A stretch of 64,000 bases of DNA from Deltaproteobacteria bacterium (GCA_020444075.1 JAHLLR010000001.1:47782-111781), one strand, 5' to 3'. Shown: positions 1 through 64,000, counted from the first letter of the stretch. A program made the numbers and translations. The notes: generated by a model not told the origin, from the letters alone.

Positions 1-3
1 ACC

Positions 4-687
4 ATGGGATCAACAGAATCAGAGGAGAACTTCATGGACAGCCCCATCCACAATTACTGGCAACTTCGGCTTCAAAAAATAAAGAAGGCGCTGGAATCCA
101 ACAATTTCGATGTCTACATCGCCGACAATAAGGACCTGGCAAAAAAAATGGCCTACGACACGATTATCCCGGCCATTGCCCCGAAAACCATCTCCTGGGG
201 AGGATCAATGACCTTTGTCGGCACACGGCTTTACGAAACGCTGAGAAATGATCCTCGCTACGCGGTGCTGGACACTTACGACAAAAGCCTCTCACCGGAA
301 CAGAGCATGCAGCGTCGACGGGAATCGCTCCTGGTGGATCTGTTCATCACCGGCACCAATGCCGTCACCGAAAACGGCCAGCTGGTCAACCTGGACATGA
401 TCGGCAATCGGGTGGCAGCCCTGACCTTCGGCCCCAAACAGGTGCTCCTCTTCATCGGCCGGAACAAGATCGTGCCGGATCGTGAAGCCGCCATCGCCCG
501 AATTAAAAACTACGCGGCACCGGTGAACGTCATGCGGCTGGACAAAAAAAGTCCCTGCGGCAAAACCGGCCGCTGTGAAAACTGCAGCAGCCCGGACCGC
601 ATCTGCAACACCTGGACAATCACGGAAAAGAGTTTCCCCAAACACCGGGTGAAGATCGTTCTGATCAACGAAGACATGGGATTCTGA
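4..687 (+). CDS. LUD-domain (LutC/YkgG-like, lactate utilization family) protein with C-terminal Cys cluster
   Basis: 227-aa ORF; WGGSMT, FITGTNAVTENGQLVNLDMIGNRVAA and CGKTGRCENCSSPDRICN match LUD-family motifs; start could be 34. Confidence 0.8.
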   Translation: MGSTESEENFMDSPIHNYWQLRLQKIKKALESNNFDVYIADNKDLAKKMAYDTIIPAIAPKTISWGGSMTFVGTRLYETLRNDPRYAVLDTYDKSLSPEQSMQRRRESLLVDLFITGTNAVTENGQLVNLDMIGNRVAALTFGPKQVLLFIGRNKIVPDREAAIARIKNYAAPVNVMRLDKKSPCGKTGRCENCSSPDRICNTWTITEKSFPKHRVKIVLINEDMGF

Positions 688-699
688 GGAGCAATAGCC

Positions 700-993
700 A
701 TGACCATTGAAGCAACTACCTGGCTCTATGTGGCCATTCAGAAAAACGGACCCGGCGAACAGATCGTCGGGCAGACCGACAGCGAACACGATATCTCTTT
801 CATCCCGGCCTTTTTGAATAAGGAATCCGCACAACAGGCCATGTTTCATCTGCACCTGGAAAAAAAGAAGAAGTACGAAGTGCAGGCCATCATCTACGAA
901 GACCTTGCCCGCCACGCCGTCGAAAACGGATTTCTCGTTTTTGTTCTGGATGATGAGGGAAAGGTGTTGGAGCGTCTTCCGGCTACCCCGTAA
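700..993 (+). CDS. hypothetical protein
   Basis: 97-aa ORF with GAGGAG RBS, 12 nt after the previous stop; protein-like composition. Confidence 0.75.
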   Translation: MTIEATTWLYVAIQKNGPGEQIVGQTDSEHDISFIPAFLNKESAQQAMFHLHLEKKKKYEVQAIIYEDLARHAVENGFLVFVLDDEGKVLERLPATP

Positions 994-1072
994 AATTGGC
1001 TTTTATTTTTTTTATCCGCCGCCGCTGCCTTGCAGACGGTCGGCCCCAGGTGGATCGGAACCCGATGGGATC

Positions 1073-1912
1073 TCAACCGATCGGGTTGACCAGATGCCGT
1101 ATAAACGCTGAGATGGATGTCCGCACAGCCTCGGCCTTTTCCAGATGAGGCGCGTGACCACAGTCGGGAATCACCTCAACGGCCACCGCCCCCCCGGCTT
1201 TTTTCCGGATGACATCAATCTGGTCCTGTGATCCGTATGGATCCTTTTCCCCCTGAATGGCCAATACCGGCACATGAATGGCCGGTAGGAAGGCATCGAT
1301 CGTCCACTGCCTGAAATCCGGATCAAGCCACACATCGTTCCAGCCCCAGAAAGCACAGTCGGTATTTTCCCGGTGGTAGGGGGACAGGCGCGCTTTAAGA
1401 CCCCCGTTGAGGTAGCGGTCGCGTGCAGCTTCAATGGATCGCCGGGTGAGGTCTTCGCAAAAAACATGGGCGGCCAGGGTGACAACCCCCTTCAGGCCCG
1501 AACAGGGACTGCCGCCGGCATTAATCAGGGCGATGGAGCCGCCGTCGGAATGGCCGATAAGAAGGTGATCGCGAATGCCGGTTTGCCGAATAACCTCGGG
1601 CAGCACCACCAATCCCTCGTGGTGCATGAAATCAACCTCTCGCGGCAAAGGGCAGGGGGCGGACCCCCCGTATCCCAGGCGGCTGTAAACCAATGCCCCG
1701 CAACCGGTGATTTCGGCCAGCCGGGCCGGGAAATCCCGCCACAGGTCCACGCATCCCAGCCCTTCGTGAAGGAATACCAGGGTGGGCGCTTGATCCGGTC
1801 TGGGACCGATCCATGCGGCCTCCAGCCGGCCCCCGTCAACGATCAATGGAATGTCAGACCGGATCTGACGGGTTATTTCTGAACCCACTTGCCGCCTGTA
1901 TCCTGGAGCCAC
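1073..1912 (-). CDS. alpha/beta hydrolase
   Basis: LVFLHEGLG oxyanion loop, GHSDGG nucleophile elbow, QGEKDPYG acid, CGHAPH His; true start uncertain (probably downstream of 1912). Confidence 0.9.
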   Translation of the reverse strand: MAPGYRRQVGSEITRQIRSDIPLIVDGGRLEAAWIGPRPDQAPTLVFLHEGLGCVDLWRDFPARLAEITGCGALVYSRLGYGGSAPCPLPREVDFMHHEGLVVLPEVIRQTGIRDHLLIGHSDGGSIALINAGGSPCSGLKGVVTLAAHVFCEDLTRRSIEAARDRYLNGGLKARLSPYHRENTDCAFWGWNDVWLDPDFRQWTIDAFLPAIHVPVLAIQGEKDPYGSQDQIDVIRKKAGGAVAVEVIPDCGHAPHLEKAEAVRTSISAFIRHLVNPIG

Positions 1913-2244
1913 TCCCCGGGCTTGGCATTGTCGGCAATTTGAAGCGCCCGACGCCGACCAACCACGTCGGCGGTCGTTCCCTGCTGCTTGGCGATGGCGC
2001 CGTATACCAGCTGCCGGTCCTGGTTTTCCGCGTCCACCAGCGCCTGTTCCGACTTGTTGCCGCCGATGAAGGCAAGAAACCCCTGATTGTTCTCCCCGAT
2101 AATGCCGGCAGCCTTGAGTGCAATAATCCTCGGCAGCCGGTCTTTCATCCGCGCCTTAATATCACCGCAAAATGCGGACGATGAAAAAAGAAACACACCG
2201 GCGGCAACCGCTGCCATAAACCATAAATATCGTTTCTGGTTCAT
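1873..2244 (-). CDS. ydbL: YdbL (DUF1318) family exported protein
   Basis: Signal peptide, then IGENNQGFL...LVDAENQDR...Y..IA...GEWLQ pattern; follows ynbE/ydbH. Confidence 0.85.
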   Translation of the reverse strand: MNQKRYLWFMAAVAAGVFLFSSSAFCGDIKARMKDRLPRIIALKAAGIIGENNQGFLAFIGGNKSEQALVDAENQDRQLVYGAIAKQQGTTADVVGRRRALQIADNAKPGEWLQDTGGKWVQK

Positions 2245-2290
2245 TTCAATAGTCCTTTCATTGCCAACAAAATACCCTTTATCTCCGGTC

Positions 2291-2503
2291 TCATTCGGTT
2301 TTTTTGATCTCTTTGGCGGTTTCGTCGATATCGCCGAAGAAATCGTCCAGGGCCCGATCCACTTTGACGTTGACATCAATGGTGATGTGGATGGGTTTGA
2401 TTTCCACCGGCTTTACCTCCACCTCGTGGTGGGTAAAGCAGGATGAAAGCCCCCACAAAGCCCAGGCGATTGCGGCCGCCAGTAGCAGCCTCTTTCTTAG
2501 CAT
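2291..2503 (-). CDS. ynbE: YnbE-like lipoprotein
   Basis: Lipobox LSSC; KPIHITIDVNVKVDRALDDFF; lies between ydbH and ydbL. Confidence 0.85.
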   Translation of the reverse strand: MLRKRLLLAAAIAWALWGLSSCFTHHEVEVKPVEIKPIHITIDVNVKVDRALDDFFGDIDETAKEIKKTE

Positions 2504-2518
2504 AACAGGTCTCCTTTG

Positions 2519-5290
2519 CTACTGATTCATGTTGACGATGTCCTTATACTGCAAAAGCTGGTTCAGGGGAAGTCTCAGGTTAACGTCCAGACCGATGCCC
2601 TGGAAAACCGAGCCCTGCGCGCCGGCCTCGACGCGAATGAAGCCGCCGATCTCTTTTTTATAAATAAACGGCAAGGGGTTGGCCGGCTTGCCGTCGAACT
2701 GGAGGCGCATGACAAAATCTTCCCCCTCGGACACCAACCCAAGCTTGGCCCAGGTATAGGCGTAGTCCTTCAACGCCGCCTGGGCCAGTTCCACCTGGGC
2801 AAACTGGGGGGTTCCCGCCGGGATTCCCCGGGTGAGGATGTCGGTGCCGGTCAGCTGAATCTGTCCGGTTTCCCCGGGGGTGGAAAAAAGAAACCCGTCA
2901 TCGAAGCGAATGCGGCCGTTGGTGTATGCAATGGGAATCCTGCCGTTTACCGTGCCGCTTCCCCTGGCGTTCACCGCACCCAGCTGTTCGAGGATACGGG
3001 ACAAGCCCAAACGCTGGCAGTAAAGGCTCACCTGGTAGTCCTGCCGGCCGGCGGCAATCCGCAGAGACTGGGCATCCACCTTGCCGCCGCACCAGTTCAG
3101 ACGGCCTTTCTCGATAAACAGGGTGTTGTCCGATTCCACCTGGACATCGAATGACCCTCCATCCACCACGATGCCGCCCATGGCAGCCCGGGAGAACTCA
3201 ATATGCTGGGCGGGTCCGCTGCGAATGCGGGGCAGTTCTGGAAAACGCAGGGTCGCGTCGATGCCCGTCACGGTTATTTTCTTTTCCGCCATCTCCAGTT
3301 CGCCGCTTTTCATTGAGACATTGAGATCGCCCTTGAAGCCACTGAAAGAGACCGATGCGTTTCCATTCGCCGAAACCGTCCCGGAGAGGGTCACGCCTTT
3401 CATCGCCGGGACAAAACGCCCCACATCGCTTCCAGCCGGCAGTTCATAGGATGGAACCTCAAAGGTGACGTCTGCATTCTCGAAGCGGAGCCCGCGGGTG
3501 AGCACCTTTCCCGTAAGCGCGGCGGTCATTCCGGGAAACAGGTCGCTTTCATGGGCAGCGGCAAACGCATAGGCATTTTTTTTCTGAGCAATCCGGCCCT
3601 GGATTTTGCCCAGGAAATGCTTTCGGTAATCGATCCGCGCAATGGAGAAGGTGCCATCACTGACCGTGGCCTTAAGGTCCGAACGGAAGGGAAGGTCCAG
3701 ACGCCCGCCCGACAGGCGCAGGCCGCTGTTTTGATCCTGGAACTGGCCGTTAGCGAAGCGCAGCCGGGCATCGACAGCCGGCGTACCGCCTCCTTGCTGG
3801 TGAAACCGGGCGGACAGGGTCAAGGCATCGAGTTTAGCGGCCATACCCTTGCCATCGACCGTCGGATTGGGAATCCGTATCCGGACGTCGCCAATCCAGG
3901 CCGGGCCATGGGGTTCTTGCTTGAACTGCAACTGCCCTGTTGCGTCCGCCGATGGCAGGTTGACGATTGCCCCGGCGGCGGTTGCCCGGAGCGCATTCAG
4001 TCCCAGCTGCCAGTCGGCGGTCCCATTTTGCCCGTCACCCGTTGCCGTCAGACTGAAGCGGGGTGAAGCGCCATGAATGCGCGTGCCGGCAATGGTGATA
4101 TCCATCGGATCCAATCGGGAGGACGGGTTGTTTTCGCTCCTGCGGAATCCGGCGGACCATTCGCCTGTAGCCTTTTGGGTGACATCGAAGGTCGCCGGCA
4201 CAGGCACGCCGGATTTCATGGTGACCGGCAACGGGGATTCAACGGAGATGGGCAAAACCGTCATATCGACATTGCCGGTCACGCCCCGAATGTCTCCACC
4301 AAGATTCAAGGTGGCCGTCATCCGGTTGATGATCAGGGGTACCGGTGCCTGAAGCCGCAGCCCCCCGGCATTAACCTGCCAGGTTGCGAGGTTCTCGGCA
4401 ACGGCGGACAGGCTGGCCGCCGCCTCATCCCCTCCCGGTTCAATGTTAACTGGCCCATACGCCAGCCGGCCGCTGCGCCAGGTCAGGTCCACATTCGCGC
4501 CCAGGATGGCAAAGGGGGTCAATGTCACCCTGGCGTTTGTCTGAACGGTCACGTCACCGGTGGCATCCAGTCCGGGAAGAAGATGAATCAGGTCGGCGAA
4601 CCGGTCCAGGTCGACAGCTTTGGCGTCAAGGCCCACCTTTACTTTCCGGTTCTCGACATCCACCTGCGCGGCAATCGCCAGGAGTTGGTCGCGGGGGAAC
4701 AGGCGTATATGGGCATCCAGGTTCATCATACCCCGCCCATCCGGTCTAATATCTGCCTCGAAGGGGATTTTTTGGGTCGCATGGCGCCAGGTCAGGTTGA
4801 CCATGCCGCTGCGGATTTCGATCTTCTCCACCGACAAGCCCGCGAGTGATGACGATGTGCCTGAAGGTGCTTTGTCCTCAAGTTTATTACGCTCCCATAC
4901 GCCTGGATCCAAACCCGGAAAGACCATACCATCAGGGCCCAGGGTCGCGTTCACCGTCAGCCCGCTGATGCGGAGGCTGCGAATTTTCTTTTGACGTACT
5001 TCCCCCGGTGAATAGTCAAGCACGATGGAATCAATTGAAAGGGCCGGTTGGTCGGCATGGCCGAAAACAAACGGCCCCGCCGCCGTCTGGTGCAGACCGA
5101 TCCTGGAGATCCGTCCCGTGAAATCCGCAAATCCCAAGCGCTGGATCTGCGCCACGGGAAGCCGGTCAGTGACCAGCGCCGGCAGGACCAGATAGCCCGC
5201 CAAAAGCAGGCACGTCGCCAGGGCGGCCGCCGTCACCAGAACCGGAACAACGGTCGGCCAATTCCATTTGCGTGGTGAGAGTTCGTTCAT
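2519..5290 (-). CDS. ydbH: YdbH family AsmA-like intermembrane lipid-transfer protein
   Basis: 923 aa, N-terminal TM anchor, beta-rich body, C-terminal GSGTVNGRIPI / ALKDYAY / LDVNLRLPLNQLL; synteny with ynbE-ydbL. Confidence 0.85.
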   Translation of the reverse strand: MNELSPRKWNWPTVVPVLVTAAALATCLLLAGYLVLPALVTDRLPVAQIQRLGFADFTGRISRIGLHQTAAGPFVFGHADQPALSIDSIVLDYSPGEVRQKKIRSLRISGLTVNATLGPDGMVFPGLDPGVWERNKLEDKAPSGTSSSLAGLSVEKIEIRSGMVNLTWRHATQKIPFEADIRPDGRGMMNLDAHIRLFPRDQLLAIAAQVDVENRKVKVGLDAKAVDLDRFADLIHLLPGLDATGDVTVQTNARVTLTPFAILGANVDLTWRSGRLAYGPVNIEPGGDEAAASLSAVAENLATWQVNAGGLRLQAPVPLIINRMTATLNLGGDIRGVTGNVDMTVLPISVESPLPVTMKSGVPVPATFDVTQKATGEWSAGFRRSENNPSSRLDPMDITIAGTRIHGASPRFSLTATGDGQNGTADWQLGLNALRATAAGAIVNLPSADATGQLQFKQEPHGPAWIGDVRIRIPNPTVDGKGMAAKLDALTLSARFHQQGGGTPAVDARLRFANGQFQDQNSGLRLSGGRLDLPFRSDLKATVSDGTFSIARIDYRKHFLGKIQGRIAQKKNAYAFAAAHESDLFPGMTAALTGKVLTRGLRFENADVTFEVPSYELPAGSDVGRFVPAMKGVTLSGTVSANGNASVSFSGFKGDLNVSMKSGELEMAEKKITVTGIDATLRFPELPRIRSGPAQHIEFSRAAMGGIVVDGGSFDVQVESDNTLFIEKGRLNWCGGKVDAQSLRIAAGRQDYQVSLYCQRLGLSRILEQLGAVNARGSGTVNGRIPIAYTNGRIRFDDGFLFSTPGETGQIQLTGTDILTRGIPAGTPQFAQVELAQAALKDYAYTWAKLGLVSEGEDFVMRLQFDGKPANPLPFIYKKEIGGFIRVEAGAQGSVFQGIGLDVNLRLPLNQLLQYKDIVNMNQ

Positions 5291-5530
5291 TTAACAGTCG
5301 ATGCTCTGGGCGAAGAGCAGTTCCCTCGCCCGTTCATGCCCCAGGCCGTCCGCCTGCCTGAAGCAGCCAGCGGCCCCGGCGGTGTTTCCGGTTTTGTTGC
5401 GGGTTTCAATCCCTGTTACACGGATAGGACTGGAAAATTCTAATCCTAAATGATATTGAACAGATATATATGTGTCAACAAAAAGGCCGTAAATCCAAAA
5501 GACAAGGTGGATTCTTTTTCGTGTGAGAAG

Positions 5531-6220
5531 ATGATCGCATGCCATGACATCACATTTCGATATCCGGGTGCAGAAATCCCGCTTTTTAATGGCCTTGAGG
5601 TAACCATTGACAAACCGGGCTTTCACGCCCTGTTCGGGCCGTCCGGCGTCGGTAAAACCACCCTTGCCAGAATTCTTTCCGGCGACATCGACACCTTCTC
5701 AGGGCGTGTGCAGGCCCTGGCCGATATGCCCTGCCTGTATACGCACAACCGGGAGCGGCTCCCCGGCTGGAGTCCGGTGGGCCGGCACCTGGAAAAAACC
5801 ACCCCCCCGGGCCGCCAACAGCTCAGAGACGAACTGATTGACCATTTCGGCCTCTCAACCCTCATGGGCATGCGCTTTTCCCAGCTCTCCATGGGGCAGT
5901 GCAACCGTGTAAACCTGCTGCGATATCTGCTTCAGGATTTCGGCATCCTCATCATGGACGAAAGCCTGGCCAATGTGGATGAACCTACCCGGCACGCCAT
6001 ACTTTACACGATCAAATCGACCTTCCCGGAGTCCGGTTTTCTCTACATTTCCCACAACGTGGTGGAGGTGTCCCGGTTCTGCGACCAGATCGTCGTCTTT
6101 CGCGGGGCGCACCTATCCCCCCAGACCCGCCTCGTCCGCGGGCAGGACCACCGTGAAGACCGGCCCCTGGATAAAACGGCGATGGAACGGTCCATGCTGG
6201 AGATCATGAATGCTGCATAG
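5531..6220 (+). CDS. NitT/TauT-type ABC transporter ATP-binding subunit
   Basis: Walker A GPSGVGKT, signature LSMGQ, Walker B ILIMDE, H-switch ISH. Confidence 0.9.
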   Translation: MIACHDITFRYPGAEIPLFNGLEVTIDKPGFHALFGPSGVGKTTLARILSGDIDTFSGRVQALADMPCLYTHNRERLPGWSPVGRHLEKTTPPGRQQLRDELIDHFGLSTLMGMRFSQLSMGQCNRVNLLRYLLQDFGILIMDESLANVDEPTRHAILYTIKSTFPESGFLYISHNVVEVSRFCDQIVVFRGAHLSPQTRLVRGQDHREDRPLDKTAMERSMLEIMNAA

Positions 6221-6959
6221 ACGAATTTTCCAGTTTCTCATCGTCTACCTGTTGGGCATCGGCCTGCTGTTCGGGATCAAGATCGTCCTGAACCTTTCCG
6301 ATTACGTGATCCCGGGGCCCGCAGGCGTCTGGCAGACGGGTCAGGCGGAGTTTTCCCGTTATGTGGGAGATGTGCTGGATACTTTTGCCGTGGCCGTCAT
6401 CGGCCAGGTTCTGTCCATTCTGATGGCCCTGGGCGTCGGCGTGGCCGGTCGCCGGGCCACCTGGCTCGGTTCCTTCATCAAAGTGGCCGCATATAATGTT
6501 CAGGCGTATCCCATCGTGGCCATCGCGCCGATTCTGTTCATCCTGCTGGGAGATGGGTTCCTGACCCGGCTGTTCATCGCCGCCATGATCTGCTATTTTC
6601 CGCTGCTGTTGTCGGTTATCGGCATCATGAGCGAACCGGTGACGGATATTGAACATTTCTATCGGGTAACGGGACGGCTGCGATGGCAGCTCGAAGTTAA
6701 AATCCGGGCTTTCGAGAACCTGCACAAGCTGACCACCGTAATTTCGGGCAGCGCCACCCTGGCCATGGCCGGTACCATCGTGGCCGAATTCATCGCCGCC
6801 AACGCCGGCATCGGTTACAGCATCCGCATCGCCCTTTACCAGAGCGATCTGGCCAAAATTCTGGTGGCCCTGTTTATCATCGGCATTACCCTCTCCCTGT
6901 ACCAGGGAATTTTGGAACTGCTGGGGGCCGGTTTGAAAAAGGTCTGGGCGGCCGGTTAG
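6210..6959 (+). CDS. ABC transporter permease (NitT/TauT family)
   Basis: Multiple hydrophobic segments, IPGPAGVW, IVAEFIAANAGIGY; overlaps the ATPase stop. Confidence 0.9.
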   Translation: MLHRRIFQFLIVYLLGIGLLFGIKIVLNLSDYVIPGPAGVWQTGQAEFSRYVGDVLDTFAVAVIGQVLSILMALGVGVAGRRATWLGSFIKVAAYNVQAYPIVAIAPILFILLGDGFLTRLFIAAMICYFPLLLSVIGIMSEPVTDIEHFYRVTGRLRWQLEVKIRAFENLHKLTTVISGSATLAMAGTIVAEFIAANAGIGYSIRIALYQSDLAKILVALFIIGITLSLYQGILELLGAGLKKVWAAG

Positions 6960-6985
6960 CGTCTTCACTGACAGGAGGTCGAATC

Positions 6986-7990
6986 ATGAAACCAGGCATG
7001 ACAATTCACCGGCTGGCCGCTGTGCTCCTGCTGCTGATCGTCGGCAATGGCCTGACGGCGGCCGACCCGGTTCTGGCTCAGGAAAAGGTTGTCTACCGCC
7101 TGAAATGGCTGATCAATGCCAGCACCGCGGGAGACGTATTTGCGCTGGATCAGGGTTTTTTTTCAAGGGAGGGACTGGCGGTCGCGGTCAAGGCGGGGGG
7201 CCCGGAGCGGGATGCCCTGCGGGAACTGGAACTGGGGTATGCCCAGTTCGGCGTGGCCTCGGCGGACCAGGTGATCCGGGCCCTGGCCAAAGGGGCGTCG
7301 GTGATCGTGCTGGCCCAGTTGTTTCAGGTCAACCCCCTCCAGTGGATCTATCGGGCAGACGATTTCTCCCTGACCCGAACCCAGGACCTGGAGGGGCGCA
7401 CGGTAGGCATCACCTATGGCGGCAACGATGAAACCATCATGCGGGCCCTGCTCGCCTCCGCCGGCATGAATGAAAATCAGGTCCGCCTGGCCAGCGTCCG
7501 ATACGACTACACACCATTTTTTGAAAACCAGGTTCCGGTTTGGCCGGTTTATCGCAACACCCAGGGAATCTTTTTATCGGATAAGCTTGCCGCCGGGGGA
7601 GAACGGGTGGCGTTCTTCGATCCGTCTGAACACGGCGTACGATTCGTAGCCAACAGCGTCGTTACCTCACAAAAAATGATGGATCTACATCCGGAAACGG
7701 TGGGGCGATTCACCCGGGCGCTGCTGGCCGGATGGCAGGCAGCCATGTCCCCGGCCCGCGAAACCGCGGTTATCCAGGCAGTGGCCCAATACGATCGTGA
7801 CACATCGGAATCGGTCATGCGCCGCCAGTTGACCGTCACCCGTCAGATGATCCAACCCGACCCCGGTATCCCCGTCGGCCATATCGATGCCACGGCATGG
7901 CAGCAGACCGAGCAGATCATGATTCAGCAGCGGTTGATTCCCGGTCCGGTGAACGTCGTCGACCGTCTCAAAACCCAGCAGTCTCCCTGA
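6986..7990 (+). CDS. ABC substrate-binding protein, NMT1/THI5/SsuA-like
   Basis: Signal peptide; RLKWL...GFFSREGLAV...GG...QFGV...DLEGRTVG pattern; GGAGG RBS. Confidence 0.85.
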   Translation: MKPGMTIHRLAAVLLLLIVGNGLTAADPVLAQEKVVYRLKWLINASTAGDVFALDQGFFSREGLAVAVKAGGPERDALRELELGYAQFGVASADQVIRALAKGASVIVLAQLFQVNPLQWIYRADDFSLTRTQDLEGRTVGITYGGNDETIMRALLASAGMNENQVRLASVRYDYTPFFENQVPVWPVYRNTQGIFLSDKLAAGGERVAFFDPSEHGVRFVANSVVTSQKMMDLHPETVGRFTRALLAGWQAAMSPARETAVIQAVAQYDRDTSESVMRRQLTVTRQMIQPDPGIPVGHIDATAWQQTEQIMIQQRLIPGPVNVVDRLKTQQSP

Positions 7991-8064
7991 TCGAATCCAA
8001 CCGGCTGTCACTTGCAGGTTGACCGCCAGGCGCATGGTCCATTAGCGAAGTAATGGATGGGGCG

Positions 8065-8796
8065 TTATTCCGGATAGCTGGCCCTGACCTTTTCGTGCAG
8101 GGCCTGAGACCGCATCCACAAAAACCCGGTGTCCGTGTCATAGTCGTAGGAAAGCAGACGGTCGGAGCCCTTTCCCGTCCAGCGGACCCTTTCTGCATGG
8201 TCTCCTTCCTGCCTGCCTTCGCCGAAACGCCGCAAGGCTTCGGCCTTCAGGTCCATGAAATCCAGATAATTGCTGGTCTCTACAAGAATAGTGTAGAGCC
8301 TCCCCTGCCAGAACCCGTAGAAGACATTGTCCACACTCGCTCGACCGAAGCGCTTTTTCCGCTGTTTGTTGATGTACTGCTGCACCCCCCCGTAGGCCGA
8401 ATCAGTTCCCACGAGTGTCAGACCTTCAAACTGCGACAACGGCTGGCCCCATTTCAGGTCAAGGAACCCGGTGTCGTTATCTGCCGGCAATGGCGGCGGG
8501 AGTGAGTGGCCGGCGGCAGGTGCGTCGGAGGTGGGTGGCGGATCGGTGGCCGGTTCCTGCCCGGAGGGCGGATGGGCTTCAACCGAGGCCGGTGATTGAA
8601 TCAGCCGTTCCACCTCTTTTTCATCGACACGGACCACCTGACCATTTTTATAATAGTTGACGACACCGTTTTCCTTCCAGGCCTTTCGGGTCTCAAACAT
8701 CTCTCCCGACTTGAGGATCACCATATCAGCCCCAACCGAGCCAACGCCCGTTAGCAGGATGATCGCAATAAGAAGGGTCAAAAAAAGTTTAAGCAT
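8065..8796 (-). CDS. exported hypothetical protein with Pro-rich linker
   Basis: 243-aa ORF, clear signal peptide (VGSVGA-D), DTGFLDLKWG second domain. Confidence 0.8.
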   Translation of the reverse strand: MLKLFLTLLIAIILLTGVGSVGADMVILKSGEMFETRKAWKENGVVNYYKNGQVVRVDEKEVERLIQSPASVEAHPPSGQEPATDPPPTSDAPAAGHSLPPPLPADNDTGFLDLKWGQPLSQFEGLTLVGTDSAYGGVQQYINKQRKKRFGRASVDNVFYGFWQGRLYTILVETSNYLDFMDLKAEALRRFGEGRQEGDHAERVRWTGKGSDRLLSYDYDTDTGFLWMRSQALHEKVRASYPE

Positions 8797-8991
8797 ACGA
8801 ATTCATTTCGATTATAGGTTCTTGCGCTGTCTTCAATGATAAAAAGGGATATCGAAAAGTACACCGGTGTCCGGTCATGTCCTAATCTATCCGCCTATAT
8901 TCGCCAAGTCAATTCTCCAGGAAAAAGCTTTGAATTTCTCACGCTGATGGCCTACCCTATGGCCCTGATGGATCGGACCAAGGAGGAGCCC

Positions 8992-9399
8992 TTGACGGAC
9001 ATACATGAAAACAGCGGGCATCGGCCCGAACCGCCACGCATGTGGGTGTATACGCTCCCCGGCGGCCACCGGGTGATGGCAGGGAAAACCGATGCGGACA
9101 ACGACCGCCTCAGCCTGAAAGTCGCCGGTCCCAACGACTGGTGGTTCCACGTGCGGGGCATGCCCGGAAGTCATGTGGTCCTGGTGGCTGCCGACGGCCA
9201 GGTGCCGGACCGGAGCACCCTGAACCAGGCCGCCGCCATTGCAGCCTACCACAGTAAAGCCAGGGGTGGCGGAGTTGTGGCGGTTTCCGGAACCCTGGCC
9301 CGCCATGTCACCAAACCCCGTGGCGCCAAGCCCGGAACCGTGCAGATTCGCAAAGAACGGATTTTTAAAGTTCGGCCGGCGCTGCCCGCATCTTCTTAA
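8992..9399 (+). CDS. NFACT-R (DUF814) RNA-binding domain protein
   Basis: AGKTDADNDRL, DWWFHVRGMPGSHV, AAAIAAYHSKAR, KPRGAKPG; AGGAGG RBS before TTG at 8992. Confidence 0.9.
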   Translation: MTDIHENSGHRPEPPRMWVYTLPGGHRVMAGKTDADNDRLSLKVAGPNDWWFHVRGMPGSHVVLVAADGQVPDRSTLNQAAAIAAYHSKARGGGVVAVSGTLARHVTKPRGAKPGTVQIRKERIFKVRPALPASS

Positions 9400-9459
9400 C
9401 AACCCTGACCCGCGGGATAATTTATTTTCCGGCGCCCGTTAACATTTTAAACTCAGAAG

Positions 9460-10008
9460 GTGACCCAGATGCTGTATCAATTCGACGGTAAGCAACCCCA
9501 GGTGGGAACCGGGACCTATGTGAGTGAACTGGCCCACGTCATCGGAGATGTCATCATTGGCGACCAATGCTATATCGGCCATGGCGCCATTGTCCGCGGC
9601 GACTACGGACGCATTGTCATCGGTGATGGAACCGCTGTAGAGGAGGGTGTCATTATCCATGCGCCGCCCGGCGACACCCAGTCCATTGGTCGGCGGGTAA
9701 CCCTGGGACACGGTGCCATTCTCCACGGTCGATCCATCGGCAACCTGGCCGTCATCGGCATGGGTGCGGTGGTCAGCATTTTCAGCCAGGTGGGTGAGCG
9801 CAGTATCGTGGCGGAGGGCAGCGTAGTCAAACTCAACCAGAAAATCCCTGACAAGGTGGTGGCGGCGGGAAACCCCGCCCAGGTCGTGCGGGCGGTTACC
9901 GATCAGGACGAAGAGCTGTGGGCATTCGGCAAGCAGCTCTACATCGACCTCGCGGCTAAATACCTCGGGCAGGGATTGATTCCGGTGGCCTGCTCACCAG
10001 AGGCATGA
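9460..10008 (+). CDS. gamma carbonic anhydrase family (hexapeptide repeat) protein
   Basis: IIGDVIIG, VRGD, IIH, TLGHGAILHG, GNPAQVVR motifs. Confidence 0.9.
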   Translation: MTQMLYQFDGKQPQVGTGTYVSELAHVIGDVIIGDQCYIGHGAIVRGDYGRIVIGDGTAVEEGVIIHAPPGDTQSIGRRVTLGHGAILHGRSIGNLAVIGMGAVVSIFSQVGERSIVAEGSVVKLNQKIPDKVVAAGNPAQVVRAVTDQDEELWAFGKQLYIDLAAKYLGQGLIPVACSPEA

Positions 10009-10047
10009 ATCCGAAAATGACCGGCTGATGGCAAGTTCACCTTTTTT

Positions 10048-10332
10048 TTACTGAATCCACGGCCGGGACAGACGCCGGCCGTGATTGCCGATGAAGACCA
10101 GGTTTCTGCAGCGGCCGCACAGGCCGGAAAGATTGCGACGAAGAACAACTTGACCAAAGGGATGAATAGATCTTAACCCGTTGGTATTGATATATACCTG
10201 TTCGACCTCCGGCCCGTAGGATTTCAGGGTGTTGACCAGTTCATGGGCCGAGCTGCCGTCGAAATCTCCATCAAGGGTGAGGTGGACACTATTTTTGCTT
10301 TTAAGCTGGAAAATCTTGAAATTCATGGCCAT
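10048..10332 (-). CDS. STAS-like (anti-sigma antagonist fold) small protein
   Basis: VHLTLDGDFDGSSA...INTNGLRSIHPFG; GGGAGG RBS before ATG at 10332. Confidence 0.75.
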   Translation of the reverse strand: MAMNFKIFQLKSKNSVHLTLDGDFDGSSAHELVNTLKSYGPEVEQVYINTNGLRSIHPFGQVVLRRNLSGLCGRCRNLVFIGNHGRRLSRPWIQ

Positions 10333-10544
10333 CGGTTGCCTCCCTTTCCACCGCCGGACGGCGGTACCATCCGTTTGCCAGAAAAAGATTTCAGTAATGG
10401 ACGCCAGGCGCGTCACCCCGGAAGTGTTGAAGCGGCGGGAAGCTAAACGCAGGCAATTCCATCTCAGATCCGCAACCATCGACAGAACAATTTCCACAGG
10501 CACACCCAATCATATTCAGGATGCCGCTTCATGCGGGACATCTC

Positions 10545-10560
10545 AGCAATGATGGTGCCA
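10545..10560 (-). promoter_or_regulatory. sigma54 (-24/-12) promoter upstream of the STAS-like gene
   Basis: Minus strand reads TGGCAC-CATCA-TTGCT, an exact match to the TGGCAC-N5-TTGCW consensus. Confidence 0.75.
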
Positions 10561-10862
10561 GCTTGCAAGACAAATGAGAAACTTAAAAAATATGATTTTA
10601 TATGAAGTAGTTAAAAACGTTCTGATTGATGCTGAACGATTCACCGCCGGCATTCATTGTGGCATAGAATTCCCAGTGTCCATGAAAATCATGTCATAAA
10701 GAAAGGAGCGTCCCCCCCCTGCCGGCATCCCGATGTCATTCGGAGCTAAAGTTTTCTGCAAAAAATCCGATGCTAACACCAGTTGAGGCCTTAAACCATG
10801 AAGTCGAGGCCAGCAGCAGGGAATTCTGTGTGGGTTTATCTGCAACGATGGGAATGGTTTTC

Positions 10863-12731
10863 ATGACCGGTGAACAGGGTAAAGATAACAGGTTTGGCGT
10901 GATTGCCGTGGAAATGAATTTCGTCGACCAGGAAAAGGTGGACAAGGCCCTGGTGGTCCAGTCGCGCATTTTCGAAAAGACACGGGTAAAAATGCCCATC
11001 GGTGAAATATTGACTGAAATGGGCGCCATTTCAGTCGCGGAGCGCGACGAAATCTTAAAGACGCAACGGGAAATTGACGGCAACCCAAAACCCGGTCAAA
11101 CACCCTCCCCCCCCCCAAAAAAGAGCCAGCCCGCCCGGTCCGCCAAGAAAGAAGGCAACGCACTGGATATAAGCGTTTCCAAAGACAAACTGACGGCCTC
11201 GGCCTATATCGACGGAAAGGTACCGGTAACCGAGTTTGACGTCAATGACGTCAAGATCATGCTCCACGCCGAAGGCATTCTCCACGGCATCGCGGACGAT
11301 GCCCGGATCAAGGCATTTTTAAATGGCGATACCAGCGCTGGAGAACGATGGACCATTGCAACCGGGACCGATCCGATCCCGGATACCCCACCGCAGATAA
11401 CTTACCATTTTGATACGGACCCGCTGAAAATCGGTACATTGACCGAAGAGGGTCTGATGGACTGGAAAGAACGGGGACAGTTGCCCCAGGTCAAGGAGGG
11501 AGATCTGCTGGCAGAGAAGATTCCGGGGCCCAAAGGTAAAGAGGGCATGGATATATACGGAAAAAAAATTCCCGTTCCCAAAGTGCGGGAGCAGCGGTTC
11601 AAATGCGGAAAAGGCGCCCGGCGGTCAGAGGACGGCATGCGGGTACACGCCACACTTTCCGGCATCCCCAAATTATCCGTTGCCGGCGACATTTCGGTAA
11701 TGCCGACCCTTCATATCCAGGGTGATATTTCCCTGGCAACCGGACATGTGACATTTGACGGCCATATCGAAGTCACCGGTGCCGTCGAGAAGGGATACCG
11801 GGTGAAGGGGGGAAGCCTGCGGGCCAACGAAATTCACGACGCCCAGATCGATATCGACGGAGATATCACCGCCATGAATGGTATTTTCGGTGCCACCATC
11901 CGAGCTGGCGGCAATTTGAAAGCCGGGCATATTCACAATACCGACATCATCCTGGCTGGCGACATGGCCGTGGAAAAAGAGATCATCGAATCAAAAATTG
12001 AAGCCAATGGCCGCTGCCTGATCAACGATGGAATCATCATCTCCTCCACCATCTCGGCCCGGATGGGAATCACCGCCATGGATATCGGCACGAAAGCGTC
12101 CAAATCCAGCGAAATGATCGTCGGAATTGACCAGCAATTGGAAAGAGAGGCCGAGGCCATCAAAAGTGAAACCCAGGCGATCAAGCTAGCGCGTGAAAAC
12201 CTGCCTAAACTGCTCGAGAACCTCAAAAAGCGATCTGATCAGGTGAATACCCGTCTCGGCGAGGTGGCCCAGGAGCAGGACAAATGCATGGTTCAGCACC
12301 GGCGTCTTCAGGAAAAAGTCGAAGCCGGTCTGCTGAAACAGGGCGATGCTGCCGCGGAAAAGCTTCAAATGACCATCACGGAATTGAAAGCCAAACAGGA
12401 TGCTTATGACCACGATGTGGCCCAACTCATGGAAGAGGATGAATCTATCGTCCAGGAAATCGCGGCCACTGAAACGGCGATCACCGAAAGCGCCACGAAA
12501 ATCCAGGAGTTGAACACGCGCCTGGAGACCATCACCGACACCCAGAAAACGAATCATGGTGTGGCGATGGTCAAAATCGGAGGGAATGTGTTTTCGGGAA
12601 CCAAGATCACCGGTCCGCACAGTTCAATGGTCCTTCAGGAAGACCTGAAACGGCTTTCCATGGTCGAAACGGACAAACCGGACCATGATGGGCTTAAACG
12701 CTGGCGTTTTGAGTTAACTCCCTTTCGATAA
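10863..12731 (+). CDS. FapA (DUF342) family protein with N-terminal MshEN-like domain
   Basis: VKEGDLLAEKIP...G.DIYG, GDISLATGHVTFDGHIEVTG beta-helix, C-terminal coiled coil; two MshEN-like 24-mers at the N-terminus. Confidence 0.85.
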   Translation: MTGEQGKDNRFGVIAVEMNFVDQEKVDKALVVQSRIFEKTRVKMPIGEILTEMGAISVAERDEILKTQREIDGNPKPGQTPSPPPKKSQPARSAKKEGNALDISVSKDKLTASAYIDGKVPVTEFDVNDVKIMLHAEGILHGIADDARIKAFLNGDTSAGERWTIATGTDPIPDTPPQITYHFDTDPLKIGTLTEEGLMDWKERGQLPQVKEGDLLAEKIPGPKGKEGMDIYGKKIPVPKVREQRFKCGKGARRSEDGMRVHATLSGIPKLSVAGDISVMPTLHIQGDISLATGHVTFDGHIEVTGAVEKGYRVKGGSLRANEIHDAQIDIDGDITAMNGIFGATIRAGGNLKAGHIHNTDIILAGDMAVEKEIIESKIEANGRCLINDGIIISSTISARMGITAMDIGTKASKSSEMIVGIDQQLEREAEAIKSETQAIKLARENLPKLLENLKKRSDQVNTRLGEVAQEQDKCMVQHRRLQEKVEAGLLKQGDAAAEKLQMTITELKAKQDAYDHDVAQLMEEDESIVQEIAATETAITESATKIQELNTRLETITDTQKTNHGVAMVKIGGNVFSGTKITGPHSSMVLQEDLKRLSMVETDKPDHDGLKRWRFELTPFR

Positions 12732-13038
12732 GCCAACATTTATTTTTCTGGCCCGATCATTCCCTTCGTCCGACAAGGCCGCCCCAGGGCGTTGGTTTCG
12801 CTCCGGCAATTGCTTTGTCAGGAAATGACGTTTCCCAGTCTGCCGGCCATAATTCCGAAAGCCTTTCCAACACATTAAAATTGTTCTTAATTCAAATAAA
12901 TGCCCCGGGGACTGATTGAGGGGACACCCCTTTGGCGGATCCACCAGGGCTTGCCCTTATGGAAAACAAAAGACGCAGGTGCCCGCAGAGCAATGCGCCG
13001 CTGACGGTTTCCGGGGCATGTCCTGAACCTTTAATCAC

Positions 13039-13067
13039 TTGACTGACAAGGCATTTGCAGATATAGG
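13039..13067 (+). promoter_or_regulatory. sigma70 promoter of hup
   Basis: TTGACT-N17-TATAGG, about 55 bp before the start codon. Confidence 0.55.
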
Positions 13068-13120
13068 TGGCCACCTTAACGGTCCTTATGTTTAAACTTT
13101 AATATGGAGGAGAATGAACA

Positions 13121-13390
13121 ATGAATAAAGGTGATTTGATCAACGAAGTGGCCCAGATCGTTTCTACCAAAAAACAGGCTCAGGAAGTTGTAGATGGTGT
13201 TTTTTCCGCTATCACCGATGCCCTGAAAAAAAATGAACCCATTCAGATCGCCGGTTTTGGCAGTTTCAAGACCGCCAAGCGTGAAGCCCGCACCGGCCGC
13301 AACCCCCAGACCGGTGCAGAGATCAAGATTGAAGCCAGAATGGTTCCCAAGTTCGTACCGGCAAAAGCACTGAAAGACGCTGTTAAATAA
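13121..13390 (+). CDS. hup: HU family histone-like DNA-binding protein
   Basis: MNKGDLI, GFGSF, RTGRNPQTG, PKFVPAKALKDAV. Confidence 0.97.
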   Translation: MNKGDLINEVAQIVSTKKQAQEVVDGVFSAITDALKKNEPIQIAGFGSFKTAKREARTGRNPQTGAEIKIEARMVPKFVPAKALKDAVK

Positions 13391-13411
13391 TCGATTCCTT
13401 CGATCCGTCAC

Positions 13412-13445
13412 AAAAAAGGCAGGGCCGCTGGCCCTGCCTTTTTTT
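13412..13445. terminator. intrinsic terminator (bidirectional form)
   Basis: AAAAAAGGCAGGGCC-GCT-GGCCCTGCCTTTTTTT. Confidence 0.9.
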
Positions 13446-13549
13446 ATGAGCCAGGATGCAGCGTATGGCTTTTCAGACGCCCGAATGACGATCGCCGCAC
13501 GGTATCCTCACATTGACTTTCACCATGGGGGTTGCTAATACAATTAGCC

Positions 13550-15535
13550 ATGGAATCAGGTGAAATTGTAGAATATATTGACGATCAAAAAATCATCTGC
13601 ACGGTGGTCATGGAAAGCGGAAACCAGAGACTCCGGCTGTTGACCGAGCACAATCGAGAGGTCAAAGTGGCCGCACAGCGGCTTTCCCACCGGGGAAGCA
13701 TGCGTCTGGATCTGTCCGCGGGGAGGAACCGTCTGGTGGAAGCGCTGCGGGAACTGTCTCTCAAACGGAATGCCCTTGCCGATGAAATCGAGATCGAAGC
13801 GCTCTGGGAAATCCTCAACCAGGAACAGACATGGATCGATCTGGAAACCATGGTCGGCCTGTGTTTCCCAAAGGCAGTGGACGATGATCACCAATCGGGA
13901 GTAATCCGCGCCTTGTTTAAAAGCCGGCGCTATTTCAAATTCAAGCCCGACCGATTCCTACCCCATACTGAAGAACAGGTTGCCGCCATCATCGAAATAG
14001 AGCAAAAAGCCGCCCATAAGGATCGACTCATTGAAGCCGGTGCAGCATGGATCCAGTCTGTCCGGTCGGGATCGAACGCCCAGCCGCCGGCATGCCACCA
14101 GGAACTGACGGAGAAATTTAAATCATTTTACCTGTTCGATAAAGAGAGCCCCCATTACGAAACGGTCCGGGCGATTATGAAAAAGGCCGATCTCACATCA
14201 TCTGAAGCCATCTTCAACCATCTGGTGGGCGTTGGCGTGTGGACACCGGATGAGAATGTGGATCTGTTACGGTTCAGAATCCCCACTGATTTTTCGCCAT
14301 CGATCCTTGAACAGGCCCAGTCGGTGCCAGCGGCTACGGCGGGTATTTTCAAAGACAGCGGCCGGGTGGATCTTACCCACCTGACGACCATCACCATCGA
14401 TGGTCAGTCCACCCTGGATTTCGATGATGCACTGAGCATCGAAACCCGGGACGATCATTTTCTTGTGGGGATCCACATCTCCGATGTGGCCCAGCATATC
14501 AAAAAGGGGGACCTGCTGGACCGGGAGGCACGCTCCCGCGGAAGTTCCATCTATATGCCGGACAACCGGATCTCCATGGCGCCGCCACTGCTGGCTGAAA
14601 ACCGATTGAGCCTGAAAAAGGATCATCTTCGTCCGGCGATCAGCACCATGGTGAAAATCAACCTGTCCGGCGACATCATCAGCTACGATATTTTCCCCTC
14701 CATCATTCGCGTCGACCATCAACTCAGTTATTTCGAAGCCAACGTCAGTGCAGAAGAGGGCGAGGCCATCTCGACCCTCTACACCATCGCCACCCGATTC
14801 AGGGAAAAACGCCTTAGCCAGGGCGCCATCCAGATCACCCTTCCGGAAATCAACATCTGGCTGGATGAATCGGGCGCTCCCGTGGTCAATCGGGTAAACC
14901 GTGAAAGTCCGGGCCGATTGCTGATCGCCGAGATGATGATCCTGTCCAACTGGCTGTCGGCCCGTTTTCTTGTTGAGAACAACACGCCGGCCATTTTCAG
15001 ATCGCAACCAAAACCCAAGGACCGCATTCTTAAAAACGGCACCGGTTCTCTTTTTCAGAACTGGATGCAGCGAAAACTGCTCAACCGGTTTGCGCTGCGG
15101 TCCGTACCGGATCATCACTGCGGACTGGGCCTCGATGCCTATGTAACCGCCACCTCGCCCATCAGGAAGTATTTCGATCTGGTCACCCAGCGCCAGCTCC
15201 GGGCGGTACTGGGCCTTGAAAAAGCCTACACGGAAAGGGAGATCGATGAAATTATCGGGCAACTGGCTCAGCCCATGGCCGATGTGGGAAGAATTCAGTT
15301 TCGCAGAAACCGCTACTGGCTGCTCAAACACCTGGAAGGACGAATCGGCGGCAAAGAGGAGGCCATCGTACTGCAGCGGCGGAGAAATGCCTATTCCATC
15401 CTGCTCAAGGCCTACATGATCGAATGCCCTCTGCCCCAGTCCAGCGGCATTGACCTGAAGCCCGAGGATCTGGTGCAGGTCACCATCCAGCATGTCAACG
15501 CGCGCAACAACACCCTTTCCGTATTCATGGGATAG
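13550..15535 (+). CDS. ribonuclease II/R (RNB domain) exoribonuclease
   Basis: TIDGQSTLDFDDALS catalytic motif, HISDV, ATSPIRKYFDL, C-terminal S1-like region. Confidence 0.92.
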   Translation: MESGEIVEYIDDQKIICTVVMESGNQRLRLLTEHNREVKVAAQRLSHRGSMRLDLSAGRNRLVEALRELSLKRNALADEIEIEALWEILNQEQTWIDLETMVGLCFPKAVDDDHQSGVIRALFKSRRYFKFKPDRFLPHTEEQVAAIIEIEQKAAHKDRLIEAGAAWIQSVRSGSNAQPPACHQELTEKFKSFYLFDKESPHYETVRAIMKKADLTSSEAIFNHLVGVGVWTPDENVDLLRFRIPTDFSPSILEQAQSVPAATAGIFKDSGRVDLTHLTTITIDGQSTLDFDDALSIETRDDHFLVGIHISDVAQHIKKGDLLDREARSRGSSIYMPDNRISMAPPLLAENRLSLKKDHLRPAISTMVKINLSGDIISYDIFPSIIRVDHQLSYFEANVSAEEGEAISTLYTIATRFREKRLSQGAIQITLPEINIWLDESGAPVVNRVNRESPGRLLIAEMMILSNWLSARFLVENNTPAIFRSQPKPKDRILKNGTGSLFQNWMQRKLLNRFALRSVPDHHCGLGLDAYVTATSPIRKYFDLVTQRQLRAVLGLEKAYTEREIDEIIGQLAQPMADVGRIQFRRNRYWLLKHLEGRIGGKEEAIVLQRRRNAYSILLKAYMIECPLPQSSGIDLKPEDLVQVTIQHVNARNNTLSVFMG

Positions 15536-15775
15536 CCGCCAAACGATGACCGCGGTGCCTTAACGGACGGGGAAAAACCCCATTGCTTCCCGTTTTATGC
15601 CCCACGGTCAATTCCACCGTTTCCGCCCCCGTTTCCACCCGGCCGATCACCTTTCGCACCACTTGACTATTTTCCTTATAGACTTATTTTTTAAAGTTTT
15701 TGTTACCGGCTGAACCATCCCTGTCAACCATCAAGCAGCCAAAGCAGGGACCAGAGAAAATTCGGGAGTTTTCCC

Positions 15776-15830
15776 TTGACCCTCGGAATATTATTCACTA
15801 TAGAGACGTTTTCTAAATAAATAACATTCA
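15776..15830 (+). promoter_or_regulatory. sigma70 promoter with two TGAAT-N3-ATTCA-like operators upstream of tetR
   Basis: TTGACC-N17-TATAGA; GGAATATTATTCA (15785-15797) lies in the spacer and TAAATAACATTCA (15818-15830) downstream. Confidence 0.6.
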
Positions 15831-15845
15831 GGAAGCCATTGCATC

Positions 15846-16481
15846 ATGGGTATTCAGGAACGAAAAGAGAGAGAAAAGGAACGGCGGCGGCAGCAGATTA
15901 TCGTTGCAGCAAAACGGGTGTTTTCTGAAAAGGGATTCAACAAGGCAACCATGGAGGATATTGCCAAAGAGGCGGAGCTGAGCCCGGGCACCCTCTATCT
16001 CTATTTCAAGAACAAAGAGGAGCTTTACGCCTCCCTGTCGCTGCGAATTCTCCAATACCTCCACATCCGGGTCACCCACGTCAACAAAGAGACGACCCTG
16101 TCCCCCGATCAGAAGCTAAGCGCGCTCATGGAAGCCATGTACGACGTCTATGACTTCGACCCGCTGATCATCATCAACATGTTTCACCTTCAATCCAGCG
16201 AGACCCTGAAAAACCTGTCCGAATCGCTGCTGGAGGAAATTAAGGATTTGTCCCAGAAATCCATCGGCGCCATCGCCAAGATATTTGAAGAGGGGATGGC
16301 AACAGGCATCTATGCCGATCGGCATCCCGTGGCCCTGGCCGACATTTTCTGGTCCATGTTCTCCGGCGTTGTGCTCTGGGAAGCCAGCAAGAAGATTATC
16401 AGCTCGGACAAGGATTACCTGAAATCCACCCTGGCCACGGCCTTCGAACTTTTTGAACGGGGAATCCGGAAACCGCTCTAA
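15846..16481 (+). CDS. TetR/AcrR family transcriptional regulator
   Basis: AAKRVFSEKGFNKATMEDIAKEAELSPGTLYLYFKNKEEL HTH. Confidence 0.95.
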   Translation: MGIQERKEREKERRRQQIIVAAKRVFSEKGFNKATMEDIAKEAELSPGTLYLYFKNKEELYASLSLRILQYLHIRVTHVNKETTLSPDQKLSALMEAMYDVYDFDPLIIINMFHLQSSETLKNLSESLLEEIKDLSQKSIGAIAKIFEEGMATGIYADRHPVALADIFWSMFSGVVLWEASKKIISSDKDYLKSTLATAFELFERGIRKPL

Positions 16482-16750
16482 CCGCAAGGGTGTTGCAAAA
16501 CATCACGAGCGAAGGCAAAAATCGGCGGGAAAAGGAGTTCTTGTCCGGCAATTGAGCATCTTCAGCCGAATGACAACACGGACTCGCCAGACGCCATTGT
16601 TTTTCAACAGTTTTCTAAAGCGGCAAACCCTTTCCCCCTTATCGGCGGTCAATCAATTCCATACTTTTCAGACAAGCCGGCACCTGTTGCCGGCTTGAAA
16701 ATTTTCGAGTGGATGAGTTTTCTCAATCCCCGAAGGCAAGCGAGCGCACC

Positions 16751-17440
16751 ATGATCGGCACCATAGTGAATGCAGTGGCAATAATAGCAGGCGGGGTCTT
16801 TGGTCTCCTCCTCAAAAAGGGAATTAAAGACCGCTACAAAATGACCATCATGCAGGCCATCGGCCTGTCCGTCGTTCTCATCGGAGTCCGTTCCGCATTA
16901 AATGCAACCGATCTTCTCGAGATCATCATCTGCATGGTCGTCGGCAGCCTGCTGGGGGAGGCCATGCGGATCGAGGACCGTATCGAAGCCCTGGGAGCCT
17001 ATGCCGAAAAACATTTCAGCCGATCGGCCGATGGTGGTTTTTCAAAAGGATTGGTTACGGCCAGCCTGGTTTTCTGTGTGGGGTCCATGGCTATCGTGGG
17101 ATCACTGGAAAGCGGACTGGCAGGGAACCATGAAACCCTGTTTGCCAAGTCGCTGCTGGATGGCATCACATCGGTGGTCTTCGCCTCCACATTCGGAAGC
17201 GGGGTAATCTTCTCTGCCGCACCGGTATTGGTTTATCAGGGTGCAATCACCCTGGGGGCATCGCTGCTCAGGCCGTTTCTCACTTCCGGTGTGATCGCCC
17301 AGATGTCAGGGGTGGGCGGACTGCTGATTGCCGCCATCGGTATCAACATGCTGCGACTGGCCCACATAAAGGTCGGCAACATGCTTCCGGCCATTTTCCT
17401 GCCGCTGATCTATTATATGGTGCGCGAGCTCTTTCGGTGA
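16751..17440 (+). CDS. DUF554 family membrane protein
   Basis: MIGTIVNAVAII, FCVGSMAIVGSLESGL, KSLLDG, KVGNMLPA. Confidence 0.9.
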   Translation: MIGTIVNAVAIIAGGVFGLLLKKGIKDRYKMTIMQAIGLSVVLIGVRSALNATDLLEIIICMVVGSLLGEAMRIEDRIEALGAYAEKHFSRSADGGFSKGLVTASLVFCVGSMAIVGSLESGLAGNHETLFAKSLLDGITSVVFASTFGSGVIFSAAPVLVYQGAITLGASLLRPFLTSGVIAQMSGVGGLLIAAIGINMLRLAHIKVGNMLPAIFLPLIYYMVRELFR

Positions 17441-17449
17441 AGGGAATAT

Positions 17450-17477
17450 AAAAACCCCGCCATGGGACGGGGTTTTT
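17450..17477. terminator. bidirectional intrinsic terminator between convergent genes
   Basis: AAAAACCCCG-N8-CGGGGTTTTT. Confidence 0.8.
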
Positions 17478-17518
17478 GTGGTGTTGCATCTAACCGGGGG
17501 AACGCATCGAACGCGAAC

Positions 17519-17995
17519 CTATTCTTTCGGATGGCACTCGATACAGCCGGTAGGACCGGTGGTCGGGAGTTTACCATCGATTCCGGCAAGGGTGGTGGCC
17601 ATCTGCTGAATTTCCTGTTTCATGGTTTTGTGACATCCGATGCACTTACCATGGTATGCGTTTTTATAGAATCGGAAGGCCTGGTCCTTATCGATGGCCT
17701 TGGAATCTTCTTTTCTGGGCAGGGTATCCAGATCGTGGCAACCGGCGGTCATGCATCCGGTAATGGGCTCCGTGAATTCCCAGGTGTGGTGGCAGGCGTT
17801 GCAGGCTTTGACAAAATGACGACTATGCTGGAACTCCACGGCGGACCGCTTGGCCTCCACCGAATCCGGCGGTTCCAGGGTGATGATCCCCATGGGAACA
17901 CACATCTCTTCATCTCCGGCAATGGCAATTCCCAGCGAGGCACAGGCAATAATACCGATGAGCAACACCACCCCCACATACGATTGGCTACGCAT
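17519..17995 (-). CDS. tetraheme cytochrome c3 family protein
   Basis: Signal peptide, FQHSRH, four heme motifs: CNACH, CMTAGCH, CIGCH, CIECH. Confidence 0.92.
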   Translation of the reverse strand: MRSQSYVGVVLLIGIIACASLGIAIAGDEEMCVPMGIITLEPPDSVEAKRSAVEFQHSRHFVKACNACHHTWEFTEPITGCMTAGCHDLDTLPRKEDSKAIDKDQAFRFYKNAYHGKCIGCHKTMKQEIQQMATTLAGIDGKLPTTGPTGCIECHPKE

Positions 17996-18170
17996 ACGCT
18001 TCCCCCTCCTCAATTCTTAGCTTGGGCTTTAATCAGTGAAAAACGAAGCAGATATAAACCCAAATAGAAAATTTTTCAATGAATAATTGCCGGGCGTCCG
18101 CACCGGCATCCGCGTCCATCCCTGTTGCTCCGGTTGCATGCCGCTTGCAAGGATCGGCAAAAAAACCCAT

Positions 18171-20795
18171 TTATCTGCGCACGGCGCGAACGGCACCGCA
18201 ACTATCCTCGGTTTTTGAAGTCCTCTCGAACACGGTTTCCGGCACGGTCGTCACCACATCCACGACCCGGTGATATCCTCTTGCAAAGGTTTCGGACGTC
18301 CAGTACCACGCGGCGCCGGTACCGGGGAAAAAAGGACTGTTTTTATAGAGTGCGGCCAGTTCGCCGGCCGTGGGAAGACGCCAGTCCGAATGGCCGCCAG
18401 TGGTCAATCCCTGCACGTATGCTTTGGCTGCTTGAAAGGGGATGCATTTTCCCAGATCCAGATGAGAATCCAGCAGGCACCAGGTAAGCCCGGTGATCTG
18501 GTCGGTAACCGTACCATCCCGGTGGTCCACGAAGCGGCTCGCCACAGGGCGCAACTGCCTGGCCACCTGATCCCGGAGCCGCTGAATTCGCTGAGCCTCT
18601 TTGGCCCGTCGGGCCTGTTCCGCCTGCTGCCGGGCCAATGCCTCGCGCCGTGCCGCTTCTGCCCGCTGGGCGCGAATGGCTTCCTGAAGTTCCGGGTCGA
18701 GCTGGGCCCTCAGCTTTTTGGCCAGCATGACATAAGGACCCGATGCCTGGTTCTCCATATACCTGTCCAACCGCTGGATCCGGCTGACTATGTCGTTAGC
18801 CGGATTGGAAGCGTAGGCCGCTGTTTTTTCCCAGGCCACCTGCTTGGCAGAATCGGCATTCAATGCATTGATACGCTGAACGATAACCTCTTTTTGGGAG
18901 GTGTCCGGCCGTTCTTCAAGATAGTCGACATAGATCTTTTTGGCTTTGGCATAATCGTCAGCCACCAGGGCCGCCTTGCCTTCCAGTTCGACAACATCCT
19001 TTTTGTCCTGAAGCACGCTGCGCAGCATCCTGACCTTATCCGCCGAAGCCCCATCGGTGAAAGCGGACAGGAACCGGTCGCATTGGGCGATGCAGTCGTC
19101 CCAATTTCCCCGGGCATCGCAAGTGGCGGTCTGCTTCTCGATGGCCCCGTAATATTCTTGGGCCAGATCGATGATCATCCGTTCCACGGCCTCTCGCTCC
19201 GCACCTTGCGGAAACTGCTCCAGATAATCCCGATAGGCAGCGTAACGCTCAAGAAAATCGGTGGTATCAACCTTTTTCAGATCCTCGAAATGGGCGGTCC
19301 CCAGCAGGTTCCGAATGCCGTCAATGGCTTCATTGATCTGCTTGGCGTAAGGGCTTTGGGGAAACTTTCTTAAAAAGGCGGTATACAGGGAAAGGGCCTT
19401 TTTCTCGTAATTCTCGTCAACCGCCAGTCCATTGACAGCCAGAATGGTTTTTTCATAGTCCAGCTTTTCAATTTCGGCATTGACATCAGTCAGCCGGGCT
19501 TCCAGTTCCGACCGATGGGCATCCTCAGGATAGGCTTTGAGGTATTGCATCAGCATCACAATCTGGGCGTCAAGCGCTTTGGTGACCTCGAGGTCGGCGA
19601 TCAACTGGTCGTACCGGCGATTGATCTGTCTGTTTTTGAGCAGTTTTCCCCCGACGGTAACCACTGCCGCAAAAAGAATCACCACCCCCAATACGATGAG
19701 CAGTTTTCCGGTCCTTCCCATCTGGTCCTGTTTGCCCACCGATCGATCGGTCGCTTTTTCAAAAGGCTGGGCAACAGACGATTCCGGTGGGGGTGGAGGG
19801 ATTGCCGCTTTTTCGGAGGACGCCTGCTGAACCGGCTTCGAGTCTTTTTTAAGGGGCTTTTTTAGCGGTTGGGTTTCTCTTTTTATTTTCGGTTGGCTCG
19901 CCGGCGGAGCTTTTTCAGGTTTGAGGGGGGGGACGGGTACCTGACGATCCGGGGAAGCAGGCGGCGCCTGATCACCGGCCTCGTCTTTGATTTTCAGGCT
20001 CTCCATCATCACGCTCATGAGCGGATCGTGGATTTCTCTAACCCGGTCGGGGTCCGCCGCTTCAATCTGAATGGCGGCGTTGTCCCAGCTGATGATCCGG
20101 TAGGCGGCTTCGTTGCCGGTCTGCCCCGCATACTGCGCCGCGATAAGGCTGCCGCCATCAAGATAGAGGTAGCCGCTGCGGTTACCGCTGGTTACTTTTA
20201 GGGAATAGGTGGCACCTTCCATTTCCGACATCTGAAGAAACGAAGGAAGGCTGATGCCGTGGATCTGCCCGCCCACGTCGGAAATGGTTTCAATCTTTTT
20301 TTTGCTTAAAAACTTTTGAACCAGGGTTGCCAGCTGGTTGTAATCCTCTTCGCTCATGCTGGATGAGCAGAATCCCAGGAGGACTTCGATTTTGCCCGGG
20401 TCCTGGCGCCAGGGCCACAGGGCACCGTAGAACGAGCCGGTTTTCAGTTTTTTCAGGAATAGGGCCTGATCCTTGCGGATGCCGCCCAGATGTTTCACCG
20501 TAGGGTCGAAGCGCAGAGAGACGGGAAGACCTTTCCCGGGGGCTTTGGCCGGTTTGCCGAAAAACGAGGACAGGATCTCCACCAGTTCCTCCAGAGAGTG
20601 CCCCTTGGAGGTCACCTGGTAGAGGCTCCGCGGCTCCTCATAGAACCGGATGCTCATATCCGGCAGATCATCGACACCTTTTGCCAGCGTCAGGAATCCG
20701 ACCAATACGGCCTCGTTTGTGGCAATATCCCGGATTTCCTTGCTGTCGCCGGTCAACATTTCTTCGATCAGCGGTACCCCCATGGGCTGTCGCAT
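18171..20795 (-). CDS. membrane-anchored multidomain protein: N-terminal unknown + DUF4388/PATAN + TM + helical repeats + DUF1566 (Lcl-C)
   Basis: [10 protein letters not shown]...[12 protein letters not shown]...AAYRIISW; Pro-rich linker; [17 protein letters not shown]; [12 protein letters not shown]...[10 protein letters not shown]. Confidence 0.85.
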
Positions 20796-21390
20796 CCTCT
20801 GTTTTTTAATAGGTATCGTACCGATGGCCGGATATCAACGAAAGGCTATCCGCCCATTGCCTGTCGAAATATTGTCAACAAACGACGCCGGACCTGAACA
20901 AAGAAGAAAACCAGCCCCCGCGGAGCCGATTTTTCCAATAATCTATAGCAGATGGCAGTGAATCTTGTCAAAGGCAAGATTACCGGACCTCATCTTTTCC
21001 GGCATTTGCCATCGTCGGGCCCACCTGCGCCCAAAAGCCGGTGTCCGCACCCGGCGACTCCTGGAAATTGACAGCCCCCTTTATTTTCAAATCAGCCGTG
21101 AGGGCTTGGCGGCTCCCAACGATTATATCCGCGGGAAAGCCCACTTCCACCGATCCCCGGCCTTTCTCGACGGGCTGGGTGAACTGGATAACCTCACGGA
21201 CAAAGATCCCTTCCGCTTCGCATCCCGGCCGATCACCGGAGAAAAATGATCGCCAGGGCAATTTTTCACTTGAGGTTTTCCATGGATTGCCTATACTGTT
21301 TAATCAACTAACCTATTGGTGTTACAAATAATTTCAAAAGATCGGATTAACCGGAAACAAACGCATGCCGGCAATCGGCAGGGCAAATCC

Positions 21391-22413
21391 ATGCAAGCAA
21401 AGAGAATCCGGCCCCGACCGGACCAGCTCCCCCGTGTGATAATTCTCGCCACGGGCGGCACCATCGCCGGTTCGGCCGAATCCGCGACCCAGGCAGGCTA
21501 CGCGTCAGGTCGGGTGACCGTCGATGCCATGATCGGCGCGGTGCCCGAAATGACGGAGATTGCCCGTATCCGCGGCGAGCAGGTGGCCAATGTGGGATCC
21601 CAGGACATCACCTTTGCCATCATGATCGACCTGGCCAACCGGATCAACACCCTGTTGGGTGCCGATGACGTCGACGGCGTGGTCGTCACTCACGGCACGG
21701 ACACCATGGAAGAGACAGCCCACTTTCTCAACCTCACTGTAAAAAGTAAAAAGCCGGTGGTCATGACCGGAGCCATGCGCGCATCCACTGCCATCAGCGC
21801 CGATGGGCCGCTCAATCTTTACAATGCCGTCGCCGTCGCCGCCGATCCGGATGCCGCCGGGCGCGGCACGCTCGTGGTAATGAATGATCGTATCCACGGC
21901 GCCCATTCACTGACCAAAACCAACACCACCTCCGTGGAAACCTTTATTTCACCAATCAATGGCCTGATCGGAACGGTCAATTACGGTAAAACCGAATATT
22001 TCCGCAGGCCGTTTCGTAAACACACCCATAAAAGTCAATTCTCCGTGGAAGGGGTCACCTCGCTGCCCCGCGTGGATATCATCTACGCCTGTGCCGACAT
22101 GCCGGCCGACCTCATCGACGGTTCCATGGAAAGAGGTGCCAGGGGAATCGTGATTGCCGGCGATGGCAACGGCAACATGAACGCGGCAACCATCCAACGG
22201 GCTGCCCGGGCAGCGCAAAAGGGCATATTTATCGTCCGCAGTTCACGGGTTCCCACCGGGAAAGTGGGGAGAAACGTGGAGATCGATGATGACCGCATGG
22301 GCTTTATCGCCTCGGATGAGCTCAATCCGGCCAAGGCCCGCATCCTGTTGATGCTGGCGCTGTTGAAAAAGCGCGGTTTGGGTGAGATCCAGCAGCTGTT
22401 TTATGATTACTGA
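21391..22413 (+). CDS. type II L-asparaginase/glutaminase family
   Basis: ATGGTIAG, HGTDTMEET, GAMR, GIVIAGDGNGN, LNPAKARILL. Confidence 0.93.
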   Translation: MQAKRIRPRPDQLPRVIILATGGTIAGSAESATQAGYASGRVTVDAMIGAVPEMTEIARIRGEQVANVGSQDITFAIMIDLANRINTLLGADDVDGVVVTHGTDTMEETAHFLNLTVKSKKPVVMTGAMRASTAISADGPLNLYNAVAVAADPDAAGRGTLVVMNDRIHGAHSLTKTNTTSVETFISPINGLIGTVNYGKTEYFRRPFRKHTHKSQFSVEGVTSLPRVDIIYACADMPADLIDGSMERGARGIVIAGDGNGNMNAATIQRAARAAQKGIFIVRSSRVPTGKVGRNVEIDDDRMGFIASDELNPAKARILLMLALLKKRGLGEIQQLFYDY

Positions 22414-22477
22414 CCCGCCGGTCGGCCCGATCGCCCGGCAGGAAAAGGTCGGACCGCCGCTCCTGAATCGAGTGCAT

Positions 22478-23566
22478 ATGGAATCCGTGAGAAAACGAGC
22501 CAGGCAACTGGGCATTGCCCCCGGCATTTTGCCAACGGGACCGCTCAATGCCATCACCGACGTTCGCTCCGTCGAGGTCGGGCACCTCACCCTGATCGAA
22601 GGGGACGATATCCGCACCGGCGCCACGGCGATTCTGCCGCATCGGGAGAATGTCTACCAAAGCAAAGTACCCGCGGGCATTGCCGTCGGCAACGGGTATG
22701 GCAAATTGACGGGAAGCACCCAGATCCGCGAACTGGGTGAGATCGAAACACCCATCGTGCTGACCAACACCCTGTGCGTGCCCCGGGCTGCCGAGGCCAT
22801 TCTCGACTGGGTGTTGGCGCTTCCGGGAAATGAAGCGGTAACGACCGTCAATCCGGTGGTGGGCGAAACCAATGACGGCCGGTTGAACAACATTCGATAT
22901 CGTGCCGTGGCGCCCGACATGATTCGCCGGGCAATCGATGATGCGGACGGCGGAGCGGTCGACGAGGGAAACGTAGGTGCAGGCACCGGAACCATGGCCT
23001 TCGGCTGGAAAGGAGGCATCGGCACCAGTTCGCGGGTCATTCCGAATCGCCTGGGAGGATATTCGGTGGGCGTGCTGGTGCAGTCCAATTTCGGCGGTGT
23101 CCTCCACATCCTGGGCGTACCGGTAGGCCGGGCCCTGGGCCGGTATTATCTCAAAGACGTGTTAAGCCATGGGGATGCAGACGGCTCGATCATGATCATT
23201 CTGGCAACCGATGCTCCCCTGTCGGATCGGAACCTGTCGCGGCTGGCCCGGCGCGGCCTGTTCGGTCTGGCGCGCACCGGCGCTTCGTTCGCCAACGGGT
23301 CCGGGGACTATGCCATTGCCTTTTCCGTGGCGGATGACGTCCGGCGCACCCCAGAGCGGCGCCAAGCCCTGTCTGCCATTGCCGATCTGCCCAACGAATT
23401 GGTTTCGCCGCTCTTCCAGGCGGCCATCGAAGCGACGGAAGAGGCCATCCTGAACTCGCTGTTCACCGCCGCGACCATCAGCGGGCATAATGGCTTTGTC
23501 GGCGAAGCCATCCCGTTGGATCGGGTGCTGGACCTGCTGCGCGGCCATGGCGGGAAAACGGCTTGA
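22478..23566 (+). CDS. dmpA: DmpA/P1 (S58) aminopeptidase
   Basis: NAITDV, GNGYGKLTGS, VGETNDG, GAGTG, KGGIGTSSR, DG/SI autoprocessing site, EATEEAILNSL. Confidence 0.92.
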   Translation: MESVRKRARQLGIAPGILPTGPLNAITDVRSVEVGHLTLIEGDDIRTGATAILPHRENVYQSKVPAGIAVGNGYGKLTGSTQIRELGEIETPIVLTNTLCVPRAAEAILDWVLALPGNEAVTTVNPVVGETNDGRLNNIRYRAVAPDMIRRAIDDADGGAVDEGNVGAGTGTMAFGWKGGIGTSSRVIPNRLGGYSVGVLVQSNFGGVLHILGVPVGRALGRYYLKDVLSHGDADGSIMIILATDAPLSDRNLSRLARRGLFGLARTGASFANGSGDYAIAFSVADDVRRTPERRQALSAIADLPNELVSPLFQAAIEATEEAILNSLFTAATISGHNGFVGEAIPLDRVLDLLRGHGGKTA

Positions 23567-23678
23567 GGGAGAACACACCCGCAGGACCGCTTGGACCCTT
23601 CCCCCTCTGGATAATCAAAGTGGCATAGAACTTGTTAGGTTTTATTCGAAAAGATTTCGAATTTTGTGGAGGCACCCA

Positions 23679-23888
23679 ATGGAAAAAACCGACAAGCGGC
23701 TGTTCGCTCTGGTAACCGCCCTGATTTTTTTATCGATCGCCTGGTTTGCACAATTCAGCCAGGCCCAGCATAGCGCCACCACCACCGAATCGATTGTCCA
23801 AATCCTTGACGCAATCAGGGCTGATCATGTCGACGTGATAAATAAGGCGGGCAAGCCTGGATCCAGGCTTGCCCAAGGAGGAGGGTAG
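23679..23888 (+). CDS. small exported hypothetical protein (69 aa)
   Basis: GGAGG RBS; Sec signal peptide ending FSQA. Confidence 0.65.
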   Translation: MEKTDKRLFALVTALIFLSIAWFAQFSQAQHSATTTESIVQILDAIRADHVDVINKAGKPGSRLAQGGG

Positions 23889-24068
23889 ATGAATAACATT
23901 CAGTTACCCGTGATTCCCTGCTCTTCAGGGTTTCCCGTTAATGATAAGACCCGAATATCAGTGGTGCAATATCGAGCATATCAATATCGGTAAACATCTT
24001 CCACCCGCCTGCGACATCTCGGGACACGCGGCAGGCAACCCGGGCTTTCCAAAAACCGGATTACCCAA

Positions 24069-24767
24069 TCAAACCACCCGAAGTGCTCCCGTTTCTTTCC
24101 TTCCCAGGTAAACTACATGCCCGGACCCGCCCCGCCCCGACCGGTGACGGGTCGACGCAAAGCCGGCCGCTGCCAGGCGCTTGGCGAATCCGGCGTCGTA
24201 GTCTTCACCCCACACGGCAAAGACCCCGCCCGGTTTGAGGGCCGCCCGGGTCGTTTTGATGGCGATGCTTCCGTAGAGCGGATCGTCGCGTTTGTGGCTG
24301 CGGACATAGGGACCGGTATACAGATCCAGGATGACGGCATCTAATTTTTCCAGTGTATCCTCTTTCGCATGGCGGCGGATCAATTGGGCGACATCGGCAA
24401 TTTCAACGCTGACCCGTTCGTCCGCCGCGGCATGGTTCGTCAGCGCAGCCAGAGGCCCCCGGCACCACGCCAGCACCGCCGGATTTAATTCGGCCACCAC
24501 GACGCGCCCCGTGGCCGGCAGGATGTCCAACACCGCCTTGAGCGTAAAGCCCATGCCCAGCCCCCCCACCAGCACCAGCGGCCGGGTCGACTGCTTCAGG
24601 TGCCCGCAGGCAAGCTGCCCCAGGGCCACCTCTGACCGATTGGCCATGCTGTTCATCAACACGTGGCCGCCCACAGTGATTAGAAAATCGCGTTCCCCGC
24701 GCTTTCGCAGCTCAAGGAGGCCCTCTTCGGTGGAAATACGATCAATGGTCTGCCAGGGGCGCGCCAT
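24069..24767 (-). CDS. spermidine synthase-like SAM-dependent methyltransferase-fold protein
   Basis: LMNS, VLVGGLGMGFTL, VVAELNP, AVILDLYTGP, LKPGGVFAVW. Confidence 0.85.
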   Translation of the reverse strand: MARPWQTIDRISTEEGLLELRKRGERDFLITVGGHVLMNSMANRSEVALGQLACGHLKQSTRPLVLVGGLGMGFTLKAVLDILPATGRVVVAELNPAVLAWCRGPLAALTNHAAADERVSVEIADVAQLIRRHAKEDTLEKLDAVILDLYTGPYVRSHKRDDPLYGSIAIKTTRAALKPGGVFAVWGEDYDAGFAKRLAAAGFASTRHRSGRGGSGHVVYLGRKETGALRVV

Positions 24768-25113
24768 AGGTTTGAATACCTTTCTGCAAGTTTTACTCGA
24801 CCTTCCATACTCGAAATTACCCGCCTTGACCATCTTAAATCCCAACCGATACCGATCGATGACGTCCTTAACATGGCATCGCAGCACCTTGGCCCGGAAA
24901 TATGATGAAGGGAGTCCGGGCCGGACTGACTTTCAGGTAGCAGGGGCGCTGAAAGGAAACCATCTTTAGGGGCAACGTCAGGGGCTTGCCTGATTCCTGG
25001 AAAATATTTTTCGAATCCGGACAGTAAGCGGTGGACCGCGGTCTGAATAGTGTTTAAGATATAGCAAGCTGACACTGAAAAATAAGTGGGTTCAACCTAT
25101 CGGAGGTGGAGGC

Positions 25114-25377
25114 ATGCAAAATCATCTCAATAAAGGCCACTACGTGTCATACCAGCGGCCCGCCACGGCAAACAAGCGCCTGCAGGAAGCCCTGGCAAAT
25201 CGCGAGCGCTATCTGGAGCGCCACCCGCACCTGCGGGTCTACCAGACGGAAATCGACAGGGTGCTGGATAAATCCGGCAATGTGCAGGGTCGCCTGGCCG
25301 TCATCGGTATGCTGATACAGGGTAAGCTTTTGGAAATGCAGGAAGAGTTCTCCAAGCTGAATAAGTTCCTCCAGTAA
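25114..25377 (+). CDS. hypothetical helical protein
   Basis: 87-aa ORF with GGAGGTGGAGG RBS, followed by a terminator. Confidence 0.75.
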   Translation: MQNHLNKGHYVSYQRPATANKRLQEALANRERYLERHPHLRVYQTEIDRVLDKSGNVQGRLAVIGMLIQGKLLEMQEEFSKLNKFLQ

Positions 25378-25387
25378 ATGTCAACTT

Positions 25388-25424
25388 CAATCGTCGGGGG
25401 CCGTTGCCCCCGACGATTGCTTTT
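25388..25424 (+). terminator. intrinsic terminator
   Basis: 14-bp perfect stem CAATCGTCGGGGGC/GCCCCCGACGATTG, loop CGTT, then CTTTT. Confidence 0.75.
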
Positions 25425-26047
25425 CCCGATATCATGCCGTTAACGTTCATCGCTGTGCCTAAAACGCTCTCCTGCAAGGGACCGCACAACCTCGTAATAC
25501 CCTATAACTCCTTTTAAATTCCCATGGAATGGCCGGCCGGTGGGGTATCGCGGCGACCCGCGCCCGTCAGCGGATGGTCAACTGGCTGAGGTGGTGCATG
25601 CCCGCCTTGCCAAGCACTGCCGAACCGGTGGAGAACAGCAGCTCGGAAGGAAATATCGTCAAATAGTGTGCCATTTCTCAGCGATCATTTTCCATACAAA
25701 AAATCAGCAGATAGGGTCGTGAAAGAGTGTAAAACCGGCAACCGCTTGACAACGGACGCCAGAAAGCGGTCACCGCTTGCGGGCATGTCATGACCATGGA
25801 CAGGCAGGAATTTTCAGTTACGCGATGCCCCTTCGGAAACAGTTCCTTGTGCTCCAGGCAAGGTTTCTTTCCCTGTTTCCGTGAGGTAGTCCTAACTAAT
25901 GTATTTTAAAAAAACCATCAGGCCGCAAACCAGTTATCGGGATCACTCCTTTATATTTCATCGAAAATGCCGATATATTCATCCAGCCAAGTCAATACTC
26001 CGCGCAACCCCATGAGGGGGTTACATGGAAAAATGGGAGCGTTATCA

Positions 26048-26395
26048 ATGACCGTGAAAATCGCCGTTTTCGTTCTTGCCACCCTGATCCTTTCGGCAAT
26101 GCCGGTTTACGCCAACCCGGCGGCCGTGATCCCTGCATATTCTTACGTTTCGGCTTTTCAATCGTCGATGAAGGAATATCAGAATTTTATGATTAACCAG
26201 AACCGCGCCGCAGCACGGAAGCTGCTGAATTCCGAAAAAGTCTTTCTTTCGCCGAGAGATATCCGGGTCGAAGTGGTGGCCGTTGACGAAAGCATCGCCA
26301 AGGTGAGATTGAGCCGGCTGGATGAAAACGCCCAGCCGGTCACGCTGTATTTCTGGACGCTGGCCGAACAGCTTAAAATTCTGCCGCAGGAATAA
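26048..26395 (+). CDS. exported hypothetical protein
   Basis: GGGAG RBS, signal peptide ending VYA, 115 aa. Confidence 0.7.
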   Translation: MTVKIAVFVLATLILSAMPVYANPAAVIPAYSYVSAFQSSMKEYQNFMINQNRAAARKLLNSEKVFLSPRDIRVEVVAVDESIAKVRLSRLDENAQPVTLYFWTLAEQLKILPQE

Positions 26396-26723
26396 CCCCG
26401 GCCCTCCCTGCTTCGGGATGCCTGAACATCCATTCAGGATGTCTGTTTCATTTACGATCTGGCAAACGTTCCCTACTTGCCCTTGCAGGGAAACAGGCGT
26501 ACATGGGCCAGTTATGGTGAACAAGATAGAGCGGCGCTTCAGCGACCTGAACGCTCTATCTCCAACCGATACCAGGTAACATCCGGCTTGATTGTAGGTT
26601 GGATATCAGGTATTTATAGTTGAATCCTCACTCAAGACAGTCAATATCAATCCCGCGCAATGGCTTGGCTGAAGGATCTTCTTTTCAGCATCCCATACTT
26701 ACCGACAACCCTTGGATGGTAAA

Positions 26724-27734
26724 ATGATGAAACGGTCGATTATTAAAGGCACCGGCAGGTATGTACCGGACCGCCACGTCACCAACGACGATCTATCCAG
26801 ACTGATGGACACCTCAGATGAATGGATTCGGCAACGCACGGGGATTGAGGCCAGGTATTGGGTCAAAGCTGGCGATGACGTGGGCACATCGGACCTGGCT
26901 CTGGAAGCCTCAAGGGTCGCCCTGGAGAGAGCCGGCTGGAAATCCACAGATCTGGATCTGATTGTTTTTGCCACCATGACCTCGGATGTCTATGTCCCCG
27001 GATCAGGCGTCATTCTTCAGCACAAGCTGGGGGCTGAAAATGTCCCGGCGCTTGATATTCGCCAGCAATGCACCGGTTTTCTGCATGGATTGGAATTGTG
27101 CGATGCCTATATCAAAAGCGGCAAGGCGCAGAAAATCCTGATGGTCGGGGCCGAGACCCAGAGCCGATTTCTGGAACTGAACACGCAGAATCGCGACACT
27201 GCCGTCATTTTTGCCGACGGTGCCGGCGCCGTCTGCATCGAAGCTGAAGAGACCGACGAAGAGATCGGTATTCTGGCCTCTGTCTTCCATGCTGACGGGA
27301 AATATGCCAACGTGTTGCGTGTGGGCGTCCCGGCCCGGAAAAGCGGCCCGGTCATGAATGCGGAGGTTCAGGCCAAGCAGGAGTATTTGCCCTACATGGA
27401 CGGGAAAACCGTTTTCAAACTGGCGGTCATTCGACTTCCGCAAGTAGCCCGGGAACTGCTGGATAAAGCCGATATGCAACTGGAGGAACTTGACATGGTC
27501 GTTCCCCACCAGGCCAACCTTCGAATCAATGAAGCCTTCAGGGAACGAATGAATATTCCCGAAGATAAAATTTTTAATAACATTCAGCGATATGGAAACA
27601 CCACCGGCGCCACGATTCCCATCGCCCTTGATGAACTGATGGAGAAAGGCATGCTGAAGTCCGGTGACAATGTCATGTTCATCGGCCTGGGGGCAGGTCT
27701 CACCTGGGGCGGGGTTATTTACAGGCTGCCCTGA
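26724..27734 (+). CDS. fabH: 3-oxoacyl-ACP synthase III family
   Basis: DEWIRQRTGI, catalytic Cys (QQCTGF), His (PHQAN), Asn (YGNT), GAGLTWG. Confidence 0.93.
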   Translation: MMKRSIIKGTGRYVPDRHVTNDDLSRLMDTSDEWIRQRTGIEARYWVKAGDDVGTSDLALEASRVALERAGWKSTDLDLIVFATMTSDVYVPGSGVILQHKLGAENVPALDIRQQCTGFLHGLELCDAYIKSGKAQKILMVGAETQSRFLELNTQNRDTAVIFADGAGAVCIEAEETDEEIGILASVFHADGKYANVLRVGVPARKSGPVMNAEVQAKQEYLPYMDGKTVFKLAVIRLPQVARELLDKADMQLEELDMVVPHQANLRINEAFRERMNIPEDKIFNNIQRYGNTTGATIPIALDELMEKGMLKSGDNVMFIGLGAGLTWGGVIYRLP

Positions 27735-27833
27735 GTGATCCAACCGCGTTGGGCCTGAAGTATGCGGTTCCCCTGTCTTCTCGTGGGATAACGCGATTTG
27801 GCGCCCCCTATTTTCCTTTACTCGTCCAGCCGT

Positions 27834-28073
27834 TCACCGGCACTCGGGGGGTGTCTGCGTGCAGTGGGTTTTCTTCAGACGATCGGTATATCTCGCCCAG
27901 AACCCTTTTTTGGTTTTAGCGTCCGCAGCGTCGAATCGGCGCCGGCACTCATCCGAGCAGAAAAAATGGGTGCCCTTGTCGTCCTTGGAGGTAAATTGGG
28001 TCTTGCGCGGATCGAAGGTCTTGCCGCAGACGGGATCCACGGCGGTTTCCGGAATTGTTTGATTTTCCTTCAT
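27834..28073 (-). CDS. YHS domain protein
   Basis: DPVCG...HFFCSDECRRRF; AAGGAGG RBS. Confidence 0.85.
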   Translation of the reverse strand: MKENQTIPETAVDPVCGKTFDPRKTQFTSKDDKGTHFFCSDECRRRFDAADAKTKKGFWARYTDRLKKTHCTQTPPECR

Positions 28074-28269
28074 GAGTCACCCTCCTTACACATTTATTGT
28101 TGTTGGATGTCCGGCAGTGACCGCTCCTGCCGACTGACCAACTATAATACCGTTTTTCCATATGGCACGCCGGGTCCGCACGGGCTGCATAATATGAAGG
28201 TTGCCACGCGAAACAATAGAGCCCATTTCAAAACGCCCCATTCCGGCCAATATCGGCGTTGGGCTCGCA

Positions 28270-28445
28270 TTTCAATCCTCAACGAAGCGCGGCTGCGCCT
28301 GAAGATCGGTTTGAGGTAGATCGGATTGGCGCCCGGATGATATCCGGCGCGATGCCCGGGATGGAGGTAGACTTTTCCCGAGCATCCCATCGAGCCATAG
28401 GGAGACACCTGCATCGATCAAATCCGAAAGACGCGACCGGAATGC
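28270..28445 (-). pseudogene. fragment of a CoA-disulfide reductase/NADH oxidase C-terminal dimerization domain
   Basis: KVYLHPGHRAGYHPGANPIYLKPIFRRS, preceded in another frame by IPVASFG; no start codon and no FAD domain. Confidence 0.6.
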
Positions 28446-28526
28446 CAAAAATAAATAGGGTCTCCGATGTTCTGAGACCCTTTTCAAAGTTCAGGCACGA
28501 TAAAAATGATCAGCAACAGTTTATGG

Positions 28527-28868
28527 TCAATTACCCTTCGTGTTAAAATCCCATATTCTATAAACGTTAATGTATCGGGGTTCGGCATACGAGTCCCCAG
28601 GGTGGACCACTTCCACCGGAACCATCTCCCCCACCCGGATGGCGTCAATGGTGATCTGATCACCGATAATCCATTGATATCCCCCGGCGTAGTTATAAAA
28701 CCCGATACCCTCACCGTTATCCGGGCATGTCACCGCCACGGCTGCATAGTCAACGCTGCCACCAACGCCATAGGAGTCGGTGACGGCAATCACCCGACAG
28801 TCAATCGCTTCGACAAATCGGGGGAAAAGAAAAGACAAGGCTATCATTACGAAAAAAAATCGTTTCAT
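28527..28868 (-). CDS. exported orphan protein
   Basis: GGGGGGG RBS-like run, signal peptide ending VEA, 113 aa with two Cys. Confidence 0.65.
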   Translation of the reverse strand: MKRFFFVMIALSFLFPRFVEAIDCRVIAVTDSYGVGGSVDYAAVAVTCPDNGEGIGFYNYAGGYQWIIGDQITIDAIRVGEMVPVEVVHPGDSYAEPRYINVYRIWDFNTKGN

Positions 28869-29312
28869 ATCAGCCCCCCCATTCAAGATATGTCATCCTG
28901 TCCTGTTTTGAAAAAGTTCAGCATTTTTAAAAGCATTTAAATTTGTCTTGAGGCAATCATCATTTAGTTTTCGATAGTTGCCACGCATGACATCGAAAAG
29001 AGGAACGCCTTAAGCGTTCTTAAGAGAAAGAATTTTCTGTTATAAGTAGAGTTCGGTGCAGCTTTAGCGATGTGTTGAAACCTGCTTAGTGGAAAAGCGC
29101 ATTCAGATCAGATGAAAGACTATCTTATAATTCGAAATATTTGTCAATATGGGAAATGAATGTTTAGCGGCGCGCAAAGCCAATCAATTCGATTGAGATA
29201 AAGTGGAAGAATTGGTACCTGAAGGGGTATCTTTCAGCGCAGCAGGGGGCAGGCGGTCGTTTCCTCCTGGCAATCCCCTCTAATCGGCAGATAATTCAGC
29301 CAAAGGGTTAAA

Positions 29313-30908
29313 ATGAATCATCCTAAGGGGTCAGGTGACTTCAGTAAAATGGGTGTAGCCACAATCATCATGATGGCCAGCATTTTCCTGAGCCGCGTCA
29401 CCGGCATCGCCAGGGAGATGGTGCTGGCCGCGTTGGCGGGAGCCGGAACGGAAGTCGATGCCTATCGCGTCGCTTTCGTGTTGCCCGAAATACTCAATCA
29501 CATTCTGGCCAGCGGATTTTTATCGGTCACCTTCATTCCCATTTTCTCCCGTTACCTGGCCGAAGGGGAGGAAACCCTTGGATGGCGAACCTTTTCAAAT
29601 ATCACGACAGTCTTTGGTACCCTTCTCATTGGGCTCATCGTGATGGGAATGATAGTGGCCCCCGTCGTGGTACCCTTATTGGCACCGGGACGCCAGGACC
29701 CTCAATTTATCGCTCTGGCCGTAAGAATGACCCGTATCACCTTGCCGGCACAATTCTTCTTCTTCGCCGGAGGCATGCTGATGGCGGTACAATATGCAAA
29801 GAAGCGCTTTTTATTTCCAGCCCTGGCGCCTTTGATTTACAATCTTGGCATCATTTCCGGCGGGTGGTTCCTCGGCCGCCGGTTGGGTGTGGAGGGTTTT
29901 TGCTGGGGCGCGCTGGCGGGTGCGATGGCAGGCAGTTTTGCGATCCAGATTATCGGTGCCTTTCGAATCGGCATAAAATTCCGGCCCATCATTGACTTCA
30001 CCCACCCGGACATCAGGCGCTATGTAGTATTGACCCTGCCCCTGATGATCGGACTCACCATGGTGTTCTCGACGGAGCTGTTCTCAAAATTCTTCGGCAG
30101 CTTCCTGTCGGCGGGAGCCATCGCGTGGATTGATTATGCCATGCGTGTCATGCTGATGCTGGTCGGCTTCTTCGGACAGGCCGTGGGGGTAGCTTCCTAT
30201 CCTTATATGGCGCAGTTGGCCGTTCAGGGGCGTCTGTCCGAGTTGAATGATATCATCAATAAAATATTGCGCTATCTGTCCATCGTCATCCCGGTATCCA
30301 TTCTGGTCGCCGTGCTGCGGCATGAAATTGTCTACGTGCTTTTTGAGCGGGGTCAATTTTCCCCTGAAGACACGAAAATGACGGCCTTGACGTTGTCCTG
30401 TCTGATGGTTGGAGCCATTGCCTTCATCTCCCAAACCGTCGTCAACCGTGGTTTTTATGCGACACAAAACACCCTATTACCGGCGGTGTTTGGTACGATT
30501 GCCGTGGTTCTGAGCCTGCCGATCTACTGGATCGGGTTAAAAATGATGGGCGTTGCCGGGGTTGGCCTGGCCATTTCAGCCTCCGCCATCCTTCAGACCC
30601 TTTTTCTGTTTTCAGTCTGGAATCGGCGCAGCAACAATAAGGCCGCCATCGGCGTTTATCGTGCCTATCTGAATGCAGCCCTTGGCGCACTGGTCATCGG
30701 CGCAATACTCTGGCTGGTGCACGGCGCGCTTCAAATGAACCGCCATGAACAAACACTCATCCCCAGCCTGGCGGTGATCAGCATCGTTTCAGGTGTTTTT
30801 ATTATTTTGACCGGATTGTGGGGCTGGATCTTTAAAATCGAGGCCATCCAATATATCTTCAGTCGCGTCGCATCCTTGAAATTACCCGGGAAAAAAAGAC
30901 CCGGTTAA
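29313..30908 (+). CDS. murJ: lipid II flippase MurJ (MviN)
   Basis: SRVTGIARE, DAYRVAFVLPE, FIPIFS, many TM segments, GVAGVGLAISAS. Confidence 0.92.
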   Translation: MNHPKGSGDFSKMGVATIIMMASIFLSRVTGIAREMVLAALAGAGTEVDAYRVAFVLPEILNHILASGFLSVTFIPIFSRYLAEGEETLGWRTFSNITTVFGTLLIGLIVMGMIVAPVVVPLLAPGRQDPQFIALAVRMTRITLPAQFFFFAGGMLMAVQYAKKRFLFPALAPLIYNLGIISGGWFLGRRLGVEGFCWGALAGAMAGSFAIQIIGAFRIGIKFRPIIDFTHPDIRRYVVLTLPLMIGLTMVFSTELFSKFFGSFLSAGAIAWIDYAMRVMLMLVGFFGQAVGVASYPYMAQLAVQGRLSELNDIINKILRYLSIVIPVSILVAVLRHEIVYVLFERGQFSPEDTKMTALTLSCLMVGAIAFISQTVVNRGFYATQNTLLPAVFGTIAVVLSLPIYWIGLKMMGVAGVGLAISASAILQTLFLFSVWNRRSNNKAAIGVYRAYLNAALGALVIGAILWLVHGALQMNRHEQTLIPSLAVISIVSGVFIILTGLWGWIFKIEAIQYIFSRVASLKLPGKKRPG

Positions 30909-31059
30909 TTTTTCCTTTTTGATATACTCTTCATCGCCCTTTCCAGCTCTAAACCTGCTGATCGAAGAATCATTTCATATCGAACGTCGCCCATTTCTTA
31001 AGCATTGCAGAGATTCTTTCAGGCTTCACCGGTCCCGACATCGATTTCAAGGTTCACTG

Positions 31060-31097
31060 TGTTAACCTGTTAGGGGGCAGTTGTTAACAGGTTAACA
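31060..31097. promoter_or_regulatory. candidate bEBP enhancer (UAS) pair
   Basis: TGTTAACCTGTTA (31060-72) and its perfect inverse TAACAGGTTAACA (31085-97); TGTTAAC-AG-GTTAACA palindrome at 31082-97; about 120-160 bp upstream of a sigma54 site. Confidence 0.6.
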
Positions 31098-31218
31098 GCC
31101 AATTGGGCTGCAATCCGATAGATCACTCTTTCCAGCAGGCTCCGGTTCATTTTTATAAACTACCGTAAATAATGATTTTTAGCGCAATTCCGCCGCCTTC
31201 CCGTTCAACTCTCCACTG

Positions 31219-31234
31219 TGGCACCATCCTTGCT
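31219..31234 (+). promoter_or_regulatory. sigma54 promoter of the yeeE-tusA cluster
   Basis: TGGCAC-CATCC-TTGCT, 75 bp upstream of the yeeE ATG. Confidence 0.8.
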
Positions 31235-31309
31235 GTTTGAATCGTTCCATATCATGTTAACCCTTGATGACAACAATCACGACCAACCTATTTACCGTGG
31301 AGTTCGACA

Positions 31310-32503
31310 ATGGCAGCCGGGTCTCTGATCGCAAGTGTTAAAGAGGAAGCACGCAAGAATTACATCGCCGTGTTTGAGCAGGACTGGCCTTCCTGGCTGG
31401 CAGGAATATTCATTGCGTTACTGGCGCTCATGATCTTTCTCTGGGACGCTCCCTGGGGAATTGCCGGCGGCTACAAAAACTGGGGAAATTGGGTCCTGTA
31501 TTCCCTGGGCATCTTCAAGGATAAGCCCTTTGCACCATGGCTCCACCCCATGTCCCTGTCCAACTTCGGAATCTTCGTCGGCGCCTTTTTCTCAGCCATG
31601 ATGAGCCGTCAGTTCAAGATTCGCCAGGCCCCCCCCCTGGAGTATGCCAAGGGCATCGTCGGAGGGATTCTTATGGGAATCGGCGCCGCCTTTGCCGGCG
31701 GATGTAATGTGGGGGGGTTTTTCACGGCCACGGGCATGCTTTCCCTGGGTGGCATCGCCATGATGGTTGGCCTGGGCGGGGGTGCCTGGATCGGTCTGAA
31801 ATACCTGCTATGGGAGTTGGAACACCTCCCGGCCAAACCCTTGAGCAAAAAAGACGGTTCCGGTCCGTTCCTGGGGATCAACTGGGACCGGGTCCAGCCT
31901 TACATCGGCACCGGTGTGGTGGTGGCTGTCGTTGCAGCGTTTTACGCTTACGCCACCATCGACAAGACCGTGCTTGGGGGATTGCTGTTTTTCGGGTTTC
32001 TCATCGGCCTGGTCATGCACCGGGCCAGGTTCTGTTTTGTCAGGGCCTTCCGGTGCCCGTTCATGACCGGCGAGGCGGAAATGGTCAAAGTCGTTGCCAT
32101 GAGCCTGATTATCTACGGCATGGGAAGCGCCATCATCAAGTGGGCCTGGATCAAGGATCCCATGATGGGGGTGTACCATCCCTTCTTCCTGGGCAGCCTG
32201 GTGGGCGGGCTTATTTTCGGAGTCGGCATGATTCTGGCCGGAGGGTGTGCCAGCAGCACCCTGTGGCGCATCGGGGAGGGGCATCTCAAACTGGTCATGA
32301 CCATGATTGGATTCGCATTGTCCAACGCTTTAACAGCCAGGGCCATTGAGGCGTTGAACCTGTCGGACAGGCTCGGGAAGGGCATTTTCATGCCGGAGGT
32401 GTTCACCTGGGAAGTGACCATTCCGCTGTTTATCATTTTCTTCGTCATGTGGGCGTTCATCGCCATCTGGAACGAGGCGTCCGAAAAATTTGTCATCTTT
32501 TAA
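31310..32503 (+). CDS. yeeE: YeeE/YedE family (thiosulfate/sulfur) transporter
   Basis: Two homologous halves with AGGCNVG, RARFCF and AGGCASS Cys motifs. Confidence 0.9.
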   Translation: MAAGSLIASVKEEARKNYIAVFEQDWPSWLAGIFIALLALMIFLWDAPWGIAGGYKNWGNWVLYSLGIFKDKPFAPWLHPMSLSNFGIFVGAFFSAMMSRQFKIRQAPPLEYAKGIVGGILMGIGAAFAGGCNVGGFFTATGMLSLGGIAMMVGLGGGAWIGLKYLLWELEHLPAKPLSKKDGSGPFLGINWDRVQPYIGTGVVVAVVAAFYAYATIDKTVLGGLLFFGFLIGLVMHRARFCFVRAFRCPFMTGEAEMVKVVAMSLIIYGMGSAIIKWAWIKDPMMGVYHPFFLGSLVGGLIFGVGMILAGGCASSTLWRIGEGHLKLVMTMIGFALSNALTARAIEALNLSDRLGKGIFMPEVFTWEVTIPLFIIFFVMWAFIAIWNEASEKFVIF

Positions 32504-32537
32504 CCCGGATCAAAATACCCATTAAAGGAGAATAGCA

Positions 32538-32783
32538 ATGGATATCAACACCATCAAAGCCGATCAGACCCTGGACACCAGGGGCCTTGCCTGCCCCATG
32601 CCCCTGCTTAAAACCAAGAAGACCCTCAAGGGCATGCAATCCAGCCAGATCCTGGAAGTGCTCGGAGACGACCCGGGATCCAAAAACGACATCCCCGGCT
32701 GGTCCGGCAAAGGGGGCAACGAGTTCCTGGGCATGACCGACACGGACCAGGGGTATACCCGCTACTTTATCAAAAAGGGGTGA
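32538..32783 (+). CDS. tusA: TusA/YeeD family sulfur carrier
   Basis: LDTRGLACPMPLLKTKK, DDPGSKNDIPGW. Confidence 0.93.
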   Translation: MDINTIKADQTLDTRGLACPMPLLKTKKTLKGMQSSQILEVLGDDPGSKNDIPGWSGKGGNEFLGMTDTDQGYTRYFIKKG

Positions 32784-32787
32784 AGCC

Positions 32788-33078
32788 ATGGCCGATAAGA
32801 TAGCTGTGTTAGTCAAAGAGGTCGACCAGCAGTACGAAGCGCTGAGAACCAGCCTGGGGCTGCTTCTGGAGATGGCGGAAGTCCAGATGTTCGTCATGAA
32901 CCATGAAATCGCCAACATGGATGAAGCCTATTCCGAGAACATGGCGTTCCTTGACGAGATGGAGGGGGAGCGTTACACCAACAACGCCGCCAATGCCGAA
33001 AAGTACGGATTCAAATTCCTGACCACTCGGGAAATTGCCGAGAAGCTCAAAGAGGCTTCTCAAGTTATTCCCTTTTAG
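32788..33078 (+). CDS. conserved hypothetical, DsrF/TusC-like fold
   Basis: KIAVLV...EALRTSLGL...VQMFVM...LKEASQVIPF; no Cys. Confidence 0.75.
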   Translation: MADKIAVLVKEVDQQYEALRTSLGLLLEMAEVQMFVMNHEIANMDEAYSENMAFLDEMEGERYTNNAANAEKYGFKFLTTREIAEKLKEASQVIPF

Positions 33079-33087
33079 GAGACGGCC

Positions 33088-33258
33088 ATGCAGACACTTC
33101 ACATTTTGAGAACCCCACCGGATGAGACCGTTGCCTCCCTCAAGAAATCCTTATCCGACCAGGAAGCAAAAACCGTCGTGCTATACGAAGGGGATGTCGA
33201 CTGGGAAGCCCTGGTAGATGACATCTTCGAAGCCGAAAAGGTCATTTCGTGGTGGTGA
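33088..33258 (+). CDS. 56-aa conserved hypothetical, DsrH/TusB-like (absent from the ORF track)
   Basis: My translation: MQTLHILRTPPDETVASLKKSLSDQEAKTVVLYEGDVDWEALVDDIFEAEKVISWW*; AGGAGA RBS; fills the operon gap exactly. Confidence 0.8.
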   Translation: MQTLHILRTPPDETVASLKKSLSDQEAKTVVLYEGDVDWEALVDDIFEAEKVISWW

Positions 33259-33276
33259 CACACAGGAGGAAAAATA

Positions 33277-33756
33277 ATGGATAAGGATCTCGCATCAGCC
33301 ATCATGCTCGAACGATGCAGTTGCTATGACAGGTCGCTGGAAGCCGCCAAAAGAGTTCTTGCCAAAAATTCCCCTGAAACCGACGACGCCTTCTGGGCAC
33401 GGAAAATTATCCGGTCCATAGGGGAGGAGTTTATCCGGCAGCGGTTCATGGACAAGGCCATGGAGTGCTACCAGGCCCTGACCGATTACCGGGCCGACCC
33501 CAAAGACTGCCCCGAGGCATCCCGGAACGATGTCTTTGAAGGACTGGGGCCCAACAGCATCGAAGTCAGGACTCAGGTGAGCGCAGACGTGCATGACCTT
33601 CTCGATACCATCCTTGGTACGGAATGCAGCGCATCCCGGAGCCAGGATGAACTCCTGCGTGAAGCGGTATACCTTCTGATCCTGAAGTACGCCACCCAGA
33701 AGGATGTCAGGGATAAACTTGTCAATACCCTTGCAAGAGCAATTAAAACCGATTGA
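33277..33756 (+). CDS. hypothetical protein, helical N-terminus and RHH-like C-terminus
   Basis: AGGAGG RBS; IEVRTQVSADVHDLLD...SQDELLREAVYLLI. Confidence 0.7.
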   Translation: MDKDLASAIMLERCSCYDRSLEAAKRVLAKNSPETDDAFWARKIIRSIGEEFIRQRFMDKAMECYQALTDYRADPKDCPEASRNDVFEGLGPNSIEVRTQVSADVHDLLDTILGTECSASRSQDELLREAVYLLILKYATQKDVRDKLVNTLARAIKTD

Positions 33757-33770
33757 TATGGAGTGTAACT

Positions 33771-34085
33771 ATGGCTGATTCATTAGGAATTCTGGTAACG
33801 TCGGACCGCCACCTCGACTATGTGGTCAACCTGGCCGGGGCGGCCCACAAAAAGGGCAAAAAAGTTCAAATTTTCTTTACCGGTAAAGCCGTTAAACTGG
33901 GTTTTGAGCCGGATTTTGCGAAACTTGTCGGCCTGGCGCGGCTCTCCATCTGCGACGTGAGTTTCCGGGCCAACGGATTTCATGGACGCGAGGACCAGGT
34001 GCCCGGGGTCGGGTTCAAGGATTTTGCCACCCAGGCCCGCAATGCTGAAATGGCCGCGGAGTGTAAGCGATACCTGGTGTTGTAA
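33771..34085 (+). CDS. DsrE-like sulfur relay protein
   Basis: SLGILVTSD, VQIFFTGKAV, SICDVSF (conserved Cys), ECKRYLVL. Confidence 0.8.
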   Translation: MADSLGILVTSDRHLDYVVNLAGAAHKKGKKVQIFFTGKAVKLGFEPDFAKLVGLARLSICDVSFRANGFHGREDQVPGVGFKDFATQARNAEMAAECKRYLVL

Positions 34086-34185
34086 TCTGCAAGGTGCGGG
34101 CGGCGACGGTTTCCATTGAATTACAACCTGCCTTAAAAATATCTGGGTGGTTTATTTCATAAACGTGGCACAGGAAAATTATATT

Positions 34186-35340
34186 ATGAGTCTGACAGCT
34201 TATAAAGCGAGTGATCTATTCCGATGGATCAAGGATAATGACACGGATTTCTTTCTGCTGGATGTTCGTTCCGAGTCCGATTTCGGCCGGTTCAAAGTCG
34301 AGGGACCCAATCCAATCCAGATGAAAAATGTGCCTTATATTGATTTCTCCGACGAAGAGGAAGAAGAGAGCGTGGCCCAGGTACCCAGAGACAAAAAAAT
34401 CAGAGTCGTCTGTGCCAGGGAGGGGTCGGCCAAGTATGTGGGCGAGGTATTGATCAAGCATGGGTTTGAGGATGTCGCCTACCTGGAAGGGGGGATAAAA
34501 ACTTGGGGAAATCTGCTGGTGCCCAAGCGGGTTGACGGGGGCGCAAGCGAATACAGCCTATACCAGTTTATCCGGCCAGCCAAGGCGTCTTGCAGCTATG
34601 GGCTTGTATATAAAGACGAACTAATGATCTTCGATCCCACCAAAGAGATCGATTTTTATCAAAAGTTTGCCAGTGAAAAAGGATGCCGTATCGTCAGAAC
34701 CTTCGAAACCCATCTTCAGGCCGATTACATTTCCGGAAGCCCGGCTATCGCCAGGGAAACCGGGGCTGACCTGATGGCCCACGAGAACGATTTTTATGGG
34801 GCGGCATTTTCCTATCAGGCGATTCAGGATGAGCAGGTGTATCATTTCACCGATGGTGGGCCTGAAGTGAAGGTGATTCATACCCCTGGACATACACCGG
34901 GCAGTACTTCGTATGTGATTGATGATAAATACATGATTGCCGGCGACACGGTATTTCTGGTTTCCATCGGCCGACCGGACCTGGGTGGAAAGGTCGAGGA
35001 GTGGTCCCAATTACTATTTGAAACCCTTGGCACCAAAGTGGGGAATATGGATCCGGAGCTGGTCGTTTTGCCTGGACATTTCATGAGTTGGGATGAAGCC
35101 GACTCAAACCTGATATTCCGGGATACGCTTGCTTCGATAAAGGAGAAAAACAGGGCCATATTCAATCTTGATGACTCGGCGCAGTTTCTTCAGTTCATCA
35201 AGGACAATATGCGCGAACAACCGGAAGTGTATGCCAAAATCCGCCAGGTCAACGCCGGCCGGCTTGAAGTCGATCTTGATGAGCAAAACGTCATGGACCT
35301 TGGAAAAAACGAGTGCGCGGCTAGTGCGGCTAAAAAATAG
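34186..35340 (+). CDS. rhodanese + metallo-beta-lactamase-fold fusion (persulfide dioxygenase-like)
   Basis: LLDVR...VVCAREGSA rhodanese; ETHLQADYISG, HTPGHTPGS, GDTVF..IGRPDL, LPGH. Confidence 0.88.
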   Translation: MSLTAYKASDLFRWIKDNDTDFFLLDVRSESDFGRFKVEGPNPIQMKNVPYIDFSDEEEEESVAQVPRDKKIRVVCAREGSAKYVGEVLIKHGFEDVAYLEGGIKTWGNLLVPKRVDGGASEYSLYQFIRPAKASCSYGLVYKDELMIFDPTKEIDFYQKFASEKGCRIVRTFETHLQADYISGSPAIARETGADLMAHENDFYGAAFSYQAIQDEQVYHFTDGGPEVKVIHTPGHTPGSTSYVIDDKYMIAGDTVFLVSIGRPDLGGKVEEWSQLLFETLGTKVGNMDPELVVLPGHFMSWDEADSNLIFRDTLASIKEKNRAIFNLDDSAQFLQFIKDNMREQPEVYAKIRQVNAGRLEVDLDEQNVMDLGKNECAASAAKK

Positions 35341-35518
35341 CCGCAGACATCTGTGCCAATGGGGCATTCTCAATATTTAAACCTAAGTTGAGCGGCGATT
35401 CTCCTGCTGCGTTCCTCAGCTTGGCTGACAGGTGTAAACGACAGTCCCAATTGCCGGCAAACGATGACATGCTCACGCCAAGCAGGTCAACGCACCAGCA
35501 ACAAAAGAGACTTGAGGC

Positions 35519-35788
35519 TTATACTGTCAACCGGTTTTTGCCTGTTGCCCAGATCCGCTTTTTCTCGACGTTTAAAATATCGCCAATATATCGGGCCACG
35601 GAACCCGTATCGATGCCTTTGGCCTGTAAAACCTGTTTACGCTGATAGGCTACCACTGGATTCCAGGCAGGAACAAGAGCAAAGTAGATAGGCTGGATGA
35701 CTAAGATAATGACCGCAACCAGCCGCAACCAAGGAAAAAGGGGCAAATCGTTAATGCGAATAGCCCCTTGATTTTCTTTGGTGATCAC
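35519..35788 (-). CDS. possible small membrane protein or gene remnant
   Basis: One hydrophobic segment; no convincing RBS; family not recognised. Confidence 0.3.
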   Translation of the reverse strand: MITKENQGAIRINDLPLFPWLRLVAVIILVIQPIYFALVPAWNPVVAYQRKQVLQAKGIDTGSVARYIGDILNVEKKRIWATGKNRLTV

Positions 35789-36252
35789 AGCGGGGTTCGA
35801 AACCAGGTTTTTGATTATTTTTTCAAATGGTTACTAATGTTTTAACATGACTTAAAATGACATAATTATTGGCTTTTTCGCCACCATGGCTTTCGGTTCG
35901 GATGTCACTGAAAATCATATTTGATCCGCCAGGCAGATCTTGACGAAGCTATCTCCCAAACGATAAGCACTGTCTTTATTTTGTGATGAGAGCCGCCCCG
36001 AATTCCTGCTGCACCCATTCTGATCCACACTATTCTGCTATTTGAACAATTTGTAAAGAATGACCCCGAATCCCTTTTTTACTGGAACGCATAAAATCTT
36101 GCCCGTCCCTGAATCCCCAAGGTTTTAGACGATAACCGGGGGGAACAGCAAGGTTCCGTCCCTTCCGATCAAGAAACATCCCCATTGAAACAACATGTCC
36201 CTAATGACGAAGGTTGACAACCGGGTCGGTCGGTTCGTATAGATGCGTGGCT

Positions 36253-37554
36253 ATGCAATGGTTGCGCTTGGATTTTAGAAAACGGTTACTGCTGGCTGCG
36301 CTTTGCTGCCTCGCCATCGGCCTGACTGCGCCGTCCCCCTTGACTGCTTTTTCAATGGCGGAGCGCGACCGGTTTCAGCGTGCGATCATCGATTACCGAC
36401 CGCGGCTGAACCCCGAATACAAGAAGATCGAACGCAAGCATACCCGCTACCTCATCGTCCACACATCGGAACTCGGCCTCGACACCACGTTGCGCGTCGT
36501 TTCAAAGGGCAAGCAGTTTCGCAACGGCCGGCGTACCGACGGCGGCCATACGCACTATGTGATTGCCCGCGACGGAAGCACCTACCGCATCCTGGACAAG
36601 AAGTGGACTGCCGACCACGCCGGCACCAGCATGTGGGACGGCCGGTCCGATCTCAGCCAGATGTCTATCGGCATCGAACTGGTCGGCTACCATTACGCAC
36701 CCATCACCGACAAGCAATATCGATCGATCGGCCTGTTGCTCCGCATCCTGCAGGACGCATACGGTCTGGACGACCGGGCGGTGCTGACCCACAGCCAGGT
36801 CGCCTTCGGCCGGCCCAATCGCTGGCACAAGCGCGACCATCGCGGTCGCAAACGCTGCGCCAAGAATTTCGACAGGGCCAAAGCAGGCCTGGGGCCCACC
36901 TGGCATTACGACCCTGACGTACGCGCCGGGCGGCTCGTGGCCGACGCTCAGCTGGCGGAAGTGTTCTACAGCCCCGGCCCCCGGGCTATAGCCAGCGCGG
37001 TCGAGGAAACCAACCTCATCTCCAAACACAACACCGCCTGGTTGATCGCCGGAGAGGACTTTGACAGCAGCGCGACGGTATATCAATTCCCGGACGGCCG
37101 GGTATTCACCGGCGATCAGATCACCGAACAGGTCGGATGGAACCGCATCCCGGCCAAAACGGTTGTCCTTCTCAACCAAAGCGGCAGCCTGGCCGAATTG
37201 AAGGACGACGGGCCCGTGAAAACCATTGCCGACGGCATCACGGCGTGGTCCTTGGCGGGCAGATCCTACAATCATCACACCACCATCTATTTCCTTCCCT
37301 CCGGACGGATCAAGAATGGATCGATGATATCCGACTGGGACGACCTGCCGGTGAGCACCCGCCTGATTATCGGTTACAATGGGCCCTTCCCGGTGAGCAA
37401 GGACCGGTCGGCTTACCGCATCGCCGGCGCCAGATTCAAGGATCCCCAAACCATCTACTACCTGCCTTCCAAAGAGCTTTTGGGCGGCAGCAGGATCGAG
37501 GATTTCAGCCGCCTTCAGGCCGGCACGCTCGTCTTTGTTCCCGCAGCTTTGTAA
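36253..37554 (+). CDS. N-acetylmuramoyl-L-alanine amidase (Amidase_2) with three C-terminal repeats
   Basis: Signal peptide; LIVHTSE, HYVIARDG, HAG, SIGIELVG, LTHSQV...RKRC. Confidence 0.88.
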   Translation: MQWLRLDFRKRLLLAALCCLAIGLTAPSPLTAFSMAERDRFQRAIIDYRPRLNPEYKKIERKHTRYLIVHTSELGLDTTLRVVSKGKQFRNGRRTDGGHTHYVIARDGSTYRILDKKWTADHAGTSMWDGRSDLSQMSIGIELVGYHYAPITDKQYRSIGLLLRILQDAYGLDDRAVLTHSQVAFGRPNRWHKRDHRGRKRCAKNFDRAKAGLGPTWHYDPDVRAGRLVADAQLAEVFYSPGPRAIASAVEETNLISKHNTAWLIAGEDFDSSATVYQFPDGRVFTGDQITEQVGWNRIPAKTVVLLNQSGSLAELKDDGPVKTIADGITAWSLAGRSYNHHTTIYFLPSGRIKNGSMISDWDDLPVSTRLIIGYNGPFPVSKDRSAYRIAGARFKDPQTIYYLPSKELLGGSRIEDFSRLQAGTLVFVPAAL

Positions 37555-37560
37555 CCCATA

Positions 37561-37816
37561 CTGCAGTGCCCGCAGCTGACTTCGCACGGAAGGGTTTGCT
37601 CATAATTCTGGCGTTCGCTGTTGAAGAACCACATATGCTCAATTCCAGCGATGGTCCTTACGTCATGCTTGTGAAAGATGGCAGCCCGCTGCATCGGTGC
37701 ACCGTGCAGTTTCTGGCAGGCCGGGCAATGGCAGATCTTGACGTCCACGGGCTGTCCGTATAGGTTTCTTATTGAATCGCACCGCAATGGCACCGTGGAA
37801 CGAACGAGAATTGACG
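37561..37816 (-). pseudogene. GFA/CENP-V family pseudogene
   Basis: RCHCGAIQ* (TAA at 37769-71), frameshift, then PVDVKICHCPACQKLHGAPM...LPCEVSCGHC; 3' half missing. Confidence 0.8.
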
Positions 37817-37964
37817 GTCACGGCCAAGCTTTGACACCTCGATGGTTTATCGCACCTATGGACGTTACATTCCGAACCTAACCCGGCAAGACGGCAGCGC
37901 CCTCGAAAACCTGTATGCGGGGAGCCACTAAATGAAAAAGGCAGCGCTCATTTCCGACATTGTT

Positions 37965-37986
37965 GGTCACAATCATGGACACAATG
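37965..37986 (+). repeat. arm-type direct repeat pair (GGACACAA family) outside the att core
   Basis: GGTCACAATC (37965) and GGACACAATG (37977), 12-bp period. Confidence 0.55.
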
Positions 37987-38042
37987 GCGAAAATCAACCC
38001 TGCCTATATGAATTAAATAACCGGAATTATTTAATTTGTTTG

Positions 38043-38086
38043 TGGTGATCCCACCGGGATTCGAACCCGGGTTACCGGCGTGAGAG
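38043..38086 (-). repeat. 44-bp att core: duplicate of the tRNA-Glu 3' end
   Basis: TGGTGATCCCACCGGGATTCGAACCCGGGTTACCGGCGTGAGAG, identical to 41604-41647. Confidence 0.97.
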
Positions 38087-38138
38087 CGACCCCACACCAC
38101 CTCGATATTCATTATTTCAGATAGTTAAGAGATGCACT

Positions 38139-38189
38139 GGACACAAATTATGCATTATTTGCACGAGGATTTGTGTCCGTTTTGTGTCC
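38139..38189. repeat. arm-type repeats (GGACACAA family) inside the att core
   Basis: GGACACAAAT (38139-48), inverted ATTTGTGTCC (38169-78) and TTTTGTGTCC (38180-89). Confidence 0.65.
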
Positions 38190-38360
38190 TCACATGAATC
38201 CTAAATTAACCACTATTAGCTCATCTGTAATGAAAGCAACAAAGGCTTGGAGATAAAGGGGTACGTCCGCTTCGTCAAAGCTGAATCAGTCAAGAACCTT
38301 CTAACAATATTTTAAATAGTTGGTACGCCACTTAGAAACGTAAGTGAAATTTTCCGACAT
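38190..38360 (-). pseudogene. decayed ORF downstream of the islet gene
   Basis: AAGGA RBS + ATG; MSENFTYVSKWRTNYLKYC*KVLD*FSFDEADVPLYLQAFVAFITDELIVVNLGFM*. Confidence 0.4.
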
Positions 38361-38392
38361 ATATCCTTTTTACCCGACAAACATTAGTATGT

Positions 38393-40807
38393 TTATACCT
38401 GATCGCAAGATATCGTCTCTTCAGTTTTATATGCTGGAGCAATACCCTGATCAGGTTCAATTTCTTCTGATGGAACAAATCGACGGCGTGGATAGTTCTC
38501 CCAATAGTCGCTGAATTCGCTCTTAGCAACAATTCTGAAACGTAAAGTGCTATTGGGTTGAAATAGAAAATCTGTAGGCGCAACCAAACAAGGCTCCCCA
38601 AGCGACTGTCCCTTGTGTGTCATAACAATGGGAGGATCCCACAAAGAGATGACTGAGCCGCGGTAGTCCTCCAAGGTATAACGGATGTTACCGTGACTGT
38701 CTCCTTCAATTTCATTGCCCCAAAATAACTTTGGAATTAAACGCTTTGTATCTGCGATTTCAACTGCTTGATGGATTCGCGATAAACAGGCAAGCATCCT
38801 GTCAGTTTCAGGGAATTTATCATCCTCACGTTTGTGGTCAATTCCATTTCTAATATTCGAAAGATCTGCTTGAGCAAGTTGTTTTGATATGCTCTCAATT
38901 GTCTCGGTATAACCAACAAGGATTTCTGATGGTACGTCTGCCCACAATTGTGTATGGAGGTATGGGAAGACCCATACTTTATCATCAGCATAATGCGGGA
39001 AATCTTCTTTCTTTCGTTCTAATTGTGTTTTGTCCACCTCATGTCTATTTTTTAACCACGCACGAAAACAATGTAAATAAGCCATCAAAGTCCCCAATGT
39101 ATTGGATCCTTCTATTGACCATGCGAAAGTTTCTTCCCCTGAATTGACCTCCGCACCCAAAGCCAGGACTACAGAATTATGGGCATCTCTGCGATTATAT
39201 TTAAAATGGGTTCCTGTGAAATGATCGGCAGATAGCATCCAAACATTATAACAGATCAAGTCTTCCAAAAAACTTTCCATTGATACAAACAAATTTACAC
39301 CAACACCTCTAACTTTAGCCTTGTCACCTTCGCCCAGTTTAGACCCAAGTGTTAGCAAGCAGGCCTGAAACTCTTGCAATCGATTATGTAAAATTTCATA
39401 ATTTTCCTCGTATCTGGAGAGATTGAATCCTAATTTCCATAAAAGTCTACGAATTGTCTTTCGTTCGTCTTCACCCGGGAATATCTGGAAATTGTATTCT
39501 TCTGCAATAGCGGTAATCACTGATCTCGAAGGCAATATTAGATCTTTGACAGTCTTCTCCGGCCCATGCGTCCGAATAAATTCAAATATGGAATGTTTTA
39601 AGCCAGACAAATCCGTCTTCCTTAAACGCCATGAAAGATCATCATTTTGGCCAAGCGATTCGTAAGTGGACCATATTGTAGACGCGAGTTCAATAACCGC
39701 TGGATAAATACATGAACGGATACCAAGCGAGGAAAGGCTGGATTTTAATTTAAGGTCTGGGCCATAAACATATGTAATTCTGGTTCGCAACTCTGCAGGG
39801 GGTATTAAAATTACTTTATTCGCTACCAATTCATCGATAAAATAGATAAGATCCCGGTCGGGAAGCAATAAAAGTGCTTGGTGTTGAGCTTCAGGTGAAA
39901 GATAATTTACCAAATCCAATTGTGGAATATCGTTTCCATATTTTTCTCTCAGTGTTTTGTTTAAGAATTCGAAATATTTTGATTTTAAAGCTCGTTTGAG
40001 TAAATTTTGTCTTTCGGGGCCGATAATACAATCCCCGATAATTGTTGGGAGATCATGGTAAGGTCTTCCATGCTGCCACTTACCAGTTCTGTGAATAAGC
40101 AAAAGAGGTTTCTCCCATTCTGATTCTGGACCAAAATGATCTCTAATCTCTCTATTAAATCTTTCGAAATAATTTTGGTACTCAGACTTGTGTTTACACA
40201 ATTTAACCAAATGACGCGCAAGACAACCTGGATCGGAGCAATGCCACAGGACTACATCAAGGTCAGGTGAGAGGAGGCGGTCTTCCTTTCCGATAAGAAT
40301 GCCTAAAGGTCCAGACACAAATGGACCAACTTGAAAGACTCCTTGTGGCATTCCATCTAATAGGAATTCTGCCTCATCAGGATTCAAATGGTCTGTTTCT
40401 GTAGCCTCAGGCCAATCATTATATTTATGATATAATTTGTTACCATATGCGTATGGCCATCTCAGGTGCCCATCCCTTTCCATTTGGTTTAATAGTTCAA
40501 GAATACCTGATAGGTCACTTTCTATATAATTGACCAATAAATCGGTGTGGTAAAAAAGTTTGAATAACGTAAATGCTTCATATGCGCTGTCGTTAACAAT
40601 GCCTTTATTTCTTACATGTTGTAGATATTGTTCTCCTGTTTCGCTTATTTTCACACATTCATTCCAATCAGTGCTTGGTTGAAAATTCGCACTGAGGAAT
40701 CCCTCTGCGCAAAATAATGATAGCCCGAAAAGCCTAAAAAGCTTCTCTTTATATTCCATACCCTTTAATTTTTTATTCACTTCAGATGAAGATAGCCATT
40801 TTCCCAT
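38393..40807 (-). CDS. large islet protein with putative HEPN RNase motif (candidate defence effector)
   Basis: AAGGAG RBS 7 nt before ATG 40807 (the track starts at GTG 40810, 805 aa); NLFVSMESFLEDL and RNGIDH (38834-38851); HCSDPGCLARH. Confidence 0.85.
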   Translation of the reverse strand: MGKWLSSSEVNKKLKGMEYKEKLFRLFGLSLFCAEGFLSANFQPSTDWNECVKISETGEQYLQHVRNKGIVNDSAYEAFTLFKLFYHTDLLVNYIESDLSGILELLNQMERDGHLRWPYAYGNKLYHKYNDWPEATETDHLNPDEAEFLLDGMPQGVFQVGPFVSGPLGILIGKEDRLLSPDLDVVLWHCSDPGCLARHLVKLCKHKSEYQNYFERFNREIRDHFGPESEWEKPLLLIHRTGKWQHGRPYHDLPTIIGDCIIGPERQNLLKRALKSKYFEFLNKTLREKYGNDIPQLDLVNYLSPEAQHQALLLLPDRDLIYFIDELVANKVILIPPAELRTRITYVYGPDLKLKSSLSSLGIRSCIYPAVIELASTIWSTYESLGQNDDLSWRLRKTDLSGLKHSIFEFIRTHGPEKTVKDLILPSRSVITAIAEEYNFQIFPGEDERKTIRRLLWKLGFNLSRYEENYEILHNRLQEFQACLLTLGSKLGEGDKAKVRGVGVNLFVSMESFLEDLICYNVWMLSADHFTGTHFKYNRRDAHNSVVLALGAEVNSGEETFAWSIEGSNTLGTLMAYLHCFRAWLKNRHEVDKTQLERKKEDFPHYADDKVWVFPYLHTQLWADVPSEILVGYTETIESISKQLAQADLSNIRNGIDHKREDDKFPETDRMLACLSRIHQAVEIADTKRLIPKLFWGNEIEGDSHGNIRYTLEDYRGSVISLWDPPIVMTHKGQSLGEPCLVAPTDFLFQPNSTLRFRIVAKSEFSDYWENYPRRRFVPSEEIEPDQGIAPAYKTEETISCDQV

Positions 40808-40896
40808 CACATATCTCCTTAGACCGAAATAGCAATTTAAAGATTATTGGGTTGGATGTTCTTTGTTACGTCCAGAAGCTTAAATGGATTGTTACA

Positions 40897-41040
40897 TCAA
40901 TTGTGATCAATAGCTATGTTTATATTTTTGAGACTGGACTCAAGTGATTTAACACACTCATTTTTCAATTTCAAATAGGTTCCATTTTATTTCAAAAGTG
41001 ACTCATAGGAACCGTCATATAAATATAACATATTGAAAAA
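40897..41040 (-). pseudogene. possible remnant of an ABC-exporter ATPase C-terminus
   Basis: YFFNMLYLYDGSYESLLK*NGTYLKL resembles the G(S/T)xxELLxxxGxYxxL tail. Confidence 0.35.
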
Positions 41041-41112
41041 ATATCACATAATCAATCCAGATTGAAATATACGCTTAGTGAACGTATAAATTGATCAAAT
41101 TATACTTGACAT

Positions 41113-41137
41113 GGGGTAATTCGGGGGTAATTCGGGG
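41113..41137 (+). repeat. 11-bp tandem repeat
   Basis: GGGGTAATTCG x2 followed by GGG. Confidence 0.7.
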
Positions 41138-41225
41138 ACGGTGATGAAAATATGCGTTTCTAATTCTTCCCCATAAGATTCCTTTTCAATTTGTTTTCTC
41201 GATGAACGAAACGCATTAAATCATC

Positions 41226-41274
41226 CCCGCAATCCGTCCAGCATTCCACCCGCAATCCACGTCCAGCAATCCCA
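41226..41274 (+). repeat. imperfect tandem duplication with four GCA(A/T)TCC units
   Basis: CCCGCAATCCGTCCAGCATTCCA / CCCGCAATCCACGTCCAGCAATCCCA. Confidence 0.65.
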
Positions 41275-41472
41275 TTTGGCTTAATGCACCGTCATCAGGC
41301 AATGAAACAAAAAAGATACTGGACAGCAATAACAACGTAAACGGCCTGTCAAAGGGTTCAGTAAGCATATTGCTAATTAGCTGGATCAATCCTGTCGCCA
41401 TTTTGAAAACCAAAATTTACCTGTTTTGGCCTCTAAACTCCAAAATAGGCATTTTTCACTCAAAACATTGCT

Positions 41473-41544
41473 GGTGGGGTAGAAATTGGAAGAAACGTTA
41501 AATCACCAATATTCGGGCTGTAGGTGGGAAATGCGGTGGGAAAT
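41473..41544 (+). repeat. arm-type repeats (GGTGGG family) next to the tRNA
   Basis: GGTGGGAAAT at 41523 and 41535 (12-bp period), GGTGGGGTAG at 41473. Confidence 0.6.
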
Positions 41545-41554
41545 TTAGAGACAC

Positions 41555-41603
41555 CAAAAAATCAGGGGGCCGGTATTTCTACCTAACCCCCTGGAATTTT
41601 TTT
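41555..41603 (-). terminator. terminator-like hairpin downstream of tRNA-Glu
   Basis: CAGGGGG-N17-CCCCCTG flanked by A- and T-tracts. Confidence 0.6.
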
Positions 41604-41678
41604 TGGTGATCCCACCGGGATTCGAACCCGGGTTACCGGCGTGAGAGGCCGACGTCCTAACCACTAGACGATGGGACC
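41604..41678 (-). tRNA. tRNA-Glu(CTC)
   Basis: GGTCCCATCGTCTAGTGGTTAGGACGTCGGCCTCTCACGCCGGTAACCCGGGTTCGAATCCCGGTGGGATCACCA; cloverleaf, anticodon loop CTCTCAC, T-loop TTCGAAT, encoded CCA. Confidence 0.97.
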
Positions 41679-41696
41679 GTATAAAAAACAGAGGCT

Positions 41697-41725
41697 TCAA
41701 TATAGAAAAGACGTATCTTTGTCAA
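41697..41725 (-). promoter_or_regulatory. probable sigma70 promoter of tRNA-Glu
   Basis: Perfect TTGACA followed by TATATTGA at 15-17 bp; -10 assignment uncertain. Confidence 0.45.
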
Positions 41726-41777
41726 ACAGTATTTGCCCCCGGGAAAGCCTTGAATGGCTTGAACAGGGACTATCGTT

Positions 41778-41996
41778 TCAATCGTCCGGTCCGTCGGCCG
41801 CAGACCGTTTGCCCCTTCTGAACCCGAACAGGAAATAAACCACCACGCCGACGAACGGAACCAGGGCAACGACGAAGGCCCACAGGGCCTTGAATTGGAT
41901 GCCACCGAAGTCTTTGCGGGCGATATCCAGAAGCGCCACGCAGGTCAGGAGGAAAAACGCAACCCCGGTAACCACAATGATCATGCCGGTGCTCAT
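41778..41996 (-). CDS. PLDc N-terminal domain small membrane protein
   Basis: ALLDIARKDF...KALW..VVALVPFVGVVVYFLFG. Confidence 0.85.
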   Translation of the reverse strand: MSTGMIIVVTGVAFFLLTCVALLDIARKDFGGIQFKALWAFVVALVPFVGVVVYFLFGFRRGKRSAADGPDD

Positions 41997-42002
41997 GATG
42001 GA

Positions 42003-42902
42003 TCAGCCTTTCAATTTATCCGCAATATCGAGGATGGTGTCCACGTAATACTTGCTGTGGTTGTAATGGTAGACCACCTTGAAGGCCTGCTCCCGGGCGA
42101 GCCCCGGTTTCCATCCATAATGTTTCAGGTAGCTGGCGATGCTGGAGATGGCGTCGGCATGGACAAACAGGTCCACCTGGCCGTCGGCGTTGCCGTCTTG
42201 GCCATAGAGGGCGATATTGCTGGGCATGAACTGGGAGATCCCCATGGCGCCGGCGTATGATCCCTTGATGACGGTGGGATCCATGCCCTCTTTTTCGGTG
42301 TAGGTTAAAAAGGCCTTAAGTTCACCGTAGGCCCAGTTCGCCTTCTGGTCCGCTTTTTTTTCAAATTCTTTGCGGGACATTCTTCTGTCGTCATCGGGCA
42401 GGTTATCCCAGATCATCTGGCGTGGCTTTTCGTCGGTCATGGCGGACAAGGTGGCCAGGGTGTTGATCACCGATTTGTTGCCCACATAGGTGCCCAGCTT
42501 GGTCTCCACCAGAATGATGGCGGTGATTACCTCCTTGTCGACCTCGAAGGTCTTCTCCGCATATGCCAGGGCCTCCTTATGGGTCTTCATGTATATTTTT
42601 GCCGATTCGATATTCCATATGCGGGTAAACTGCTTGTAGTTCAGCTTGGCCTCGTTGTGCATGAAATAGGCGCTGACACCCCTCTCTTCGAAGGAGACAT
42701 CGGGACTGGCAAAAAGAGTCTTGATGTGGGCGCTGTCAAAGCCGTCTGCAATCAGTCGTTTTTCGAGAGCGTCAAAGGGCTTCGAAGGCTCGGCGACGCA
42801 CGCAGGAGCAAACCATCCCGCCAGCAGCAGGGCCAGGATGGTCATGCCATACCGCTTGAACCGTCCGGTTAGAGGTGTTGGGATATTGTCGAGCATGCGC
42901 AT
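42003..42902 (-). CDS. lytic murein transglycosylase (MltB/SLT_2 family)
   Basis: AIILVETKLG, GSYAGAMGISQFMPS, DGNADGQVDL, SIASYL, YNHS..YV. Confidence 0.92.
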   Translation of the reverse strand: MRMLDNIPTPLTGRFKRYGMTILALLLAGWFAPACVAEPSKPFDALEKRLIADGFDSAHIKTLFASPDVSFEERGVSAYFMHNEAKLNYKQFTRIWNIESAKIYMKTHKEALAYAEKTFEVDKEVITAIILVETKLGTYVGNKSVINTLATLSAMTDEKPRQMIWDNLPDDDRRMSRKEFEKKADQKANWAYGELKAFLTYTEKEGMDPTVIKGSYAGAMGISQFMPSNIALYGQDGNADGQVDLFVHADAISSIASYLKHYGWKPGLAREQAFKVVYHYNHSKYYVDTILDIADKLKG

Positions 42903-42980
42903 TGGTCTCCTTTATGAATCCGGCGCTTTCACCCGCCCCCTCTCCCTTAAAGGTGAAGGGTATTGGGGAATGATCCAGCT

Positions 42981-43772
42981 TTACTGAAGCGGAACGATTT
43001 CCCGCTGCCGATGAGAGAAACCGGTCAGATGCCGGTAGCCGGCGACAGTGAGCAAGTCCTGGGCCCGGTCGAAATCCCTACCCACTGTTTCGGGGGTGTG
43101 GGCGTCGGAACCGACGACCACGGGAATCTGAAGCTGTGCACACCGGTCAAGCAGTTCCGGCGACGGGAAGGCCTCTTTCACGGGATAGTGAAACCCGCTG
43201 GTGTTCAGTTCTACAGCCAGGTCCCTTTCCCGGATTTTTTCCAGAACGTCCAAAAACCCTTGCGCCGCAGATGGCGACGGGCGCTGGTTGTACTTTTTGG
43301 GCAGATCCAGATGACATATCACATCAAAGTAATCATAATCCAGCATTGATTCCAGGATGCCAAGGTATTTGGGGTAGACTTCGTCGGCGCTGATTTCGCC
43401 GCGGCCCCACGCCGACCGCCGGGTCACCACATCTTCACCGTCGAGAAAATGGACGGAACTGCCCACCACATCCAGATCGAAGGTGTTCACGATTTCGATG
43501 CAGCGGTCCACATGGCGGGGTGAAAAGTCGATCTCCAGCCCCACGCGGACGCTGATTTGATCACGATACTGCCGTTCCAGCCGGCGGGCCGCATTGACGT
43601 ACATGGGCACCTCCCTGGGAAACATGGCGTTGGTGCGCCCCCCCTCCTGGAACGTCAGATGGTCCAGGAAACAGAGGGTGGCAATCCCCTTGGCCACCGC
43701 CGCCCGGACGTACTGCTCCATGGTGCCGGTGGCGTGGTTGCAAAGGCTGGTGTGGACGTGGTAGTCGATCAT
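42981..43772 (-). CDS. histidinol-phosphatase HisJ family (PHP domain)
   Basis: DYHVHT, CFLDH, GLEID, SSVH, CHLDL, ELNTSG, GSDAH. Confidence 0.88.
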   Translation of the reverse strand: MIDYHVHTSLCNHATGTMEQYVRAAVAKGIATLCFLDHLTFQEGGRTNAMFPREVPMYVNAARRLERQYRDQISVRVGLEIDFSPRHVDRCIEIVNTFDLDVVGSSVHFLDGEDVVTRRSAWGRGEISADEVYPKYLGILESMLDYDYFDVICHLDLPKKYNQRPSPSAAQGFLDVLEKIRERDLAVELNTSGFHYPVKEAFPSPELLDRCAQLQIPVVVGSDAHTPETVGRDFDRAQDLLTVAGYRHLTGFSHRQREIVPLQ

Positions 43773-43933
43773 GGCTTAAGGATTCGTAAGACGTTCGATA
43801 TCTGCGTTACGCTTCGCGCCTCGTCACATTCTTAACGGGTTGATTGACATGGCAACGCTTACCGTGTCAAACCACTGTCTGACAATAAATCCGATGTTAA
43901 ACGTTTCAGCAAATATAAACACGATCGATAACC

Positions 43934-45298
43934 ATGGCACGAAAAAATGCAAAAACCCTGTTTGTCTGCCAGTCCTGCGGGTATGAATCCGCCAAGTGGA
44001 TGGGCCGATGCACCGAATGCGGCGCCTGGGACACCTTCGCCGAAGAGGTGCGACGGACGGCAGCAGCCGGCAGCAAGATCATGGCCGAAAAAGGCAACCG
44101 CCCGGTTCCCATTGACGCCGTCGAAATTATCGATGAGGAGCGGATGTCCACTGGCATCGATGAATTCGACCGGGTGCTGGGCGGTGGGTTGGTGGCCGGC
44201 ACCCTGGTGTTGATCGGCGGCGACCCGGGCATCGGTAAATCCACGATCATGCTCCAGGTCCTGCACGGCATCGCCGGCAGTGGCCGCAAGGTGCTGTATG
44301 TTTCCGGTGAGGAATCGGTGCGCCAGCTGCGCCTGCGCAGCCGCCGGCTGAAGACCTTATCGTCGAACCTGCTGGTGGTCTCGGAGATCGACATCGACGC
44401 GATCATGGCCATGGTGGAGAGCGAAAAACCGGACGTCCTGGTGGTTGATTCAATCCAGACGGTTTTCAGCCCGGAGATCACATCGGCCCCGGGCAGCGTG
44501 AGCCAGGTTCGCGAGTCCACCATGCGGCTGATGCTCATGGCCAAGCGAACGGGCATCCCCACCTTCCTGGTGGGCCATGTGACCAAGGAAGGCGCCATTG
44601 CCGGCCCCCGGCTGCTCGAACACATGGTGGACACCGTGCTCTATTTCGAAGGAGACCGCAACCACATCTTCCGCATCCTGCGGGCGGTAAAAAACCGCTT
44701 CGGCTCCACCAACGAAATCGGCGTCTTCGAAATGAAGGAGAGCGGGCTGCGCGAGGTGGCCAACCCGTCGGCCGTATTTCTCTCCGAACGGCCGGAAAAC
44801 GCCCCCGGATCCGTGGTGGCGGCCAGCATGGAAGGCACCCGCCCCATCCTGGTGGAGCTTCAGGCCCTGGTGTCGAGCACCAGCTTCGGCACCCCCCGGC
44901 GCACGATCCTGGGACTCGACCACAACCGGGTGGCCCTGCTCGTGGCCGTGATGGAAAAGCAGCTGGGCATGCACCTGATGGGCCACGACATTTTCATGAA
45001 TGTGGCCGGCGGCGTGAAAATCATGGAACCGGCTATAGACATGGGCATCGTCTCGGCCATCGCCTCCAGTTTTCTGGACCGGCCCATTCGCAGGGACACC
45101 ATGGTGGTTGGCGAAGTCGGACTGGCCGGCGAAGTAAGAGCCGTGGGCAATGTGGACATCCGCATATCCGAGGCGCGGAAGATGGGCTTCACCCGGATCG
45201 TCGCCCCGGCGGGCAGCCTGAAGCGGCTGCGGCGCCCCAAGGATGTCACCCTGGAAGGGGTCGACACCGTAGCCGCGGCCGTTGAGCTGCTGTTCTGA
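43934..45298 (+). CDS. radA: DNA repair protein RadA/Sms
   Basis: CQSC/CTEC Zn finger, GDPGIGKS, KNRFG, Lon-like C-terminus. Confidence 0.97.
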   Translation: MARKNAKTLFVCQSCGYESAKWMGRCTECGAWDTFAEEVRRTAAAGSKIMAEKGNRPVPIDAVEIIDEERMSTGIDEFDRVLGGGLVAGTLVLIGGDPGIGKSTIMLQVLHGIAGSGRKVLYVSGEESVRQLRLRSRRLKTLSSNLLVVSEIDIDAIMAMVESEKPDVLVVDSIQTVFSPEITSAPGSVSQVRESTMRLMLMAKRTGIPTFLVGHVTKEGAIAGPRLLEHMVDTVLYFEGDRNHIFRILRAVKNRFGSTNEIGVFEMKESGLREVANPSAVFLSERPENAPGSVVAASMEGTRPILVELQALVSSTSFGTPRRTILGLDHNRVALLVAVMEKQLGMHLMGHDIFMNVAGGVKIMEPAIDMGIVSAIASSFLDRPIRRDTMVVGEVGLAGEVRAVGNVDIRISEARKMGFTRIVAPAGSLKRLRRPKDVTLEGVDTVAAAVELLF

Positions 45299-45462
45299 TA
45301 CCACGTTGCATTCAAGCCCGGCGGACGGAAACGAGAGTCCCGGCCTCCGGAGGACCGGGTATGATCCGGTATGCCTATCGAAATGACAACACACTCATTA
45401 TATTGGGTATTGAGTTCTCCTCACGCCCATGGTTTGACTTGACTTGAAATGGGCGAAAAGAT

Positions 45463-46065
45463 ATGAAGCGAACCAATCGAAAAAAGAACCCGTGGGCGGA
45501 TCACTACACCCGCCAAGCCCAAAAGGAAAACTTCGCGGCCCGATCGGTTTACAAGCTCCAGGAAATCCAGAAAAAGGTCCGGATTCTCGAAAGGGGCGTA
45601 CGGGTGCTGGACTTGGGATGCGCGCCGGGGTCATGGCTGCAGTTTGCCGCCCGGACGATCGGCCCGAACGGCCGGCTGGTGGGTATCGACCTGACGCCGG
45701 TTACCATCGATTTGCCGGACCAGGTGACCGTGATCACCGGTGACGTGGCTGATCTCGAAGGGTACCTGGCCAGGTTGGGACAAACCCGCTTCGATGTGGT
45801 GCTCAGTGACATGGCGCCGGCCACCACGGGCAACCGCCACGTTGACGAAGCCCGATCCATGGGCCTGTGCGAAGCGGCCCTGGATATTGCCGAAAAGACC
45901 CTGGTTCCGGGGGGCAGCTTCGTCTGCAAGATATTCCAGGGAAGTGATTTCAAGACCTTTACCGATGCCGTGAAACACCGTTTTGACCGTCAGGCGGCGT
46001 TCCGGCCCCAAAGTACACGCAAAGCCAGCCGCGAGGTATTTGTCATCGGGCTGGGGAAAAAATGA
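45463..46065 (+). CDS. rlmE: 23S rRNA Um2552 methyltransferase (FtsJ)
   Basis: ARSVYKL, DLGCAPGSW, VLSDMAP, FVCKIFQG, ASREVF. Confidence 0.93.
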   Translation: MKRTNRKKNPWADHYTRQAQKENFAARSVYKLQEIQKKVRILERGVRVLDLGCAPGSWLQFAARTIGPNGRLVGIDLTPVTIDLPDQVTVITGDVADLEGYLARLGQTRFDVVLSDMAPATTGNRHVDEARSMGLCEAALDIAEKTLVPGGSFVCKIFQGSDFKTFTDAVKHRFDRQAAFRPQSTRKASREVFVIGLGKK

Positions 46066-46123
46066 TAGTTCCGTGAAGATCGGGACTTTTTACCGGTCCA
46101 TTAAAAAATAACAGGAGGTTTGC

Positions 46124-46867
46124 ATGTCAGGACATAATAAGTGGTCTTCCATCAAACACCGCAAAGGCGCTCAGGACGCCAAGCGGGGGAAGATCTTCAC
46201 CAAACTGATCAAGGAAATTACCGTGGCCGCCCGGACGGGCGGGGGCGATCTGGACGCCAACCCGCGACTGCGCACTGCCGTGGCTGCGGCCAAGGTTGAA
46301 AACATGCCCAAGGACAACATCGAGCGGGCCATCAAAAAAGGCACCGGCGAACTGGAAGGGGTCAGCTACGAAGAGAACTCCTATGAAGGCTACGGCCCCG
46401 GCGGGGCTGCCATCCTGGTCGAATCCCTGACGGACAACAAGAACCGGGCCGTGGCCGAAATCCGCCACATCTTCAATAAATACGGCGGCAATATGGGCGA
46501 AAATGGATGCGTGGCCTGGATGTTCGACAACAAGGGCTACTTCAATGTGGACAAGGCTGCCGTCAGCGAGGAAAAGCTCATGGAAATCGCCCTGGACGCC
46601 GGTGCCGAGGATGTGCGCGAAGAAGACGACAGCTTCGAAGTCATCACCGCACCCGAAGATTTCGAGACTGTCAAGGAAGCCCTCGAGGGGGCGGGAATCC
46701 CTTTCAGCGACGCCGAGGTGACCATGCTGCCCCAGAACATGAGCCCGCTGGAGGGAAAAGAGGCCGAACGTATGCTCAAACTGATGGAAGCCATGGACGA
46801 CTGCGACGATGTCCAGAAAGTCTACACCAACGCCGACATTCCCGACGACATGGTAGATGCCATGTAA
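46124..46867 (+). CDS. yebC: YebC/PmpR family protein
   Basis: [37 protein letters not shown]. Confidence 0.96.
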
Positions 46868-46874
46868 TCCTATA

Positions 46875-47771
46875 TTACCGCGACAGATCGATCATCCGGG
46901 TCACCGCGGCCAGCGCCGGGATACGGATATCCTCGGGGACCTTTACCTGGCCGGACAGGTCCTCCAGGCAGGCCAGGATATCCTGAGGCGTGATCTTTTT
47001 CATGTCCGGACAGACCATCTTCTCCGAGGCCGGATAGAATTTCTTTCCGGGAATTTTCTGCACCAGCGGATAGAGCAGCCCCACCTCCGTTCCCACGATA
47101 AATTCGGTGGCATCGGATTCGGCGGCAAACCGGATCATCCCCGAGGTGCTCAGGGCCGCATCCGCAATGTCCACCACTTCGGGCCGGCATTCGGGGTGGG
47201 CGATGAACACGGCTCCCGGATGGGCGGCCCTGGCCGCCGCGACATCAGCTACGGTCAGCCGGTCGTGGACGGGGCAGCACCCGTCCCACAGGTGGATCTT
47301 CCTGGTGGTATGCCGGGCCGTGTTGCGGGCCAGGTTGCGATCCGGGGTCATGAGCAGTTCATCGGTATCCAGGCTGTTGACCACCTCGACGGCGTTGGCC
47401 GAGGTGCAGCAGATGGTGGACAGGGCCTTGACGGCGGCCGGGGAGTTCACGTAGGTCACCACGGGCATCTCCGGTGTCGTCCGGAGACGCGCGCTCAGTG
47501 CGACGGGGGTGATCATGTCGGCCATGGGGCAGCCGGCATCGGCGCGCGGCAACAGTACGGTTTTATCCGGGGAAAGGATCGAGGCGGTTTCCGCCATGAA
47601 GTGGACCCCGCAGAAAACGATCATCTCAGCATCGGTGTCGGCGGCCCGAATGCTGAGTTCCAGCGAATCCCCGCACAGGTCGGCCATTTCCTGAATCTCG
47701 GGGGGCTGGTAGTTGTGGGCCAGCATGATGGCATTTCTCTGTTTAAGCAGCTTTCTGATTCTGGCTTGCAT
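46875..47771 (-). CDS. nadA: quinolinate synthase
   Basis: LAHNYQ, FCGVHFMAE, AGCPMA, YVNS, CCTSAN, CPVH, AHPEC, CPDMK. Confidence 0.95.
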   Translation of the reverse strand: MQARIRKLLKQRNAIMLAHNYQPPEIQEMADLCGDSLELSIRAADTDAEMIVFCGVHFMAETASILSPDKTVLLPRADAGCPMADMITPVALSARLRTTPEMPVVTYVNSPAAVKALSTICCTSANAVEVVNSLDTDELLMTPDRNLARNTARHTTRKIHLWDGCCPVHDRLTVADVAAARAAHPGAVFIAHPECRPEVVDIADAALSTSGMIRFAAESDATEFIVGTEVGLLYPLVQKIPGKKFYPASEKMVCPDMKKITPQDILACLEDLSGQVKVPEDIRIPALAAVTRMIDLSR

Positions 47772-47781
47772 GATTGGATCC

Positions 47782-48474
47782 TCACGGGTTCATCTTCAAT
47801 ACGTCCGCCCCATCCGGCACACTGAAACGGAAAAGCTCCTCCGGCGGCGGGTCCTTGAAGTTGACGTTTTTCAGTTCGATGCGGGTTTCGTCCCCGTATA
47901 CGTTGAAGGTGGTAATCCGGACCAGGTCGAAGGTCTTTTTGGCAATATCCAGCTCGACCGCCATCAGATCCACCGAGGACTTGTTTGGCAGGAGCTTGAG
48001 GCGATAAAGGGTTGCATCGTCGCTCGGTTCCAGGGATAGCTGGAAACTTTTCCGGACGGTCTTGATATTGGAGAGAAAACCGGCGCCCTTGCCCTCTCCG
48101 AAAAAGGATGGGGCTTTTCCCACCAGCACCTGGTTTTCCTGGGGCCGGTAAACCCACAAGTCATTGCCGTCGGTGATGATGGTCTGGGGGTCCGGCACCA
48201 GATACTCCCAACGCATTTTCCCCGGTTGCCGGACCATCAGCCTGCCGGAAGCCGTGTCGGTCACCGCCATGGCCTTGAGGATGGATTCCTGCTCGAAATC
48301 CGCCGTAAACCCGGGGACATTGTAGCGGGCCTCCACCCCGGCGATGATCGTGTCGATCGTCTTGTCGGCTGCTGACGCCGGCAAGGGTTGAGCCAGGCCC
48401 CAGGCGATCGTCAGCATCATCGTAGCCATGATGGTAAGGATGGATTTCCGTCCGTCGGTTTTTAAATTGTTCAT
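47782..48474 (-). CDS. lolA: outer-membrane lipoprotein carrier
   Basis: Signal peptide, TADFEQ, GRLMVRQPGKMRWEY, FRFSVPDGADV; GGAGAT RBS. Confidence 0.88.
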   Translation of the reverse strand: MNNLKTDGRKSILTIMATMMLTIAWGLAQPLPASAADKTIDTIIAGVEARYNVPGFTADFEQESILKAMAVTDTASGRLMVRQPGKMRWEYLVPDPQTIITDGNDLWVYRPQENQVLVGKAPSFFGEGKGAGFLSNIKTVRKSFQLSLEPSDDATLYRLKLLPNKSSVDLMAVELDIAKKTFDLVRITTFNVYGDETRIELKNVNFKDPPPEELFRFSVPDGADVLKMNP

Positions 48475-48580
48475 ATCTCCCCTTTCCAATCCCTGATATG
48501 GCACCCGTTCGGCGCCGGTTAGGAGATGACCTGAGTATCTCATTTAATCCGGTTTGTAAATATAGCGGGCAGGCGGCGCT

Positions 48581-49501
48581 TCAGCGCAGCAACGATTGCA
48601 CGGCCGCCCCGGCGGTATCCAGATCCGACACCTGCCGGACCGGTTTTTCAATGGGCATATCGATGGCTTCGGTTTTCCCGAAGATCCCGAAGCAGATAAG
48701 ATCGATCCGGCGCATGTGCTGCATCAGGGCATTGGGCGAGACATGCGGGGCGCGCACGCCCTGAAGCATGAGGGTTTCCATGTTGGACTGGCCCAGCAGG
48801 GTTTCGAACCGCCGGGCCTGCTGCAGGCTGCGAAAGAGCGACCGTTTGTGTTCGACCAGCAGGTCGTAGACGTCGACGCCCTCATCGGCGGTCTGCATAA
48901 GTGACAGTGCCAGGTCCAGGCAGGCCAGATAGTCGGGATGGCTGTCCGCCATTCTTTCGAAGAAGCGGCACAGGAAAACCCCATGGCTGGAGCACGTGCA
49001 GATGCCGGCATTTCTGAGCCGCACCTTGACAATGGGGCCAAGCTCAGCCGACAGGCAGTTTTCGATGGCCGCCGCCACCCGGAGATCCATCTGCCAGGCG
49101 ATGTTCAGCCGCTCCAGGTACTGAGACTTGATGAAGTCAGGCACCAGGAGGCTGATCAGCTTTCTGCCGTCAGGGAGGTTGACCCGCGCATGGATCGCCC
49201 GGGCCATCAAACCATCATGCACTTCATTTTTATCTTCCGCGGAACACCGGGCCGCTTCAAGCAGCGGTTCCAGGTCCGCCTGGACGGCCTGATCCGGAAA
49301 AAAGATCAGGTCCAGCAGGCTGTCCCGCTCGCTGTTGGTATCATCGGTTAAAAACGATGCCAGCCGGTCGGGTTCAGGGGGAAAAAGGACGGCATCGATG
49401 TAGTCGAGAATGGCATCGGTGAGGCCTCCCCCATTTTCCAAAGCTTCGATGATCCGGGCAAGGAGATGGCGCCTGTTTTCGCTGGTGGCGTCGCTCATCA
49501 T
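48581..49501 (-). CDS. hypothetical protein
   Basis: 306-aa ORF with host-like codon pattern; family not recognised. Confidence 0.75.
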   Translation of the reverse strand: MMSDATSENRRHLLARIIEALENGGGLTDAILDYIDAVLFPPEPDRLASFLTDDTNSERDSLLDLIFFPDQAVQADLEPLLEAARCSAEDKNEVHDGLMARAIHARVNLPDGRKLISLLVPDFIKSQYLERLNIAWQMDLRVAAAIENCLSAELGPIVKVRLRNAGICTCSSHGVFLCRFFERMADSHPDYLACLDLALSLMQTADEGVDVYDLLVEHKRSLFRSLQQARRFETLLGQSNMETLMLQGVRAPHVSPNALMQHMRRIDLICFGIFGKTEAIDMPIEKPVRQVSDLDTAGAAVQSLLR

Positions 49502-49587
49502 CGAAGTATATCAGGTTTGTTGAAAAAGGGACAGGTGGTGAATTGGCGCATACCCGGAGAAAGCCCCGGGCCAGCGCCCCAAGACGG

Positions 49588-49905
49588 TCAGGCATGGACG
49601 ACGCCGGCAATCTCGTCGAAGAGCCCTTTGAGGACGCCCACCTCATCGGACACGGAATCCAGCTGGTTTTCAGCGGCAGCCCGCTCGATTCGTTTGGCCA
49701 CTTCGTGGACATTCATTATTCCCATGTTGCCGGCAGCCCCGTTGATGGTATGGGCGCTGCGGGCCACCTGCCGGGCGTCCCCCGCTTCGAAGGCTCCCTT
49801 CAGACGGTCAAAATCCGCCATGCCTGTTTCCAGAAACAGATCGACCAGTTCACGGTATTCATCTTCTTCCAGACCGATCCGTTCTGCTAACTCCTTCAAA
49901 TTCAT
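49588..49905 (-). CDS. Hpt phosphotransfer domain protein
   Basis: ELVDLFL, AHTINGAAGNMG; GGAGG RBS; overlaps the HK stop. Confidence 0.9.
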   Translation of the reverse strand: MNLKELAERIGLEEDEYRELVDLFLETGMADFDRLKGAFEAGDARQVARSAHTINGAAGNMGIMNVHEVAKRIERAAAENQLDSVSDEVGVLKGLFDEIAGVVHA

Positions 49906-51992
49906 GCAGCCTCCTTATTGAAAACATTTTTTTCGATAATCGCAAACACCGCCTCCCGCTTGATGGGTTTGGTGAGGTAATCGTTCATACCGGCCTCCAG
50001 ACACATTTCACGGTCACCTTTCATGGCGTGAGCCGTCATGGCGATGATGGGCACGCGCGCAAACCCTTTTTGCCGGATAATCTGCGTGGCTTCCTTGCCG
50101 TCCATCTCCGGCATCTGTACATCCATGAAGATCAGGTCGAAGGCATCCGGCTCGGCCGTGTACTTTTCTACGGCCTGTTTACCATTGTCGGCAACCTCCA
50201 CCTGGTACCCTGCCTTACCCAGCATGAGTTTGGCCAGCTTCTGATTGACCAGGTTATCCTCCGCCAGAAGAATCCGCACCGAATGCTTGAGGTCCTCCCT
50301 TACCGAATACTGGGTGTGAATTTTCTCTATATGGTCGGTCGGGTCACCGGTTTGCCCATCCCGGTCCCGAAGCACCCGCCCCATCATCTGGAACAGTTTT
50401 TCCCGGCGGACGGGCTTGCTCAAAAAGCCGTTGAACCCCGCCTTTTCACAGCGCTGGGCATCCCGCTCCAGGGTGCTGGAAAGCGCGATCAGGGGAATCT
50501 GCGACAGGGGGGCACCCTGCGAACGGATCCCTGCCGCCACCGCGAATCCGTCGGTGTCCGGCATGCGGATATCCGAGATGCACAGATTGAAAGGGACCCC
50601 TTCTTCCATGGCCATCCGCAGGACCGGGAGCACGTCATTTCCCCGGTAAACGACGACAGCGGTCATGCCGGCGGCGCTTAACACCTGCTGAAGAATCTGG
50701 GCATTGGCGACATTGTCATCCACCACCAGCACGCGAAGCCCCTTGAAGGAAATCGGAACCAACCGGTGGGCCTGCTTATCTTCGCATTTGGCCAGCCAGG
50801 CGGTAAAATTAAAGGTGCTGCCTTCCCCGGGGCGGCTTTCCACCCACACATCCCCGCCCATCAGGTTGGAAATCTGTTTGCAGATGGACAGCCCCAGTCC
50901 GGTGCCGCCGTATTTGCGGGTGGTGGACCCGTCGGCCTGCTGAAACGGTTCGAAAATGACCGCCTGCTTGTCTTCGGGAATGCCGATGCCGGTGTCTCGG
51001 ATGGCGGCGTGCAGTTTGACGGCTTCCGGTGTCTCTTCCGCCAGCCGCAGGGACAGTTCAATTTCTCCGGCTTCAGTGAATTTCGGTGCATTGCCCAACA
51101 GGTTGGTGATGACCTGGCGGAACCGCAAGGGGTCTCCCGTGACCATGGCCGGCAGGTGGTCATCGATCCGGCACAGCAGTTCCACCGGGCTGTTGCCGAT
51201 TTTCGGCCTGACCAGATCGCAGACATCGTATGCCAGAAGCTCCGGATCAAAGTCGATCGCTTCGAAATCGAGTTCGCCGGATTCGATTTTGGAAAAATCG
51301 AGGATATCGTTGATCAAAGAGAGCAGCACAATACCGCTGCGTTTGATGGTCTGGGTATAATCCACCTGCACATCGTTGAGTTCGGTATCCAGCAAAAGGT
51401 CGGTAAATCCGATGACCCCGTTCATGGGAGTGCGGATCTCATGGCTCATGTTGGCCAGAAATTGGCTTTTGGCCATATTGGCAGCCTCGGCGGCCTCCTT
51501 GGCCTTTTTAAGTTCCTCTTCGGCCAGCTTGCGTTCGGTAATGTCCTCTACGGTTCCGGTGTAGCGCCCGCCGGCATCGGAAAACACGGGTTCCGAGTGG
51601 ACATGCACCCATTTGAGGGCGCCGTCGGGACGGATAATCCGGCAATCCATGGAAAAGGTGTCCATCCGCGCCAGGGCATGTTCCCACTTTTTGGATACCG
51701 CTTCGCGGTCATCGGGGTAGAGAACCTCCCGCCAATCCCGGGTTAAACTGTCCACCAGACTGAGGCCGAAAATTTCCTGGTAACTGGTATTGGTGTAAAG
51801 ACAGCTGCCTTTAGCATCGATCTCGAACACGCCGAAGTGAATGGTTTCCGAAATCAGCCGGAAGCGTTCTTCACTTCCGCGAATCGCCGCCTGGGCTCTG
51901 CGGTAGCGCTTGTTTTCTTCTTCCAGAACCTTGTTTTTCTTTACCAGTTCAAGGATCGTCGCGGCGCTGGACATCGGGATCATTCCCCTCAT
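49902..51992 (-). CDS. cytoplasmic PAS hybrid histidine kinase with two receiver domains
   Basis: [42 protein letters not shown], two REC domains with intact Asp; start may be 51974. Confidence 0.93.
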
Positions 51993-52247
51993 CAGGCGTT
52001 GCTTGCCATGGGGTATGGGTTATGCCGCCGGTGGATCTGTTCATCTGTCGGTCGGCGGCGATTCGCTATGGTGCAAAAGGGTTGAAATCAATTTCAACCG
52101 GCGAGATCTATATCGGCATGCAAAAATGGGACTTTAGCTTTTCCGGGCGAGGGTTGCGGATCTTTAAAACGGGGCGCAGCGCTGCACAACGGGTCGAAAA
52201 TCAGACATCATTTCCTGGAGGCATCGGGTGGATGCCGTTTTTTCCAT

Positions 52248-53618
52248 TTATAGGGGCAGGTTGTATTTTTTCAACTTTTCCCGCAACGTCTTGCGGGTGA
52301 TTCCCAGCCGTCTGGCCGCTTCGCTCTTGTTGCCGTTGGCCGACGCCAGGGTATTGACGATGGCTTCCCGCTCGATATGTTCCAGGGGAACGTCCGCGGG
52401 AAAACCGCCATCTGAAAAAGCCGCACCGACTGCCGGCGGGCCCTGGACCAGGGCGGCAAAAGCATCCTCGTCCAGGCAGGAGGACCGGGCCAGCACCACG
52501 GCCCGCTCGATGGTGTTCATCAGTTCACGCACATTCCCCGGCCACGGGTGTCGGATCAGCAGATCCATGGCCCGGGGGGAGAACCGGTCCACCGCTTTGC
52601 GATTTTTTTCGGCAAACCGCAAAAGGAAATGCGAGGCCAGCAGCGGAATGTCTTCACGGCGTTCCCTCAGCGGCGGGGTTTTCAGTTCCACCACATTCAG
52701 CCGATAGTACAGGTCCTCCCTGAAAGTACCGGAATTGACCATCCGCGCCAGGTCCTGGTTGGTGGCCACGATGAGCCGCACATCCACTGGAATTACCTGC
52801 TCCCCACCCACCCGGGTGAGCTCCCGCTCCTGCAGCACCCGCAGCAGCTTCACCTGCATGGAAACGGGCATCTCGCCCACTTCGTCCAGAAACAGGCTGC
52901 CCCCGTCGGCCTGGACAAACCGCCCCTCCTTGCGGCGATCCGCTCCGGTGAACGCGCCTTTTTCATGGCCGAAAAGCTCCGACTCCAGCAGGGTCTCGGT
53001 AATGGCGGCGCAGTTGACCTTGACAAAGGGGCCGGCCTTTCTCGGGCTGTTGTGGTGAATGGCCGCGGCCACCAGTTCCTTTCCCGTTCCCGATTCGCCG
53101 GTCACCATCACCGTAGCCTCGGAGACGGCCACCTGGGCCACGGTCTCCATCAGGCGAACCATGGCCGGACAGCTGCCGATGATATCCGGGGATTGAATAC
53201 CGGTCGCCAGCAGCTTTTTGAGCTGGCGGTTCTCGGCTTTAAGACGGATGTGCTCCAGGGCCCGTTCCAGGGTCAACCGGAGCTTGTCGAAGTCCAGGGG
53301 TTTGATCAGATAGTCATAGGCGCCCTTTTTCAGCGCATCCACCGCCATCTCCACGGAGGCGTAGGCGGTCATCAGCACAATGGGGATAGCCGGGTTAATG
53401 GCTTTGATCTGTTCCAGTGCCTCAATGCCGGAGACTCGGACCATGCGGATATCCATCAGCACCAGGTCCACGGGTTGGGCCCGGACAACGGCGATGGCCG
53501 CCTCCCCGTCGTCCGCATCCACGATGGCATATCCCCAGTCTCCCAGCAGGGTGCGCAGCATGGTCCGATGGGCAAAATCGTCATCGACGACCAGTACCCG
53601 GCATTTTTCAACCATCAT
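52248..53618 (-). CDS. zraR: sigma54-dependent response regulator, ZraR-like
   Basis: REC, GESGTGKE, GAFTGA, FLDEVGE, WPGNVREL, Fis HTH. Confidence 0.88.
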   Translation of the reverse strand: MMVEKCRVLVVDDDFAHRTMLRTLLGDWGYAIVDADDGEAAIAVVRAQPVDLVLMDIRMVRVSGIEALEQIKAINPAIPIVLMTAYASVEMAVDALKKGAYDYLIKPLDFDKLRLTLERALEHIRLKAENRQLKKLLATGIQSPDIIGSCPAMVRLMETVAQVAVSEATVMVTGESGTGKELVAAAIHHNSPRKAGPFVKVNCAAITETLLESELFGHEKGAFTGADRRKEGRFVQADGGSLFLDEVGEMPVSMQVKLLRVLQERELTRVGGEQVIPVDVRLIVATNQDLARMVNSGTFREDLYYRLNVVELKTPPLRERREDIPLLASHFLLRFAEKNRKAVDRFSPRAMDLLIRHPWPGNVRELMNTIERAVVLARSSCLDEDAFAALVQGPPAVGAAFSDGGFPADVPLEHIEREAIVNTLASANGNKSEAARRLGITRKTLREKLKKYNLPL

Positions 53619-55354
53619 ACCTCCTTTGCCGCCGGCAGCGAAATCTGGACGGTGGTGCCCTCACCGGGCCGGCTGTCCACCAGGATGTCGCCCTGGTGGG
53701 CCTTGACAATGTTATGAACAATGGCCAGTCCCAGCCCGGTCCCGGTTCTTTTGGTGGAAAAATAAGGTTCGAAAATATGGGGCTGATCCTTAGGATCGAT
53801 ACCCACACCGCTGTCGATGACCTGAATACGGATGCCACCCTCAGCGCTGCCGGACACCCGGACCGTCAGACTCCCTCCATCCGTCATGGCGTCCAGGGCG
53901 TTGAGGAAAAGATTGAGCATCACCTGGTTCATCTTGTCGGCGTCCATTTCCGCGGAAAGGCTGTCATCGGGCATGTCCAGGGCAATGATGACACCGGCTT
54001 CACGGCTCTGACGGTCCACAACCCTGAAGGCGTCCTGAAAAAACGGCTTCAGCGCCACCTGTTGTAAGTGGAGGCGGATGGGCCGGGAAAATTCCAGCAA
54101 CTGGCCCACCACCCGGTTGAGCCGGTCCACCTCCTGGATCATGATGCCGGCGATCTCCTGATCCCGGCTGCTTTCCCGGTATTTTTCCTTGAAATAAGTG
54201 GCAAAACCCTTGATCGAACTCAAAGGATTGCGGATCTCGTGGGCCACACCGGCGGCCAGGCGACCCACCGACGCCAGGCGCCGGTTCTTTTCCAGTTCCT
54301 GGCGAAGCGCACGAAGCTCCGTGAGATCCTTGAACAGGATCACCTGACCGAAACATTCGCCGTTCTCATCGGTCAGGTTGGCGGCGCTCACGTCCATGGA
54401 AATTCGACGGCCGTCGGCCACGGGGCAGAGCAGTTCCTTTTCCACCAGACTGTCGGTCCCTGCCAGTGTCTCTGCCAGTATCGCCGGGAGGACCTCTCTG
54501 AAGGCAAAACCGATCACATCCACGGCACGGATTCCCAGGGTGGTTTCCGCAACGGAGTTCACGGCGGTCACCCGGCCGTTCTGGTCCAGGGCCACCAGAC
54601 CGATGGGCATGCGGGACACCAGGTTGTCGGAAAAAACCTTCTCCCGTGCCAGGGAGGCACGCGCGGACCGGTAGTTCTGGGTCAGGAAAAGCAGCAGCAC
54701 GCCGGCGCACCCCACCAGCAGCAGCACGATAGCCATCACCGCGGTATGTCGCAGGTCGGCGGCATGGGCGGCATCCACGGCATCGGTTCGAAACCCGACG
54801 AAAATCACCATGGGAGGAGCCTCCTGCTCGGAAGGCGGAATGTCCATCATACGCATCATGTGGCTGTGCATGGGACGATTCGGTCGTTTGGCCAATGGGG
54901 CAAACTTCCCAAAAATCTCAAAAATCGCCTCACCGTCAACCGAAACGATCCGTCGCCACGTCAGCACGCCGGACGCGTATATCGATTTAAAATCCAGACC
55001 GGTGCCATAATGGCTTCCCACCCGATCCCTCCGGCTATGGGCAATGACGGTACCGTCTATGCCGACCACCAGCAGGTGGGCAATGTCCGGCTGGGCCGCG
55101 GTTTCGACCAGCAACCGCTGCAGTTGGAACCCGCTGCCGTGGCCCCCGCGCATGCCCATGCGGGTGCCGGCTTCAAAGGATCGGATCAGGGCGGCGCCTT
55201 TTTCCATCATCAGGCGGATGCTCTGCTGCTTTTGGCGGTTGATGGTCTCCAGCGTCATCAAGGCCACAACGGGCAGCATGACCAGGACCGCGCCTATTAT
55301 GACCCATGGCGAAAAGCCCGAGAGAAACACTCTGAATTTTTGTTTGTCCGTCAT
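53615..55354 (-). CDS. zraS: sensor histidine kinase, ZraS-like
   Basis: Two TM segments, IRSFEAGTR periplasmic start, PAS, AAGVAHEIRNPL, NLFLNA, GTGLGL. Confidence 0.85.
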   Translation of the reverse strand: MTDKQKFRVFLSGFSPWVIIGAVLVMLPVVALMTLETINRQKQQSIRLMMEKGAALIRSFEAGTRMGMRGGHGSGFQLQRLLVETAAQPDIAHLLVVGIDGTVIAHSRRDRVGSHYGTGLDFKSIYASGVLTWRRIVSVDGEAIFEIFGKFAPLAKRPNRPMHSHMMRMMDIPPSEQEAPPMVIFVGFRTDAVDAAHAADLRHTAVMAIVLLLVGCAGVLLLFLTQNYRSARASLAREKVFSDNLVSRMPIGLVALDQNGRVTAVNSVAETTLGIRAVDVIGFAFREVLPAILAETLAGTDSLVEKELLCPVADGRRISMDVSAANLTDENGECFGQVILFKDLTELRALRQELEKNRRLASVGRLAAGVAHEIRNPLSSIKGFATYFKEKYRESSRDQEIAGIMIQEVDRLNRVVGQLLEFSRPIRLHLQQVALKPFFQDAFRVVDRQSREAGVIIALDMPDDSLSAEMDADKMNQVMLNLFLNALDAMTDGGSLTVRVSGSAEGGIRIQVIDSGVGIDPKDQPHIFEPYFSTKRTGTGLGLAIVHNIVKAHQGDILVDSRPGEGTTVQISLPAAKEV

Positions 55355-55620
55355 CATCCTGCCTGTTGAATACAAAAAGGCTGCCAGGTTAAAGCCACCC
55401 CTGTAAATAATTGCTCAGGATGGCGACGGCTTCGGTTTCGTCTTTCAGGCGCATCCGCGGGTGCATATCCGGATATGGGCCGGTGGAAGTAACGTGGCAG
55501 ACGGACCAAAAGACAAACAGGATGGGCCATTATTTCTTGCATAGGTCCTGATTCAACGCCTGGAAAAACCGGGCCGTTCCGGTTCATCATCCGGCAGGTT
55601 CGACGTTGGTCGAAGGCAAC

Positions 55621-55670
55621 TGGATCATTTTTACCCGGATCGGCGATCCGACCTGGATCGTTTCGATCCA
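55621..55670. promoter_or_regulatory. candidate ZraR enhancer sites
   Basis: TGGATCATTTTTACCCG (55621-37) and perfect palindrome TGGATCGTTTCGATCCA (55654-70), 33 bp apart. Confidence 0.6.
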
Positions 55671-55780
55671 CCCTGACCCTGAGCTGATTCCGGCAGCCGA
55701 TCCGGCAAGCAATTGAAAATAAATTTTTAGTTATTATATTTAAAAGGTTACGATTTTCCTCACCAAAAATCAAATGGATT

Positions 55781-55796
55781 TGGCATCGGCCTTGCT
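55781..55796 (+). promoter_or_regulatory. sigma54 promoter of the zraP-like gene
   Basis: TGGCAT-CGGCC-TTGCT. Confidence 0.8.
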
Positions 55797-55874
55797 CATG
55801 TGGGTTGTCGAAAATGAAAAAGCAGACACCCATTCGACAAACCCAACATTTTTCAAACCTGAAAGGAGATCATC

Positions 55875-56387
55875 ATGAAAACCAACAGCATGCGAACCGT
55901 AATTGTCAGCCTGGCGGCCGTCGCCGTCATGGCCGTGGGGGCAACCGCCTTTGCTGGCAAAGGCATGGGAAATCAGGACGATGAGGGCGGATATGGGGGC
56001 TATGGCAACCAGAGCCGCAGGGGCGGGTGCGCCTATGGCCAAATGAACGCGAACCTCACGCCGGAGCAGCGTGAGCAGATGGAAACTGAGCGCCAGGCCT
56101 TTTTCGATGCCACCAAGATGGAACGGCAGGATCTTTATGCCAAAAGACTGGAATTGAGGGCTGAAATGGCCAAAAGCCAGCCGGATTTGAGCAAAGCTTC
56201 GGCCTTGCAGGAGGAAGTTTCCGCACTGCAGGGGCGGCTTGACCAGAAACGCCTGAGTCACATCATGGCCATGCGCAAGATCAATCCCGATGCCGGCAGA
56301 GGGTTCATGATGGACGGCCGGGGTATGGGCCACCATGGGATGGGCCAGGGAATGGGATACGGACCCGGCAACTGCCCTAACCAATAA
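55875..56387 (+). CDS. zraP: ZraP/Spy/CpxP-like periplasmic protein
   Basis: Signal peptide, LTPEQ, coiled coil, G/M/H-rich tail ending GNCPNQ; divergent from zraSR. Confidence 0.82.
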   Translation: MKTNSMRTVIVSLAAVAVMAVGATAFAGKGMGNQDDEGGYGGYGNQSRRGGCAYGQMNANLTPEQREQMETERQAFFDATKMERQDLYAKRLELRAEMAKSQPDLSKASALQEEVSALQGRLDQKRLSHIMAMRKINPDAGRGFMMDGRGMGHHGMGQGMGYGPGNCPNQ

Positions 56388-56409
56388 ACCTATCTGTCAT
56401 CAACGAACG

Positions 56410-56444
56410 ATGCGCCGGGTATCATTCGCCCGGCGCATTATTTT
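56410..56444 (+). terminator. intrinsic terminator
   Basis: ATGCGCCGGG-N9-CCCGGCGCAT then TATTTT. Confidence 0.7.
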
Positions 56445-56600
56445 ATCCGTCACCATGCGACATGCTTTTCAACACGATCTGACCAGAGGGTGCCGATCCA
56501 CCCGGCATTTCCGAACCTTCCTTTAACCTGTCTTCCCGCCGATAAATCTGATATGGCCAATACCGCTTAACAGCTGTCGACTGAAGGATGGACCCGTAAA

Positions 56601-57029
56601 ATGACTGATTTGGACCAGCGTTCTTATTTCTTCGATGAGGGCATCCGCTTTGAGTGCCGGCGCTGCGGTGACTGTTGCACCGGTGATCCCGGCATCGTTC
56701 GGGTCAATGAACGTGAGATTGAATGCATTGCCGCCTATTTAGGCACGCCAATATCAGCGGTTGTCGAAACTTTTATTTATTCCTGGGAAGACGGACACAG
56801 CATCAAAGAAGCCAGCGACGGCCGATGCCTGTTTTTTGAAGACGGCTGCCGGATCTATCCCGCCAGGCCCACCCAGTGCAGAACCTTTCCCTTCTGGTTT
56901 GCCAACCTGCGCTCCGAAGCCCGATGGAAGAAAATCCGCCACCAGTGCCCGGGCATCGGCACGGGCCATCTATATAGCAAAGCCGACATTCTGGCTATCC
57001 TCAGTCGTTCATCCGATAGGCGCCCTTAA
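56601..57029 (+). CDS. YkgJ family Fe/Zn cysteine-cluster protein
   Basis: FECRRCGDCC, CLFF..GCRIYPARPTQCRTFPFW, CPGIG. Confidence 0.9.
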   Translation: MTDLDQRSYFFDEGIRFECRRCGDCCTGDPGIVRVNEREIECIAAYLGTPISAVVETFIYSWEDGHSIKEASDGRCLFFEDGCRIYPARPTQCRTFPFWFANLRSEARWKKIRHQCPGIGTGHLYSKADILAILSRSSDRRP

Positions 57030-58695
57030 GGGCGGAAACATGCTTTTCCCAGATCCGGTTGAACCGGTCCGGATTCACCGACGGTTTTTTGATCATCCGC
57101 TTGCACACGTCCATCTGTTTGGCGGTACTTCTGGTCTTGCTGTAGAGTTGAAGGGCGAACTTGGAAAAATCACGGACCATGAAATCAAAGATCTGGTCCA
57201 TCAGGTCGTCCTCCACCGCATCGATCCGGGCCTTTTCGATAAGCAGTTGGCCGTAGGCCACCAGAGTGAACAGTTCACCCAGATTGAGCAGGAAATCGAT
57301 GTCCTTGATCTGCTCCTTATCCGGAGCGGCGGTGGTCAGCAGTTCCATCAGCAGGGCAATCTGTTCCTTGAACACGCTGATATTGTGAAGATTCAGGCTG
57401 TTGTAAGCAATGTTGTAGTCGTGGAACTGGATTTTTCCCAATCCCCTGGTGGGCCCCTGGTTGAACAGGAAATCGTCATTGACCGCTGCGTCGATCTTTC
57501 CGATCTCCGGGAACTGGCCGGGGTTGAAAAAATAGTTGGCCATGAACTTGACGATAAGGGCCATGTTCACGTGAACGGTGCCCTCCAGTTTGGGCAGGGC
57601 GCGAATGTCCCGGGCCGCCATCTCGAAGTAGGTGTCCTTTTCGAATCCCTTGGCCGCGATCACATCCCACAGCAGGTTGATCACCTCCTCGCCCTGGGTG
57701 GTCACTTTCATTTTCACCATGGGGTTGTAAAGCAGATAGCGCCGGTCGTCGGCAGAAGCGCTGCGCATGTAGTCCGCCGCGCGAGAGGCAAACATGCGCA
57801 TGGCGCACAGCCGGGCGTAGGCATCCACAAACAGCTGGCGGATGTGGGGAAAATCGGTGACATAATGCTTGAACAGATAGCGGCCGGCCGCGTGGTCGAT
57901 GGCTTCGTAAAAGGCGTGGGTGCAGATACCGATGGAAGCCCAGCCCAGGTTGTATTTGCCCACATTGATGGTGTTCAGGGAGGAGTCCCAGGCGTCGCCG
58001 CCGGTAGTCAGGATGTCGTCGTCCGTCAGGGGATAGCCATTCAGGGCATATTCGGAAACGTACATCTGCGAGTTGACTACATTCTGCACGCATTCGTAGT
58101 TTTCATGTTTGGAATCCACCACGAAGAAGACGTATTCATCGGTTTCCGAATTCTTGGCAAAGGTGGAGACCAGTGCGGCTTCGTTGCCGTTGCCGATGTA
58201 GTATTTGCCGCCATCGGCCCGGTACCGGCCGTCGCCCATGGGGGTCAGGGCCATGTCGCTGGCATACAGGTCCGCCCCGTGCTCTTTTTCAGAAAGTCCG
58301 AAAGCGAAAATCCCTCCGTCCGCCAGCAGCCGGGCTGCCTTTTGCTTGACCGCTTCGTTTTTTCCCATCCAGATGGGCCCCAGTCCCAGAATGGACACCT
58401 GCCAGGTGTACCAATAGGCCAGGCTGTAAAAGCCGAGGATTTCGTTGAAATCCATGTTGCGGAAAGTGTCCCACCGGCAGCCCTCACCGCCATATGGGGA
58501 CGGGGTCAGCAGGCTGGAGAAGATGCCTTCTTTTTTGATGAACTGCAGAAAATCGTCGTACCAGACCCGGTCGTGGTCATCCTGTTTTAGCTTTTTCTTC
58601 CCCTTGGTTTCAAAGAAATCGATGGTCTTTTGCATGATTTCCCTGGATCGCGCATCCAGATGGTCGAAGCTCGCATTTTTCGGATTGAACAGCAT
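57001..58695 (-). CDS. acyl-CoA dehydrogenase
   Basis: AFGLSEKEHGAD, GGKYYIGN, FVFFVVDS, LPKLEGTVHVN; GGAGG RBS before ATG 58695. Confidence 0.92.
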   Translation of the reverse strand: MLFNPKNASFDHLDARSREIMQKTIDFFETKGKKKLKQDDHDRVWYDDFLQFIKKEGIFSSLLTPSPYGGEGCRWDTFRNMDFNEILGFYSLAYWYTWQVSILGLGPIWMGKNEAVKQKAARLLADGGIFAFGLSEKEHGADLYASDMALTPMGDGRYRADGGKYYIGNGNEAALVSTFAKNSETDEYVFFVVDSKHENYECVQNVVNSQMYVSEYALNGYPLTDDDILTTGGDAWDSSLNTINVGKYNLGWASIGICTHAFYEAIDHAAGRYLFKHYVTDFPHIRQLFVDAYARLCAMRMFASRAADYMRSASADDRRYLLYNPMVKMKVTTQGEEVINLLWDVIAAKGFEKDTYFEMAARDIRALPKLEGTVHVNMALIVKFMANYFFNPGQFPEIGKIDAAVNDDFLFNQGPTRGLGKIQFHDYNIAYNSLNLHNISVFKEQIALLMELLTTAAPDKEQIKDIDFLLNLGELFTLVAYGQLLIEKARIDAVEDDLMDQIFDFMVRDFSKFALQLYSKTRSTAKQMDVCKRMIKKPSVNPDRFNRIWEKHVSALKGAYRMND

Positions 58696-58942
58696 GGATA
58701 ACCCTCCTCGCATCTCTTTATTGCCGCACCTGTCAATCCGTGCGGAAGTTGTCCCGGCCAAGGCATACCGGTTATGTTGGCAATGTTAACATGGGGTCCC
58801 CTATCCCACGGAAACAGGTCCTGTCAATGGATTCCTGGTCAAGGGGGTCGCCTTCTGCTATTTAGGGTCTATCTGGAAATGGCGGGTTGCGGATGGACAC
58901 GATTCAGTCGCTCCCTCCGTTAACCCAAGCGAAAGGCGCTCA

Positions 58943-59686
58943 ATGGCGCAGGCCATGAATCATACCAAGAAGGGCATCATCCCCTGGCCGGAATTGATCC
59001 CCGGCACGTTACTCCGGCGCTACAAACGTTTTCTGGCGGATGTCCGATTGGAGAACGGGGAGACCGTTACCGCCCACTGCCCCAATTCAGGAAGCATGAA
59101 AGCCTGCTGTCAGCCCGGGCGGCCGGTCTACCTCTCCTTTCACAACAACCCCAAACGAAAGCTCAAGTATACCTGGGAACTGATCCACATGCCCGACTCG
59201 CTGGTAGGCGTCAATACCCAGGTGCCCAACCGACTCGCCGCCCATGCCATTGCATCCGGCGATGTGGCGGAATTGAACGGGTATGAAACGGTAAGACGGG
59301 AAGTGAAAGCCGGAAGAAACTCGCGGATCGACATCCTTCTGGCGTCACCGGATCGCCGCCCCTGTTACGTGGAGGTTAAAAACTGCACCCTGGTGACCGA
59401 CGGTATGGCCACCTTTCCCGATGCCGTGACCCTGCGGGGCCAGAAGCATCTGACGGAACTTCAGGATCTGGGGGCCGCCGGTTGTCGGTGTGCCATGTTT
59501 TTTCTGATTCAGCGCATGGATGCCCGATCATTCGCCCCCGCCGACTCCATCGATCCCGAATACGGGAAAAAGCTGCGTCAGGCAGCGCAAAATGGCGTCG
59601 AAATCATAGTATATGACGTTGCCATCGATCTCAAGGGCATCCGGCTGAATGATCGGGTACCCTACGACTTAAGTTTTTTGGCATAG
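58943..59686 (+). CDS. sfsA: SfsA sugar fermentation stimulation / PD-(D/E)xK nuclease
   Basis: RRYKRFLADV, AHCPNSGSM, SRIDILL..YVEVKNCT, FPDAVTLRGQKHL. Confidence 0.95.
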   Translation: MAQAMNHTKKGIIPWPELIPGTLLRRYKRFLADVRLENGETVTAHCPNSGSMKACCQPGRPVYLSFHNNPKRKLKYTWELIHMPDSLVGVNTQVPNRLAAHAIASGDVAELNGYETVRREVKAGRNSRIDILLASPDRRPCYVEVKNCTLVTDGMATFPDAVTLRGQKHLTELQDLGAAGCRCAMFFLIQRMDARSFAPADSIDPEYGKKLRQAAQNGVEIIVYDVAIDLKGIRLNDRVPYDLSFLA

Positions 59687-60567
59687 TCAGCGGCATTGAG
59701 ACCGGCCACACACCCCTCGCCCACGGATTTGGCCACCTGCCAGGGCGGGCCGCAGATATCCCCGGCGGCGAAAATTCCCGGCACGCTGGTGCGCTGGCCC
59801 TTATCGGTTCGGATAAACCGCATTTCGTCATCCAGGGCCACACCTAAAGATGTGGCCAGTTCCATTAGCCCTTTGGCCCCCAGTTCGATAAAGACGCCGG
59901 TGGCAGACAAGGTCGTGCCATCATCGAGAACCAGGGCATCCACTTTATCCCCGCCGGCGATCTCCCTGATCCTGGCACCCCGGTGGACCACCACCCGGCT
60001 GTTTTCCAGTTTGTCTAACAACACATCGGAAACCTTCAAGTCGTCGCAGATCAGGTGGACGGTGCCGGCGATCTCCGCCAGAGTCAACGCACCATCGGCG
60101 GCGGCACTTTCGCCGCCCACCACAGCCACTTCCTCGCCCCGATAGAAATTGCCGTCACAATCCACACAATAACTCACCCCTTTGCCGACCAACTCTTTTT
60201 CACCCTTGACTCGCAGGGTATTGCGGGCAGTGCCGGTGGCCAGGATCAGGGCCTTGCATGTCAGTTTGATTCCGCTTTCCGTATCGAGGTTGAACCGGTC
60301 TCCTTCCTGGGTAATTTTAAGAATATCCGCATCGAGAAACCGGCTGCCGAAATTTTCGGCCTGCCGCCTTCCGGTCTCCAGCATGGTCTGGCCGGTGGCG
60401 TTGAACAGGCAGCACATATTCTCGACGTGGGCCCTGAACAGGCTGCTTTTGTGCTCCTTACCCATGACCAGCACCGAAACTTTCTTACGGGACGCATGGA
60501 TGGCTGCCTGAAGTCCGGCCGGGCCGGCACCCACAATGACAACATCATACGCTTGATCGTCAGCCAT
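59662..60567 (-). CDS. thioredoxin reductase-like flavoprotein (atypical NADPH site)
   Basis: VGAGPAG, LILATG, GKGVSYCVDCD, TSVPGIFAAGD, AVGEG-like tail. Confidence 0.88.
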   Translation of the reverse strand: MADDQAYDVVIVGAGPAGLQAAIHASRKKVSVLVMGKEHKSSLFRAHVENMCCLFNATGQTMLETGRRQAENFGSRFLDADILKITQEGDRFNLDTESGIKLTCKALILATGTARNTLRVKGEKELVGKGVSYCVDCDGNFYRGEEVAVVGGESAAADGALTLAEIAGTVHLICDDLKVSDVLLDKLENSRVVVHRGARIREIAGGDKVDALVLDDGTTLSATGVFIELGAKGLMELATSLGVALDDEMRFIRTDKGQRTSVPGIFAAGDICGPPWQVAKSVGEGCVAGLNAADYAKKLKS

Positions 60568-60858
60568 TATTCTCTCCTTTGGTCTTTCATGCGTTCACGG
60601 GGCTATGCCAACTGCAATCGTCTTTGGCAGTGAGGCAAACATTCTCCAGATTCTGGATAAATCAGGCACCACAAAAGTGGAAACCCCGGTTCACTGACAT
60701 CCGCACAATAAAATAGATTTGAAATCTTTGGTTTTTTACCCTATCATACCGAGCATGATTAGGACTTTGAAAGCTACCCATCAAACCCGTTCCGCAGATG
60801 TCTCGCCAGGGGCCACTCCCGACGGCGCAGGTGTTTAAAAAAGGATGAGGACGCAGCG

Positions 60859-61263
60859 ATGACTACCGATCCCCGCGGCAATTCAATGCCTGACCATAAG
60901 GTTCTCCTGGTTGATGACGAAAAAATGGTGCTTGAGGTGGGCAAAGCCATTCTCCAACGACTGGGGCATAAGGTTATTACCGCTACAAGCGGTGAGGAGG
61001 CCCTGGATCAATACGTCCAGCATCGGGAATCCATTGGCTGTGTGGTGCTGGACCTGACCATGCCCGGCATGGACGGCCAGGCGGCTTTCAAGCAGTTGCG
61101 GGCGCTGAGCCCCAAACTGCCGATCATCATTGCCAGTGGGCTGGCCGCCGATCAGGTGACCCGCCAATTCGGCGACACGCAGCCCAGTTCAGTCATCCAG
61201 AAACCCTACCAGATTGCCGACCTCTCCACCAAGATCCAAAGCATTCTCAACGGCGGTTCATAA
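60859..61263 (+). CDS. single-domain response regulator (REC)
   Basis: VLLVDDE, VVLDLTMPGMDG, IIASG, IQKPY. Confidence 0.9.
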   Translation: MTTDPRGNSMPDHKVLLVDDEKMVLEVGKAILQRLGHKVITATSGEEALDQYVQHRESIGCVVLDLTMPGMDGQAAFKQLRALSPKLPIIIASGLAADQVTRQFGDTQPSSVIQKPYQIADLSTKIQSILNGGS

Positions 61264-61304
61264 TCGATCCCACCCGCCGACTGAAGACGGAACCGCCAAG
61301 GCCA

Positions 61305-61763
61305 TTAAAGATCAAACTTCGCTTTGATCTTGAAGACATGCGTGGCAGGCAGGTTGAGAATCCGCTTGACGCCTGTTTTTTCGGCAATCCGGGCCAGATT
61401 GTCCCGGATCACATCCATGGAAGGCGCAATAAACGTGAACCACACGTTGAAGGAGTTTTCCCGAAGGTAATTGTGGGTCACCCCGGAAAATGTATTCACC
61501 GTTTGGGTAAATAACGCAACTTTATCTTCGGGTACCTGGGCCGTGCACAGGGTACTCACGAATCCCACCTTGCCCGGCACGAAATTTCCGCCGATCCGCC
61601 TGATAATGCCTGTTTCCTTAAGCCGGGTCACCCGGGTCAACACCTCTGCCTCCGTCGTGCCCAGCTCCCGGGCAATGGATTCGAAGGGCCGGGGGACCAG
61701 CGGAAATCGCGTCTGAATGCGATTGAGGATCGTTTTGTCCAACTTGTCAATCTCTATGGCCAT
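61305..61763 (-). CDS. ahbA: siroheme decarboxylase subunit alpha (AsnC/NirD-like)
   Basis: IQTRFPLVPRPF, GIIRRIGGNF, VTHNYLRE..FNVWFT; adjacent to cytochrome c maturation genes. Confidence 0.88.
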   Translation of the reverse strand: MAIEIDKLDKTILNRIQTRFPLVPRPFESIARELGTTEAEVLTRVTRLKETGIIRRIGGNFVPGKVGFVSTLCTAQVPEDKVALFTQTVNTFSGVTHNYLRENSFNVWFTFIAPSMDVIRDNLARIAEKTGVKRILNLPATHVFKIKAKFDL

Positions 61764-61786
61764 ACCAACGCCTTCCCTTCACCAAT

Positions 61787-61931
61787 CGTTTCTATTCAGA
61801 GATGCTAGATTGTGGTTCAGGCCAAGGCCGCAGAGTTTTCGCGACCGCAGGCGTAGCAGCGCTACGTCGAAGATCGCGAAAGCGCGAGAACGCCGGCCTG
61901 AGCCGCCATATGCCATCTCTGGATAGAAACG
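61787..61931. mobile_element. 145-bp palindromic MITE/REP-like insert
   Basis: TIRs CGTTTCTATTCAGAGATG / CATCTCTGGATAGAAACG (17/18), inner IRs GGTTCAGGCC/GGCCTGAGCC and TTTCGCGA/TCGCGAAA. Confidence 0.7.
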
Positions 61932-61933
61932 CA

Positions 61934-62773
61934 CTATACTTTTCCATAGCTGTGCAACCCCGGCAGCAGATTGACGCCGAAATAGGTAAACAGGACTGCC
62001 GAAAACCCCAGAATGGACAGGTAGGCGATCTGCTTTCCCTCCCAGCCGCGCATGAGGCGCGCATGCAGCAACGTCGCGTAGACAAACCAGGTGATCAGGG
62101 ACCAGGTCTCCTTGGGGTCCCAGGACCAGTAACTGCCCCAGGCCGAGTTGGCCCACACCGCGCCGGTGATAATCCCGACGGTGAGAAAAAGGAAACCGAA
62201 GAGCACCATCCGGTGGGTGAGTTCATCCAGCATATCCAGTTTGGGGATGTGCCCTGTAATCCCCTTATCTTTATCCGGATGCCTCGCCTTGATCAGATAC
62301 ATGATGCTCATCCCGAAGGCGACGGCAAAGGCGGCATAGCCGAAAAAGCATGCGGCCACATGAGCGATAAGCCAGTTGCTTTTCAGTGCCGGCACCAGAG
62401 GCTGGATGTGGTCGCTGATATTGGGTGACATGGACGCGTAGGCCATGGCCAGGAAGGCAATCGGTGTGACAAAGGCTCCGATCAGCGCGTTTTTGTATTT
62501 AAACTCAACAAAGAGATAAATCAAACCTGCCGTCCAGGCAAAAAAAACCAGGGATTCATAAAGGTTGGACAACGGGGCATGCCCGATTCCCATCTGGTAG
62601 GACTCCACCCACCGCAGCAGAATTCCCCCCGTGGTGATCGCCACCGCCGCCACAACGGCCCAGCGCGCAGGAAGGGTCAACCGGGGCGTTTTAAAAATCA
62701 GCGCCGCTATGTAAAAAAACGAGGCCAGGGCAAAAACAAAGGTCGAAATGGAGAGTAACTGTGAACTGCTCAT
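61934..62773 (-). CDS. ccsA: cytochrome c biogenesis protein CcsA/ResC (system II)
   Basis: PLSNLYESL, WLIAHV, GAVWANSAWGSYWSWDPKETW (WWD), GLHSY. Confidence 0.95.
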   Translation of the reverse strand: MSSSQLLSISTFVFALASFFYIAALIFKTPRLTLPARWAVVAAVAITTGGILLRWVESYQMGIGHAPLSNLYESLVFFAWTAGLIYLFVEFKYKNALIGAFVTPIAFLAMAYASMSPNISDHIQPLVPALKSNWLIAHVAACFFGYAAFAVAFGMSIMYLIKARHPDKDKGITGHIPKLDMLDELTHRMVLFGFLFLTVGIITGAVWANSAWGSYWSWDPKETWSLITWFVYATLLHARLMRGWEGKQIAYLSILGFSAVLFTYFGVNLLPGLHSYGKV

Positions 62774-62825
62774 GGGCAATGTTGAACTCCTTTTTCAATC
62801 AAAGGGCCATTAGCGGCCATTGGGG

Positions 62826-64000
62826 TCAACTCTCGGTCATGGCTGTGAAAATCTTCTCGACGGTATTCTTCATGGCCAGTTTGTTCCGGTTGGTGGTACC
62901 GGCAAATGTCACCCGGCTGTTTTTGCGAAGCTGTTCGATCACAATGCACACCTGCTGGTGGGACAGGTAAAAGGTCACGAAGCAGCCGGCGATCATCAGG
63001 ATAAATCCGGTATAGACCATCCATACACCGGGATCACGGGTCACCTGCAGACCGGTATAATAGCGCTCTTCGGTGGACTGTTGGGGCGTAAATTTCTCCT
63101 GGGCCTGATTGGCGACGGAAACAATCACATCGCCGCCGCGCATTTTGTCGAAATTGGCAAACTTCAGGGGCAGCAGCACTTCCACAGGTTCCCCCGCAGC
63201 AGGGGTGAGAATTCCTTTCAGGGCCGCCCCAACGTCCATCCCGCGAAAGGCGGCGTCGGGTTCGAAAGCCATGAGGACAAATTTTCCCAATCCTTCCGGG
63301 ATGTCGACGGGGACACCCACTTTGGCCGTCAGGGTATAGCTCATCCCCGACGCGCGGCTGGTGAAATTGAGGGTATACGCCTCCGCCGGCCCCAAAGCCG
63401 GGGTCTCTGTCCGGGGCATCTTTTCGGGGGGCAGCTTCCCGTAGCTGGACTGGAAAATATTGATGCCCCGATAGCGCAGGGGATCGTTGACGATGATATC
63501 CTTCTGTTTCACCACCTGGCCACCTTCTAAGAGGGTGAGGGCGGATCGGTATTCCTTGGGAGCGCCGGTTTCGTATAGGGTCAGGCTGAAGTCATCGCAC
63601 CGGATTTGAAAATCCAGGCGATGAATCTGCCCCGTATTGCGGATGCGAATGGTATCCGTGGCTTCTCCCTCGGCAATATTGACATACCCCTCGAAGCCGA
63701 AAAAAGAGCCTGCCAAACCGCCGATAAGCAATAAGATCACGCTCAAGTGAACAATATAGACGCCCAGGCGTGACAGTCGGCCCTTTTCACCATAAATCAC
63801 CGCCCCTTCACTCGAACGGGTAACCTTACAATAGCCGTACCGGCGGGCAACGATCGGCTCATAGACCTTAACCAGTTCCTCGGCATTCCGTTTGTCGGTC
63901 AGCGTCCGGGCGTCCGATCGGTTGGCAAACCGCTCGGGGCGAACCTTGGGATCCCGGGTAAAAATTAGTTTCCAACTACCGCTGAGCCTTTCGATGGAAC
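62826..64000 (-). CDS. resB: cytochrome c biogenesis protein ResB/Ccs1 (5' end beyond the window)
   Basis: GVYIVHLS, EYRSAL, IVNDPLRYRG, TGLQVTRDPG; the frame is open to the window edge. Confidence 0.9.
   Translation of the reverse strand, partial: SIERLSGSWKLIFTRDPKVRPERFANRSDARTLTDKRNAEELVKVYEPIVARRYGYCKVTRSSEGAVIYGEKGRLSRLGVYIVHLSVILLLIGGLAGSFFGFEGYVNIAEGEATDTIRIRNTGQIHRLDFQIRCDDFSLTLYETGAPKEYRSALTLLEGGQVVKQKDIIVNDPLRYRGINIFQSSYGKLPPEKMPRTETPALGPAEAYTLNFTSRASGMSYTLTAKVGVPVDIPEGLGKFVLMAFEPDAAFRGMDVGAALKGILTPAAGEPVEVLLPLKFANFDKMRGGDVIVSVANQAQEKFTPQQSTEERYYTGLQVTRDPGVWMVYTGFILMIAGCFVTFYLSHQQVCIVIEQLRKNSRVTFAGTTNRNKLAMKNTVEKIFTAMTES

Follow-up and report, generated by a model that had tools for sequence, protein, structure and literature searches.

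A tRNA-Glu islet lacking an integrase carries a single gene for a candidate defence protein with a HEPN-like RNxxxH motif

Introduction

The HEPN RNases of biological conflict include single proteins of the Abi type (AbiD/F, AbiJ and ApeA), the HepT toxins, Cas13/Csm6 and RnlA, to which the KEN domain of Ire1/RNase L can be added for comparison. What we take to be the HEPN signature, as in Ire1/RNase L, Cas13 and RnlA, is an R-N-x3-H motif preceded by a long helix that bears a conserved acidic residue. HEPN domains are small helical bundles and are often missed between families by Foldseek and HMM searches. The anticodon nucleases RloC and PrrC are large stand-alone defence proteins of the ribotoxin type; RloC contains a zinc-binding element, and RNA repair of the Pnkp type counters both. 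Repair systems with Hen1, Pnkp and RlaP counter ribotoxins (bioRxiv 10.64898/2025.12.29.696909).

Defence genes are also known as cargo of hotspots in P2 and P4 (PMC9122126). The Vibrio phage K139 carries its exclusion gene, glo, in the interval between int and cI. Cis-mobilizable elements (CIMEs), as defined in PMC6323972, keep attL- and attR-type repeats and foreign composition, and have no genes for integration or transfer. Here we compare with these systems an islet found in a 64,000-nt stretch of a Deltaproteobacteria bacterium genome (hereafter, the window), in which a single large gene lies next to a tRNA-Glu gene.

Results and Discussion

The islet and its repeats

The sequence-only reading of this locus had described an islet flanked by att sites at a tRNA gene, with perfect 44-bp repeats, low GC, one gene and no integrase, and the tRNA prediction, the exact repeat match, the GC profile and the ORF content bore this out (Table 1). 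No match of the kind seen between the two 44-nt repeats was obtained in 100 shuffles, and their likeness runs about 10 nt farther (54 nt at 96%). The GC content is 0.33-0.43 between the repeats vs 0.52-0.65 outside. No integrase is encoded inside the islet, where the 804-aa gene is the sole ORF longer than 89 aa, and three integrase queries of limited sensitivity detected none in the window. The region 38043-41647 is a horizontally acquired islet that entered the tRNA-Glu(CUC) gene by recombination within its 3' end and at present encodes no recombinase. Since both attL and attR are retained and integration genes are missing, a cis-mobilizable element fits the islet, which like the CIMEs of PMC6323972 keeps repeats derived from the tRNA 3' end, has foreign composition and lacks genes for integration or transfer; unlike them, it is only 3.5 kb long, with one gene. 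The window yielded no cognate element that carries an integrase, and no excision was observed: in four sediment metagenome runs the contig depth of the islet was about that of its flanks, and no joint skipping the islet was seen in the contigs, which drop rare variants.

The two arms of the islet (40808-41603 and 38087-38392, the latter of 306 nt) hold only ORFs of at most 65 aa, and neither of them (40811-41603, 793 nt; 38087-38392) gave a blastn or tblastx match when compared with about 120 related loci and with the remainder of the window. The earlier description of every neighbour as decayed was therefore not sustained, the arms being unmatched non-coding DNA and not demonstrable pseudogenes; outside the repeats the genes (amidase, PLDc_N protein, MltB-like, PHP and RadA) appear intact. 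Upstream of the gene, an 11-nt tandem repeat of 2.3 copies (41113-41137) ends 8 nt before a perfect TATAAT (41104-41099). This candidate promoter is missing from the sigma-70 scan list because it has no -35 match, and could be read as activator-dependent. A 22-nt inverted repeat (41139-41160/41208-41229) adjoins the 25-nt tandem repeat, whose motifs are putative arm-type or regulator binding sites. A type III toxin-antitoxin system was considered and rejected, as there is no tandem array of ~30-50-nt repeats with a terminator upstream of the gene, where the only repeats are the 11-nt (x2.3) and 25-nt (x2) ones; the Rfam search returned nothing besides the tRNA, and the tRNA-proximal arm has no terminator-like site.

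Table 1. Features of the islet, in window coordinates
Feature	Position	Strand	Evidence
tRNA-Glu, anticodon CTC/CUC, intact; integration target	41604-41678	-	ARAGORN; Rfam RF00005, 64 bits, E 1e-12
attL-type repeat: tRNA 3' 44 nt including CCA	41604-41647	.	exact direct repeat
attR-type repeat: displaced tRNA 3' copy, distal end of islet	38043-38086	.	exact direct repeat
Low-GC islet between the repeats, 3517 nt	38087-41603	.	GC
Imperfect 25-nt tandem repeat, GATTGC(G/T)GG-type motifs, tRNA-proximal arm	41226-41272	.	TRF, 2.0 copies, 87%
Possible promoter: two tandem 11-nt repeats (CGAATTACCCC, gene strand) and TATAAT	41099-41137	-	tandem repeat, sequence read
Shine-Dalgarno AAGGAG, 7 nt upstream of ATG 40807	40815-40820	-	sequence read
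Sole gene of the islet, 804-aa protein P0001	38393-40807	-	ORF; homologues; AF2 model
H189-C190-x4-C195-x3-H199 codons, putative zinc knuckle between two beta strands	40211-40243	-	alignment, model
Residues 462-692, mainly alpha-helical C-terminal domain	38732-39424	-	domain model pLDDT 91.3
Helix segment N505-L517 (NLFVSMESFLEDL) codons, with E511	39257-39295	-	alignment
R653-N-G-I-D-H658 codons, Rx4H (RNxxxH) motif	38834-38851	-	alignment

The protein and its family

The long ORF (38393-40810, minus strand) would encode 805 aa from a GTG start; the ATG at 40807 is the likelier start, and the protein database calls an identical product of 804 aa (P0001). An intact frame of about 805 aa with a strong ribosome-binding site had been claimed for this gene and is what we find (804 aa, AAGGAG), together with the three motifs singled out in the same reading, H189-C190-x4-C195-x3-H199, N505-LFVSMESFLEDL and R653-NGID-H658 (residues are given in the 804-aa numbering, one lower than in that reading). 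The AF2 model of the whole protein is confident (pLDDT 89.4, pTM 0.88). The protein has no Walker A motif and no AAA match in Pfam.

P0001 has 56 homologues at 25-55% identity, and the family comprises at least 757 clusters (50%-identity clusters, E <=1e-3), in both cases with nearly all members of ~800 aa. Among 185,579 species genomes it was found at 29 loci, which span at least 10 bacterial phyla, as well as Methanosarcinales, Methanobacteriaceae and Bathyarchaeia, and none of 50,697 sequenced phages or 72,556 plasmids (PLSDB) yielded a homologue. Searches of Pfam, NCBIfam, PADLOC and PDB sequences gave no match for the family, and none of the PADLOC-DB 2.0 families matched the protein at E <=1; the protein had been said to match no named system, and it has no named relatives in profile or structure searches. 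The homologues, too, are encoded singly and share no conserved partner gene; for the islet, the absence of an MNT antitoxin, NTPase or CRISPR partner had been pointed out earlier. The family is real and undescribed, and its length and motifs are conserved.

Most of the invariant polar residues lie within residues 462-692, making this ~230-aa helical domain, which carries an inserted beta-hairpin and a long conserved loop, the candidate catalytic domain. E511, W523, D528, H529, F614, P615, R653, N654 and H658 are invariant in it, and H618 and D624 are invariant or nearly so. On the helix segment, N505 and F507 are each found in 49/50 sequences and E511 in 50/50; R653, N654 and H658 are likewise kept in 50/50 (alignment A1), and the RN...H arrangement in 151 of the 152 full-length members. 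The R/H pair thus proved to be conserved in homologues, with R, N, H and the glutamate of the upstream helix invariant down to 23% identity. In the N-terminal region, H189, C190 and C195 of the knuckle are invariant and H199 is present in 49/50 (alignment A1), with strands E184-189 and E198-203 bracketing the knuckle in the AF2 model. The proposed zinc cluster is conserved across members (136/152 full-length members keep HCx4Cx3H), although about 10% have lost it.

Comparison with HEPN RNases

The HEPN fold that had been proposed for the C-terminal domain found no match in the profile or structure searches. Pfam searches with 50 full-length and 34 domain-only sequences (E <=10) gave no HEPN family, the PDB profile search gave no HEPN match, and Foldseek against PDB and BFVD returned no neighbour at E <=1e-3 for the whole model or the 231-aa domain model. 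The only HEPN-containing entries retrieved with the domain model were Roquin ROQ/HEPN constructs (E 0.4-0.8, probability ~0.1). An hhalign comparison with a DUF4145 alignment gave a probability of 1.7%, a weak negative because the template was of low diversity. As a consequence, the term HEPN-like refers here to the motif and not to a fold.

P0001 resembles the HEPN RNases in its strict R-N-x3-H motif within an alpha-helical domain and in the acidic residue on an earlier long helix, and resembles the conflict RNases among them in being encoded by a gene that stands alone on DNA of the mobile or defence type, with one link to RNA-repair genes. It differs from them in the large size of its helical domain, which includes a beta-hairpin and a long loop, and in its extra invariant D-H, H and D residues; its ~460-aa N-terminal region and C-terminal beta domain have no counterparts in HEPN RNases, and, unlike the HEPN conflict systems, it has no MNT, CARF, RT or ATPase partner. 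Other chemistry is possible, as the additional D-H pair, H618 and D624 would also suit a metal site. We regard RNase chemistry of the HEPN type as a tentative assignment, suggested by the motif and open to considerable doubt.

Genomic context of the homologues

Compared with its flanks, the gene is lower in GC content at about 24/27 loci from genomes and at 29/32 from metagenomes; at 23/32 of the latter the difference exceeds 3 points. One homologue is cargo of a Streptomyces AICE, another fills the slot between int and cI in a K139-like Vibrio prophage, adjoining a DUF4145 protein, and integrases lie near the homologue at two loci (L018 and L119). The family travels as accessory cargo among distant bacteria and archaea, with signatures of mobility. 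Its members in the AICE and in the K139-like slot recall hotspot cargo such as that of P2/P4 and the K139 gene glo, whereas the copy in the window lies outside any prophage or ICE.

Defence genes directly adjoin the homologue at several loci: a fused PARIS AriAB (E 4e-154) upstream in L010, an AAA_15/21 and DUF4276 pair downstream in L005, and a HEPN_Toprim_N protein upstream in L122. Among 142 neighbouring ORFs there were strong matches to type IIG RM, PD-T4-2 A and B, DpdF, SoFic, BrxL, PsyrT, PD-T7-4, UzuA and NsnA, counted as raw matches, and matches to single HMMs are promiscuous; Pfam added Cas1, PIN, Eco57I and DUF3800. At many loci, including the window, L001, L003, L006 and L038, all neighbours are housekeeping genes. 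Homologues had been expected to be defence-associated; a sizeable minority of them adjoin known defence genes or occupy cargo slots of mobile elements, and neighbourhoods of the defence type are recurrent, not universal.

At one locus among about 120 (L082), the homologue is part of an RNA-repair gene set, Hen1-Pnkp-[homologue]-RlaP-RlaP-like-PD-(D/E)XK, on one strand and with tight spacing. It starts 37 nt after Pnkp, has all motifs intact, and its GC content is 0.39 vs 0.40-0.45 for the operon. This position beside Pnkp, whose type of repair counters RloC and PrrC, parallels those nucleases, as do the size and stand-alone nature of the protein and, for RloC, its putative zinc knuckle; unlike them, P0001 has no P-loop/ABC-ATPase domain and its catalytic motif is different.

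Proposed function and alternatives

The reading that we prefer, with a probability of roughly 0.4, is that of an integrase-less, CIME-like islet with a candidate single-protein defence enzyme, most plausibly a metal-independent HEPN-like RNase. For the defence role itself, of the anti-phage or abortive-infection type, the contexts of the homologues incline us to a guarded yes. The islet DNA would have recombined into the 3' end of tRNA-Glu(CUC), leaving the flanking repeats. The C-terminal helical domain (~462-692) would form the catalytic centre around E511, D528-H529 and R653-N654-x3-H658, with catalysis most plausibly of the metal-independent, HEPN-like RNase kind, and the N-terminal ~460 residues, with their usually conserved zinc knuckle, might, quite speculatively, gate the enzyme and hold it inactive until a trigger is sensed.

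If the defence reading is true, this would be a new single-protein immune system common to bacteria and archaea, one that escapes current defence annotation, with a confidently predicted architecture for which there is no structural match, and either a very divergent HEPN branch or a new catalytic fold. At 2.4 kb and with no partner gene the system is small enough for direct testing, with R-N-x3-H as a mutational handle. The packaging between repeats and without a recombinase, seen here and in several genomes, also raises the question of how single defence genes travel.

The defence and mobile contexts apply equally to a conflict protein that has a newly evolved type of catalytic fold and other chemistry, its RNxxxH likeness to HEPN being convergent or coincidental. 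Such a protein could be a metal-dependent nuclease or phosphodiesterase, or a nucleotide-degrading enzyme, acting through E511, D528-H529, H618 and D624. The confident models without a structural neighbour in PDB or BFVD, the lack of profile similarity to any HEPN family and the extra invariant or near-invariant Asp, His and Glu residues in the same domain all point that way; yet RN with an H five residues after the R, in nearly every member, is the exact HEPN signature, one locus lies inside an RNA-repair operon, and HEPN bundles of different families are the kind that such searches often miss. We consider this reading unlikely. The tight same-strand operon of L082, where the GC content of the homologue is near that of the operon, is also what would be expected of an accessory factor of RNA metabolism, RNA repair or stress, processing or marking damaged RNA together with Pnkp/Hen1/RlaP-type systems and not serving as an immune effector. 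This is improbable, given that it is a single locus, that at other loci the gene is solitary or has defence and mobile genes around it, and that its patchy, sparse spread and low GC misfit a housekeeping helper.

A different question is whether the protein mobilises its own gene, as a new recombinase or nuclease that inserts it directly behind the 3' end of genes or hairpins, such as a tRNA acceptor/T-arm or a stop codon with its terminator, and duplicates 40-180 nt of the target; the islet would then represent an entire mobile element of one gene, and the zinc knuckle and the E/DH/RNxxxH residues would act on DNA or structured nucleic acid and not as an immune RNase. This would account for the repeats around the islet and around lone family members elsewhere. 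At six other unrelated loci a lone homologue is bracketed by direct repeats, all with stem-loops: 176 nt with the rpoC 3' end and a terminator copy (L013, 96% identical), 45 nt of a nitrite/sulfite-reductase 3' end, both copies ending in a stop codon at the same position (L005, 91%), 52 nt with a hairpin (L001, 88%), 42 nt with a terminator (L022, 83%), 85 nt (L007, 78%), and a structured intergenic region of 150-175 nt on each side of a nearly bare ORF (L096). Such repeats, however, occur at about 10-12/66 family loci vs 3/42 for other large ORFs of the same loci, which is not significantly higher, and the elements have no conserved ends in common. No genome had several copies, near-identical copies did not occur at separate sites, and the two Methanobacteriaceae contigs have their downstream flank in common. 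Tyrosine and serine recombinases, DDE and HUH enzymes are normally detected by Foldseek, and no Pfam, PDB or Foldseek match to any of them was obtained; the gene is, moreover, also carried by ordinary elements with their own integrase. Both self-mobilisation and the complete-element view built on it are, on this evidence, quite improbable. The lack of other genes and of an integrase could also mark a functionless remnant of a decayed genomic island, its ORF open by chance, a reading already disfavoured and very improbable in view of the uninterrupted 804-codon frame with a canonical ribosome-binding site, the confident predicted fold, and the full-length homologues that keep the invariant residues across phyla.

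A tRNA-Glu islet with a single intact gene

The islet, which runs from repeat to repeat (38043-41647), was horizontally acquired, carries no recombinase and holds one intact gene. An intact tRNA gene stands at one end and a displaced 3' fragment at the other, the latter being an exact copy of the 3' 44 nt of the tRNA, CCA included, such as none of 100 shuffles matched; a weaker likeness extends about 10 nt beyond (54 nt at 96%). GC content is 0.33-0.43 inside the repeats versus 0.52-0.65 in the flanks. A low-GC, integrase-less tRNA-Glu islet with perfect 44-nt repeats was what the sequence-only reading had described, and this description was borne out: there is no recombinase within the islet, and three queries found no integrase in the 64-kb window. 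The same applied to its claim of one intact large ORF with a strong ribosome-binding site: translation probably begins with the ATG at 40807, 7 nt past an AAGGAG, giving an 804-aa product that also appears in the protein database (P0001). Its claim that every neighbour was decayed had to be dropped. The arms, i.e. the stretches on either side of the gene (793 and 306 nt), contain ORFs of at most 65 aa. Compared by blastn and tblastx with about 120 related loci and with the remaining window, they matched nothing and so gave no sign of a conserved upstream element or of decayed genes, and the genes beyond the repeats appear intact.

Short direct and inverted repeats were found in the tRNA-proximal arm (see table), and these could be leftover arm-type or regulator sites. 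The TATAAT beside the 11-nt repeats (41099-41137, minus strand) stands about 290 nt before the start codon and has no -35 match; judged by its motifs, the arrangement is possibly laid out like activator-dependent promoters, and would give a leader of about 290 nt. The idea that the 793-nt arm encodes an RNA partner or a type III antitoxin was considered and rejected.

Entry of the islet would have taken place by recombination inside the tRNA-Glu 3' end, and its anatomy fits a cis-mobilizable element as defined in PMC6323972. In four freshwater-sediment metagenome runs the depth of the islet was about equal to that of its flanks, neither an excision joint nor an empty site was found, and no contig skipped the islet. 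A 28,990-nt Logan contig sharing the window tRNA (L037, depth ~31x versus ~5x for the window strain) matched 519 identical nt (L037:1-10345 against window 41604-42122; tRNA-Glu plus 440 nt of right flank, 100%), past which come unrelated housekeeping genes (rubrerythrin, multihaem cytochrome, thiSGHF), none of them present in the window. This contig represents either a more abundant relative arranged differently at this tRNA or an assembly chimera at a very deep tRNA, and because of the latter possibility it was not counted as an empty site. An extra A after position 41658 was seen in a large share of the tRNA-Glu coverage (300-600x) in all four runs; the reads bearing it come from other community members with the same tRNA, not from the window strain.

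Features of the islet and repeat pairs bracketing homologues at other loci
Locus	Feature	Position	Strand	Remarks
Window	tRNA-Glu (anticodon CTC)	41604-41678	-	ARAGORN, sole tRNA in the window; Rfam 64 bits
Window	Copy of tRNA-Glu 3' end	38043-38086		44 nt
Window	Only substantial ORF of the islet	38393-40810	-	P0001 at 40807-38393
Window	Two tandem 11-nt repeats	41099-41137	-	CGAATTACCCC on the gene strand; end 8 nt 5' of a perfect TATAAT
Window	Four GATTGC(G/T)GG-like motifs	41224-41272		In an imperfect 25-nt tandem repeat, beside a 22-nt inverted repeat (41139-41229)
L013	Direct repeats	9546-9720 and 12544-12719		176 nt, copy of rpoC 3' end and terminator, 96% identical
L005	Direct repeats	9679-9723 and 12559-12603		45 nt, up to the stop codon of a nitrite/sulfite-reductase gene, 91%
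L001	Direct repeats	9779-9830 and 12528-12578		52 nt with hairpin, 88%
L022	Direct repeats	9730-9771 and 12556-12596		42-nt terminator, 83%
L007	Direct repeats	9826-9895 and 12439-12523		85 nt, 78%
L096	Direct repeats	1143-1316 and 3679-3830		150-175-nt structured intergenic region flanking a nearly bare ORF

A rare, patchily distributed protein family

Searched singly, P0001 matched nothing in Pfam, PADLOC, NCBIfam or the PDB sequences, in agreement with the earlier failure to assign it to a named system. It belongs to a family from which 56 homologues with 25-55% identity were obtained, none of them named and nearly all 785-830 aa long. When 1.84 billion representatives were scanned exhaustively with HMMER, 757 clusters came out at E <=1e-3 and 407 at E <=1e-30; most of the listed matches aligned near full length, the shorter entries aligned as parts of the family protein, and 145 of the 198 collected family proteins measured 760-860 aa. 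A 5.8-billion-protein set, searched with an alignment of the candidate catalytic domain (residues 462-692 of P0001), yielded three fragments only. The 1071-aa member P0088 was first taken for a fusion, but its extension resembles low-complexity read-through and not a domain.

Only 29 loci were found when one genome was taken for each of 185,579 species. Bacterial members occur in Planctomycetota, Acidobacteriota, Armatimonadota, Verrucomicrobiota, Chloroflexota, Bacteroidota, Actinomycetota, Desulfobacterota, Omnitrophota, Parcubacteria and one Massilia, and archaeal members in Methanosarcinales, Methanobacteriaceae and Bathyarchaeia. The family is thus rare and patchily spread, and it crosses domains. 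Searches of 72,556 plasmids and 50,697 phage records turned up no homologue. Two contigs of one Methanobacteriaceae MAG (L024 and L034) each hold a family member, with 500 identical nt downstream and shared downstream housekeeping genes (SepSecS-like, PHP and GAPDH), whereas identity drops to 83% in the upstream regions; the two probably represent one locus in different strains, not two copies.

Conserved residues and the HEPN question

The motifs quoted in the sequence-only reading are all present, each one position lower in the 804-aa numbering: HCSDPGCLARH (189-199), NLFVSMESFLEDL (505-517) and RNGIDH (653-658). In an alignment of 50 full-length members the invariant residues included H189, C190, C195, E511, W523, D528, H529, F614, P615, R653, N654 and H658, and at least 90% conservation was observed for H199, N505, H618, D624 and R660. 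Motif retention was scored in 152 full-length sequences, where RN...H was kept in 151, as expected for the proposed R/H pair, and HCx4Cx3H in 136; the R-N-x3-H centre is thus the strictest conserved feature, and the putative zinc knuckle, though usual, can be dispensed with.

Given the family alignment, AlphaFold2 produced a confident model of P0001 (pLDDT 89.4, pTM 0.88); residues 462-692 modelled alone reached a pLDDT of 91.3. The predicted N-terminal part comprises a helical region, a small beta unit with the HCCH cluster and two more helical regions. The C-terminal domain is predicted to be mainly helical, with a very long helix (493-526) bearing R500, N505, E511 and W523, followed in the model by D528-H529, a beta-hairpin insert and the conserved loop FPxxHTxLWAD; RNGIDH is placed on a short helix (649-657), and a beta domain and a disordered tail at the C-terminus.

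Ire1/RNase L, Cas13 and RnlA are marked by an R-N-x3-H motif preceded by a Glu on a long helix, and the HEPN RNase proposed from the sequence has this in its favour, but searches for a HEPN relative were negative throughout. No HEPN family was hit in Pfam by all 50 members and 34 domain-only sequences at E <=10, and the PDB profile searches were empty. With hhalign, the domain alignment gave nothing against a HEPN_Toprim_N protein or a DUF4145 protein, and a probability of 1.7% against an alignment of DUF4145, a HEPN-clan family. Foldseek returned nothing at E <=1e-3 for the full model against PDB and BFVD or for the domain model against PDB, where the only HEPN-containing entries were Roquin constructs at noise level (E 0.4-0.8, probability ~0.1). 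The HEPN assignment therefore rests on motif and context: an invariant RN, an H five residues on from the R, and the invariant Glu of the long helix that comes before them. Since links between HEPN families notoriously escape both sequence comparison and Foldseek, this makes a reasonable lead; it is not a demonstrated membership.

One locus among about 120 places a homologue within an RNA-repair cluster, in the order Hen1-Pnkp-[homologue]-RlaP-RlaP-like-PD-(D/E)XK (L082:940-10685). This homologue has all motifs intact, lies 37 nt past Pnkp on the same strand and has a GC content close to that of its neighbours. Pnkp/Hen1 and RlaP repair RNA and are believed to act against ribotoxins (bioRxiv 10.64898/2025.12.29.696909), and this single context fits an RNA-cleaving activity. 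For the chemistry of P0001, the best single guess is a HEPN-like RNase centre, albeit a tentative one; given the further invariant D-H, H and D, a metal-dependent chemistry could take its place.

Repeat-bracketed homologues

At six unrelated loci a lone homologue is bracketed by direct repeats that copy the 3' end of the preceding gene, its terminator hairpin or both (see table), mirroring the duplication of the tRNA 3' end in the window. The L096 element was compared with an integron cassette, but has only two repeat copies and matches the attC core consensus poorly. Such packaging could result from repeated decay of integrase-type islands, or from RecA-mediated reinsertion of excised circles. 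Mobilisation by the family protein itself is the most speculative explanation and has a low probability: brackets were found at about 10-12 of 66 family loci versus 3 of 42 other large ORFs from the same loci, which is not clearly above this small control, the bracketed elements have no ends in common, each genome has a single copy, and the protein is unlike any known recombinase.

Mobile and defence contexts

Neighbours differed in every locus and no partner gene was conserved; the sequence-only reading had likewise seen no MNT antitoxin, NTPase or CRISPR partner. The GC content of the gene was below that of its surroundings in about 24 of 27 genome loci, by up to 19 points, and in 29 of 32 metagenome loci (by >3 points in 23/32). 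The Streptomyces canus homologue is carried as cargo by an AICE that also has integrase, RepSA, SpdB and FtsK, and two further loci (L018 and L119) have integrases within a few kb. A K139-like Vibrio prophage (L120:1-13805), with a CI repressor, GpA and an integrase 65% identical to K139 Int, holds a family member adjoining a DUF4145 protein in an 8.5-kb opposite-strand cargo block between int and the CI repressor; the same interval of phage K139 contains orf2 and glo, the latter annotated as involved in phage exclusion, so that phages of this group seem to have a variable slot for defence genes here.

Defence genes stand beside some homologues: a fused PARIS AriAB directly upstream (L010, E 4e-154), an AAA_15/21 and DUF4276 pair directly downstream with an Mrr-type nuclease nearby (L005), and a HEPN_Toprim_N protein directly upstream in a low-GC block (L122). 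The 142 ORFs on either side of 40-odd metagenome and viral loci were surveyed as raw matches, and strong ones were obtained to type IIG RM, PD-T4-2 A and B, DpdF, SoFic, BrxL, PsyrT, PD-T7-4, UzuA and NsnA, and Pfam added Cas1, PIN, Eco57I, DUF3800 and DDE transposases. The proposed defence association fits such loci, but many others, including the window, L001, L003, L006 and L038, have a solitary gene amid housekeeping genes. Taken together, these contexts give moderate support, short of proof, to mobile conflict-system cargo, and the family is an undescribed, structurally unmatched one that behaves as such cargo. The best-supported function of P0001 is that of a stand-alone sensor-effector defence protein, at a probability of roughly 55%; apart from the decayed neighbours, the earlier observation was real, and its interpretation is supported in part.

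Two homologues lie directly downstream of other tRNA genes: tRNA-Pro with tRNA-Arg beyond (L023, tRNAs at 9592-9669 and 12679-12752), and tRNA-His with tRNA-Leu beyond (L020, 7473-7547 and 11407-11488). No att-type repeats were found around either homologue. A further islet is suggested at L023, where part of the tRNA-Arg 3' end is repeated 166 nt beyond this tRNA.
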